64,000 bases of DNA from positions 964,184 through 1,028,183 of the forward strand of contig NW_003314272.1 in NCBI RefSeq assembly GCF_000143415.4. The letters are read 5' to 3'. This stretch comes from Selaginella moellendorffii (taxonomy: Eukaryota > Plantae > Lycopodiophyta). This document shows, piece by piece, positions 1 through 64,000 of the stretch; position 1 is the stretch's first letter, and each line of letters opens with the position of its first letter. The notes beneath the pieces are model-generated. The model was not told where the DNA came from, did not search any database, and saw nothing but the letters and a program-made list of their open reading frames with translations. Made by a program: the position numbers and the translations under genes.

Positions 1-233
1 TGCTAGGTAGCAACTATATTAATGTTCAAACAAACTAAGTGGCAAGTTTAAGTTATTTGTGTTTTAGACAAAATTGTTTAGTAGGGGTTGAGATTTAAGC
101 TTTTCTTTGAAAGGTGATTTAGTCATGGACAATGTTAACTTTACAAGCAGAAGAGTTAGTGATCGATATTAGAATGTTTGAATCCTTATTGAATTTGATT
201 TGGAATATATTAATCATTGATGATTCTTTTTGT

Positions 234-767
234 NNNNNNNNNNNNNNNNNNNNNNNNNNNNNNNNNNNNNNNNNNNNNNNNNNNNNNNNNNNNNNNNNNN
301 NNNNNNNNNNNNNNNNNNNNNNNNNNNNNNNNNNNNNNNNNNNNNNNNNNNNNNNNNNNNNNNNNNNNNNNNNNNNNNNNNNNNNNNNNNNNNNNNNNNN
401 NNNNNNNNNNNNNNNNNNNNNNNNNNNNNNNNNNNNNNNNNNNNNNNNNNNNNNNNNNNNNNNNNNNNNNNNNNNNNNNNNNNNNNNNNNNNNNNNNNNN
501 NNNNNNNNNNNNNNNNNNNNNNNNNNNNNNNNNNNNNNNNNNNNNNNNNNNNNNNNNNNNNNNNNNNNNNNNNNNNNNNNNNNNNNNNNNNNNNNNNNNN
601 NNNNNNNNNNNNNNNNNNNNNNNNNNNNNNNNNNNNNNNNNNNNNNNNNNNNNNNNNNNNNNNNNNNNNNNNNNNNNNNNNNNNNNNNNNNNNNNNNNNN
701 NNNNNNNNNNNNNNNNNNNNNNNNNNNNNNNNNNNNNNNNNNNNNNNNNNNNNNNNNNNNNNNNNNN
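234..767. other. Assembly gap (N run)
   Basis: Continuous run of n characters. Confidence 0.99.
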
Positions 768-3700
768 CATAGCTTTATTATGCTTAATTTTGCATTATAA
801 AGTTTAACTTATAGATGTGTTAAGAAGGATATTATGGGTTATACCTTGATTTTTTCTTGAGCATTGAAATTAGTTCATGCAAGACTTGTGATTATGTTAG
901 ACAAGACTTAACTATAAGCTTCTTCAAACTTTTGGTTCCTTGAGCTTTCATGCTTATGGTCCATTTGTTAGAAATTGTTGAGGAAAGCATTTTGGCTTAT
1001 TAGTTTCAATGTTGAAGTTGGCTTTTGCATCTTGCAATCATTAGTGATGATTGATTATCAACTAGGATAGTTAATTATCCTTGTCAAAAGTTTTGCTTAA
1101 TTATTGTTGATTTAGAATGATTTGTTGTTCTTCGGGATGGTGAATTCTTTCTTCGATAATGATTATGCATCTCTCTATTAATAGGATGATTGATGATCTC
1201 TCATGATAGTTAATTGTCCTCTTTAATAGCTCATGGCTTTTCATAATACCAAATATTCTTTATGGTTTGCTCTAGATTGGTCTTTTGGGTTTGAGATATT
1301 AGTAGGATGTTGTTGACACTCCTTGAGCAACTTTGATTCCTTGGTATTATTGCCCAGGATCTATATAGATTAACTAATGCGATAGTTGGCATGAACAAAT
1401 GTTTGTTGGTCTTGTCATCTGATAAACAAGTATTAGAGTATAGGAACCACCAAGATCAACATAATTGGAAAACATAAGATTCACTATCTAACAAAATTCA
1501 ATAGTAAGTATGTCATCAAGTAAACTCAATGAGAAAATTGAATTACCAAAGATTGCAAATAGAATGCTAAACAATTTACAAAAGATAACTCAAAGAACAC
1601 AAAATATTATTGACTGGCAAACAAAATGTTTGCGAATGTATTGCCCAAATGAAATAACATCAAATTTTATGGAATCTATCACCCAAAGGAAATAACATTC
1701 AATCTATTAGAACCAACTATAGCAACAATCAATAGAATAGAATAAATGTTGTAACTTACTTGAAATACTTTTGTCTTCTAATCTAAGATTTATTCATTGA
1801 TAATTAAGTCTCTAAGATATCATTGTCTTTGATTTTAATATTGCATTTATTGATCTTTGAGTTTGGGCCAGTATAGGTAAACTGCCTTCAGCACTTCGTG
1901 TGTATAGTGAAATCTCTAGTCATGAGGTAGGGGGAGGGGGGGTTATCTAGTGGAGTATCTATATCCTCACATTATGCCACCGGTATGCTAAAATAGCGCT
2001 AGACTCTGTTTGGCTCTGTTTTACGTGCTAATCCTGGCATTGGGATGCTAGATACTCTAAAACTGTTCCAAATTGCTTCATGCTCCTGTCCCTTTGCTCC
2101 TTGGGCTGTATGCTTAGGAATCGCTCCATACTCTAGTTCCTTCGCTCTTTGGCTCCATGTTTGGGAGTTTGGTTCCATTCCTTTGTTCAGTGGCCCAAAG
2201 TCTTGAAACTTGAGTTCCACTCCATTGTCCTTTGGACACGTGGCATGTGACATGTGGCACATAGAGGGTTTAAGTTCTGTTTTGTGGTTATTCTATGGTA
2301 AATTACCATAGGATAAAGAGTAAAAGCCATGTGTGTTACAATTTCTCATAAAGTGTAAACATTATAAATTTTTTTCTTAAGTTGTTTCCTTGGGGGTGGT
2401 CTAAACTAGAGTATGCATCAATGAAGACGTCAATCTTCCCTAAAGGGTGAAGAGTGTCGTAAATGTGAATGTGGGTATTAAAAGTTATATGTTCGAGTCC
2501 TTTCAAATATTCTTTCCTACCTCTTACTATGATGGTAGGAGGTTAATATTGCTAGACCCTTTATCAATCCCTCTTGTGCTAGTGAAGTTAACTGGGCATT
2601 TTGAGTGTAGTTAGACCAAATGAATATAAGGGCGGAATTTCTATGTATTATTAGCTAAGTATACGTAACTTAGTAAAGAGTTTCTGTCTAGTTGTGTTTT
2701 GCACTGGCTAGTGATAAGAACCCCCACTTATTAAGATTAATCCCTCAATATCACCAGATGATAATTTACTATGTTTGCTAAACACACTTGTTATCATGTT
2801 TCATATGTTGGTTTTATTTGGTCTCATTAGCTATTTATAGAAATTGTTTAGATCTACAAGATAGGTATATCTACGGAATATAGAGATCATCACTAGGTAG
2901 CTTCATCATATATCATACATTTTGTGATTTCCTAGTAGAGAAGAGCACCAAGATCAAGCGTAACACTATAGTGATAATAGTAATAATTTTTCCCCTTCAA
3001 TGATTTTCTACTACTAGCCAGCCTATCCTAGCTCAAGTTAGCTTCATGTAGCCCAACTCAGTCCAAACCATGGCTGCCAAGTTATAGCTATGGTCAGCCA
3101 TAAGTAGCACCATGGCTATGGCTGCCTAGCAAATAGCACATTACTGTCGGCACCACCAAATGGCATTGCCATGGCTATGGCCACCCAATGCCACTCCATA
3201 GGAATGGCTACCAATAGCTAGAGCAAGTTTACTTCTTTATGAGTTTTCCTTGTAAATCCTTTTATCTTTAAACCTTTAGAATTTTAAAGAACATATGGGA
3301 GCCACTAGGATACATGAGCATCAATATAGGAGTGGAGTAATAATTATGAAATATAATTCAATGTTTGCTTTATTACATTTTTGGGTAGCAATGATGAAAT
3401 CATTGCTAATGGGATTGCCATACTTAGATAATAGATAGTGGTAGCAATGAAATTCTTAGGTTTTATTATTACAATCATGTAGTGTTTGTAGTTGTAACAC
3501 ACATGGTTTTCACCCTTTATCCTATAGTGATTTACAATATGGAGTAGAACCCAAAACCCTATCTAAGAATAGTGGAGTGAGATTTGAGTTTCAAGGCCTT
3601 AAACCACTAAATGAAGGGATAGAGACAAACTACTAAGCATAGAGCCAAGGAGCAAAAGAAGCGAGGCACAAAAGGATTTTTGAGCATTTAGCCCGAGCAG

Positions 3701-6350
3701 ATGTAAATGATTAATTTTTCCATTCTACTTTAATCATTTAACCATTTGAAAAAGTCTTACATATAACCTTTATAAGTTTTATTTCTGACTTGGGGACTTG
3801 CTAGCCCCGTGAATGACCTCTATACCACTTTACTTTTACACTTAATCCAAGTGCTTCATGTGTCCGATCCCATAACAAACACCTAAAGATACCACTAACA
3901 TATTAGTCTATTACACTAAGGCCATGTCTATTCACCTTTTTTTTATTGGTAGTCCAAAACCACCCATATTACAATCTCATCTTCTAAAGACTAAGCTATC
4001 TATCCATGAGTGGTCATCCTATGACCACACCTTAGCATCCTTAAAATGCTTAAAGACATGAGGAACATCTTTCCCTAATATCTCTTCTTTGGTCCCCACC
4101 AAGTTCCTCTCCATCCACAATTGTGTTCACCAGCACTGTCAATTGGAAAAGGGGCAATTGTGTACTGAGAGAGTGGTCATTGTATCCCTATTTATCCCCT
4201 AAGCTATTAATATCCTCATTGATTATTGACTAACAACCTCTATTAAACTAAGGGGAACTAACATTTTTATTTCTACGTTGAATCTAACAATCCCTCTATT
4301 GTATAGATTAGCTATTCTATATAAGGCAACTAGTCATCCACCTGTACCACAATCCCGTAGTGGATACCTTCATCCATACTCTATAAGAGGAAGGACACAT
4401 ACATGGATGCCCAATATGTACAATTTCAAATTTAGAGGTAGAAATATACCTTACTCAAGGGTATATTATATTTTAAGTAGCCACTAATCAATGAAAATTA
4501 AATTTATGCCATTTGCTCCAATACCACATGTAATGCACTTTATCTCTCTCCCCTTAAACCAATTGAAAAAGGGGCAATTACTTAATGAAAGACCCCTTAA
4601 TGGCTATTTTAACCCCATTTATCCCCTAAAGATCCACAATGATAGTATATCCAAATCTCATCCCATGATTACATGCACTACATGAGGGCCTAACTACTAA
4701 GTCCCATTGACATCTAAGATCTCCTCACCATGTGACCATATCCTTGATCATTACCTAAGAGGACTTCTCCTCCTCTTTTTCACATTCTAGGACTTTGGAA
4801 TAACATTTCAAAACATTATGGCCCTATACAAGCCTTATGGGTACTCCTCTTAGTTTTTGCCTCTGGGTGGCATAGCTATATAACTAGAGCAAAGTTTCGA
4901 TAAGCCACGCTAAGTATCCAAGTAAGTGGTGCCACCTACACTTGGATTGAGAGCATTGACCATCTGATATCCTAGAGGAGCTAGAGTTGGCTCTTGAACA
5001 ATTTACTAAGTTACCTTGCTTGTCCATTCATGTTCATTTTAGTCTTGGACTCCTTAATTGTTATATCATCACCTACCATATAGATATAACCTTCCTAGGT
5101 CACATTAGCTTTTCTTGGCCAAACTGGTTTCACTGAAGTCTAATCCCCACACTCTCCCTAGTATACTTTTGGAACCCCTTGTAGCCCCTCCCCCCTTGAG
5201 GAATGATCACTTTGGGCTTTGACCCTACGACCTGTATTAGTATTTGGACTTGGTCTTGAACTCCATCTCAAACTCCATTTTGGTGGCTTCTCTCTTTATA
5301 AATATAGCATACATGGTTTTCACCTTTTATCCTACATATTTTACCATACGATAACCAAGAAACCTAACCCTCCACATGGCACATGCCACATGTCTAAGGA
5401 CTGCAAAGTGAAACCCAAGTTTCAAGGCCTTAAGCCACTGAACAAAAGAATAGAGTAAAACTCCCAAACATACAACTAAGGAGCAAAGGAACTAGAGCAT
5501 GGGACTCCCGAGTGTACAGCCCAAGGAGCGAAGGGGTAAAAGCACAAAACAATATAGAAATAGTCTTAGAGCATTTAGCATCCCAATGCAAGGATTAGTA
5601 CAGAAAATAAAGCCAAATGGAATTTAGCACTGTTTTAGTATATCAGTGGCATAATGCAAGAATTTGGGTATTCCACCAGCCAATATGTATGGAGATTAGG
5701 CTTAGACCTAAGTCAGACACAGAACAAATACAAACATACAAGCAAGAATTAGATTATACTTCAAATTAGTTAAACATGCTCAACCTACCCACTATCCCTA
5801 CTATACATATGAAACCCCCCATAGCACCCCCCTGAGGAATGTATGCTTTAAGCTTTCACTTTAGTCACATTTGCACTTGAGAACAATGCCATTGTGTTCA
5901 AGATAATCTCTACATTCCATAGATATGCCTAAGACACTTTCTATAAATAGTCATTAGAATTAAATGGGACTAACACATAGGGTATAATAGTGAAAATGTC
6001 TTGGTGAATATGGTAAACTATTATCTAATAAATATTGACAAACCAAGCTCAATATCATAGGGGTTCTCAACACTAACAAGTATAAGTCAATAAATGAGTT
6101 TCTTTAACCAGGTCAAATATATTTGACTAATAACACTTAGGAATTCCCTCCATATGCTCATTTAACTAAATGCACATGTGAAGACTAGTTTCTCAATTAA
6201 CTTGGGTGGAAACTGATAAAAGGGTTCAGCAATACTAACCTCTTCCCATTATGGTAGTAAAGAAAGAATATCTTAAAGGACTTCCCAATAGATAACATTT
6301 GATACCTGTAATCACATTTGCAATAGTAATGTTTGATTGTAACTTCATAA
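768..6350. mobile_element. Degenerate, nested repeat region, probably decayed LTR-retrotransposon fragments
   Basis: AT-rich with no long ORFs. Internal diverged copies: ~1945-2345 inverted at ~5310-5680 and partly at ~3500-3690; ~2440-2900 inverted at ~5870-6320; short direct copy ~4140-4205 vs ~4560-4630. Polypurine-tract-like GAGGTAGGGGGAGGGGGGG at ~1924-1942 and reverse-strand equivalents near 5185 and 5820. Confidence 0.55.
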
Positions 6351-6353
6351 AAT

Positions 6354-6358
<5 letters not shown>

Positions 6359-6416
<58 letters not shown>
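6359..6416. repeat. (TA)n microsatellite
   Basis: Pure TA dinucleotide run. Confidence 0.97.
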
Positions 6417-6420
<4 letters not shown>

Positions 6421-7281
6421 ATGAATTAAATTAGTAATAAATTGTAAAGTAAAACTTTTGTCTAAAATATATATCTTTTATAATAAAAATTTTAATAAAA
6501 CTATAATAAAAGTATAATAGTTACCTTCTAGTGTAGTGCCTATTGTTGCTATGGGATTCTTTCATTAAAGAGCTTGAGCCCTCTATTGTAATATGTGTGG
6601 CATTCATTACTATTTCATGTTCTGGCCAAACTTTATATTGATGCCTAAGTTTATTGTAGTCTCTAAGTGTGTACTTAGCATGTCAAAAGCCTTAATTGAG
6701 CACTCTAGTGCACAATAGCATTGCTGAATTGACAATGGACAATAGCCAATGTGTAGAGAGGCTCATGACTAGCACTCTTTTGGTAGGGAATGTCTACAAT
6801 ACCTAGTTTAGCTACACTTCCAATCTAGTTAAATCTTGCCACACATTTTTGCCATTCTTACCAAACTTAAAAGAAGAAGGTTTTGATATATCAAATAAAC
6901 TGAGAATTCATATATACATTCTAATATATATGCATTTAGAAAAATGGCATCCAAAACATTATTTTGTGAGTCACATATATATGTTTAAACAATTCAAGCA
7001 CACTTCTGTTTTAATTTCATATATTTCACAGTTTAATACACTTTTTTACCAGCCCACCCACCCCAGTACACTTTCCCCAAAACAGTGATCACTAATTGTT
7101 TGCCATAGATATGTTTTAAAAATACCAATTGTTGACATCCTTGAAAAATAACTATTGTTGACATCCTTGTCAGATATTTATTTTGAAAGGATCTTCACAA
7201 AAATATCTAGATATTTTGAAATACTTGTGCAAGATACAAATATACATAAACTCTGAGAGACACGTGGGATGACAACTCGTA

Positions 7282-7289
7282 CTATAAAT
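7282..7289 (+). promoter_or_regulatory. TATA box of the Cys-rich peptide gene
   Basis: CTATAAAT ~70 nt upstream of ATG 7357. AATAAA also present near 7955, downstream of the stop. Confidence 0.6.
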
Positions 7290-7356
7290 TAACCACATCG
7301 GAAGGCCATTTGTATCAAGTTTTGCTTCTGTTGTCTCTGTTTGCTTCAGCATAGTG

Positions 7357-7893
7357 ATGGCATTTGTTCGAGTTTCTTGCATCCTTCTGCTGCCATTGAT
7401 GCTGCTTGCAATTGCCAATGCTGCTGAAGAAGGTAATGCTCAAAAGTTTTGTTTGCTTAAAATTTCAACTAATTCACAAGTTCCACAGCAATGGTGGTTT
7501 CGGAAGGGATGGATGCTATGCATGATCCGCGATATTTGGCTACTATCCTGGAAAAGAAAGGTGCTGCAACTTCCAGGAGTTTTGTTTCATTGTTTTCTGT
7601 TTTTCTTTTGTGCAGGACTAACAAGCGTTGTGGGTGAAACTTACTGTTGCCTCAAGAATGGCTATGGGTGCATGCAAGAGTGTGAAAAAGGCAAAGCGTA
7701 CCAGTGCTGCCTCAAGAATGGCTATGGGTGCATGCAAATGTGTGAGCCATCCAAGAAGTACTCATGCTGCCTCAAGAATGGATATGGCTGCATGTGGATG
7801 TGCGAGAATGGTGTGGAGCACTACTGCTGCGAGAAGAATGGCTATGGCTGCACCAAGATGTGCCCCAAAAAAGTCACTTCTGGCAGCCTCTAG
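7357..7893 (+). CDS. Secreted cysteine-rich tandem-repeat peptide precursor (signal peptide + pro-segment + 4 x 20-aa Cys cores), ~141 aa, 3 exons
   Basis: Exons 7357-7432, 7489-7560, 7616-7893 joined in frame via GT-AG introns of 56 and 55 nt. Product: MAFVRVSCILLLPLMLLAIANAAEE-AMVVSEGMDAMHDPRYLATILEKK-GLTSVVGETYCCLKNGYGCMQECEKGKAYQCCLKNGYGCMQMCEPSKKYSCCLKNGYGCMWMCENGVEHYCCEKNGYGCTKMCPKKVTSGSL. Exact 60-nt periodicity from 7645. Confidence 0.85.
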   Translation: MAFVRVSCILLLPLMLLAIANAAEEGNAQKFCLLKISTNSQVPQQWWFRKGWMLCMIRDIWLLSWKRKVLQLPGVLFHCFLFFFCAGLTSVVGETYCCLKNGYGCMQECEKGKAYQCCLKNGYGCMQMCEPSKKYSCCLKNGYGCMWMCENGVEHYCCEKNGYGCTKMCPKKVTSGSL

Positions 7894-8540
7894 AACGGTT
7901 ATAAATGTGTGGATGGGTATGCATGCCGCTATAGATCTATGGCGGCCAACTTTAAATAAAAACTGAGTGCTTCCTTCTTTGAAGTTCTTGCACATCCTCG
8001 TCCCCCACATTCTTCTACTGTACAATCCTCCACTGATTGCAGACAAACCCATTGTTCCAGATGTGAATTCGAGAGTGATTTCAAGAGTGGTTCTAGAATC
8101 ATGAGTTCCTTCAATGACTTCTAGCGAAAGACGATGATAACAAGCTTGTATAAAGCAAAAAGTCTCTCTCATTTTTTCCATAGCTCCTTTTAGAATCCAG
8201 GAAAAGGACCTGACCCATTGGCGGCAGAAGTAACAGGGACAAGCTCTGGAGCTAACATGCGTCCTAAAAGTCACAATTGTCCCTGCAAGAACGACGCACT
8301 AGACAATCTGATGCTCAAATTTCACGATTCTGCTGTGTCGTCTAGCTCATATCTTGCTAAGGCATATATCGAGTGGCAACATTTGGCGGCAGTCCAAAAA
8401 CACGTGAAAGTATATTGAAAATTTTGTTTGTGGGCCCGATGTCATATTCGAATTAGGTCAAGGTACTTACGGTAGTAAAATCTTAGTTCACGCCTGCCCT
8501 AAAATGCGAAAATTTGGGTTTAGGGTTCTTCGCTCGGGCG

Positions 8541-9881
8541 ATGGTGGCCAGGCGGAAGAAGCTCAAGGAACAGGTTGCGGCGGGCGATGGATCCGGCAAG
8601 GAGAAGCTCGGGCAGGAGGGGAGATTGAAGGTGAAGAAGAAGAAGGAGAAGCGGAAGCAGCAAGAGGCCGAGAAACTGGAGGAGGCGGCGGCGGCGCGGG
8701 AGCTGGAGGACCGGAGGGCGGCGAAGAGGTTCAAGAGGGAGGAGAGGAGGAGGAGGAAAGAGGCGGAGGCGGTTGAAAGGGAGGAGAAAGGAGAGGCATT
8801 GGCGGAGGAGGAGGAGGGGACGAAGATGTCGAAGGAGAAGAGGAAGAGGAAAGAGGAGGAAAATGCGATTGATGCAGTGGAAGAGGAGGATGGAACAAGA
8901 CCAGTCGGGAGGAAATCGAAGAACGCAAAGAAGAAGAAGGTGGATCGATGGGGCGCGCCTGTGGCTCCTGACGCTCCACCACAGCCAGAAATTGAAGAGA
9001 ACGAGAACGATGACCATCAAAGGTACGTCTTCGTCGATTTCTTTAATCTTAAGTTGTTCTTGCTGGCAGGGAAGAGACTGGAGAAGAAGAATATCATCCC
9101 AAAAAGATTTACGCTGGAGGCATGCCATACACTACAAGCGAGGACGACATCCATAGCTACTTTTCTGAGTGTGGAGCCATCGAAGAGATCGACTACACAA
9201 CCTTCCCAGACACTGGGAGGTTCCGGGGCCTCGCTTTCATTACTTTCAAGGTAGACTCTCTTTTTCTCTTTCGATCGAAACTTTCAAGCATGGAGTGCTT
9301 GTCACAGACGCAAGCCGCAGTAAAGAAAGCACTCGAGCTCGATGGAGCGGACATGTAAGTTCCATGGATGGTTTTTCTCTTCTCACCGCTACTTTTCGCT
9401 GGAAAACAGGGGTGGCCGATTCTTGCGAATTATGAGATGCAAAATCAAGCCACAAGACGAGGCCAAGCAGCAAAAAACCTCCTACGCGGAGCCACCACCC
9501 AAGACGGAGGGCTGCACTTCAGTCTACGTTGGAAACCTCTCGTGGGACGCAACCGAGAAAGACTTGCGGCAGTTCTTCAAGAGGTGCAAGATCACGAGCG
9601 TCCGCCTCGCGCTCGACAAGGAAACCCGAGAGTTCAAAGGCTTCGGCCACGTCGACTTCGAAGACGACGAGTCCGTGGAGAGGGCCATCAAGCTCGACCA
9701 GAAGCTGTTCCTCAACCGGCCCATCAAGATCGCCTACGCTGTCCCGCCCAAGAAACCGACCAGCAGCACCAACAGCGATCGCGAGCCGCGGAAGGACAAG
9801 AGCAAGAAAAATGGATGTTTCAGCTGCGGAGAGGAAGGCCACAGATCCTTCCAGTGTCCCAAGAAAGCCCAAGACTACTAG
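8541..9881 (+). CDS. PHIP1: Phragmoplastin-interacting protein 1-like RNA-binding protein (Lys/Glu-rich N-terminus, 2 RRM, CCHC knuckle), multi-exon
   Basis: MVARRKKLK start; RRM1 (GMPYTTSEDDI...RFRGLAFITF); RRM2 (VYVGNLSWD...FKGFGHVDF); knuckle CFSCGEEGHRSFQC. Confidence 0.8.
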
Positions 9882-9950
9882 CAGGAACTTTGAATCAGCT
9901 CTTTATGTTGGACGCCTCAAAATGGGGATGACGGTACCTGGATCAACGTT

Positions 9951-11729
9951 TCACTTGGTTGCAGTGACTTCGTTGTCAACAACTTCTTCCAGAGCACTGT
10001 CAGTGGCAGTGGCTGTGTCTTCTTCGGATTGAGCTGCGGTTTCATCAACTTCCAGGTTCTCGTTCTGCGTGGCATCTTCTCCAGCGGTGTCGAATTCTGG
10101 TGGTTCGGCCGCGGCTTCTGCCGCTGCTGCCGCTTCTGCCACCGCCTCTGCCATCGCTGCCGCTGCCTCGGCTGCTGCAGCTCGACTCACGGCAGAGGCC
10201 ATCGCCGGAGACGCGCGCATTGCCTCCCAGCACTCCCTTTCCATCTCCACGAGCTGCCGGCACACGTCCAGGGCCGTCGTTACATTCCTCTTAAAGTTGA
10301 AGCGGTATCCCATCCAGTCTGTGCTCGCGGGCTTGATGACTTTCGCCAGGATGTCGAAGCCATTTGTGTCGATGTTGTAGAGTATAGCGTCCTGGAAAGG
10401 AAGTTTTGGTTATCTGACTAAGAAAACGGATCTTCTTACGTCCACTTTGACGTGCCGATAAACCATGCAGAAGACCTTGAGGGTGAACCTTCTCGATTCG
10501 GTCTGGTTTATGCCCTCCACGAGACCAGAGAACAAGGTGGCTGCAACGAAAGGTTCCTGTCAAAACGAACTATCCATCTACAGAGTTTTCTTACAGAGGG
10601 CATGAGTGTTTGGAGCAAGTCCCAGCTCTACTTCGTGTTTGGCCCCAAGCAAGTCCACGTAAACGATTGATCTAGCAGGAAAGAAAACGGTAAGAATGGA
10701 CGAAACCAAGTAGAAAGGACTATACTTTGGGCGAAATAGATAGATTGATAGCTCACTAGCGGGGTCTAGAAGCTTTGTTCTAGCTTCGAATTGCGAGGCG
10801 AGCAATTTCTCTGACGCTTCAAAGAGAGGACCGAGTGCTTGACCACCGAGCTCCACAACCTCTTTAGCAGCTGTGTTTATAGACGAGAGAGCTTCCTTTA
10901 CTCTGCTCACCTACAAAAACGTTAAGTCAAGATAATGAAGTCTCAAGAACAAACGATTTTACCTCACTGTCTTCGGCAAATCCCATTACACCAGTCAAGA
11001 TGATATGAGGAGGAACCTACAGAAAAAAAAAAAAGCCAAAAAACTTCCAGCGATTCTCAAGTGATTCGCTTACCTTACCCAGAAGCCTTATAGTTTCCAT
11101 AAGAGAAGGAGGATCGGTATGACCGACGAAGAGCGTCGCGTTGCTATCAACTACAAGATCCTACACAAGGAAAAATAAAATAAAATTGGATAGAAACCAA
11201 ATGACCGCTTACCAGTTTGTGAGCCTTGTCTTCCTTCGTCAAGCAAACATAAGGCTTTGTGAAGAATCCAAACTGGACAATCGAGGCGTGGAGCTTCTCG
11301 TCCCTGGATCACATTTTGTTTCTCTAAGTTGAAAGGGGAAAACCAAGAGAAAGAACAAGGAGAGTACCTCTTGGCTGCTCGAGCTCTCGTGACGAGCTGA
11401 CAACGCCATTGCGATGACAAGATGTTCTAAGAGAAAAAGAAAATGCAGCATTGGAAATCGATTCGCATTGCTTACTGCTACGCACTTTAGCTCTCCCAAC
11501 GAATGTGATGAGATCTGGATTGCCCAAGCTCTGGTGGTACTCGAAAAACTCTTTCATCATCTTCGCTTTGTATTCCAGGCTCTTGCTGCCATAGCTCCGC
11601 CGCTGGCTCACTGCAGCGCCACAAATCGCTCAAGAACACTCTCCCAGAGCCTCGGATCTCAAAATGCGCACCTGTCGCGGCTGAATCTTTCCATCGCTTC
11701 CATAGCTCCTCGCTCCTCCTACGCAACAT
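9951..11729 (-). CDS. FMN-binding split-barrel / pyridoxamine-oxidase-like plant protein (At3g04020-like, from recall), multi-exon, Ala/Glu-rich tail
   Basis: Spliced exons read MLRRRSEELW..., NILSSQWRCQLVT, ILVDSNATLFVG..PP, PPHIILTG, DTNGFDILAKV..WMGYRFNFKRNVTTALDVCRQLVEMERE, resembling the conserved plant family motifs. Short GT-AG introns. Confidence 0.6.
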
Positions 11730-11794
11730 AGAAGAACCCTGAAACCCTAGGTAGTAGCCTCCAAAAAACTATACATTGGAAAAGAAAAATGCCT

Positions 11795-15069
<3,275 letters not shown>

Positions 15070-15256
15070 TCCAGATCCGCGATGCGAAGAACCCTAGACC
15101 CTCTGGAAACGCGGTATAAGAAGAATCCAACGGCTGGGATTCAATAGGCACCAGAATATCCCAAAAGCATCTTTTATTTATTAAATCTCACTCCCGACGA
15201 AAGCATTTTTAGGTTTCTTCAAAAATTCTAGCGCTAGATCCGATCGATCCGCTCCC

Positions 15257-16054
15257 ATGGATTCAGGGCAGGGAGGGAAGCTCAATAGATTCCTGCGCAG
15301 CTGTGGATTTGGCGGCGCCGCGAGGCAGCACCATTCGTCCCAGCCAGCGGCGGCTTCAGCGACAGCGGCAGCGAGCCCTTCGGCAAGAAATCCATTGGAC
15401 GATTGCTTGGAATGCCCGGTTTGCTGGGAGAATTTCAATGGCGGCGACCACACGCCTTACGTTCTCTTCTGTGGCCACACCCTGTGCAAGACGTGCTTGA
15501 TGGGCCTCCAGTGGGGGACAATCAAGCCACTCCAGCTCCAGCTCCCTCTCCTCGTCCCGTGCCCCTGGTGCCAGTTCCTCACGCTCCGCCTCTCCTGGAA
15601 GGGAGGCCGCCTCAAATTCCCGGCGAAGAACTTCTTCCTCCTCTCCATCGTCGAGGCCGCGAGGGGCAGCTCCTCGGCCGCTACCACCGAGTGCTCCAAG
15701 CCGGAGGATCACGTCCCGGCGAGCCGGAGGCTGGACAAGGGCGCCTGGAGGATGAGCGACGTGTGGCAGATCGGGCTTAACTTGCAGCAGCGCCGGGTCT
15801 GGCACGAGATCGTCCACGACGAGTGGAATGCCGACCAGGTGTTGAAGCTCATCCGGCTGATCGCCCAGGTGATCTCCAAGCTGCCACCGATGATCTTGCT
15901 GCTCTTCCTGGTGTTTTACGTCCTGCCCTTCAGCGCTCTCGTGCTGGTGCTCTACAGCTTGGTGACGCTGGTCTTCGCGGTGCCTTGCTACCTGGTGCTC
16001 TACTTCTCGTATCCGGGCATGCAGTGGCTGGCCCGAGAGATTGTTGCTGCTTGA
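15257..16054 (+). CDS. RING-HC zinc finger protein with C-terminal transmembrane helices (putative E3 ligase)
   Basis: LECPVCWENF..PYVLFCGHTLCKTC...CPWC; hydrophobic C-terminus; single exon, 265 aa. Confidence 0.9.
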   Translation: MDSGQGGKLNRFLRSCGFGGAARQHHSSQPAAASATAAASPSARNPLDDCLECPVCWENFNGGDHTPYVLFCGHTLCKTCLMGLQWGTIKPLQLQLPLLVPCPWCQFLTLRLSWKGGRLKFPAKNFFLLSIVEAARGSSSAATTECSKPEDHVPASRRLDKGAWRMSDVWQIGLNLQQRRVWHEIVHDEWNADQVLKLIRLIAQVISKLPPMILLLFLVFYVLPFSALVLVLYSLVTLVFAVPCYLVLYFSYPGMQWLAREIVAA

Positions 16055-16153
16055 CTCGTAGGAGGATTTTTTAGTCGAGAGGTACGTATGGCTGTAAAAA
16101 AATTCTTACTGCTTTGAATGATGTCTGGAAAACGATTCCTTCGTACCGATTGT

Positions 16154-17683
16154 TTAATCCAGATAAGCGATTCCCGAGAACACTGGCTTCGCAGGCCCGG
16201 TCATATAGACGTGGTTGTTTGCTTCTTTCCACTCTATCTCCAGTGGACCACCCGGAAGATCGACAACGCATCTCTAGGATACCTTGCGTGAGTGCCATGA
16301 AATGTGAGGTAGACAGTACGTACCCTTTGTGCTCGTCCTTCCAAGACTGCCGCTACTACGACAGCGCAAGCTCCAGTTCCACAGGCCAAGGTCGGACCTA
16401 CAACATAGAGTATAATATCAGATTCAAAGCTATGGTACCATGTTCACGAATTTTACCTGCGCCTCTCTCCCACACTCTCATCCTGAGGTGAGTATCGGAC
16501 AACACTTGGATAAACTCTGGATGTTTAAGGCCAATGATGTTACTTGCAATCGAATCGCTTCGTCAACTTCAGGAAAGAAACGCTCACCAGTATTTGTTCT
16601 TGCAGGAAAAACCTCATGGTGCTCGAAAAGAGGTCCAATCTTCTCCAAGGGCAGCTTATTCACCTCGAGATCCTGGATAGAGATGGGAATAAGGAAATGA
16701 GAAGCATTCAAACATGTTTGATTACCCCTTTAGCATCTTGCTCCCCAAATGTCACACAGTGTGGATTACCCATGCTCACGCAAGTGACGAGCCAGGTTTT
16801 TCCATCCACAACCAGCGGTTGCTTCACTACTGCGCCGTCGGCATTAACCGGAAGCTTTGTGGGAACCTCGGCACCTTTCAGCGTAGGAGGTCCCATATCC
16901 ACTGCAACCTGTGGATTGAATCAGTCCCAGCGCATGGAAACTAGACTACATGAAAGCTAGAGTACCTGTCCATCAGGACGAAGCTCGGGAATAATTGTTC
17001 CAGCAAGAGTGTGTATCTTGTAGCTGTAAGGTAAGTTCTTGTAAGAACAAAGACGAAAGAAAACCAAAAGACGTGATCAAACCTTCGAGGTTCTAGAGTT
17101 CCTTCCAGCCGTGCCACGAAACGAGCCATGCAACGAATCCCATTTCCACACATCTAGAGAGAACCAAGAACACAAGACAATCGCTAAAAAGAGTCAACTC
17201 TCATTCACCTCTGGCTCACTGCCGTCGGAGTTGTAGATCCGCATGGAGTAGTCGCAGCCTTGGGTTCCCGGCATAGCAAAGATGACACCATCGCCTCCCA
17301 CGCCAAAGTTTCGATCGCAGAGCTTGATCGCATCCTCCGGAGAAACTTTTGGAGCCGAGGAATCACGATTGTCGACCTGGAAATCCCAATAAGAACACTC
17401 ACAACACAACACACACCACGCATACCAGTATGAAATCGTTTCCCAGGCCGTGATACTTGACGAAATCGAGCGTTCGCTGCTGGAGCGACGAAGAAGAGCG
17501 CATCGATTCCAAATGCGATCGCTCCTGGACAACAGCGTGCGCCAGAGCCACGGCTTTCAATCTGGATCCACGCTGCGACAAGAACACCCTAGATCCAGAG
17601 CTACATCTCCTTCCCAGCGGCGACAATCGCGAAAATCCCTGGCATTGCGCGGCACCAGCATTCTGAGCACAAGCCGCCGCCAT
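16154..17683 (-). CDS. DAPF: Diaminopimelate epimerase, plastid-targeted, multi-exon
   Basis: Transit-peptide-like N-terminus; [59 protein letters not shown]...MTGPA. Confidence 0.95.
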
Positions 17684-17804
17684 GGAGGAAGAGAATGACC
17701 TAGAACTAGAAAAATATTTTAAACACAAGACTCTTTCTATTAGAATTTCATCGATCGAGAAGGCTACATAGAAATCCCAATCCCAAAATTTCGCCAGGGT
17801 CTCT

Positions 17805-18124
17805 TCATCTCAGCCTTCTAGCTTCTCTTTCGGACTCGAGCAGCGTGAGGATGTCACCTACACAAGAAATTAGCCCCAAAGATCAATCTTCGATTCGATC
17901 GAGAGGATCGAGAGCTTACCTTCGCGGATCGGCCCCTTGACATTGCGCATGATGAGACGATTCTGGTCGTCCAGGAACTTCACCCGGACTTGGGTCACTT
18001 GCCCGCGAGATCCCGTCCTGCCGATCACCTTGGTCACAATTGCGAGCTTCACCGGCTGATCCTGTAAGAAACAAGCACGAAATCGTCAAATCCAGCTCTA
18101 GCTTTCCCTATCCTCACAGACCAT
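17805..18124 (-). CDS. RPS28: 40S ribosomal protein S28, 3 exons
   Basis: M|[48 protein letters not shown]|[16 protein letters not shown]. Confidence 0.96.
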
Positions 18125-18269
18125 GGCGCGGCGCTTGCTAGTTCCCGGCGGCTCTCAAGAACCCTAAAACTCTTCAGCTAGGGTTTTAAAACTACCGTTC
18201 GATTGGAATGGCTTTTAACGGTGGAAAATGGCATATTCTCTCTTCTCTTCTTTCTAGCCCTAGATCGTT

Positions 18270-18912
18270 ATGGCGTTCTCCGCGGCCGCTGGACGAGGCG
18301 TCTGGGCGGAGAATGCTGTCGATACGCTCGCCGCGCACTTCGATCGAGCTCACAACTCGCTTCTGGTATGATTTCCAGAGCTACATTTGGATTTCTCGCG
18401 AAGTGGCGCTTGATTACAGCTGATTCAATACAGATTGGACGAGGAGCTCAGCCGAATCTACGGGAATGACGATGTAAGCCGCCGATCCCTTGCGCATTGA
18501 TTCTCAAACCGTGGAAATTCCAGGTAAACCCGATGAAGATCCAAGCGCGCTTGAATAAGCTCCAGGAGGAGCTCCCTGTGTTGGAAGCCGAGTGTAAGAG
18601 GCTTCTAGCCGCCAAGCAGGTATGCTAGACATCTCTCAATCCCGCGATCACTGCCAAGCATCTCATGGAATTTCTCTTCACAGGAGTTTATAGAGCAAAC
18701 GGTTGGCTCACTCCTTCACAACAAAGCCACACTGGAATCTTTGCAAGCCCGGGCTGGCACTGCCACAAACAACGAAGACGTCGACCAGCCGGACGAATCA
18801 TCGGCCCAATCGCTCGAGAAGGTACTCAAACTTGCCGTGAAAGAAAAATCACTTACAAGTGCTCTTCTCATGATAGATTCTCAAAGAATGGAAAGAACTC
18901 AAACCCCTGTGA
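18270..18912 (+). CDS. SKA2: Spindle and kinetochore-associated protein 2 (FAM33A)-like, multi-exon
   Basis: Spliced: AVDTLAAHFDRAHNSL-LIQYRLDEELSRIYGNDD-VNPMKIQARLNKLQEELPVLEAECKRLLAAKQ-EFIEQTVGSLLHNKATLESLQARAG, matching the plant SKA2 pattern (NPMK...CxxLLAAKQ). Confidence 0.75.
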
Positions 18913-19084
18913 GCGGATCTACCAGGTAAGAACGATGAACTTCCAGTCAGCTAGCTCTAACTCTCATTTTTTCGTGCCAGATCCTCGGAGATGAGATAAG
19001 AAGCTTTCGTTTAAGTTCGTAAAAGCTACCTGTGCTAACTCTTTCACAAGGAAATTACAATTCGACTCCACAACTCTATCTTAT

Positions 19085-22000
19085 CTATCTAGTCTTGAAC
19101 CTCTTGGCCGGAGGAGCTTTGGGAGAAGCTCTCGTCTTACCAGTCATCTTAGCCTTCCTCCTCCTCCTCTCGTCCTCGCTATCCGACTCGTCTCCCTTCT
19201 CCTTGTCCTCCTTGGACGCCTTCGCCTCTAGCTCGTCCCAGCTCATGCCTTCTTCCTCGTCACTGTCCGCCTCCTCCTCCTCATCGTCCTCCGACTCCAC
19301 CACCGACTCGTCGTCCGAGCCCTCGTCCTCGGACTCGGACGGCTCCTCCAGGTCGCTCGGCTCGTACCCCTTGTCCGACTCCTCCGACTTCTCCGACTCC
19401 GAGTCGGACGCCTCCATGTTGAGAAACTCCCACCCGCCGTCGTCAATGAACTTCTTGGGGTCGTCCAGGATCGTCTTGAGAATAGGCCGCCAGTTGAGAT
19501 TCATCCTACTCTCGTAGTACTTGATCGCCATGGAGTTGAGCCACTCCTTGATGTTGTCCAGGGACGTCGACGGGATGGCGTCGATGCGCAGCACGTCCGT
19601 CTTGAAGTCCTTGAAGATGATGGCCATGTCGAAGGCCTTTTGAGCGAAGCCAACTCTCTCCAGGTTGACGAGCTCGATGTCCTCCACCGTCACCACCAGG
19701 AACGGGAACTCGATCAGCTCCACCAGGCACTTGACCGTCGGCACAATGAACGCCGATGTCTTGTTCGGCACCCCGTGGAAGCCGAGCTCCCGGAACGGGA
19801 TATCAAACTCGAGGCCGAAGTTCCTGAGCGCCGGCTGCTCCCACAGGTCCGTCACCTTCTTCACGAACACCTCAAACTCCTTGTTGAGCTTGTTCTTCCG
19901 CTCCCTCTCCGCCTGCTCCTCCTCAATCTCGTCCGGATCGAAGTGCGACCGCCTGCTACCACCGACGTTTTGTACGCCGTCCATCACCTCCACGAAGAAC
20001 TGTACGTCCTTGGCCTTCTTGTTCCCGACCATGATGTGGTTGTGGAGGTGGAAGTGCAACAAGGTGATCATCTCCTTCTCGGCCGGCTGGAAGAATGCGT
20101 GCCTGATATTCCTGTAGAGGATGTCCACCGTCTCCTCGGCCTTCATGGTGGAGTACCGGAGCCCGTTGACGTGAGCCTCGAGCGTCCCCCGCCTCCTCTT
20201 TCGACCGGCAAACGGTGGCCGTATCCACAGATCCGACAGCCGGATGGCCTTCCCCTTGGAGATCTGGAGCTTCTCCTGGGTGACGAGCGTCGCCCGCTCC
20301 GCCTTCTCGGACTCCCTCTGAGAGACTTGCCGCTTCAGCGTCTTCATCATCTGGACGATCTGCGTCGAGTGCTTGATGTCGCTCGTCCGGAAAGAGATCT
20401 CCTTGAGATATATCATGTGCGGGAACTTCTGGAAAGGGACGTCGTTCGTAGTGAACCCGGCTCCAGGGACGTTGAAGATGATCCGGATGATGGAGGAGTT
20501 GAGGTCCTGGTGATTGTTGATGGTCCTCACAGTCGCGATGTGGAAAGGAACCATGATACCGTAGATTGGAAGCAGCACGGCTTCGTTCTTCTGGTCGACC
20601 TGGATCATCAGCTCGCGGCTGAATGGAAGCTCGTCCACGTTTCGGTACGCAGTCATCTCCCCGGACGACTTAACCATGTTGTTGCCTTCTCCATGGCCGA
20701 AGGCACCCGCCGCCAGCCTTCTCGCGGTCTCCTCGTTCTTCTTGAGCGCGAGCTCTGCCTGCATCTGCCGCCGCTGGTCCTCCTTGGTCATTTCCTGGTT
20801 GTCCGACCGGAGAGCCGTCTTCACGTAAACAGGCTCAGCACCATTCGAAGCCGGCTTCGACCTCGGCCTTTCCTCGGGCTCCTCATCACCGTCTTTGAAC
20901 GAGTACGCAATGTCCTGGAAGGCTTTCGAGGACAGTGATGTCACCACGTCGGGCCCCTTGTCACGAACAACGACGGTATCAGCGAGAAGAAGTCCGTAAG
21001 TCCGCGTCTTCGGATTGGAAGACTTGATCTCCAGATTTTGCAAGCCGATGTTTACGTTAAAAACCATGCCGGCCTTGATCACCTTCTCGTTCCTGGGATT
21101 CAAGCTCAGCCCGGATTCCCTGTACTCGATCCCAATGCCTGCTCCAGCTGATCTCGTCAAGAACGACGACAGCTCCGGTGCCTCACGCTCCAAAGTGGTA
21201 GCAGCAGCCTTGTACACCGCCGACATCAAGTTCCCAGGCCTCAGAGCGTTTATAGCCGCCTCTTGAGCTTTCAAAAGTGCCTTGTACGCTTTCTCCTGGC
21301 TGGTGTCCGCGTCAATGAGATACGTCCTGGCCACATTGGAGCAGTACATGTTGTAGCGACCCCCAAGAGCGCAGATGATCACCGCAGTCGCGTCGTAGTA
21401 AAGTGGATCCTCGTTGCTCTGCGCGCTCGCCTTGAGATCGAACACTCCACCACTCTGGAAGATTGGCGGGTAGCAGACGTCGGCACCCTCCGCCTTGAGC
21501 TTCATCTTCAGCTTCCCTGGAGGATCCAACATCACATTCTCCGTCTCTTCCATCAGCTCGGCGTGAGTCATGCGCTTCTCCTCGTCGATAACATGCTCCA
21601 GCTTCGGCACAACGAACGTCTTCATGGCCGTCGCGCTCAGGTACGCCGCCTTCTTCACGTTGTTGATCTCGCTCTCGTCCTTGACGGCAAACATCTCGCA
21701 CAAGCCGGCAGCAACGTCCACTTTCTCGAGCCGGGAGGACGAGAGGAGCTCGTCCCACTTCTCCATGAAACTCCCCTCCGTCTTCTCTTTCGCAAGAACC
21801 CCCAGGACCGGGGACCGAGACTGCGCCTTCACCGTGTCGAGGATCTCGAGCATCTGGGGGCCACCGTCTTCACTCCTGAGCTTCACGTGAAGAACCACGT
21901 CCACGCCGCACGACGTCCTGGCCGGCCGCTGGAGCTCCTCTAGGATCTTCACTTTCTTCTGGCTGCACAAGAAGTGGAGAGCTCCCTGGACGAACACCAT

Positions 22001-22255
22001 GAGGGTGTCTGGAAACTCGTATCCCAGCATCCAGATGTTCAATGCCGACGATTTGAGGTAGCGCAGCTCGGACGCCTCGGCCCTGGGCGGCGTGAAGACC
22101 GCCACCGCGTCGGCCCCGCCCCAAAGCTCGTTCTTTTCGTCCGCCCAGCATTTGTAGAAGATGTTGAGCCGCTTCACGAAATCGTCGATGTTGATGTCGT
22201 AGCCGCTGTCATTGGCCTTGCTCTTGGCATCGCCGCCATTTCTCGAGTCCGCCAT
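19085..22255 (-). CDS. SPT16: FACT complex subunit SPT16 (intronless CDS, probable 5'UTR intron)
   Basis: ~1056-aa ORF: LRYLKSSALNIWMLGYEFPDT, YPPIFQSGG, VPFHIATV, GTLEAHVNGLRY, FFQPAEKEMITLLHFHL, DGGWEFLN, acidic C-terminal tail. Confidence 0.97.
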   Translation of the reverse strand: MADSRNGGDAKSKANDSGYDINIDDFVKRLNIFYKCWADEKNELWGGADAVAVFTPPRAEASELRYLKSSALNIWMLGYEFPDTLMVFVQGALHFLCSQKKVKILEELQRPARTSCGVDVVLHVKLRSEDGGPQMLEILDTVKAQSRSPVLGVLAKEKTEGSFMEKWDELLSSSRLEKVDVAAGLCEMFAVKDESEINNVKKAAYLSATAMKTFVVPKLEHVIDEEKRMTHAELMEETENVMLDPPGKLKMKLKAEGADVCYPPIFQSGGVFDLKASAQSNEDPLYYDATAVIICALGGRYNMYCSNVARTYLIDADTSQEKAYKALLKAQEAAINALRPGNLMSAVYKAAATTLEREAPELSSFLTRSAGAGIGIEYRESGLSLNPRNEKVIKAGMVFNVNIGLQNLEIKSSNPKTRTYGLLLADTVVVRDKGPDVVTSLSSKAFQDIAYSFKDGDEEPEERPRSKPASNGAEPVYVKTALRSDNQEMTKEDQRRQMQAELALKKNEETARRLAAGAFGHGEGNNMVKSSGEMTAYRNVDELPFSRELMIQVDQKNEAVLLPIYGIMVPFHIATVRTINNHQDLNSSIIRIIFNVPGAGFTTNDVPFQKFPHMIYLKEISFRTSDIKHSTQIVQMMKTLKRQVSQRESEKAERATLVTQEKLQISKGKAIRLSDLWIRPPFAGRKRRRGTLEAHVNGLRYSTMKAEETVDILYRNIRHAFFQPAEKEMITLLHFHLHNHIMVGNKKAKDVQFFVEVMDGVQNVGGSRRSHFDPDEIEEEQAERERKNKLNKEFEVFVKKVTDLWEQPALRNFGLEFDIPFRELGFHGVPNKTSAFIVPTVKCLVELIEFPFLVVTVEDIELVNLERVGFAQKAFDMAIIFKDFKTDVLRIDAIPSTSLDNIKEWLNSMAIKYYESRMNLNWRPILKTILDDPKKFIDDGGWEFLNMEASDSESEKSEESDKGYEPSDLEEPSESEDEGSDDESVVESEDDEEEEADSDEEEGMSWDELEAKASKEDKEKGDESDSEDERRRRKAKMTGKTRASPKAPPAKRFKTR

Positions 22256-22679
22256 GGCCGCCGCCAAGAAACCCTGCGCTTGCCCTCTTCAGTTAGCTAG
22301 GGTAATACGCGAGTGCCGCGAGATCGGCCGCACGGCGCTGGGATAAGCCCGCAAAGAAGGCAAGGATCGATCAGCACGGGGCCATTGCGAGCGCGGAACA
22401 AGGGAGCGATTACCTCAGCGCGCTCGCGGTCTCCCCATCGTCCCCTCTCGCTTCTCTTCGGCGCACCAACGAAAGAACCCTAAAGTTTTGGGGCATTTAA
22501 ATCGCATTAAGTCCAGGGGCGGGAGCTCCGCAACGGACGGCCAGGATGAGGCCGCCCGTCCCTAGCAAAGAACTAGGGTTTTAAACGGCGCCGCTATCAT
22601 CGAACGACAGGATCGATCTGTAAGTTCTTCGCTCCCGCCTGCGCTGTCTAGAATGTGATTCTCTCGGTTTTGCCACGGA

Positions 22680-23305
22680 CGTGATGAATCGATTAGATGT
22701 GTCAAGCGGTTTCCTGGCCGCTAATGAGCTCAACTCTTTCGAGGCATATCCATTCACTCCTGATCCGTCTATCACTTGCATTTCCTTTTCTTGTTGCGAA
22801 GAATCGATTTGCTGTGTGTGCTCGATGTATCGAAATCGAAGGTAGAACTTTTCTGTGAATGTGATGAATTGCGAAGAATCGATCTACTGTGTGTGCTCCA
22901 TGTATCAAAGCTAGAACTTTTCTGTGGCGAAAGTGATGAATCGATTAGATGTGTCAAGCGGCCTATGGCTGTTGATGGACTTAAACCTTTGAGGCATATA
23001 CATTCATTCCTGATCTGCCAGTAGAGAGTTATGTTTGTGATCGATCAATTGCTTCTTTCTCTTCATGCTCTAGTTCTTGCATCAATTCCTTTCAAGCTCT
23101 AAGGAGCATTCTTCTTTCTCTAGGAAAGATAGCGTTTTTTACAAACTTGGGCATAGTCTTTATTGATTGTTCGTTACCATTTTTCTTGTACTTAGATAAA
23201 TCGATCGAATGCTTTTTCTTTGTCTTCATGCTCTAGTTCTTCTTGCATGAATTCCTTACAAGCTCTTAGGAGCATTCTTTGTCTAGGAAAGATAGCGTTT
23301 TACAA
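22680..23305. repeat. Local tandem duplications in the leader of the HARBI1-like gene
   Basis: GTGATGAATCGATTAGATGTGTCAAGCGG at 22681 and ~22933; TTGCGAAGAATCGAT..TAGAACTTTTCTGTG at ~22794 and ~22869; ~100-nt unit at ~23040 and ~23200. Confidence 0.8.
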
Positions 23306-23348
23306 GATACTCACCAGTGGTTTTCTTCTTCTTTTCCTAGTCTTATGA

Positions 23349-24683
23349 ATGCAAATGGATTTCCTACAGTACCTCCTCTTTGCCTACTCGCAAGGCTTAA
23401 CAGACGTTTCCGCTGATATGCTTCTCGGAGACATGGCTCTGGATACACCACTACCATCGATCTTCATGGTGATGTCCGTGGCTCTCTTCGCAGCAGCGTC
23501 CACGCCTCAGGTCAGCAGAGAGTGTTGGAAGCTACGACGAGACGGCTTAATGTGGCAGGAAATGAAAAGCTTGGCCGCGTCCAGCGACCACGTAACCAGG
23601 GACAGAGAGTGGCTCAAGTTCTACCGCATGAGATTCTCGTCGTTCCAGTACCTCCTAGCGGAGCTCCGGCCCTTCATCGAGAATCCGAGCAGCGACTTTG
23701 TCAGGGAACCGGTTGACACAGAGAAAGCAGTAGCCATGGTCATTCATCGACTTGCCTGTGGCACCTCACCGAGAGCTCTCGCGGAGATGTACGATACCGG
23801 CGCCTCGACCGTCACAAAGTATACCAAGCTCATCACCAGCATTCTTGCGAGCAGCTCCCAGCTCTACTCCAAGTACGTGGTCATCCCCTCGGGAAACGCT
23901 CTCACAAAGGTGATAAGGAAGTTTGCATCGCTCTCGGGCACTCCCAACGTCTGTGGAGCAATAGGTGGATCTCACATCAAGCTCTACAACAAGCCAAAGC
24001 CAGCATATACTCCTGCCGACTATCTATCCAGCTATGGCTTCTACAGCGTCCTGCTCCAGGGCGTCTGCGACAGCGACAAGATTTTCTGGGACGTGTGCTG
24101 CAACGCTCCGGGTGGACTAGACGATGTAACGCATCTCAGAGCTAGTAGCCTCTGGAGGAGGCTGATCAACCGGGAGGTGCTGGCCCAGCCGACAATGAAC
24201 TTACAGGGTCGCCCGCTGCAACCATTTATCGTGGCGGACAGGCCATACCCGCTGATGCCGTTTCTTGTGACGCCCTTCCACTACGACCGAGACGACACCG
24301 TAAGCGAGAATGTGTTCGACATGCAGCTTTTGAAAGCCAGGGAGTGCATCGCCAACGCTTTCGGCCTCCTCAAGGCTCGGTGGAAGATATTGAGAAACAT
24401 GAACACGGACCTGAGATACGTAGCGCAGGCGGTCATGGCTTGCTGTGTCCTGCACAACTTCTGCCAACTCGCTGGGGAGCCGGAGCCCGAGACACAGGCT
24501 GACGACTATCCAAACAATAAGATGGCAGCTCCTCCACTTACGAACGAGCACGAGGTCGGGTTGCAAAACGAGGCAGTCGAGTACAGGCGAGCGCTCTTTC
24601 TCGACTGGCTCCGGAGGCAGCACGAAGAGGCGGAGCTGGAGAAGAGGAGAGCAAGTCAGATGGCGCGTCCCGGTTTTTCATAA
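23349..24683 (+). CDS. HARBI1/ALP1-like domesticated PIF/Harbinger transposase-derived protein (DDE_Tnp_4)
   Basis: FYRMRFSSF, AVAMVIHRLACG, PNVCGAIGGSHI, SVLLQGVCD..IFWDVCCNAPGGLDD, ADRPYPLMPFLVTPF, AFGLLKARWKIL, ACCVLHN; intact 444-aa ORF. Confidence 0.9.
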   Translation: MQMDFLQYLLFAYSQGLTDVSADMLLGDMALDTPLPSIFMVMSVALFAAASTPQVSRECWKLRRDGLMWQEMKSLAASSDHVTRDREWLKFYRMRFSSFQYLLAELRPFIENPSSDFVREPVDTEKAVAMVIHRLACGTSPRALAEMYDTGASTVTKYTKLITSILASSSQLYSKYVVIPSGNALTKVIRKFASLSGTPNVCGAIGGSHIKLYNKPKPAYTPADYLSSYGFYSVLLQGVCDSDKIFWDVCCNAPGGLDDVTHLRASSLWRRLINREVLAQPTMNLQGRPLQPFIVADRPYPLMPFLVTPFHYDRDDTVSENVFDMQLLKARECIANAFGLLKARWKILRNMNTDLRYVAQAVMACCVLHNFCQLAGEPEPETQADDYPNNKMAAPPLTNEHEVGLQNEAVEYRRALFLDWLRRQHEEAELEKRRASQMARPGFS

Positions 24684-24885
24684 CAGCTCTTCTACGCGTG
24701 ACTTGCCTCTTGACTAGCTTCGTAAGTCCTGGTCATGGCGATAGCGGCGATAGACAGCCACTCTGGTAAGCTAAATAACATTGTTTTCTCCTGCAGCTAA
24801 CAATTGCTTTTTATTTTTTATTTTTTGTTACAGCTAAAGGTCATCACGCAGAGTCTAGAGACTCTCGAGGTCGTTTTGCTCGATC

Positions 24886-26453
24886 ATGGACGCCATGAAT
24901 CTCTTCGCGGCTGCTGCATTTCTGGTGATCGGGCTGGTTTATTGGTTTGTCAATCGGCAGCGGCCTTCTACTCCTCCGGGACCTTGGAAGCTGCCTGTTG
25001 TTGGGAATTTACACCAATTGTTGGGAAAACAGCCTCATCGCGTGATCACCGAGCTCTCCAAGAAGTATGGTCATCTGATGTCCCTCCGGCTGGGATCAGT
25101 TCAAGCGGTGGTGGCTTCTTCTTCCCAAACAGCGAAGATCTTCTTGCAAACTCACGACGTGATCTTCTCGTCAAGGCCTGAAGTCGCGAACGCCAAGCTT
25201 CTCACTTATGGCTTCTCGGACATCATGTGGGCTCCTTACAGTCAGCAGTGGCGCGAGCTCCGCAAGCTCTCCGTCCTGGAGCTCTTCACTGCCAAGAGAC
25301 TGGAATCGTTTCAAGGCATCCGCAGAGACGAGACTCTCAACATGATCCATCGTCTGCTGAAGCTGGCTCGAGAGAAGAAAGTGGTAAACTTTCGGGACGC
25401 GGCAACAGAGCTCTCATGGAGCATAATTGGGACAATGGTTTCCAACAGGCAGGAGTTCGTCAATCTCGAAGAGGGCCTCAAAGTCAAGTCTTCACTCGAC
25501 CGAGCACTCCAACTCGCCGGAGCTTTCAACCTTGCCGACTACATACCGTTCTTCCGAGCTTTCGACGTCCAAGGATTTCGCCAACAAAGCCAGATCTTGC
25601 ACGAGCAGCTGGATTTCTTCTTCCAGGGCCTGGTCGACAGCCACAGGCGACAAGAGCGGCCCCCGAACGCCTCGGAGGACTTCATTGACGTGCTGCTGTC
25701 CATCCAGAAACAAAACGGTGTGGAGTACGTGAGCGACGACACGATAAAAGCGACAATCCAGGTTCGTTTTGTCCAGCTCGTTTCCTCGTAAATCGGCTGA
25801 CCATTTCATTGCAGGATATCTTCGCAGCTGGGACTGATACATCGTCCATGACTCTGGAATGGGCTCTCACCGAGCTGGTACGGCATCCGCGCTCTCTCCA
25901 GAAAGCCCAAGACGAGATAAGTTTCATAGTTGGAAACGACCGGATGGTGAGCGAGGCAGACATTCCGAAGCTCCAGTTCCTACAGGCGGTAGTCAAGGAA
26001 ACTCTTCGCCTCCATCCGCCGGGTCCTCTCCTCCAGCACCAGTCCATGGAGGACTGCAAAGTCGGGCCTTACAGCTTCCCTGCCGGGACCAGAGTGATCA
26101 TCAACGTCTACGGCATTTCCAGAGATCCAAGCTTGTGGGAGCAGCCTCTGGAGTTCGATCCTTGGAGGTTCCTTGACAAGCCCACGGCCAGCATCGACAT
26201 GAAAGGCCAGCACTTCGAGTTCATCCCGTTTGGTTCCGGCCGACGAATCTGTCCGGGGCTGGCCATGGGAGTGAGAACTGTGGAGCTCGCACTGGCACAG
26301 TCGCTCCACTGCTTCCACTGGCACTCGCCGGACGATCGAGTCCCAGATATCGAGGAAGTCTGTGGGATGACGCTGCCAAAGAAGAACCCATTGCTGCTAG
26401 CTCCATCGCCACGACTGGCCGACGCAGTGTATGGCGAGATACAAAGAATGTGA
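24886..26453 (+). CDS. Cytochrome P450, CYP71 clan (A-type), 2 exons (intron 25762-25814)
   Basis: N-terminal TM anchor, PPGP hinge, WRELR, AAGTDTS I-helix, ETLR, DPWRF (PERF variant), FGSGRRICPG heme motif. Confidence 0.95.
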
Positions 26454-26501
26454 TTTCGCTGTATTGATCTCAAAAATATCAAAGCAAAGAATTTGTGTTG
26501 T

Positions 26502-28950
26502 CTACATTCGAAAGTCTAGAACGCAAACAGTGTTGTTTGAGAAGCAAGCAGCGACTCTGTCACCTTCTTTGTTCCAACAGACCTCAAATATGCCGCCGCT
26601 GCCTTTGTAAGTCTTGAGCAAGCTCCCGTCCTTGACGGACCATATGTGCAAGCATTTGTCAAAGGAGCCACTGGCAAGGAACTCCCCGTTTGGGCTAAAG
26701 GCCACGGAGTACACGGGCTCACTGCACAGACAGCCACAGCCGTTACTTAAAACACGCGAGCGCTGCAAGCGCTTACCTGTGTTGCGTCAAGCTGTAGAGT
26801 TGAATCCCTTGTTCAACGTCCCAGAGCCTGATAGTTGCATCGAACGAAGCGCTGGCACAAAAACAAACAAATGAAACGGGAAAAGGAAACTATAACTATT
26901 TTACCTCGCTAGCACCAACTGTTGGTTCGGATTACTCGTCCCCGGACCGCTCGGACTCCACTTGATGGTGTATATTTCCTATAACGCTCAAGTCAGGCCG
27001 GAGTGTGTCAGAGATGGAAGCTTGCCTTCTTATGCTCCTTCAAGTCATGCACGCATTTTTCATGTTTCATGCTCCAAATCTAGATAAAGAAGAAAGTATG
27101 TCATCCAAGTCACACTGATATAACATGGTATTCTCACCTTAGCTGTGTAATCATCCGAGCAAGAAGCAAGGAGGTTCCCGGTTGGATCCCATTTGATAGC
27201 ATTCACCTCGTCCTGATCACACGCCAGAAGTCATTTAACCATTACTGCTGAAGTTACAAACCTCGTGCCCCGCAAACTTCTTCACCGGTTTGGTTTCCCC
27301 TAGCTTGCAAACATAAATCATGTTGTCCGTGGAGCACGTCGCGAACGACATATTGTTCCGCCAATCGACGTCGAGTGTGGGGGCTAAAGCAAGCATGTGG
27401 TTTCACGACTAGTGGAAAAGGAAAAAATTGTGGTTTCGAACCTTCATGGTACTCAAACTGCTGTTTGACTTCACCAGTTTTAGCATCCCAAACGATTGCC
27501 GTTTTGTCTACACTGCCACTGAGAAGCAAATCGGCCTTTTTGTTCCATTTTAAAGAAAATATCGGTCCTTTGTGTTTGTTTAGCGTGTTTTTCAATTCCC
27601 CTGTAAGTGAAGAAAAGTAAATAGTCAATACATGCTTCAAACCCAAAATAACGTACCATCTTTGCTCCAGATCCTAGCTTGACCGTCGTATGATCCGGTT
27701 GCCAGCAACGTTCCTTCCGCCTTCACAGACAGGATGAGTCTTTTGGAGTCAGATGAAACGAAGCAGCTTACATTCCAGTCAAGAGTAGTCACGTCCTTGC
27801 TCTTTTCATTTGTTTTGCCCCTGAAATGTTTCAAAACAAGTGGCCGAGGTGCCGAGCTCTGAGCATTAACTCCGGAAGGACCATCAGCAATTGTCCATAT
27901 CCGCGCTGTTGAATCTCCAGAACTGAAGATGTGACAACTAACTTAGTAAAAGACAGGTGAATCCGCCAGCCTTACCCAGATGCTAGGAGAGAACCTGTTG
28001 GGTTCCAAGCACAGATGAAAACCTGGAGCGCTGAAAAAGTTTAAAAACAGCGCAAGACTGTAAAAATAAAAAGGAGCAAACCTCCGATCCGTGCCCCTCA
28101 AGAATTGTCACTTGAGAAGCTGGAATCTCATTTACTGGATTGGTGGCGGCGACAGTAACATCCATGTCACCTGAAACACCTTGGCTTAGATACTGGGGGA
28201 AAATGTTCTCATAGAAAAGGATGACCTTTATAAGGAAACAAAAACGAAACCAACCATAGAAAGACCATACGAGAGAAAGGTTTACCTGAACTGCGAGGCT
28301 CTTCGATCTTCACTTTGACGTCGCCACGCTCCTTGTCCCTCTCCCTTTCCTTGTCCCTCTCTTTTTGCTCGCGGTCCCTCTCTCTCTCGGCGCGCTCTCG
28401 CTCCCTCTCTTGCTTCTCCCTCTCGCGCTCCCGCTCCTTCTCCCTCTCTTTCTCCCTCTCCTTCTCCCTCTCCTTCTCTATCTTTTCTCTCCGCTCCCTG
28501 ATGAGCTGCCGCAGCTCCGCCACATCCTTGGTGAGCAGCTCCACCGGCTGGAGCAGGGAGAAATCGCCGTCCAGGTCTGTGTTATCCTGGCGTAGAGGAT
28601 CAACCGTCAATCAATGCTGTTGAACGAGAGGAACGTCACAAACTTTGACGAGCAAACGCAAACTCTCTGAAAGGATGATCACTCACATCATTGAGATTGG
28701 CCTCCAGCTCCAGGTACTGGATCCCCTTCTGGACGAACGAGACCAGAGCACCTGGTGGCACGAGATTCCCGTCAATGCTCATCTTATTCAAGCTGGCTTC
28801 ATACCCCAGCGTGAACGCCGTGTGCGTGAAACCTGCCAGGGTTCGGTCTCCTTGCGTGTGATCTAGCGCTGGCGGCGCCGGAGGCTTACCTGATTCGTGG
28901 AGATAGCGAAAGACGAGATAGTTGAGCTCCACCGAAGTGATGATCGCCAT
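26502..28950 (-). CDS. HOS15: LisH + WD40 corepressor, HOS15/TBL1-like, multi-exon
   Basis: [18 protein letters not shown] (LisH), [22 protein letters not shown]-rich coil, [54 protein letters not shown]. Confidence 0.93.
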
Positions 28951-29041
28951 AGCCCCGCCCTGCAAAGCGCCCAAAAATTAGGGCTCCAAACTTTAGGGTT
29001 CTTCGCGACGAAGAACCCTAAATCCTGCTCCAGCCAATTCG

Positions 29042-29608
29042 ATGCTCACGCTCAGGGAATTCCGGGCCAGCGACATCGACGACATGATGGAATGGGCGAT
29101 GGACGACGCGGTCACCGAGTTCCTCGTGTGGGAGACCTACACGTCCAGGGACGCGGCGGTGGAGTTCTTCCACGCATTCATCGTTCCGCACCCATGGTTC
29201 CGCGCGATCTGCTGGGCCGACGTCGCGATCGGCTCGCTCTCGCTCACGCCGGGCTCGGGGATCCACGCCTGCCGCGCCGAGCTGGGATACGTTCTCGCGC
29301 GCCGCTACTGGGGCCGCGGGATTATGACCGCGGCCGTGAGGGCGGCGGTGGAACAGGGATTCCGGGAGCTCCAATCCATCGCGCGCATCGAGGCGATCGT
29401 GTTCCGGGAGAATGCGGCATCGCAGCGGGTGCTGATCAAGGCTGGATTCGCGAGCACGGGGCTGCAGCGCAGCTACGTGATCGTCAAGAACAAGCTCAGG
29501 GATTGTTACGTGTTTGAGATGGTCAGGGAGGAATCCTCGTCGCTGGGATCGTCGCTGGGTCACGACATGGAAGAAGAAGGCGAAGCTATCGAGCTAGAGG
29601 ATCGATAG
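29042..29608 (+). CDS. GNAT N-acetyltransferase (RimJ/RimL-like, Acetyltransf_3), intronless
   Basis: LTLREF..SDIDDMMEWA.D, HPWFRAIC, RAELGYVLARRYWGRGIMT, RIEAIVFRENAASQRVLIKAGF. Confidence 0.9.
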   Translation: MLTLREFRASDIDDMMEWAMDDAVTEFLVWETYTSRDAAVEFFHAFIVPHPWFRAICWADVAIGSLSLTPGSGIHACRAELGYVLARRYWGRGIMTAAVRAAVEQGFRELQSIARIEAIVFRENAASQRVLIKAGFASTGLQRSYVIVKNKLRDCYVFEMVREESSSLGSSLGHDMEEEGEAIELEDR

Positions 29609-29968
29609 CATCTAGAATTTGGCTGGAGAGGTGGCGTGGTGGAGTGGTCCAAAAAGGCTTCCTGGGAAAGGGGGGAGAGAGGATTGACCCAAGAGCTTTA
29701 CTGTTTCCGCGTTACACCAGTCAGCGGCGGCACGGCCGGGAGGAGGATTTTTCCTGCGACTATTGGGGCCATATCAGATCTTCCAGAGCCACTGAGCTGG
29801 TGAGCGAGCGATCGAGCGAGCAGCGGCTAAGTCTTCCTAGAGGTATAGATCATTTTCCTCCACTAGTTTAGTTAGCAGCCATAGTGGTAGCTAGATTCGA
29901 ACGTCTTTCAACCAGATCGCTACTGGGGCTTCGAGGGTCGATCCAGATCGCTCTTGGGCAGCAGCAGG

Positions 29969-30970
29969 ATGTCGCTGGTACGCAGCAAAAAGCCTCCAAA
30001 TCTCCAGCTCCTGCGAGCTCCGTCCTCCTCAGCTCCAGGGGCACACCGGCTTCCACTCCCTCCAGCAGATGCGACCAGGGGATTGAAGCTCCCGGAGATT
30101 GCCAAGGACGAGGTGGGAGGCGGCCAGGTCTCGCTGGAGGATCTCGAGAAGAGGGAGATTCTCGGACAGGGAAGCGGTGGCAAAGTCTACAAGGTGGTGC
30201 ACGTACGCACCGGCGTCGTCTACGCGCTCAAGACGATCCATCCCAAGACGGACGCGGCCATCACCAAGCAGATCAAGCGCGAGAAGGAGATAAGCATGCG
30301 TTCCAAGGCGCCGTATGTGGTGCAGTGCTACGGCGTTTTCGACAAGGGCGGGGAGATCTCGCTGGTGCTCGAGTACATGGACGGCGGGACGCTCGCTCAC
30401 GTCCTCAAGCGCCACCCCAGGATCGAGGAGCCGTACCTCGCCACCATCACGCAGTACGTGCTCAAGGGGCTGCTCTACTTGCACTCGAACAAGATCGTCC
30501 ACCGGGACATCAAGCCTTCCAACTTGCTGCTCAACAGCAAAGGCGAGGTGAAGATCGCCGACTTTGGCGTGAGCACGGAGCTGGCCAGCACTTTCGCCGA
30601 GTGTAACACCTTCGTGGGGACGTGCGCGTACATGAGCCCCGAGAGATTCAAGCTCCACGAAGCTCGCGGGGGATTCAACTACTCGGCGGACATCTGGAGC
30701 CTGGGACTGGTGCTGCTCCAGTGCGCGCTCGGCTACTTTCCATACCTCTCTCACGGCCAGGAGGCGGACTGGATGACGCTTATGTGCAACATCTGCGAGT
30801 GGGAGGTGCCAAGTCCCCCCGAAGGAACTTCGCTCGAGTTCCAGGACCTGGTGAAAGCTTGCCTCCAGAAGGAGCCGGCGTGTCGACCGAATGCGTTCCA
30901 GCTCCTCCAGCACCCGTTTCTAAAGAAGTACGAGGCTTCGCCTTACAGCCTCCAGCGATATCTCAGGTGA
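29969..30970 (+). CDS. Mitogen-activated protein kinase kinase (group C/D-like, intronless)
   Basis: N-terminal docking site RSKKPPNLQL, GQGSGG, YALK, HRDIKPSN, DFGVS, activation loop T-FAECN-T, VGTCAYMSPER. Confidence 0.92.
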   Translation: MSLVRSKKPPNLQLLRAPSSSAPGAHRLPLPPADATRGLKLPEIAKDEVGGGQVSLEDLEKREILGQGSGGKVYKVVHVRTGVVYALKTIHPKTDAAITKQIKREKEISMRSKAPYVVQCYGVFDKGGEISLVLEYMDGGTLAHVLKRHPRIEEPYLATITQYVLKGLLYLHSNKIVHRDIKPSNLLLNSKGEVKIADFGVSTELASTFAECNTFVGTCAYMSPERFKLHEARGGFNYSADIWSLGLVLLQCALGYFPYLSHGQEADWMTLMCNICEWEVPSPPEGTSLEFQDLVKACLQKEPACRPNAFQLLQHPFLKKYEASPYSLQRYLR

Positions 30971-31339
30971 TCTGTTTCGGCGATTCTCGGTAAGAAAGAC
31001 AAACCTTGTGATTGGTTTTTGTGAGAGTCGCACTCACAAACAGTGGTGATTAAGATTTGCTACTTTGTAGAGCAGGCTCATTCATGGTGACAGCTCCCCG
31101 CTTCGCGTCTTCCCTGACTGGGTCCGAAAGGAAAGAGCCAAATGAATGACTTTCATCGTAAACGTCATACTCTCAACAGCTCGTTGTCTCGTTGAGAAAT
31201 TGCAGTCTCCGTGCCGAGCACGGATAGTTTCTGCTTCACTCGAAATCCAGCATCTTCACGTCCAGAGTTTCTCTTTTTCGGTTCCAGGAGAGACCACCCG
31301 TCTTACAGGATGGTAAAACCGCGTCACGTTCCGATCATG

Positions 31340-32130
31340 TTACAAACTGGTGTTTCTTTGCGAACGAGCTCTGCTAATAGAATCCCAGTGTAAGCAAGGG
31401 CGATGTAAATTTTGCGTGGCTTCACCATAATGAAATTTATGAGATGCAATGGTCTTAGCATATGTACAACTAGTCCCAAACATGAACTTGGGATAGTGCA
31501 AAGCCTGTGGCACTCGCGAGTTTATCCACCATAAGCCGTCTAGACGTTCCGCAATCCAAGTATGTGTAATGCACATACCAGCAAGTGAGCTGCCTTCCCC
31601 TGCTTTCTCTGGCAATCACATCCTTCAGGTAACTAGCTTCAGTAGCCAGAGCCTTGCCAAACTGTAGGTGGACATAACATCATTGGCTTTTACAATGTGT
31701 ATCTTGATAGACTTTTCGTCTCCAGCTCCCTGTGCTTGGAATCCCTTCAAATCAAAACTCTTGAAAAGGATCAAGCATCGGTTCCCCTTCTGCCTGGCTT
31801 CTACCAACACTGAGTAGTTGTTACAAGTGTTCTCCAGAACGAACTTCGTGCTGAGCAGCAGAACTTCCAACAGCTATACATACTCAGGAACTTCAACGTG
31901 ATGCTGGAGACGACTGACATTGATGTAGCTGAAAGCCAACTGCAGCGCCTCAATGAATGACTTGACAGCCGGAAGCGCAACACGAGGAGCCATGCGTGAT
32001 TCCTTCAACACCACTTGTAGCAGGAGGCCGGAGCTGATGGTCACAGACAGACATGACACACCGGCGGATGATGTCTCTACATAGAAATCCGTGGATGAGT
32101 CGACCGCTGCGAAGTTGCGCGGGCGCACGA
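31340..32130 (-). pseudogene. Possible disrupted gene fragment of unknown family
   Basis: In-frame ORF pieces 31874-32128 and 31625-31870 separated by a single stop, with protein-like composition. No family recognised. Confidence 0.25.
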
Positions 32131-32169
32131 TGCGAATACCTCTTTCATTGCTCCCTCTTCATTGCGAGT

Positions 32170-33380
32170 TACATTTGTCAGTGCAAAGTTGACGAGGTTT
32201 TTCTTTTTTTATTTTCTATCCTCGATTTTATGAGACCATTTCCCACTTGGGTTGCCATTCGCTGAAGCTGCGAGGTATGAAAGCTGGCAAACGCGATCCA
32301 CACCGTGTTGGATTTCTGCTATTTGGAATTCTTCCATTTTTATTTTTTTTTTCCCACAGCAGCAGTTTTGCTGGAGCTAAAACTCGATGTTTGGTTGGGA
32401 TAGATCGAACTCTTGGAATAATGAATCAAAGGAAAGAGCTGTTCGAACAACCAGATCCTAAGCTTGAATTTGTATTTTGTGGAGTGTGGAAGAATGAAGA
32501 ACAGTGGTTTTCGTTCAGCTAACCTGGTCTCCTTCCTTCAAAGTGGGCGGACTAGCAGAAATCTCTTATAAAAATCTCAAGAACAAATCGCTCGATGATC
32601 AATCAATCGTATTCTGTGCTTGCCAGCGAGATCTTCTCCGGTCAATGTGGGCAGATAAAAACACGGAAAGTAGGATAGTCTTTTGTACGTTTCACTTCGC
32701 ACCACGTTAAAAACGAAAAGCTTGGAGCTTTTGATGTGTTTCCCTGTTGTTTGTTGTTTAACCAACCTATCATTGCCAGTGACAACGCCGTCGCGTGTTT
32801 GTCAGAGCGTGCGCTGGTTGATCACAAGCCCGACTCAAAACATGGCACGGAGTTTCAATTCAACAATTCCCGCTGACCTCCCAACCAACACTTTCGATGG
32901 ATTCCATCGAGATCGATCGGAGGGCAACTTAGAAGAATCTTATAGGAGTCGGAAGAGACGCCAATTTACAACACCAGAGAATGCTTTGGTCATTCGAACT
33001 CTCTTCATGATAAAATCTTTCCAATTCTCTTCTTCGTGACTGACTGAAGCAATCAAAAAAAATTAGGAAAGAAGAACAAGAGGAAGAATCGTATGATATT
33101 CGTCCATTATAATGCGTGCTATGGCTGGCTCTCAAATGTTGAATGTTTGGTTTGTTCCCCTTCGCATCGCTATTCGTACAGTCACTTTCGATCAGACATT
33201 TTCTCTGTGCGCTGCTGTAGCTGATTGAAAAATTAAATCTTCCACCATGTAGCTCGCGGCAGAGTTTGAGAGGGATGTGGAACACTGTCATCCACAGACC
33301 TGTGATGCCAAAGAGAAGCGTTGCAAACGTTTGATCCACATAGGCGAACCTGAGAGGGATTTTCTCGACTTTGGAGAGCT
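32170..33380. repeat. Third (gene-less) copy of the extensin upstream region
   Basis: Shares blocks with 34750-36080 and 39150-40430, e.g. CAGAGCGTGCGCTGGTTGAT at ~32803, ~35421 and ~40084; TAGGCGAACCTGAGAGG at ~33341 and ~36041. Confidence 0.85.
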
Positions 33381-33873
33381 CTTGGACAACTTATGATATT
33401 GAACTATATAAAGAAAGGAACATAAGGATGTTGTTTTTCACTTGCAGGAAAATCTTCACAGCGAGCATGGATTAAAAGTTTTAAAATTTTTAAACAAAAA
33501 TCCAGCTAGCTGTATGGAAGAACTTGTCAGTTTTGCTTTCTAGACAAGTGGAATGGAAATTCACAAGTTTGAGTTGCAGTTGGACTCTTGCATGTTTTTC
33601 CACACCGTGTTGGGGACTTTTGTATCCTTGTGTGGATCACTGTTGGCAAATCGATTAAGTTTGTCATGTTTCCCTTCCCTTTGTGATGCTCAGAAGATTG
33701 CCTTTTATTTATTTCATATGATCAAAATAATGATTCACACAACATTTGCCAGTGCCCATCCCGCTCAAACAAGATCGTCCAACATTGCTCGAGCAAGAGA
33801 AAAACAGCAACTGCATGCGCTCGCTCAAATATTTCTCTCTTTCCCAGAATGAACATTCTGTGTTCCAATACGC

Positions 33874-34566
33874 TTAGTAGTGGTATGGAGGTGGTGGAGA
33901 TTTGTACTTGTACACCGGAGGAGGTGGAGAATACACTGGCGGTGGTGGGGATTTGTACTTGTACACTGGAGGTGGTGGGGAGTAAACCGGAGGTGGCGGA
34001 GACTTGTATTTGTACACTGGTGGAGGCGGGCTGTGAACCGGGGGTGGTGGAGATTTGTACTTGTAAACCGGTGGTGGTGGGCTGTGAACCGGGGGTGGCG
34101 GAGACTTGTATTTGTAAACTGGTGGTGGTGGGCTGTAAACCGGGGGTGGTGGAGATTTGTACTTGTAAACCGGTGGTGGTGGGCTGTGAACTGGGGGTGG
34201 CGGAGACTTGTATTTGTAAACTGGCGGTGGTGGGCTGTAAACCGGTGGAGGTGGAGATTTGTACTTGTACACTGGAGGAGGGGGCGAGTGCACTGGTGGT
34301 GGCGGGGATTTGTATTTGTAGACGGGCGGAGGTGGCGAGTACACCGGCGGTGGCGGGGACTTGTATTTGTACACCGGCGGCGGCGGCGAGTAGACGGGCG
34401 GGGGCGGGGACTTGTATTTGTACACCGGTGGAGGCGGCGATTTGTAGTAGTATGTCGGCGGTGGCGGGGAAGCGTACTTGTAAACCGGTGGCTCATCGGC
34501 GCCCGCGAGAGCGGCCAGTGTCACACCCACAAAGAAGACGACGAGCGTTGGGCTCGGCCCCATCAT
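33874..34566 (-). CDS. Classical extensin (HRGP), copy 1, 230 aa
   Basis: Signal peptide MMGPSPTLVVFFVGVTLAALAGA; 10 x 17-aa SPPPPV(Y/H)SPPPPVYKYK units; ends SPPPPYHY; TATAAA upstream near 34715 on the minus strand. Confidence 0.95.
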   Translation of the reverse strand: MMGPSPTLVVFFVGVTLAALAGADEPPVYKYASPPPPTYYYKSPPPPVYKYKSPPPPVYSPPPPVYKYKSPPPPVYSPPPPVYKYKSPPPPVHSPPPPVYKYKSPPPPVYSPPPPVYKYKSPPPPVHSPPPPVYKYKSPPPPVYSPPPPVYKYKSPPPPVHSPPPPVYKYKSPPPPVHSPPPPVYKYKSPPPPVYSPPPPVYKYKSPPPPVYSPPPPVYKYKSPPPPYHY

Positions 34567-35879
34567 TGTTTGGATCAATCGACCACCTGCGACTCAATCG
34601 CGCAAAGCAATGCGCGATTCCTAGGAGCGCGATGCCCTCAAATCTCTAGAGAGGGAGAGAGAAGAGAATAAGAGAGGGAGATAGTGAGAATGGGGCTCTG
34701 GAGAAGGGCTCTTTATACTGCCTGCTTTCGCTCGATAAAAAACCATTTCTTAACGCGACTAGGTCCGAGCTGTTTTTTCTACCTCGATTCACTCTCTGTG
34801 AAGAACTGGGCAAAAAGAAAAAATCCAACACGGTGTGGGGTCGTGTTGCCAGCTTTCACACCTCGAAGCTTCAACGAGAATGGCAACCCAAGTGGGAAAT
34901 GGTCTCATCTCCATATCTGTAGACTTTGGAATTCTTCCACTTTCTTTTTTGGAGCAGCTTTGCTGGATCTCGAACTCGTTGTTTGGTGGTCAGTCCGAGT
35001 CGCTTAGCTCGTCGATAGAGTTTAATGACTCGAGCTCTGAAAGGAAAGAGCAGTTCGAACAACCAGATCCTCCTGAAATGCACGAGCTTGACTTTGGAGT
35101 TTTGGTTTCATTCTGGACTTGAAACAGTGGTTTTCATTCAGCTAACCTGGTCTCTTTCCTTCAAAGTGAAAGGGAGTGATTCCCCCGGACAAGAATAAAT
35201 CGATCGATGATCAAAACCGTATTGTTTACTCCAGCGAGATGTTCTCGAGCCAATGTGGGCGGTAAAAGCACGATAAGTACGATAGTCTTTTGTACGTTTT
35301 CACTGCGGTATCACTGACTTTGTTACACCACGCTGATTGATCGAGTCTTCTCACATAGAATTTCTGTTTTTTAGCCAACCTACCCTTACTGACAACGTCG
35401 TCGCGTGTTTCGTGGCATGTCAGAGCGTGCGCTGGTTGATCGCAAGCCCGGCTTTGATCAAAAACATGGCACGGAGGTTCAATTCAACAATTCCCGCTGG
35501 CGAATCCAGACCTCCCAACCAATACTCTCTTGATGGATCTCGAAATTGATCGAGAGGAGAGAGCCCAAATGCTAGACGACAACTTGGAAGAATCATATAG
35601 GAGTCGAAGCGACTCCAATTTACAACACCGGGGTCATTCGTATTCTTTTCGTGCCCAAAGTTTTTCCAATGCTCTTCGTCACAAAAATCTTTTACTGAAG
35701 CTATCGAAAATTTTAGAAAAGAAGAAGAGTTGTCCATTGTGCTATGGCTGGCTCTCGAATGTTGAATGTTTGGTTTGTATCGATATTCATACAGTCCCTT
35801 TCAATCAGACGAATGAGAAGTTTCTTCTCTGCACTACTGTAGCTGATTGAAATTCTGGCAGGATCACGTAGCAGCCTTT

Positions 35880-37480
35880 GAATCCAGTGCCGGTCATCTT
35901 CACCATGTGGCTCGTGGCAGTGGAGTCCAGCTTGAGAGGAATCTGGAAGAACACGACCGGTAATGTCATCCCCAGACCTGTGTACTGGATCCACAGCGTC
36001 TAAGAGAAGTGTTGCAAACGTTTGATCCCAAAAGCACATATAGGCGAACCTGAGAGGAATTTTCTCGACTTTGGAGAGCTGCGCGGGCAAACTCGTGTTC
36101 TTGGAGCTCAGCACGGCGACGTTGCGGCCTTTCTTGCGGCAGAGGATGCCGAGGAACGAATCGGACGTATGTGGGTGGAGTTCACAAAGTCTGCGAGATA
36201 GACAATGGAGTTTCCATCTTTGCCAAGCAATGCACAGCCATAGGCAGCAGCAGTAACACCAATGACATTTTCAAGTCTGAAAAGAAAAGATTAGCTCCTA
36301 GCTGTGATAACTCTCAAGAACAGAAGAACTACCACGTTTAATTGAAGAGGCAATCGTCTTGCTTCGTGATAGCCATGGAGCAAGAGCTACGTAGAGAGCC
36401 TGTACATGAGCTTCTGTCTGCGAGACACACAAAGTGATTCTAAGCATGGACATAAGAAGCAAGCAGTGAGTTCTAGATACGAGAAAATGTGGTTACCTGG
36501 AAGAAATTGGAGGAACAATTGGCGGTCTAAATGGCAGTACATGGAAACCAGCCTTGAGAACGTCCCTACGTAACGAAAAAAGAGTTGTAAACATGCATAT
36601 GACCACCAGAGCGATTATGCCGTCAAATTAGCAATCTGTTTTACTCTGCTCCACAGTTGCCTAACAACCACGAGAGCAGCAGCCATACAGCAAAAATCCA
36701 TAAGCAAGATCACGAGAAAAAAGATACGTTCTAAGCTTGGTGCCTTCACCATTGATTCCTAAAGAAGCAAAATGATCAGGAGCTTATAATTGACAGACTA
36801 TTTAGAACAAGGAAGAACATGATGGAAGCATGATTTAGCTCATCGGAAAAGATATCTGCGAGACGTCTGGAATGGTCATGGAGATTATGCATCCGTTTCA
36901 CGCATATTAGCTGCAAATCCTATAGGACACAGCAAGCATTCCTACAGAAGAAAAAAAGTAAAGCATTGTAGCACAGTGGAAAAGAAACCTCAAGTGTTCT
37001 TAAGCGCTGCTAGAACAAGATTCAAGTCTTCTGTGATGAATTGTGTAGCCACAAATGAGAGCCACTTAGTCCCATTCCAAATTCGATAGCAGCCTGGAAA
37101 GGAGTCTGCGGCGGAGCGAACAGCCGGATGCATAGAGAGTTCATGATGATCGTTTCCAGAAAATTGGATGAGCAATCGCATTCTTTCTTTCTCTCTAGTC
37201 GATTCTCCGCCTGCTTCCAGGTCTCCGGTGCGATCATGGAAGAAAGACACTCGCATAATTTCTTGATGGATCACGTATTTCTTTCTCCCTTGCATTCTAA
37301 TCGATGGTGTGAAAGAGCTTCTGGCCCATGTGAGCGAGTGCGCGTCCAAGATCGAGACTGCGAAGCTGTGCGCGATTATTGCTGGCCAAGCTGTCGAGCG
37401 CTAAACATACATAAGTTTTTCTTCCGAGGACTCCCAGAAATAACGCGCCCGTCAACGCGCGATTCTGCTTCGCGGCCGCA
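35880..37480 (-). pseudogene. Possible degenerate multi-exon gene remnant, unknown family
   Basis: Short protein-like ORF pieces (e.g. 36990-37349, 35713-36114) with intron-like segments and internal stops. Its left end is duplicated at ~33230-33380. Confidence 0.25.
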
Positions 37481-38042
37481 CAATCCAAATCAGTGGTGAT
37501 AGGAAATTCCGAGCGCTAATTGGATGTCAAGTGCCATCATAGCAAGGAGCATAAGTAAAATTCTAAATTTATTTATGAAAATTAATATATTTTGTCTAGC
37601 ATCAGCTAAGGGTGAAAGCTACTCTGTGGTTGTCAATCTTCCCGTATGATAGATGTCTTGCAGGGGCCTCAATCTTCGTGACGACCACGGCAGGAATGGA
37701 TCTTTCTTCTGCAGCTGCTCCTCCACTCAAATTTCTCAAGTTTCAGACAAAAACATCCAGAGCTAGCTGTGTGGTGTTGTCATCTTTGCTTTCGGACTCT
37801 GCAAAAGACTGGCGTAATGCCAGAATCATATCCTCGTGTGGATCACTTCCAAGGCTGTTGGTAAATCGATTTCATCTTACCCTTTGAGACACTCAGAAAA
37901 TTGCTTTTTATTTATTCCATATGATCAAAATAACCCGCTCAGACAAGATCATCGAACATTGGCCGAGCAAGAAAAGCAGCAATTGCATGCGCTCGCTCAA
38001 ATATTTCCAGATTGCAACGGAAAGATCATTGTTCTTATGCGC

Positions 38043-38885
38043 TTAGTAGTGGTATGGAGGTGGCGGGGATTTGTACTTGTACACCGGAGGCGGTGGAGAA
38101 TACACTGGCGGAGGTGGGGATTTGTACTTGTACACTGGAGGTGGTGGGGAGTAAACCGGAGGTGGTGGAGACTTGTATTTGTAAACCGGTGGTGGTGGGC
38201 TGTAAACCGGAGGTGGGGGAGATTTGTACTTGTAAACCGGTGGTGGTGGGCTGTAAACCGGAGGTGGGGGAGATTTGTACTTGTAAACCGGTGGTGGTGG
38301 GCTGTAAACCGGAGGTGGTGGAGATTTGTACTTGTACACTGGAGGTGGTGGGGAGTAAACCGGAGGTGGCGGAGACTTGTATTTGTAAACTGGTGGAGGT
38401 GGGCTGTAAACCGGAGGTGGTGGGGATTTGTACTTGTACACTGGTGGTGGTGGGCTGTAGACCGGTGGTGGTGGAGACTTGTATTTGTACACTGGTGGTG
38501 GTGGGCTGTAGACCGGTGGTGGTGGAGACTTGTATTTGTAAACCGGTGGTGGTGGGCTGTAAACCGGTGGAGGTGGAGATTTGTACTTGTACACTGGAGG
38601 AGGAGGCGAGTACACGGGCGGTGGTGGGGATTTGTATTTGTAGACGGGCGGAGGTGGCGAGTACACCGGCGGTGGCGGGGATTTGTATTTGTACACCGGC
38701 GGCGGCGGCGAGTAGACGGGCGGGGGCGGGGACTTGTATTTGTACACCGGTGGAGGCGGGGATTTGTAGTAGTATGTCGGCGGTGGCGGGGAAGCGTACT
38801 TGTAAACCGGCGGCTCATTGGCGCCCGCGAGAGCGGCCAGTGTCACACCCACAAAGAAGACGAGCATTGGGCTCGGCCCCATCAT
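38043..38885 (-). CDS. Classical extensin (HRGP), copy 2, 280 aa
   Basis: Signal peptide MMGPSPMLVFFVGVTLAALAGA; 13 x 17-aa SPPPPVYSPPPPVYKYK units; ends SPPPPYHY; flanks homologous to copy 1. Confidence 0.95.
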   Translation of the reverse strand: MMGPSPMLVFFVGVTLAALAGANEPPVYKYASPPPPTYYYKSPPPPVYKYKSPPPPVYSPPPPVYKYKSPPPPVYSPPPPVYKYKSPPPPVYSPPPPVYKYKSPPPPVYSPPPPVYKYKSPPPPVYSPPPPVYKYKSPPPPVYSPPPPVYKYKSPPPPVYSPPPPVYKYKSPPPPVYSPPPPVYKYKSPPPPVYSPPPPVYKYKSPPPPVYSPPPPVYKYKSPPPPVYSPPPPVYKYKSPPPPVYSPPPPVYKYKSPPPPVYSPPPPVYKYKSPPPPYHY

Positions 38886-40661
38886 CCTTAGATCCTGCGA
38901 GTCTATCCAACTCAATCGCCCAAAGCAATGCTATCTAGATTCCGAGAGCGCAATACCGATTTCCCCTCTCAAATCTCTCTCGCGGAGGAGAGATGGAGAG
39001 AGAAGAGAAGAAGGAAGAGAGAAGGGAGAGCTAGTTAGAATGGGAGAATGGGGTCCCGGAAGAGCGCTCTTTATACTGCGCTCGAAGCAGTCCTCGAGAG
39101 TTACTGGCTCTGGAGCCGGTTACTAAAACCATTTCTTAAAACGCGACTATGGCGTGTAGAGGTTGACGAGGTTTTTATTTTTTTTCTATCTGTGGAGAAC
39201 TGCGCAAGTAAAAACAACACGGTGGAAGTGGGGTCGCATTGCCAGCTTTCCCTCGAGAAGTTTCAAGGAGCATGGGAAGCCAAGTGGGAAATGGTCTCAT
39301 CACATCTCCAAGACAAACTAATCTCTAGACTTTGGAACCCATAAAAAAGAAAAAAGTGAGAGAGCAGCAGTTTTGCTAGAGCTCAAACTCGTTGTTTGGT
39401 GGTCAGTCCGAGTCGCGTTTGGCGAGTTGTCGGATTCGAGCGCGGCGACTTGCACCGTTTTCTTGCTCATTTTTTAATTGGTTTCGCCCTCTTTGCTTGT
39501 CGATACAGTGTAATGACTCGAGCTCTCGAAAGAATGAATCAAAAGAAAGGGCTGTTCGAACAACTAAATCCTCCTGAAATGCGCGAGCTTGAAAAAAACG
39601 CAAAGGGGAGAAACGGTCGCAGCGATTTGTAGGATGTTTTCCATGAGTGGCAAGTTTTGGAGTTGGAGTGAAAAGTTATTCTGGCTTTGATCCCTTCACT
39701 GTGGAGTTGTCGGTGTGTGGAAGAATGAAGAACAGTGTTCATTTTAGCTATCCTGGCCTCTTTCCTTCAAAGTGACGTCCAGCAAAGGGAGTGATTCCCG
39801 CGGACTAGCAGGAAAACTCATTTAAAAATGTCAAGAATAAATCGATCGATGATCAAAACCGTATTGTTTACTTCATGCCAGCGTGAGCCTCTCGAGTCAA
39901 TGTGGGCGCCTGTCCGAGGTAAAAACATGATAAGGACGATTATCTTCTGTACGTTTTCACTGCGGAATCACTGACTTTCTTACACCACGCTGATTGATCG
40001 TTAAACGAAAAGCTTGGAGCTTTCGATGTATGATTGTTTGCTTCCCTGTTTTCTAGCCAACCTACCATTGCTGACAACGTCGTTCGCTTGTTTCGTGGCA
40101 TGTCAGAGCGTGCGCTGGTTGATTTACGCCCGACTTTCGATCATCTAACATGGCACGGAGTTTCCGTTCAGCAATTCCCGCTGGCGTATCCAGACCCATC
40201 GAGATCGATCGAAAGGAGACACGAGAGCCCAAATGGAGGACAAGTTAGAAAAATGATTTACCAGTCGCGCGGCGGCAATTTACGACGCCAGAGAATGCCT
40301 TGGTACATTCCGATTCTCTTCATGTCACCGACAAAATAACTTTGACTGAAATTTAGAGAAAATCGTCCCAAATTTGTCAATGCGTGCTACGGCGCGGGTC
40401 TCAAAGGTTGAATGTTTGGTTTGTGCCGCTATCCGTACGGCTCCTTAAAAAAATCTCGAAGCGAGTACGGACGCGAAGTTCAGCGTGACCCGGCCACGTG
40501 GCGAGACGGGGCCTTTATGCCACGTGGCTCATTTCGAATGGAGAGATTCTGTGTTCATGGTATTTTTGCTGCCATTACTATTAGGTCAATCCCTTAATTG
40601 TGGAACTCATCGTCGTTGATTTGGTCGTCGTTGAATTCTCCGCGATCGGAAGAGCTCCCCA

Positions 40662-42690
40662 ATGCCGGGATCGCCCCTCACGCGCCGCAGGAACCCTCAT
40701 CGGTCGCAGGCGTGGAGCTTCTCCGGTAAGCGCGCGCGCGCCCACCAGACGACTGTAGTAGCTGTGCCTGTGCGTGGTTTAGCTCCATCTTTCTTTGTGT
40801 TAGGGTTTGATCCAGATCGCAGCGCTTCCCCCTCCCCCTCTCGCGGATTTGCCGCTGCGCTGCTGGAGCTGATTGAAATTCTCGCATGCCTGTGCGTAGA
40901 TCAGGTGTCTGTCAGTCGAGATTTTGGTGTGATTCGTCGCCGAGAGCTGAATGTTGCTCCCTTTGTTTGCTCGTAGGTATGGATTATGGATCTTCTAGGC
41001 CGCGATCGCACTTGGTGGCCAAGGTTTTGGTAGCGGCTTCTCTGACCGCCTTGTGCATGTTTATTCTGAGGCAATCGTCGACAAGCACCACAGATCTTGT
41101 AAGTTTCACCTTGAATTTTCGCACAGTGTTCTTGCATCCGGCACTGTTTTTTTTTTTTCCTTTCTTTTTCTGGGCGTGTTCTAAGAGAATTTATTGCTTG
41201 TTCTGTGGTAGTTTGCCCACCGACAAGAGGGTGTAATGCACGTACTTGTCACTGGAGGTGCAGGGTTTATAGGATCACACGCGACTTTGCGGCTTTTAGC
41301 GAATGGACATAGAGTTACGATAGTGGTAAGCTGAAAAACATAGTTTCTTTTTGCTTGAAGATTTTGGGACTCATGTGGAAACCTCCAGGATAATTTGTCA
41401 CGGGGAAACATGGGTGCTGTTCATGCACTTGAAGAGATTGCTAATCCCGGTATGCTACAATTTATCAATGCGGATCTTGGTGACAGAAAGGCGGTCTGTA
41501 TCTTTTGTTCTTATTCCATTGTCGCATCGTTTTGGTAAAACTGGAGACTTTGCAGGTTGACGAGATTTTTAAGAAGAATGCCATTGACGCGGTGATGCAC
41601 TTTGCTGCCGTTGCCTACGTTGGAGAAAGCGTGGCAGAGCCACTGAGGTAGTGTGAGATTCCCAGAGAACTTGTCTATATGTCGTCATGCCTTGTTTGCA
41701 GATATTACCACAATATCACGTCAAACACCTTGACTGTTGTAGAAGCAATGACGGCACACAATGTAAAGAAGCTGATTTATTCGAGCACCTGCGCTACCTA
41801 TGGCGAACCAACAAAGATGCCCATAGTGGAGGACACGGAGCAAGTGCGTTTTGCTTTTTAGTTCATCGATGATGTGCTAAACTCTTACCTTGCTTGTCAG
41901 GTGCCGATCAATCCTTACGGCAAAGCGAAAAAGATGGCTGAGGATATAATCAAAGACTATACTAAGGCGTCATCGGACTTGGCCGTCGTCATTCTAAGGT
42001 GCTTCCTTTTAGCTCCTAGGCCGAAAAGTTACTCACTTTTCCATGTTTCTGCATTGGCTTTCAGGTATTTTAATGTCATTGGATCAGATCCACTTGGAAG
42101 GCTTGGAGAAGCACCTCGGCCCGAGCTCCGCCACATGGGACGCATATCCGGTGCGTGTTTTGATGCGGCTTTGGGACATATTCCCGAGTTGAAGGTAATC
42201 AAGCGACTGTTCTGTAAACTTCTCAAACGCTTTGTTTTGTAGGTAATGGGGACCGACTACGACACGAAAGACGGAACTTGCATCAGGGACTACATTCATG
42301 TCACGGATCTAGTTGATGCTCACGTCAAGGCTCTGGCGCACGCTTCCGAGGGAACGGTGAAGGTTTACAACGTTGGAACGGGCGTGGGTGAGTCTCAAGC
42401 TCCCCTCGATTGCTCTGAGCTGTGGTTTAATGCTGTCCTTGCTTACTCCAGGAGTATCGGTGAAAGAATTCGTGGAAGCCTGCAAGGCCGCGACGGGAGT
42501 AAACGTGAGCGTATCTTATTTGGAGCGAAGGCCGGGCGACTATGCCGAAGTTTACAGCAATCCCTCGAAGATATTCCGCGAGCTCGGCTGGAAAGCCAGG
42601 TACACGAATTTAACCGAGAGTCTTTCGGTGGCGTGGAAGTGGAAAATGGCCCATCCAAATGGCTATGGCGACGCGAGATCCAACAGCTAA
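40662..42690 (+). CDS. MUR4: UDP-arabinose 4-epimerase (UDP-xylose 4-epimerase), Golgi type II membrane, multi-exon
   Basis: Short first exon, then MDY..TM segment; [14 protein letters not shown]; DNLSRGN; [13 protein letters not shown]; [11 protein letters not shown]; PINPYGKAK; [10 protein letters not shown]; [10 protein letters not shown]; [11 protein letters not shown]. Confidence 0.93.
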
Positions 42691-42771
42691 ATCACAGGTC
42701 AAGTACACACTGAAAAAATCGCTATTTTTTGGAGGCTCCAATGTCTTGTTCTTGTACATAACCAAATGTTA

Positions 42772-42895
42772 AACGGTACGTCGGATGTCCCCGATCCAAC
42801 GGCGGAGCACTGCACTGCAAGATCAACGGTCGGGGATAGAGTAATCGGATATTTTTCCTCTCACCATGATGGCCGTTAGATGAAGGATCCAACGG
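42772..42895. promoter_or_regulatory. Cluster of AACGG (MSA-like) motifs upstream of the SEUSS-like gene
   Basis: AACGG at 42772, 42798, 42825 and 42891, plus CCGTT at 42873. Confidence 0.45.
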
Positions 42896-43538
42896 CGCCC
42901 GTCTCTGATGCTGGTTCGTCCGATGGCGTCAATCGCACGATGAGTGTCATTCCGTCGACGGGCTGGACGGGCAGTGACGTGCGGACCCCAAATTTTCGTC
43001 ACATTAGGTTTTATGTTCTCTCCTAGTTCCTCAGCTAGGGAGTGTGGTGTTCATCGGGATCTGGAACGCCGCTTGCCCGCGCCAGTGATCCGCGCATCGA
43101 TCGCCCACGCCCGGCCACGCCGATTCTTCCGGGAGCTCCGCGCGCGACGATTACGCTGCGCCGGGAGCTGGAGATTTCGGAGCTGGATTGTAGAGGGGGT
43201 AACGAAGCGTCGGGAATGCGCCGGCGTGGGGAGCTGGGGAGGCGGGGATGAATGGAAATATGCCGCTGGCGCGCCAGTGATTCTCGTGGTACGTTATCGC
43301 AATGCTGCTTTCTAGCGTGGCGCTCCATGCGTAGCTTAGGTTCTAGGCACAGGGGCTGGATAGAGTGAGATTTGGGGAAAGGCGAGCAGCGCCCGGTGGA
43401 ATCCCATGGCTTAGTCTGGCAAATCGTGCATTGTGGAGTCTGGAGCTAAATTCCAGGGTCGGCAGCCATGGGCGGCTTTTTAGTCTTCTCTATAGCGTGG
43501 GATGCTAGAAGTTCTTCTTGAGGCCACCGTGGTGGTGT

Positions 43539-46500
43539 ATGGAGAATTATTCCACCCAGATGGAAGCTCGGCAGCAGGGTGGAGGATCCTTCTCGACGTA
43601 TAACCTGGACGCTGGAAGCCTGGTGGACGACGATTTCCTGTTCCTGGATCACAACCTTCCTTCCATCGACAGCATTGCGTCCGACTTCTCGGCGTTCCTC
43701 GACTCCGCCGGGCCAAACGGCTCCTTGCTTCCGGCCGACGAGTGGTCGGGCACTACGAACACTTTGCCGGACACGCCCAGCTCGCATCAGCAGCAGCTCC
43801 AGCATGGTCTAGAGGGATCTTCTCCGCTCCAAAGTCAGTTGCAAGGGCCTGTGATCCAAGCCAAGCAGCAGCAGCAGCCTCTCCAGCAGCATCAGCAGCA
43901 GCAGCCACCACAGCAATTTGTTTTCGAGAGCCATGCACCACCACCCTCGCAACCAAGCGCTCCGGATGTTTTGAGCGGCCAACATGGCGTCGATCAGATG
44001 GATAGCCTGAGACAGCCGCAATCTCAGGCAAGGCCCGGTGCGTTGCAGCTCGAGAACCAAGCGAGGCACGCCAACTTTCCAAGCCGGCAGGTGTTGCTGA
44101 ACTGCTCGACACCCCAGCAGTCGCTTCCACCAACGCCATCAGCAGCATCAGCAGGAGCTGGAAACACGGCACGGGAGATGGTGGTAGAGGGTGCTGGTTT
44201 TCAGGGGGTGCAATCGGAAACAAGTGGCATGGAGTCCAACTTTAGCGGCCAGAGAAATTTCGAAAGTCTTCAAGGTCGACAGCTTCCGGGAAACATGCCA
44301 GGTTTTCAAGGACAGATGGAAGGGTCTCAAGCCGGGCTGAGGCTGTCGTTTCCCAGGGGCTTGATGGCAAACGGCCATTTTGGCATGACTGGGAGCACCC
44401 CGCAATTGCCGATCCAGGGGCAGCAAGCAGCTATGAATCACCTACCAGGCGCGGACGCAGATGGAAACGGTGTGGCACTTCAATCGCAGCTCATTAACAA
44501 TCAAACCAACTTCTCGGGCCAGTTTATGTCTAAAGTAAACAACCGACAGTCAATCATTCCTGGACACGCCTTGAGCAACATCCCTTCGTTCCAGCTACAG
44601 GTAAGTTTTCGCTCGGGCGACTGGTGGCTGAACAGTGTCTCTGGTTTTGTTGCAGCCGTCGTCTCATCAACTTCAGCTGCAGGGACAAACGAAACTGCAT
44701 CCTCAACTTATGAATCAGCAAGTCATAAATCAAGGGCTACTGCAACCGCGGCAAATCCAGCTTGGATCCCAGCCATCGGTGTTCTCGTCTCCGCAGCAGC
44801 AGTCTTCATACCAGCTGCTCCAATCGCAGGGCTATCAAATGCATCCAAATGCGGGAAACCACTTGCCAATTGGTCGCCAAATGTTTCCACAGATGCAGCC
44901 GAGGTTACAAAGTCCGCTGATACAGGGCTTACGCTACGGTGGTGCTCTTGGCTCGCGACAGCTTGGTCCACAAATAGTTGGCCCACAGATTGGTACAGGA
45001 GTCCCCGAGATGGGAACACGGTACCCTCCATCAGGAACAAACGCAGCCAAGTGCGCGCAAGTGTTTATGCTTTACATACAGGAGCAAAGAAAGCGGCCAC
45101 AGGTAACGATTCCCAACATTTTCCATTTGTTCTCTTTTCATTCTATCCAACTCACAGGACAACAACATCAACTTTTGGAGGGCATTTGTACACAAGTACT
45201 TCGCTCCAGGGGCGACTAAACGTTGGTGCTTGACCAGCTACAGCACTACACCTGTTGGTAGACATGCTCAAGGGCTTTTTCCTATGGTATGTGGGAAAAA
45301 ATTCGCATATCACATTTCAATTGTGTGCTTCTTTTTCAGGACTATTGGTACTGTAATTTATGTGGAATTCAACCAGGAAGAGGATTTGGTATGTACTTCC
45401 TGGTTGGCTGCGAAATCTAACCTTCCATCTTCTTGCAGAATCTGGTACAGACGTTCTACCAAGACTTTTCAAAATCAAATACGACAGTGGTTTACTCGAT
45501 GAGCTTTTGTTCCTGGACGTTGCCACAGAGTAAGTCGCCCTCTTCTAACGATAGCCCCTAATTCTTACTTTCCTCTGAAAGAAAATATTCTGTACCATCC
45601 GGAAAAGTTGTTCTGGAGTATGCCAGAGCCGTTCATGAGTCGGTGTTTCTCGAACTTCGGGTAACTGAACTGGATGAAATGTAGTGGTGCTAAGTTTCCT
45701 TGTTCAGGTAATTCGTCATGGCAAGCTGCGTATAACTTTCAACAGTCAGTTTAAGGTACTGTTTTAACATGCATGCATGAGGGAACTTTTAGCTGACACT
45801 TTTATTTATGGCCAGATTTGCTCATGGGAGTTCTGTACTAAGGCGCACGAAGAAGTAGTGCCGCGGAAGAATTTGCTTCAACAGGTACCTCGTTTTTTCC
45901 AGTCTAGTCTCGCTTTAAAATACTCTCTTGTTTTGTAGGTGCACCAGCTGGCGAGCCTTGTCATAGAATCCGACCAGGAGAACTTTGACAAGAGCGCAGA
46001 GAACTTAAAATCTCATTGCAATGCGTACGTTGCCAGATCTTTGAAATCACTTTTTTTTTCCCCCACTTTCCCGTTCTGCAGCTTTACAAAAGCGGCAAAG
46101 CAGCTGGCTGTTCAACTTGACGCGCCAATGGTGAACGACCTTGGGTTCTCGAAACGTTATGTAAGATGCTTGCAGGTATGTGGTGGAACAAAATGGTATT
46201 GTTAAGTAGATTGTCGTGCGTTGTATGAACAGATCGCAGAAGTTGTCAACAGCATGAAGGACCTGATATCGTTTGAGAGGAAAACCGGCCTGGGCCCAGT
46301 CGGTAAGTCGCTCATGCTTTGACTTCCATATGCTCATGCAAAAACAAAATTTCCAGAGAGCTTGAAGCGTTTCCCAACTGTCAAAAAGCTCCAGATGGAA
46401 GGCGGCCTCGCCGGCTTGCCTCCATCCTTAAGCCTGACTCAGATGATCACCGAGCTCACCCAAGGTACAACGTCTCTACAGTCCTCCACGGTCACGCGGC

Positions 46501-46973
46501 TCCAGTCGGAATCAATGTCCGAGGCGCAGGACCAAGGCGATGGTAACCAACAAGCCCACTCATCCTCCGTTTTCAAGGGAATGGAAGCAGCAGCAGCAGC
46601 AGCAGCAGGGCCGGCAGTGAATCAGCAGCGGAGTTCCATGGAGTCGCGCTTGCAGCACCTCCTCCAGTCGTCATCGGAGGCTTTCAACCAGATCCAACCA
46701 TCTCAAGCGGCGCAGTCCATAGGCTCCCAGCTAGCGTCTCCATCTCAGGCTCCAGCAGTGGTAGCACAGGCTCCAGGCAAGCAGCAGCAGCAGCAGCAGC
46801 AGCAGGCGGTGGCGAGCAACCAGATTGGTGGCGGAGCGGCGCAGCAACAGCAGAACTTCCAGCCGGTTGTTTTGAAGTCGGGTGCCGCAAAGTCTTCGCT
46901 GTCTCAGCCGCATCAGTCGAGCTTGCCGGGAACGCCTCAAAGCGAGATGAGCGACATGAGGTCCAACACTTGA
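43539..46973 (+). CDS. SEUSS / SEUSS-LIKE transcriptional co-regulator (LIM-domain-binding family), Gln-rich, multi-exon
   Basis: CAQVFMLYIQEQRKRP-DNNINFWRAFVHKYFAP..KRWCL, WYCNLCG..PGRGF, LPRLFKIKYDSG..DELLFLD, SWEFC..HEEVVPR, VNDLGFSKRYVRCLQIAEVVNSMKDLI. Confidence 0.92.
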
Positions 46974-47795
46974 CGGATGGATGGAGAGAAGGGCTGATTA
47001 TATACTGACGAAAAAGAGAAGATTGGGCAGCCAGCGAGCAAGCAAGCAAGGTGTACATAGTGTGCTTGAAAAGAAACGATCTCTCTCGGCTGGGACTGCG
47101 GGATGGACCCCCATGATCTCGCTCTCTCTCTCCAAAGAGAGGAGGAGAAATGCAAAGTGACGAAGAAGAGGGGATTCTTGCGGGAGTCCGGTTGAGGTTG
47201 AGGTGTGACTAGGACGACGACGTAGTAAGTTTCCAGTCCCCACGAGAAGAAAAAAAGGTTTGGAGAATGGAATGGGTTTTACAAAGCTGTTGTTGTGAAA
47301 AGTTTAGAACAACAAACACACAATCTTTTATACAAGGACGTAAGATTTTTTCCTTTTGCTTTAGGAAGTTTCTTTTACAAAAAGGAATGAAATATTATAT
47401 ACTGGATAGTAAGCCGCAAAGAGGTCAAGGAAATAATGACACATTAAAACTAACGCAAGCGTTTTGTTAATTTAAAGACTATTAACAATGGCCAACTATT
47501 TAAGCATATCTTAGGTATATCCACGAAACTGTGATCGCATCTCCACCGCCCGTCTACATCATCCCAGCCGTCGAAGCTAGGTCCAAACTTAGCACGGGAG
47601 TCTATTTTTAGTATCTAGCTCTTACAAAAGCACAGTGCATCGTCTAGGGTTTTCTCGTGAGGAAGAGGGGCGGCGCTCCGACGCCCTAGATAGGGCCAGG
47701 GTTTTGTAAGCCCGGGGGCCCTATCGCTCAGCTGCGGGAGCGATCCATTTGTTGTGCGTCACCGGGATTGAAGGCTTTGGCATAGGGAGATGTCA

Positions 47796-47884
47796 CAGTA
47801 CTGTGGTACAGAGAAGCACATCGCACTGGAGGTGATTTGTTTCATTACCTGCGGCTCCATGTACTTCTCCGTGCCACAGTACTG
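47796..47884 (+). ncRNA. Pre-miRNA-like hairpin, copy 1
   Basis: 5' arm CAGTACTGTGGTACAGAGAAGCACAT pairs with 3' arm ATGTACTTCTCCGTGCCACAGTACTG; inner AGGTGAT/ATTACCT stem. Confidence 0.5.
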
Positions 47885-50184
47885 GAAACGAAAAAGGTAC
47901 GATCGTATTGCTTTTCTTTTTTTTCCAGGTATTGGAGACTGGCAGCCAAGATTTGGTGATAGCTTCTCGCAAGGGGAGGCTTTCACAAAGCCTTATGCCT
48001 TGTGTCTATGCAAACGCAAACAAAACTTTGGGGTGTTTTTGTTTTGTGTGCTATGTAATTTTTTATCAGCTATGAAGATTTAGCACAAGGAACTATGGCT
48101 TTGCCCTGCTTGCCCTGTTGTTGTGCGAGTTGTTTAGAGTCGATGATTGCTTGGTCCACAAGCTTGCGCTACTTTGGTTGAGATACCAAGCTTGTCTGAG
48201 ATGTGGCGATAGTCTCCGCTTCCACATCTCGGCGCCGTACGCGTAGTAATCTCTCCTTGTAACTCATCTTCTCTCCTTGTAACTCATCTACGTGCTCTGA
48301 CGCCCTCCAGTGGTTCGGTTCTGTGAATGATTTCTTCGATTGATTCGCAGGCCCGTGTCTTGGTAGAAACGGTGTGTATCGATGTGAATGGCGTCCCTTC
48401 TGCTCTGACGAGCTGGTGTCGCATTGCTGGTGCCTGGATTCGCATGTCCAGGTAGTGGTTCTCGTCTTGTTTGATGACTACGGCCCCCAGATCACGTAGA
48501 TGACTATGCCTCCATTTCTCGTCCCATGGATGTTGCTTCCCAGTTACACGCTGTGTTGAGGTCAGGGATCCGTCTCTGCTGGTCTTCCCAGCTAGTGCGA
48601 TGATGTCGAAATGCCCTTATTCAGCTAAACCCAGTCCGCAGCCGCCGATGATCATCACCATCACCATCACCATCTCCACCATCACCGTCACCGTCACTGC
48701 AATGTGTCCGAGTGCTGTTGCTTGTGCTGTCTGTTTCCTTTGCATTTTGTTGTTGTGGCGTTATAGGCAGTATCTTGTAAAGATCTTTGGGCTAGGTATC
48801 TTAAAGATTATGGCGAATTTTAAGTCCTGTAGGTAGTGCTCTCGGTGTGGTTCCCGCTGCTGCATGGCGATTTTTCTGGGCTCCGTGACCAATCATTGCT
48901 GAGCGTTTGCGGTCGAGTGTATGCGTGGTATGCCGTGGACACTGGTGTGTTGCCCGCCTCCGCTTCTTGTTGCTGGCCTGATGTAAGATGCATCATTCAT
49001 CGCCACCGTCATGAATCTAAGCTGGTCTGTCCTTTTGCCCTTTGCTGTTGTCTTTCGGTGGCGGCTGTTTCACGACTGCGGGTGTAACTTGTTGATTGTC
49101 TAGGATCAGACGCGGTGCCTTGTTTGTTGCTCGTTTTTGCTCAGCTTCCTCGGCAACGTCAGTGTGAAGCTTGACGAGTGCATCCTCTAAAATCTTCTAC
49201 TCCTCATTCATAGCTGTTCGCGCCCTCTAGCTGCCAGGTGTTTGGAAAGCTAGTCTTGAGGCTCATTGCTGTCCGTGTCTGTTTGTTTCTGTTGTTGTAT
49301 GGAGGTGTTTTCGGGTGGTGGTGGCGTGCTCTCTTTGGTTGCCGGTGCTGCCTCAATGTTCCAGAAGCGCCGAAATCCTTGGTGACGTTCAGGAATGTTG
49401 ACTTACTGGGGCGCGTACGTGTGTTGTCCCATGGTGATCCTCGCTGAGTTCTTTTGTCGACTGGAACCTCCACGGTGACCACTCCTGATTTCACGTTGGT
49501 GAAGATGATGCGTCCCAGTGTCCGGAGGGCCTCCTTCGTGGTCTCTCTCTCGGCGGGTTCGCGGAGAACGGCCCAGAGAGGAAAACCAGCCAGGTGATGC
49601 TGGCGATAGTGAAACATGCCTTCGCCCCAGATAGCCCCGTTGTGGTGTTTGAAGGTAACCAGGAATTCGCTGTTGATCGCCGTGCTGTGAATTCAGAACT
49701 TCGCGATCTGGTGCCTCTCATCTTCCTCTAGGTTGAAGCGTGGGTGGTCAAGTCACACACTGCATCAGGTCTCCATAGAACACAATGAACGAGCTCATGA
49801 GTCCAATCTCTGGTCCCGTAGTTTTAGGGTCAGCACTGGGTCTTGGGATCCAACAGTGGGGATCTTGGGCTCGATGTTGGTGTTGGCCAGTGTCGTGGCG
49901 GTGTTGTGCTATGCATCAGCTGGCTGCTGTTTGGATAGTAGTTTCTCGTGTTGCTACCGGCAATGGCGTTTTCTTTGCTTTGAATATTCTAGAATATTCA
50001 AGGACATAATAGGTATATCCGCTAAATTGTGATTGCATCTCCACCGTCCGTCTAGCTCGAGGATCTATTTTTAGTATTTAGCTCTTTGAGAGAGTAGGTT
50101 TTCATGCTCCAGAATTGGTCCATTTGAGGGTCATTGTACATCACCATCTCTTCCTTGAGATGCACAAGGAAGACTTTGGTATCA

Positions 50185-50270
50185 CAGTACTGTGGTCCAG
50201 AGAAGCACATCGCACTGGAGGTGATTTTCATCACCTGCGGCGCCATGTACTTCGCTGTTCCACAGTACTG
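50185..50270 (+). ncRNA. Pre-miRNA-like hairpin, copy 2
   Basis: Same 26-bp imperfect stem plus inner AGGTGAT-TTTC-ATCACCT stem-loop. Confidence 0.5.
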
Positions 50271-52282
50271 GAAACGAAAAAGGTACGATCGTATTGCTTT
50301 TCTTTTTTCTTCCCAGGTATTTGAGCCAAGATTTGGATGATGCGCCGTGGAGATGGCTGAAAAAATTATGTACTTTTTGTAGGATTCCCAAATTCTAGCT
50401 CCCGCTTGATCGAGCGCTTGCCTAGGCTCAAATGTTCAGCTATGAAGATCTAGCACAGGCCAGGGCTTGCGAAATTTTGATCCAAGCCACAATTCAGCAA
50501 ATTTAAACAATAGACTCAGTTTAGCTAGTTATCGCTTTTCCAAATTGGAAGCACACAGGTCCAAGATCTTCTTAGCTGCTTCATTGTCCTGTTTCTTCGC
50601 TTTGCTGGCATGGGTCCGATTCTGGCGGTGGCATGCTCTCTTTGGTTGCCGGTGCTGCCTCGATGTTCCAGAAGCGCCAATTAAAGGTGAAATCCTTGGT
50701 GACGTTCAGGCGCTCTGGAATGTTGAGCTTCGCTGAGTTCTTTGTCGGCTGTCTTCTCGCCATATTCTTGGGAGGTATGCCAGGTGACGCTGGCGATAGT
50801 GAAACATTGTGGTGTTTAAAGGTAACCAGGAATTGACAAGAGCCCCTGCCATATGGGAGTGCGTTGATCGCTAGTCCGTGTTGTGAATTGACCTGACCAC
50901 CCACGCTTCAACCGAATCCCTGGTTTGGCCGAGAGGGACCAGATCGCGAAGTTCTGAATTCACAGCATGGCGAGTCTCTGGCCGGTGGTAGATTGGGTCG
51001 TAGTGCTCAGCGCGATCCATCGACGTTCTCGGGCTCCTGGTCTCCGAGCGCATGCCTACTCAAGCGTGGTTGTCCTTTGACCATGTCGCTGGGCGGTGGT
51101 GCTGTGGCATGCATGGGTGCCGGGTGGAGTCCATTCTGTTGCGGCGTGTAATGCCCATGTTGACGAGCGCACTGTGGTTGGCATTGTGATTGGCGTGGAG
51201 CTGTGCATGCCTTCTGAGTGGTCGTCTCTGTCATACCTCTCAGCCCTGGGTCTTCCAGCACTGGGGATCTTGGGCTCGATGTTGGTGTCGTGGCTGCGCC
51301 AGTACTGCTGCGTTGGCGTGCTTGTGAACTTTGCTGCCGACAATGCTTTTGCTCGAGGACGCGTTCGTCACTGGAGGCGTTATTGGTTGAGTTACGATCC
51401 CTGCGTGGTGGCTGCCGTGACCGGGAGCACAACAACACAAGGTGCACGTCCAGACTTGGGTGTAGTGAACATTGTAGAGGAGGAAATTTATGACTCAATT
51501 CTGGGCCTTATTATGTGTTGGGAAAGATAAATGCCTCACATGCATGAAAGTCAAATGACATGTGACATTGTTGATCTTAATTAAAAGGTTCAATTGTGCT
51601 CCACTATAATGGTCAGTTGCGGAAAGTATATTGATAACTTTGGTAGAGCCACATTAGCTCCGGAAGAAACTCCATTGGAGGATCCAATCCCATCAGAACC
51701 TATTAAGGCGGACCAAGAAATAATGGACGAAGAAATCTCAACACCAACTCCAACATCAACTGCTGCTTCAAGTAAATGATCTTTGAAAAAAATTAATATC
51801 TTTTTAAAATTTGCCTCTTCCTCTGGCTGGGTGTGATGGGTGGGTGGAGCTAGGCTTCAACCTCTGGGACCTTCATTTCTTGAGCTTGGGCTGAAACACT
51901 CTGTGAATGTGGAAAAACTTAGAGCTCGGGCATGCCGTCCACATTGGTGGTTTTGTTTTTTGGAGCCCCCTCGAATATACGAGAATATTAGGTATATCCG
52001 TTAAATTGTGATCACATCTCCACCGTCCGTCTACATCATCCCAGATATCGAAGCTAGGTCCAAACTTAGCTCGAGGGTCTATTTTTAGTATCTAGCTCTC
52101 ACAAAAGCGCAGTGCATCGCCTAGGGTTTTCTCCAGGGAGTAGGTTTTCATTTGGGGGTTCGATCGGCCCTATCTATTGCTCACTTGCGGGATGATGGGC
52201 AAGGATGGGCGAGGATCCATTTGAGGGTCATTGTCACATCCACAAGGAAGACTTTGGCATAGGGAGATGTCACAGTACGTCA

Positions 52283-52368
52283 CAGTACTGTGGTCCAGAG
52301 AAGCACATCGCACTGGAGGTGATTTTCATCACCTGCGGCTCCATGTACTTCTCTGTTCCACAGTACTG
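52283..52368 (+). ncRNA. Pre-miRNA-like hairpin, copy 3
   Basis: CAGTACTGTGGTCCAGAGAAGCACAT ... ATGTACTTCTCTGTTCCACAGTACTG. Confidence 0.5.
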
Positions 52369-53250
52369 GAATCGAAAAAGGTACGATCGTGTTGCTTTTT
52401 TTTTTTTTTTTTTCCAGGTATTGGAGGGAGAGGCAGCCAAGATTTGCGTTAAGAAACTTCTCATCCGTGGAGATGAGCTATCCAAGTTGTCCAGGTTGTG
52501 TCACATTTGGATTTCGATTCCCAAATTCCAGCTCCAGCTGGATCGAGCTTTTGCCCAGGCTCAAATTTATGAAGACCAAACTTAACAGACTTGGATCGCT
52601 GGATCAAATTTCGGGCGCCTTTGGGCAAGCAGGCGAGGCAATCATCTCGCCATCACTAAGTACAATTCATGTATCTATATAAAATACATTTAAACCAGAA
52701 TAATGTAACATTTATAATAATCTTAGTATACGAATGCTTCCACTAAAACGGAATGCTTACACTTGACCCGCACTAAAACGGGTGAGATCTGCCTCTTGCT
52801 TGCATCTCCGCGATTTCGCTCCCCTGGGTTAATTCCATCCCCTTCCATAGACAGTTTATGCCCTCCAAAACTTACGGAGCCAATCTTTAAACAAGTCAAA
52901 AAAGATTTCAGGAGAAAAAAGAACTTTCTTTCGAGCGTTACACAGGAATTGTACCTCTTTTCTCTCCGGATCTTGAGCCGTCAATCTCCATGGCCGTTGC
53001 ACGCATGCACACGTCAAAAATCCACGAAAAAGGCCATGAACAGCTTGTAACAAAAGGTGGCGGGGCTACATGTGAGCGTCAGCTTGCTTGCTGGGCAGTG
53101 GTAATAGCAAGACGCGAAACGCGGCAGCAGATCGGTTCCTGTGCTTGCTGGTGGGGTGGCGTTTATAAGAGTTGGCAAGCAAAAACAAAGTCATAGATCT
53201 CTCGATCTCGCAAAAGAAGGTTGGCCGGATCCATACATCATCAATTTATC

Positions 53251-53715
53251 ATGTCGTCGACGAGTCCCAGTTATCTGATGATCCTGCTGCTTCTCACCGC
53301 TACTCTTGTCTCTGGTGATGAGTTCTCAGATCCGCCAGCTTCTTCTTTTTTGCATTCCCCTCGAAACAGTAGAAAGCTTTCGCCATTGTTGCTAGGCTTG
53401 ATGAGAGGCCCAGGAGGAGCAGTGGGATCGAGTGTGGAGTGCTCCGAGGGTGAATCGGGTGGAACCTTTTGCCGGGCTCAGGCATTGTTCGCGGCAAGCG
53501 GATCGAGTGCGTCGTGTTGCAATCGGCGGTGTGTGGACGTTGGTGTGGATCTGTTCCACTGCGGCATTTGCAACCGGCGGTGCCAAGACGGGGAGTCGTG
53601 CTGCAGGGGATTTTGCGTAGATCTCAACACCAACAGGAAGAACTGTGGCGAGTGCGGTTTCAAGTGTCCCAGAGACGTGCAGTGCCAGCTTGGGATCTGT
53701 GGCTATGCCGGATGA
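53251..53715 (+). CDS. Stigma-specific STIG1 family cysteine-rich secreted peptide
   Basis: Signal peptide; CCNRRCVDVGVDLFHCGICNRRC..GESCCRGFCVDLNTNRKNCGECGFKC....CQLGICGYA. Confidence 0.92.
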   Translation: MSSTSPSYLMILLLLTATLVSGDEFSDPPASSFLHSPRNSRKLSPLLLGLMRGPGGAVGSSVECSEGESGGTFCRAQALFAASGSSASCCNRRCVDVGVDLFHCGICNRRCQDGESCCRGFCVDLNTNRKNCGECGFKCPRDVQCQLGICGYAG

Positions 53716-53920
53716 TCAAGGAAGAACATCTCTACTCGTTTTGCATCATTCTTTAGTTCTTGATTGTGAGATCCTTCATCGATTTTATTCATTTTCTTCA
53801 TTGTCTAAGTTTGTTACCACGAGAAGAGGAAAATTCATGTATTTGCTTTGATTCATTCATTCATTTATCCAAGAGCCAAGTGTTTATCTTCCGGGTCTTG
53901 AAAGTTAATAGTTTGTGTCG

Positions 53921-55528
53921 TCAATCTAGCCTGAGAACAAGACCACCACCACCTTCCGCCTTGCTGATCAACCCTCCTCCTCCTCCTCCCTCTTGCGATC
54001 CGCCTTGCGAGCTCTTCCGGCTTCCAGACGGCTGCTGCGACGCCGAGTTTCCACCGCCGCCCCCCTGCTGAGGCTGCTGAGCCCGAGGAGGGGGCGATTT
54101 CGGGCGGAGGGCCTCTATCTCGTTCGTGGTCCCCAAGAGATGCGGAGCTTCTGGCTGAGGATTGCCTCGTCCTCCCTGCCAGACATTGCCTTCCGAGTCT
54201 GCAAAGTATCTTGTATACGTCTGAAACATCGCAAACAAACAAACTTTGTCGTAGAGAAAGAGCTTCCAGACTTACCTGGCTGCTGAAGTTGGAGGACGTG
54301 AGACTCTTCCCGATGGTTACCCAGCCAGCACGGATGTTATGGTCTTCGCCGAATAGCTCCAGCCGCCGCCGGCCCAGCGCAAAATGCTCTATGATGTGGT
54401 AGAGCTCTTCTGGTTTAGCGACGGATCCTACAGACAAGCAGCCATTAGCTTGAGAGAGTTTTGAAGTTGAGAGACAACTCACCGAACGGAGGCTCCTCCG
54501 AGATAATCACGTCGGTGTCAACGTTGGCATGAATAATATGTCCATCACTGCTTCTTCTCACGGTTCCTTTTATACCCATCAAGCAGTGTTCCTGACAAAC
54601 CGAAGCGTGGGTTAGGCCACTAATAGCAAGCTCCGAGTGTCACGTACCTTTGAGTGCTGGAACAAGGTGTTGGAATCGTGTCTTAGTGGCGGAGATGGAT
54701 TTTGTTTGTTCGTCTTTACCCAGCAGATATCTTCACACCTTCTGAATCCCCACTATGGAATCCGTTAACGAGAAGAAAAAACGCATTTTGTTTCACGTAC
54801 CTTCTTCAAGCACTGCCGACCTTGATCGAGCCCTTCCGCATCTCCCACCCATAGAAAAATAAACGAGGGTGTATCAGCGATAGCCTGCGATCCACTGCCG
54901 TGAAAATCAAGCTCAAGAAGAACAAAGACAGAGAATGAGAAAGAAGAAAGAGCTCGTACCTCGATTCGAAGGTTGAGAATCTCCTCAAACGTCCACCACT
55001 CGAGGGAATCCTCCACGCCGGGAGCTCGTCTCACATACTCCTCCCAGGGAGGATCCACCAGGATGACATCAAACTTGGTGCCGAAAAGCTCTGGACCCAA
55101 AGCCTGCGTCTTCAAGTCACACTGCAAGTACATTGGCGGCGTTGCGCGCTCGGCGATGAGCGAATCCTTCCTCGTGACGAGCTCCTTGAGCTTGGGATAC
55201 TCCTCGAACCGGTCAGCCAGATCCACGTCCCGGATGAAATTGTGAGGCCGCAATCCAGTGTCGACAAAGTGCTGCGAGTAATCGTTCTGCTCGCCCCGCG
55301 ACGGAGCTCGACCCAGGCCTCCTCTCCCTGGAACAATCCCCGCCGGGAACATCCCAGCGCCACAGCCCCAGCCCATGGACGCCGCGAAATGCGAGGAATA
55401 CGCGGCCCCTGGCGGGGGAAGCACACCTGATCGATCGAGCCAGAAAATCTCATGGAATCAGAGGGAATCAAGCGATTGCTACCTGTTCCTCGCCCCCTGC
55501 TCGTGGATCCCGCGCGCTGTGGCTGCAT
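53921..55528 (-). CDS. MTB: m6A methyltransferase complex subunit MTB (METTL14 homolog, MT-A70 family), multi-exon
   Basis: [111 protein letters not shown]. First exon [15 protein letters not shown] splices in frame. Confidence 0.92.
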
Positions 55529-55957
55529 TGCTCCCGCTCCTTCTTGCTAGAGCCCTAAACCCTAGTAGAGGAGATGCCATTGTCAAGCATATTCACGCCC
55601 ACACGCCAATCCAGGGGAAAGAGAAATGTTTGTGGCGCATTGGACGGTCGTACAGACGTGGCAAAGCGAATCTTCAGTGGACTGGACACATTCGTCCACT
55701 TGGCAAGATTGAGACCGTGGATCACTCCATGTGGACGGGCCGATTTACTGGCCGCCATAGCTAAGAAGCCCTTGATTGACCCTTCTCTCCCCTTTTGGTT
55801 GTCTCAAAGAGTGGCGCAATGGTGAAGTCTGTGGGGAAGAAATCCAGGGTGAGGCGGCCGTGCTCCAGGAAGCGACCCAAGGATTCTAGTTAGATTTCGC
55901 GTTCGCGGCGCTCGATTCCTCTTCTTCTCCTCGATTTTGGGGGAAATTTTTCTAGCT

Positions 55958-58036
55958 ATGGGCACTCCCAGCGGCATCCAGACCCGCGTGGGGAAGTATG
56001 AGCTGGGGAAAACGGTCGGCGAGGGTACGTTCGCCAAGGTCCGGCGGGCGACGAATCTGGAGACTGGCGAGCAAGTCGCGATTAAAATTCTCGACAAGGA
56101 GAAGGTCATGAGGCACAAAATGGTCGAACAGGTTCGTGTTTGTGACTAGTTCTCCTCGATTTTGGATACAATTCTCGTGATCTCGCAGCTCAAGCGGGAG
56201 ATTTCAACCATGAAGCTAGTGAAGCATCCAAATATCGTCCAGCTCCATGAGGTATACTGGCATTTTTTTGCTGTAACTTCCCTCGAACTTACACGCGAGT
56301 CTGTGTCACCAGGTTCTAGCCAGCAAGACTAAAGTTTACATCGTTCTAGAGTATGTCACCGGGGGAGAACTCTTTAACAAGATTGTGAGTGTTCTTCTTC
56401 GCTAGTTTTTCGCCCCCTTCGTTCTCTATCTAATGCCAAGCTCCCAGGTGAAACAAGTCCGAATGAAAGAAGAAGATGCGAGGAGGTATTTCCAGCAGCT
56501 CATCAATGCCGTGGACTATTGTCACAGCCGGGGTGTGTATCATCGCGACTTAAAGGTGCCATGATAGCATACTTTTCTTTGTCCCGAGATTTCTCTCTGA
56601 CTTGGATTCCAGCCGGAGAATTTGCTGTTGGATACGAATGGAAACTTGAAAATCTCTGATTTTGGGTTGAGTGCGCTTCCACAGCACCTTCGGGTATGAA
56701 TTTTTTTCTCTTTCTTTTGGTATATTTTTGTGAGTGGATTTGCGTGGTCTTGGTTTGCAGCCCGACGGCCTACTTCATACTACTTGTGGCACTCCAAACT
56801 ACGTTGCCCCTGAAGTAAGTCTCCTTTCTTAGTTCGATCATTCGTCACACTCTCTTCTACCAGGTTATAAACAACAAGGGGTACGATGGGGCCACTGCGG
56901 ACTTGTGGTCGTGTGGTGTTATTCTTTATGTACTGATGGCTGGCTTTTTACCCTTCGACGAGTCCAACTTGATGAATTTGTACAAAAAGGTATGAATTTT
57001 TTAGTGACAGCACGTTGAAAATGTTTTTTGCGCGGTCCAGATTTTTCGTGCGGATTTCAAGTACCCAAAGTGGTTCAGCAGTGGAGCAAAAAACTTGATA
57101 TCTAGAATTCTCCATCCAAATCCAAAATCCGTAAGTTAATCTACCTGTCCTTTTCCTTTATCTGAATGCATCGGGTGGTTTGCAGCGTATCAAGATTCCT
57201 GAAATTCTCGAAAACGAGTGGTTCAAGACGGACTACAAGCCAGCAAAATTTCTCGAGGAAGATGCTGCTCATCTGAAAGATATCGAAGACGTTTTCAATG
57301 AGGTACACGGCCACTTTGTTTTCCTTGTCGGGATTCTCGTGCTCAATCGCGACTAATGTTTTGCAGGAGCATCTCGTCAAAGAAGAGAAGAGAGAGCTGA
57401 AAAGGCAGGAGTCAAAGCCAGTGCTAATGAACGCTTTCGAGCTGCTGTCGATGTCGTCGGGCCTCGATCTGTCGGGTCTTTTTGAGAAACAAAAGGTACA
57501 CGCTTAATCGTCATATGGTTTTTATCTCACGCAACGTTACAGGAGCCTGTCAAGCGGGAGTCTCGATTTGCTTCCGTCTGCCCAGCGAATCAGATAATAT
57601 CAAAGATTGAAGAGGCTGCGCGACCTCTCGGGTTTGATGTTCGCAAACAAGACTACAAGGTGAGACCAAATCTCTAGCATTCCTGTGATAACATCAGAGT
57701 GGACAGATGAAGCTGCTTGGATCGAAGTCTGGAAGGAAGGGGCAGCTCTCAGTAGCGACGGAGGTAAGAACACGAGAACCTAATCAGTCGCTCAGCCAAA
57801 GATGAAACTTTGATTGCTCAGGTGTTTGAAGTGGCACCCTCGCTTTTCATGGTTGAGATGAGGAAAGCGGGAGGAGACACACTAGAATACACAGCGGTAA
57901 TGATGCTAGAAGTGGTGTTTCTTCATTGGAACTCACATTGTATTGCTCGTTTGGTCAGTTCCACAAGGATTTGTACGTCGGGTTGGAAGATATTGTTTGG
58001 AAGAACGAGCTGGAAGTGGAAAGAGGAGAAAGATAA
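55958..58036 (+). CDS. CIPK: CBL-interacting serine/threonine protein kinase (SnRK3), intron-rich clade
   Basis: [52 protein letters not shown]; NAF motif [21 protein letters not shown]; [23 protein letters not shown]. Confidence 0.95.
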
Positions 58037-59084
58037 AACTAGGACGCGAACGGTCACGATTTCCCATCCTATATTCAACGAGGAAGAAAAACAATCACTC
58101 ACCTGGAAGATCGAGAGCTGGCGGCGCGCCATCTCTTCCCCGAGCACACCGAAAGAGAAGAGAATCGTCGCTTTGACATTGTTTCGATTCATACAAGACC
58201 GAAATTTAAGTGTAAATTTTAAATGTGTGAATATTTAACCTAAATAATAATAATTTAAAACTTATAGCCCTAAATTATAAACCGGACGAAACGATATATA
58301 TAAAATACTAAATTTCAAAATTATTAATGCAATTGTAGGTATGTTATTTCCCATTCACATCATTGTTCGAAAATCAGGAAAGGGCACCGGGGGTGCAGAT
58401 CAAGCTGCAGATCGTTTCGATCGTTTTGAAGCCGGGACAGGGGACAAGCTCCTGGCCTTCGAAGGAACTTCATGGCATCGTGAGATTCATCATGGAGATG
58501 GGCAAGCAAGTAGAACACGAGTGAGAGACTTGGCAACAACACCCCAAACTACATCATAGGGGACGAATACACTTGCGAAGTCGTCAAGAAGATCGAGTTC
58601 CTGGACTTCGTTGCAAAACTAGACCACAGACCGCACTCTTCAGCTCACGATCACGAAATGGCCAACGACACCCCCAGAATGCGACGATACAACCACACCC
58701 CCACCCGTCTACTGGATCAAATGCGAGGATACAGATAATAACACGGGATGGGCACGCCAACCCACATGGGAGGCTATACAACATCGCAAACTATGTCAGA
58801 CGAAGGGACTACCAATCAGGAAATGGTGGAACCAGCTGCGCAGAACTCCATAAAGCATCTGACAATTCCAGAAGGTGGCATGATCCACACCAAGCGTCCA
58901 ACAAGAAGAGTGCCAGTCCTCATTGACAAAGTAGAGATCTGGATCCAACGAACTCAGGAATTTGCCATGCGACATAGACACAAATTCAATACCGCCTGCC
59001 ACGGTGAAGGGCTCCAGATGTGTACGGCTACTCGTCCAGATGCTGAACACGCAATGGGATGAGGAAGTTGTCACCTTTTGTTCT

Positions 59085-62000
59085 TAACGTGTGCATGCGT
59101 GCAACGGCCATGGAAGTTGACGGCTCAAGATCCAAAGGAAAAAGAGGTGAACTCACTAACGCAAAACACGTATGTGCCTGCATGCCCTTTGCCCGCACAC
59201 TAAGTAAGCATGTGGTGTAGGACATATATCCCCTGCCCGAGATTCCAAAAGGCCGCTGAATAGCACAGAGCATGTCTACATCGAAAGAAAACTTTCCTCA
59301 AATCTTTTATGACTCTTGACTTAGAGAGACCTGATTTGTTTAAATTTGAAGTCTAGCGTTTAAATTTTTCGTTGAAATGAATTGTGGCTTGGATCAAAAT
59401 TTCGCGAGCCCTTGGGCAAGCAGATGGCCTGTGCTAGATCTTGGGCAAGCGCTCGATCAAGAATTTGGGAATCCTACAAGAAAGTTTTTAGCCATTCCCA
59501 GAACAATAACGACCTTAGAAGACATCTCCACGGATGAGAAGTTTCTTACCATGCCAGTCCCTGCAATACCTGGACAAAATGAAAAAGCAATACGTACCTA
59601 TTTCGTTTCCAGTACTGTGGAACAGCGAAGTACATGGAGCCGCAGGTGATGGAAGAAATCACCTCCAGTGCGATGTGCTTCTCTGTACCACAGTACTGTG
59701 ATGCCAAACTCTTCCTTGTGCATCTCAAGGAAGAGACTCAAATGGATCCTCGCCCATCGTCGCAATAGATATGGCGGATCGAAGCCCTAATTCTCTCTGG
59801 AGAGAACCCTAGGCAATGCGCTGTTGCTTTAGTAAGAGCTAAATACTAAAAATAGACCCTCGGGCTAAGTTTGGACCTAGCTTCGACGGCTGGGATGATG
59901 TAGACGGACGGTGGAGATGCGATCGCAATTTAGTGGATATATGCTCAAATATTCTAGTATATTCGAGGAGTTACCAACAGTCTGGACGAAAATAGGCGGC
60001 AAGGCACGCTCAAACTGTAAGTTTTGCCACATTCCGGAGTGTCCGCTATGGTGTTTCAGCTCAAGAAATGAAGGTCCCACCCCTCGCAGCAGTCTTCCTC
60101 AACATGCCCAAAGCACCGCACCCACAGCCGCAACAATCCACCAATGACCAATCCCTCGCCAAGCGCACCTCAAGCGGGAGAGATCAGCGTCAAACAGAGA
60201 CGAGGAGTCACGGCAGCCATCACGCGGGGATCGTCACTCAACCGATAACTCCTCCAGCGATCGTCGTCACCGTGTCATTCAACTGGGATCTCAACCAAGG
60301 AACACGTCCTCAACGAAAAAAAACGCCATTGCCGGCAGCAACGGTCACACGAGAAACTACTATTCAAACATACATGGCAATGAGCAGCCGGCTGATGCAT
60401 AGCACAACACCGCCACGACACTGGCCAACACCAACATCGAGCCCAAGACCCAGTGCTGACCCACCTAAAACTACGGGCGAGGACCAGAGACGACCACTCA
60501 AGCATCACAATGTCAACCGCCAGCGCGCCCGTCAACATGGCCATTACGCCATAAAAGATTGGACTCCACGGCGCAGCACCACCGCCCAGTGACATGGCTA
60601 GAGGAAAACATAAGGGGAGAACAGCCGCATGCGCTCGGAGACCAGGAGCCCCAGAACGTCGAGGGATCACTGAACACTACGACCCGATCTACCACCAACC
60701 AAGGACTATTGCAGAATGAGAGGAGCCCCTCCCATACAGAAATCACTTCCTGCGTGGTTACAACTTTACTAAGGCCTGATGGAGTGTGTGAATTGACCAC
60801 CCACGCTTCAACGGAGAGGAAGTGAACCCCTGGTTTGGCCGTTACATGTACGAGAGGGACCAGATCGCGAAGTTCTGCACGGAGATCAACAGCGAATTCC
60901 TGGTTACCTTCAAACACCACAACGGGCTATCTGGGGCGAAGGCACTATCGCCAGCGTCACCTGGTAGAAGACGGCTGGTTTCCCTCTCTGGGCCGTTCTC
61001 CGCGAACCCGGTGGACTCCAGGCCGAGAGAGAGACCACGAAGGAGGCCCTCCGGACACTGGGACGCGTCATCTTCACCAACGTGAAATCAGGAACAAAAG
61101 AACTCAGCGAGGATCACCATGGGACAACACACGTATGCGCCGCAGTACGTCAACATTCCAGAGCGCCTGAACGTCACCAAGGATTTCGGCGCTTCTGGAA
61201 CATTTGAGGCAGAACAATGTTCCAGCACCGGCAACCAAAGAGAGCACGCCACCACCACCGGGCATAGAAAACACCTCCATACAACAACAGAAACTTCCAC
61301 GGACAGGAATGAGCCTCAAGACTAGATTTCCAAATACCTGGCAGCTCGAGGGGACGGCAGTCAGTGCGAGAACACCTATGAATGAGGACTAGAAGATTTT
61401 AGAGGATCAAACTCCACACTGATGCTGCTGAGGAAGCTGAGCAAAACGAGCAACAAACAAGGCCGCGTCTGATCCTAGACAATCAACAAGTTACACCCGC
61501 AGTCGTGAAACAACCGCCACTGAAAGACAACAGCAAAGGGCAAAAGGACAACCAGAAACGCAAGGAAATGTCCAAAAAGGTGATCAAGCCAATCTACCCG
61601 ATCGGCGGCCCAACCCCGACCAACTTAGATCCGTGATCAGCACAGCCGTGGCGATGAATGATGCATCTTACATCAGGCCAGCAACAAGATGCGGAGGCAC
61701 CAGTGTCATGGCACACCACGCATACACTCAACCACACATCATGACGAAGTAACGCTCCAACATGCTCAGCAATGATTGTTCACGCTCCAAGCCCGAGTGC
61801 GAGCCCAGAAAAGTCGTCATGCAGTAGCAGCACTGGCTGCAGGGAACCAGAACTAAGACATCAAGAGCACTCAGGATTTAAAATCCGCCATAATCTTTAC
61901 AACTCAAAGATCTTTACAAGGTACTCTACTGATTTTGGACTGCCCTAACGCCACAACAACAGCACAAGCGGGCACATTGCAGTGACGATGATGGTGATGG

Positions 62001-62210
62001 AGGTGGTGATGGTGATGACATCAGCGGCTTCTCACACGACTGCAGACTGGGTTTAGCGGAATACAGGCATTTCGACATTGCACTAGCTGAAACATGGCCC
62101 TGACCTTCCAAGCTTCAACACACACAGCACATCCATGGGACGAGAAAATGGAGGCATAGTCATCTACCTGATCTGGGGGCTGTAGTCATCAAACAAGATG
62201 AGGTGAACCA
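59085..62210 (-). repeat. Inverted copy of the 48.4-53.0 kb repeat (spacer block + hairpin unit + start of STIG1 promoter)
   Basis: Reverse-complement matches: ~62200 to ~48460, ~61390 to ~49190, ~60900 to ~49655, ~59900 to ~50040/52020, ~59400 to ~50470, and 59085-59130 to 52970-53015. Confidence 0.88.
59610..59698 (-). ncRNA. Pre-miRNA-like hairpin, copy 4 (inverted)
   Basis: CAGTACTGTGGAACAGCGAAGTACAT ... ATGTGCTTCTCTGTACCACAGTACTG on the + strand; same flanks reversed. Confidence 0.5.
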
Positions 62211-62622
62211 GATAATATAAAGAATTGTTATTAGTATAATTCTTTTTTGAGAATTTTTTATATTAAATAATTTTACACCATCTTAAATTTTTGCATTTTT
62301 TCCACTGAGCAAGGAGCCTCTTAAATAAACTATGTAGTGTAAGATGGGGAAAATAGAATAACACTAAGTCATTCACTTTGTACTCTACAAATGGACGGTG
62401 ATAAGAGTTATAGTGTTATTGTTATCCCACTTCTATACAGCTTATGTGTTCAACAAACTTTGTTTGGACAAGCGGAAAAATACTCATCAAATATTAATCC
62501 CAAAACCTAGCATCGGCATCTCGTGTCAATCGCAAAGGTAAACCCAACTCCATTGGTAATATTAGATTATGACCATATACAAGTTTATATGGTGAAGCAT
62601 TAATATAACTTTACATCTTTGT

Positions 62623-62625
<3 letters not shown>

Positions 62626-62663
<38 letters not shown>
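62626..62663. repeat. (TA)n microsatellite
   Basis: Pure TA run. Confidence 0.97.
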
Positions 62664-62667
<4 letters not shown>

Positions 62668-62719
62668 GAGACGGCAAATAATTATTATAATTTGAATGTT
62701 GAAAGTTCATATATTTCAC

Positions 62720-64000
62720 AATCATCCCTTTGAATGTTCGAACAAGTTGTCCACCAAACTCTCTGACTGTGGATGATAAACACCCATGAAAGTGTGGCAT
62801 ATACCCAACCAAGACATCAAAATATAAAATACCTCAACCATAAATGTGAGACTATTATTTGAAAGAATTCGCTCTAGACAAGAATGTTGGAACACCATTC
62901 GATTAAGAAGGAAGTATCCAATAGCAGTTGCAAATACGCTAGCAAGAACACTAACTTCCACTTAGCAAGTCAAATAATCAAAAGTAATAATAATATACTC
63001 ATTGCCATTGGTTGACATTGGAAAAGGTCCCATAAGATCAAACGCCACCAATTCAAACGGACAGAGAATTGCAATTGACTCCAACCATTCTTCCACAACA
63101 CAAGGGGAAGTATTACAAGCTTGGCACCAAACACAACTACGCACATATTGGATAATATCACGTCACATCTTTAGCCAATAGAAAGACCTGCACAACTTCT
63201 CGGTCACTGAACAATGTCTTATATGCTCACCGAGCAGTATGACCAACCAAGTTCTTGTGCATCAATAATGAGGTGACTGTAGTATGATCACCTTACAGTA
63301 ATATCCAAGAACCATGTAGATATGCATAAAGTTTCTTGAAACCCTAGACTACTACTAAACACTTTTTCTTTATCGTAAGAGTAGTTCACCTCTGCTGGTT
63401 CTGATGTATGGCTACTATATGCAATGGGATAGTGCTGATTAGGCACACTTAGGCTATCTTGCATCAACACACCTTCATAAGAAGCATTCACATGCAAAAT
63501 AAAAAGTCAAATGTATTTAAGATATGCTAAAATTGGAGGAGTAGTCAATAGGTCTTTGAGATCCATGAATGCTTGCTCATTGTCTGCAAACTATATGAAA
63601 GATGAGTTGACAATTTTAGCAACGCTCACAATGGTGAAGTGTGACCAGAAAGATAATCCACAAAACAATCAAAATATTGCACCTTACCCAGGAAGTGATA
63701 CATATCATTCACACACTTTGGAGTAAGGAACTTTAGAACAGTCACAAGTTTGTCAAGATCAACTTGCAAACCTGGGTAATATGGTACTCAAGATAAGTCA
63801 TGTCCTTGGACCCAAATATGCACTTTGACCGCTTCAGCTTTAAACCAACTTCTTGTAGCCGATCTAACATTTTACAAATATCACAAATGTGTTCCTCCCA
63901 CGTCCCCTCCGAGTGTATCAAGACATTATCTATGACGTTAGGAGTCACCTTTGGCATATCACAAAGAGCTTCGTCCATCATTTACTGGAAAGTTGTTGGA
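62720..64000 (-). mobile_element. Decayed Ty3/gypsy LTR retrotransposon pol (RT-RNaseH-integrase)
   Basis: RT VIDNVLIHS..TWEEH..MLDRLQEVGLKLKRSKCIFG (degenerate YxDD); RNaseH HVNASY...PIAYSS..AEVNYS; integrase CQAC, PFELVAFDLMGPFP..NGNEYII..DYLT, YHPQS. Stops and frameshifts present; RT-RH-INT order. Confidence 0.9.

Follow-up and report, generated by a model that had tools for sequence, protein, structure and literature searches.

A predicted secreted, cysteine-rich β-hairpin-repeat protein family in Selaginella moellendorffii

The gene at positions 7357-7893 (+ strand) of the window, a 64,000-nucleotide stretch of Selaginella moellendorffii DNA, is real, spliced and expressed, and its product has already been annotated as a hypothetical protein. 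Behind a predicted signal peptide and a short spacer the protein carries four tandem units of four cysteines each. The explanation that we prefer, with modest confidence, is an intact secreted β-hairpin-repeat protein with a role maybe in binding or defence. The array more likely represents a new Cys framework, CC-x6/7-C-x3-C-x7 in three or four copies, and a new lineage-restricted β-hairpin-repeat protein.

Gene structure and transcription

A word-index search with exon 3 gave 100% identity to P0001, the 141-aa hypothetical protein SELMODRAFT_440532 of Selaginella moellendorffii. The sequence of P0001 equals the spliced model of the gene, which contains two GT..AG introns of 56 and 55 nt and is the sole two-intron GT..AG solution giving the annotated protein. 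All features of this model were confirmed at their coordinates. The identical protein is encoded on a second scaffold among the same neighbours, the two scaffolds being the two haplotypes of the assembly. The gene and its flanks consist of the following parts:

7261-7266, + strand: CACGTG, a G-box-like element directly upstream of the TATA box, read from the sequence, with a putative role
7283-7289, + strand: TATA box TATAAAT, read from the sequence
7314-7356, + strand: 5' UTR, minimum extent; the contig of run X1 begins at 7314, with zero depth upstream
7357-7432, + strand: coding part of exon 1, predicted signal peptide and first spacer residues, from the translation
7433-7488, + strand: intron 1, 56 nt, GT..AG; contig joints in runs X1, X5 and X6, zero depth within
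7489-7560, + strand: exon 2, poorly conserved spacer/pro-region (…HDPRYLATILEKK), from the translation
7561-7615, + strand: intron 2, 55 nt, GT..AG; contig joints in runs X1, X5 and X6
7616-7893, + strand: exon 3, encoding the entire Cys-rich repeat domain (16 Cys) and a short tail and closed by the TAG stop, from the translation
7894-7977, + strand: 3' UTR containing AATAAA (7955-7960), with polyadenylation after 7977

Contigs of public runs were aligned to positions 7150-8100. Transcript depth is confined to 7314-7430, 7487-7558 and 7614-7983 and is zero in both introns and both flanks. GT..AG joints that skip 56 nt in one case and 55 nt in the other are found in runs X1, X5 and X6, which belong to three independent studies. 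The splice junctions 7432/7489 and 7560/7616, proposed in an earlier sequence-only reading of this DNA, are thus borne out by contigs from three studies that carry both joints. Furthermore, 23 A's follow position 7977 as a loose contig end in X5, 17 nt after AATAAA. The run records are without an 'RNA' label; coverage limited to the exons, together with the poly(A) tail, shows that the contigs derive from mRNA. Expression looks very high in one run, where contig depth serves as a rough guide only. Loose ends from the same runs match exon 2 of the paralogues P0003 and P0004, and both of these are therefore expressed too.

The longest transcript contig starts at 7314, which is 31 nt 3' of the TATA box. 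The sequence CT(A/T)TAAATT is kept in the promoters of all five closest paralogues (5/5), and a block around CACGTG, GAGAGACA(C/T)GTGGGATGACAACT, is also present in the promoter of the P0005 paralogue. Both the TATA box and the AATAAA signal, which had been described as intact, hold up: the former lies in this conserved promoter segment and the latter precedes the observed poly(A) site.

The reading frame starts with the ATG at 7357 and a hydrophobic leader of 25 codons. A signal peptide is predicted at about residues 1-22/23, with a hydrophobic core and an A-x-A before the cut (...AIANA, then A), in agreement with the ER signal peptide suggested earlier. Exon 2 ends with …ILEKK, in a frame that differs from that of the continuous ORF. 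Exon 3 encodes GLTSVVGETY, then four CC-x6-C-x3-C units with 7-residue linkers, then PKKVTSGSL, and is closed by the TAG stop at 7891-7893.

The continuous, unspliced reading is open as well, as an ORF of 179 aa. It was rejected on the zero transcript depth in the introns and the lack of any intron-retaining contig. Its openness appears to be a coincidence, since the introns sum to 111 nt here and to 119 and 116 nt in two paralogues. An antisense ORF at 7762-8274 (170 aa) was likewise rejected, there being no transcript depth past 7983.

A gene family in S. moellendorffii

An exhaustive HMM search of 1.84 billion representatives, together with a profile-seeded word search, revealed at least 15 related proteins, all from S. 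moellendorffii. This count of annotated proteins includes haplotype copies and alternative gene models. No other species was found among the matches, with about 15 billion proteins covered. 'Selaginella-restricted' is the safe wording for this distribution because the databases hold few lycophyte proteomes. An ankyrin-repeat protein, P0009, which appeared in the exhaustive HMM search with an E value of 1.3e-7, was rejected as a compositional/repeat artefact.

Scaffold GL377567 contains several of the members, grouped in two clusters related by segmental duplication. P0003 and P0004 are syntenic and represent a single locus on different haplotypes, and the exon 2 region that is missing from gene model P0007 is present in P0013 from the same locus. 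A literature search with the locus tags and with the terms Selaginella cysteine-rich peptide and Selaginella granulin returned no description of the family, its loci or its motif. The family is uncharacterised and stands under no established family name. The earlier view that the gene belongs to no named family was thereby confirmed, as neither a Pfam match nor a PDB sequence match nor a describing paper was found.

Repeat units and cysteine framework

The four cores of the gene start in exact 60-nt register at 7645, 7705, 7765 and 7825. A degenerate back-translated CC-x-KNGYG-C pattern gave four matches, as compared with 0.01 expected in shuffles, and TRF reported a period-60 array. The four 20-aa units on an exact 60-nt period, as originally read from the sequence, are upheld by both. 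The units, each assigned from the translation and a pattern match, are:

7645-7704, + strand: repeat unit 1 (CCLKNGYGCMQEC + EKGKAYQ), a predicted β-hairpin
7705-7764, + strand: repeat unit 2 (CCLKNGYGCMQMC + EPSKKYS)
7765-7824, + strand: repeat unit 3 (CCLKNGYGCMWMC + ENGVEHY)
7825-7863, + strand: core of repeat unit 4 (CCEKNGYGCTKMC), followed by the family-wide P-K

The units have a pI of about 7.9, which is near neutral and not strongly basic. The three-unit paralogues are without one unit of the pair that includes unit 2, and unit 3 is identical at 60 of 60 nt to unit 2 of the paralogue P0003.

Comparison of 58 units from the family showed that the members have three or four units and that the mature region always holds 12 or 16 Cys, arranged as (CC-x6/7-C-x3-C-x7) repeated three or four times. 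From one CC pair to the next the distance is 18-19 residues, an interval that includes two single Cys, and loop 1 has 6 or 7 residues throughout the 58 units. The third position of the loop is Asn in 54 of the 58 units, Asp in three and Thr in one. The residue that follows is more variable (Gly 39, Lys 6, Ala 5, Pro 3, Phe 3 and Val 2). The linker has exactly 7 residues in all 41 cases, begins with D/E in all 41, and has Y/H at position 6 in 40 of them; a dibasic or other common cleavage motif is absent from these 41 linkers. The last unit ends with C-P-K in every member, and the tail beyond the units is short, at 7-13 residues.

It had been proposed that the cysteines are accompanied by an invariant KNGYG. 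This is true of the present gene and its three-unit relatives, the P0001/P0003-P0005 group, and fails for the family as a whole, where Asn can be replaced by Asp or Thr and the next residue varies. P0002, for example, has RNGWG and KNGFG. The family-wide motif is better written [KRE..]-N/D-x-x-G(-x).

Selection on the repeat array

Nei-Gojobori dN/dS values were calculated for the five closest genes. They are 0.04-0.36 for the repeat region (cores 0.08-0.35; linkers 0-0.92, from very few sites), 0.36-1.28 for the signal peptide (with the identical P0003/P0004 pair left out) and 0.29-1.58 for the spacer between paralogues. On these sequence comparisons, cores and linkers alike are under purifying selection, and the signal peptide and spacer evolve near neutrality. 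The suggestion that the units diversify in the manner of defence or toxin peptides has to be rejected because of the low dN/dS of the repeat region.

Units at the same position in different paralogues are 80-100% identical at the nucleotide level; units within this gene are 53-77% identical to each other. The units are thus orthologous position by position between paralogues. Because the identity between genes exceeds that within the gene, the array is taken to be old, with each position having kept a character of its own.

Predicted structure

AlphaFold2, run with a shallow alignment of nine family sequences from one species, gave a mean pLDDT of 81.7 and a pTM of 0.64, with four of the five models in agreement. 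A run with a five-sequence alignment (pLDDT 41) was discarded. In the accepted models eight strands pair into four predicted hairpins, one per unit. Predicted strand A corresponds to (T)Y-C-C-L-K-N and predicted strand B to G-C-x3-C-E, with the turn between them at the G-Y pair. Residues that would nominally be assigned to the linkers, namely the conserved Tyr that precedes CC and the acidic residue that follows the fourth Cys, sit in predicted strands. The pTM of 0.64 indicates that the packing between the modelled units is defined. Asn-Gly is a classic tight-turn pair, which provides a structural reason for its conservation in the loop.

No relative with a solved fold was found for the model. 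The best Foldseek match in the PDB had an E value of 2.0. VIA-align in its wide form, against 48,161 chains, gave no match (best Z 3.5), and neither did VIA-align of Foldseek's top hits. The ESM Atlas yielded no fold match (TM at most 0.34), and a feature search was also without a usable match. Rows naming TMEM55B, TNFR and GyrA-CTD were rejected as weak (E at least 2, Z at most 3.5, TM at most 0.34). At the sequence level, neither the single protein nor the family profile had a relevant match in the PDB, and ornithine aminotransferase (E 0.2) was rejected as a chance hit. A Pfam search with the three exons and five full-length members, at E values up to 10, gave no relevant match either.

Comparison with known cysteine-rich families

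UniRef names P0001, P0003-P0005 and P0007 'Granulins domain-containing protein', and this raises the question of whether the repeat region is a diverged granulin domain, homologous to the modules of animal progranulin and of plant RD21-type proteases. Granulins have the architecture of a series of β-hairpins, and like a granulin module the present protein is small, probably secreted and predicted to form such a series; it has 12 or more Cys, exactly 12 in the three-unit members, and recurring CC pairs. The 12-Cys pattern of granulin (PF00396 / IPR000118) is C-x5-6-C-x5-CC-x8-CC-x6-CC-x5-CC-x4-C-x5-6-C. The CC-x6/7-C-x3-C-x7-CC spacing found here does not fit this pattern, in which CC pairs are separated by 5-8 residues. 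Furthermore, PF00396 matches no member tested (exon 3 and five full-length members) even at E values up to 10, and a search of the PDB with the family profile brought up no granulin chain. Granulin structures were also absent from the Foldseek and VIA-align matches to the model, in comparisons where small disulfide-rich folds are easily missed. Several close paralogues do not bear the granulin name, which suggests a borderline case of automatic naming. We therefore consider homology to granulins highly unlikely. A distant analogy, as a hairpin stack with CC pairs, is possible. The automatic name is without backing from the Pfam and structure searches.

The N-terminal CC-x7-C-x3-C of the thionins, which are also secreted, Cys-rich plant proteins, is the same as the framework of those units here that have a 7-residue loop. 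Thionins, however, consist of a single domain of 45-47 aa that has 6-8 Cys, places CxxxC in a helix and is followed by an acidic prodomain at the C-terminus, whereas the protein described here is made of repeats and is predicted to be all-β. The Pfam Thionin model (PF00321) matched none of the exons or the five full-length members. The 'Selaginella thionins' of PMC8279376 are unrelated sequences and were rejected as relatives.

The tandem lectins of the hevein/CBM18 type, such as wheat germ agglutinin (WGA), share with the present protein a tandem arrangement of small disulfide-rich modules in which CC is followed by a turn rich in Gly and aromatic residues. The hevein modules differ in having about 43 residues and 8 Cys, with a spacing unlike that of the units here. 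Chitin_bind_1 (PF00187) gave no Pfam match, and no WGA or hevein chain was found in the PDB by the family profile. The likeness is possibly useful as an analogy for carbohydrate binding only.

Intact protein or peptide precursor

The gene had originally been read as the precursor of several peptides, and the features on which that reading was built, a signal peptide, a spacer and four units of four Cys, are all present. The idea that the product is processed fares less well, given the fixed and conserved linkers, which have no protease motif and reach into predicted strands. If it were correct, the precursor would be cut in the 7-residue linkers to give three or four two-disulfide defence peptides of about 13-20 residues each. 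In the wider form of this reading the gene would be the first lycophyte multi-core Cys-rich polyprotein, from which hairpins or Gly-to-Asn 20-mers, possibly cyclised, are released, convergent with the Ib-AMP and cyclotide precursors and with a fold that has no solved relative. We regard the cutting in the linkers as possible but doubtful, and the wider form as similarly tentative.

A close parallel is offered by Ib-AMP1-4 of Impatiens balsamina, which also have 20-residue units with CC … C-x3-C, encoded in several copies per transcript behind a signal peptide. Four Ib-AMPs of 20 aa derive from one transcript, and their CC and CxxxC motif is closed by CysI-III and CysII-IV bonds (PMC4695807). 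The unit size and motif of the Selaginella protein are the same as in these peptides (PMC4695807). In further support of a polyprotein, every unit is predicted to form a β-hairpin complete in itself, the number of units differs between paralogues, and expression looks very high in one run, as is often the case for defence peptides, contig depth being a rough guide.

The differences from the Ib-AMPs are nevertheless several. The loop has 6-7 residues and the units are near neutral (pI about 7.9) here, whereas the Ib-AMPs are strongly basic; the loop of Ib-AMP1 has 8 residues. Tailor et al. in 1997 reportedly described Ib-AMP precursors with longer acidic spacer propeptides. Spacer propeptides are absent from the Selaginella protein, whose units abut via linkers (EKGKAYQ, EPSKKYS and ENGVEHY in this gene) that are of fixed length, conserved and under purifying selection, and that share no cleavage motif. 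The identity of each unit position is conserved, and the pTM of 0.64 argues for a fixed packing between units. The Ib-AMPs come from a eudicot and the present family from a lycophyte, and the searches revealed no known peptide family with a similar sequence; at E values up to 0.001, no Impatiens protein came up in the exhaustive HMM and word searches.

A second form of processing had also been suggested, in which an asparaginyl endopeptidase (AEP) cuts K-N-G-Y-G between Asn and Gly and ligates the products into three head-to-tail cyclic Gly…Asn 20-mers, each with C-x3-C-x7-CC. Known AEP ligation sites are followed by a small and then a hydrophobic residue, and the four occurrences of Asn followed by G-Y in this gene have this order. 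Of the 58 units, 54 have Asn at this site and three more have Asp, and, going by the AlphaFold2 model, a hairpin that joins the ends could arise from the pairing of strand B in one unit with strand A in the following unit. A likeness can also be drawn to the Oak1-type multi-domain cyclotide precursor and other AEP-processed precursors, which share with this gene a signal peptide, a pro-region, repeated Cys-rich cores and Asn-Gly.

Across the Selaginella family, however, neither the Asn nor its following residue is conserved throughout: Thr replaces Asn in one unit, and the next residue is Pro in 3, Lys in 6, Phe in 3, Ala in 5 and Val in 2. The conservation of Asn-Gly where it occurs can be explained by its structural role in a tight turn. 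Moreover, cleavage at these sites would discard the half-units at the N-terminus (TYCCLKN) and the C-terminus (…GCTKMCPK), which are among the most conserved segments, and the cut would fall within a disulfide-braced hairpin. Cyclotide precursors have six Cys per unit as opposed to four here, where the cystine-knot spacing and the N-terminal repeat spacers are also absent, and we know of no cyclic-peptide family with such a layout. The cyclic model is geometrically conceivable but weak, and it seems very improbable.

An intact folded protein is thus more likely than a precursor cut into four peptides. It is favoured because the linkers are conserved, of fixed length and free of cleavage motifs, because conservation of the units is specific to their position, and because the first and last half-units and the C-P-K are strongly conserved and spacer propeptides are lacking. 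The near-neutral charge (pI about 8) and the confident multi-unit model argue in the same direction. Counted against it are the modularity seen in the change between three and four units, and the resemblance of the layout (20-aa units, CC and CxxxC, many copies per transcript) to that of Ib-AMP, which is a true polyprotein.

As an intact protein, the product would lose its signal peptide and perhaps also the loosely conserved N-terminal spacer, leaving as its functional part one compact disulfide-rich domain of four contiguous 20-residue units. Each unit would fold as a β-hairpin composed of a strand Y-C-C-x-K-N, a turn at the pair of Gly and an aromatic residue, and a strand G-C-x3-C-E, and the 7-residue 'linkers' would be structural parts of the repeat. 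The 16 Cys (12 in the three-unit paralogues) would brace the hairpins. The protein would then act uncut in the apoplast or cell wall. The aromatic-bearing tips of the hairpins may be its contact surface and might bind, for instance, a polysaccharide or a target on a microbe; they are the likeliest candidates because a conserved aromatic residue is found there and because this part is the most variable in the family as a whole.

Significance

Secreted Cys-rich peptides and proteins have major roles in plant defence and in cell-to-cell signalling, and to our knowledge the characterised families come almost entirely from seed plants. If the protein is processed, multi-core peptide precursors would be moved back to the early vascular plants. 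If, as we consider more likely, it stays intact, the family would provide a new scaffold of the small, disulfide-rich kind and could serve to probe apoplast biology specific to lycophytes.

Genomic surroundings of the Cys-rich gene

The 7 kb located 5' of the Cys-rich gene (window 1-7300) is AT-rich, with a GC content of 0.23-0.39 compared to about 0.5 downstream, and the public annotation contains no called genes in this region. Downstream, six genes are found in the public annotation between window positions 8541 and 17700, their positions being taken from the coordinates of locus L005. These neighbours are ordinary housekeeping genes, functionally unconnected to the Cys-rich gene.

Features flanking the Cys-rich gene (window positions; genes from public annotation)
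6359-6416: (TA)29 microsatellite
7118-7169: direct repeat of 26 nt, two copies, 92% match, ~115-165 nt 5' of the TATA box
within 8541-17700, + strand: RRM/zf-CCHC protein gene
within 8541-17700, - strand: unannotated 425-aa gene
within 8541-17700, - strand: double-AAA ATPase gene
within 8541-17700, + strand: RING protein gene
within 8541-17700, - strand: DAP epimerase gene
within 8541-17700, - strand: ribosomal protein S28e gene

Both copies of the direct repeat contain TTGACA, which is similar to the W-box core. The repeat is not conserved among the aligned paralogue promoters.

Reading frames and gene models

Without splicing, the Cys-rich gene presents an uninterrupted ORF of 179 aa (window 7354-7893), since the two introns total 111 nt and contain no in-frame stop. 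No contigs retaining these introns were seen among the transcript contigs.

Alignment of the paralogue promoters also bears on the start codon of the paralogue P0002 (scaffold GL377612; start region L001:6001-6046), whose annotated model of 156 aa starts 14 codons 5' of the Met that aligns within the family. This additional ATG falls in the interval separating the TATA-like box from the 5' UTR, both of which are conserved, so a wrongly assigned start codon probably accounts for the N-terminal extension MKCHFYQICCFQIV.

The gene model of the related protein P0008 (SELMODRAFT_438189, 610 aa, L008:14032-16834) opens with a signal peptide followed by two units of the family type, and then continues into unrelated sequence with kinase-like fragments at the end. 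Fusion or wrong prediction of the model, or else decay of a family member, is the probable explanation. In P0018 and P0020, both on scaffold GL377567, the first unit is reduced to the fourth Cys and the linker (…STEC-D/E…) and is followed by three full units. Because only this one Cys of the first unit is kept, the Cys count of both proteins is an odd number, 13. The partial first unit represents either a mis-called exon or a unit that is decaying.

Sequence identity between unlinked paralogues

Unit 3 of the Cys-rich gene (window 7765-7824) matches unit 2 of P0003 (locus L002), a paralogue to which it is not linked, at 60 of 60 nt, whereas the neighbouring units of the two genes are 75–87% identical. 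Judged from this pattern of nucleotide identity, the shared unit may be a gene-conversion tract.
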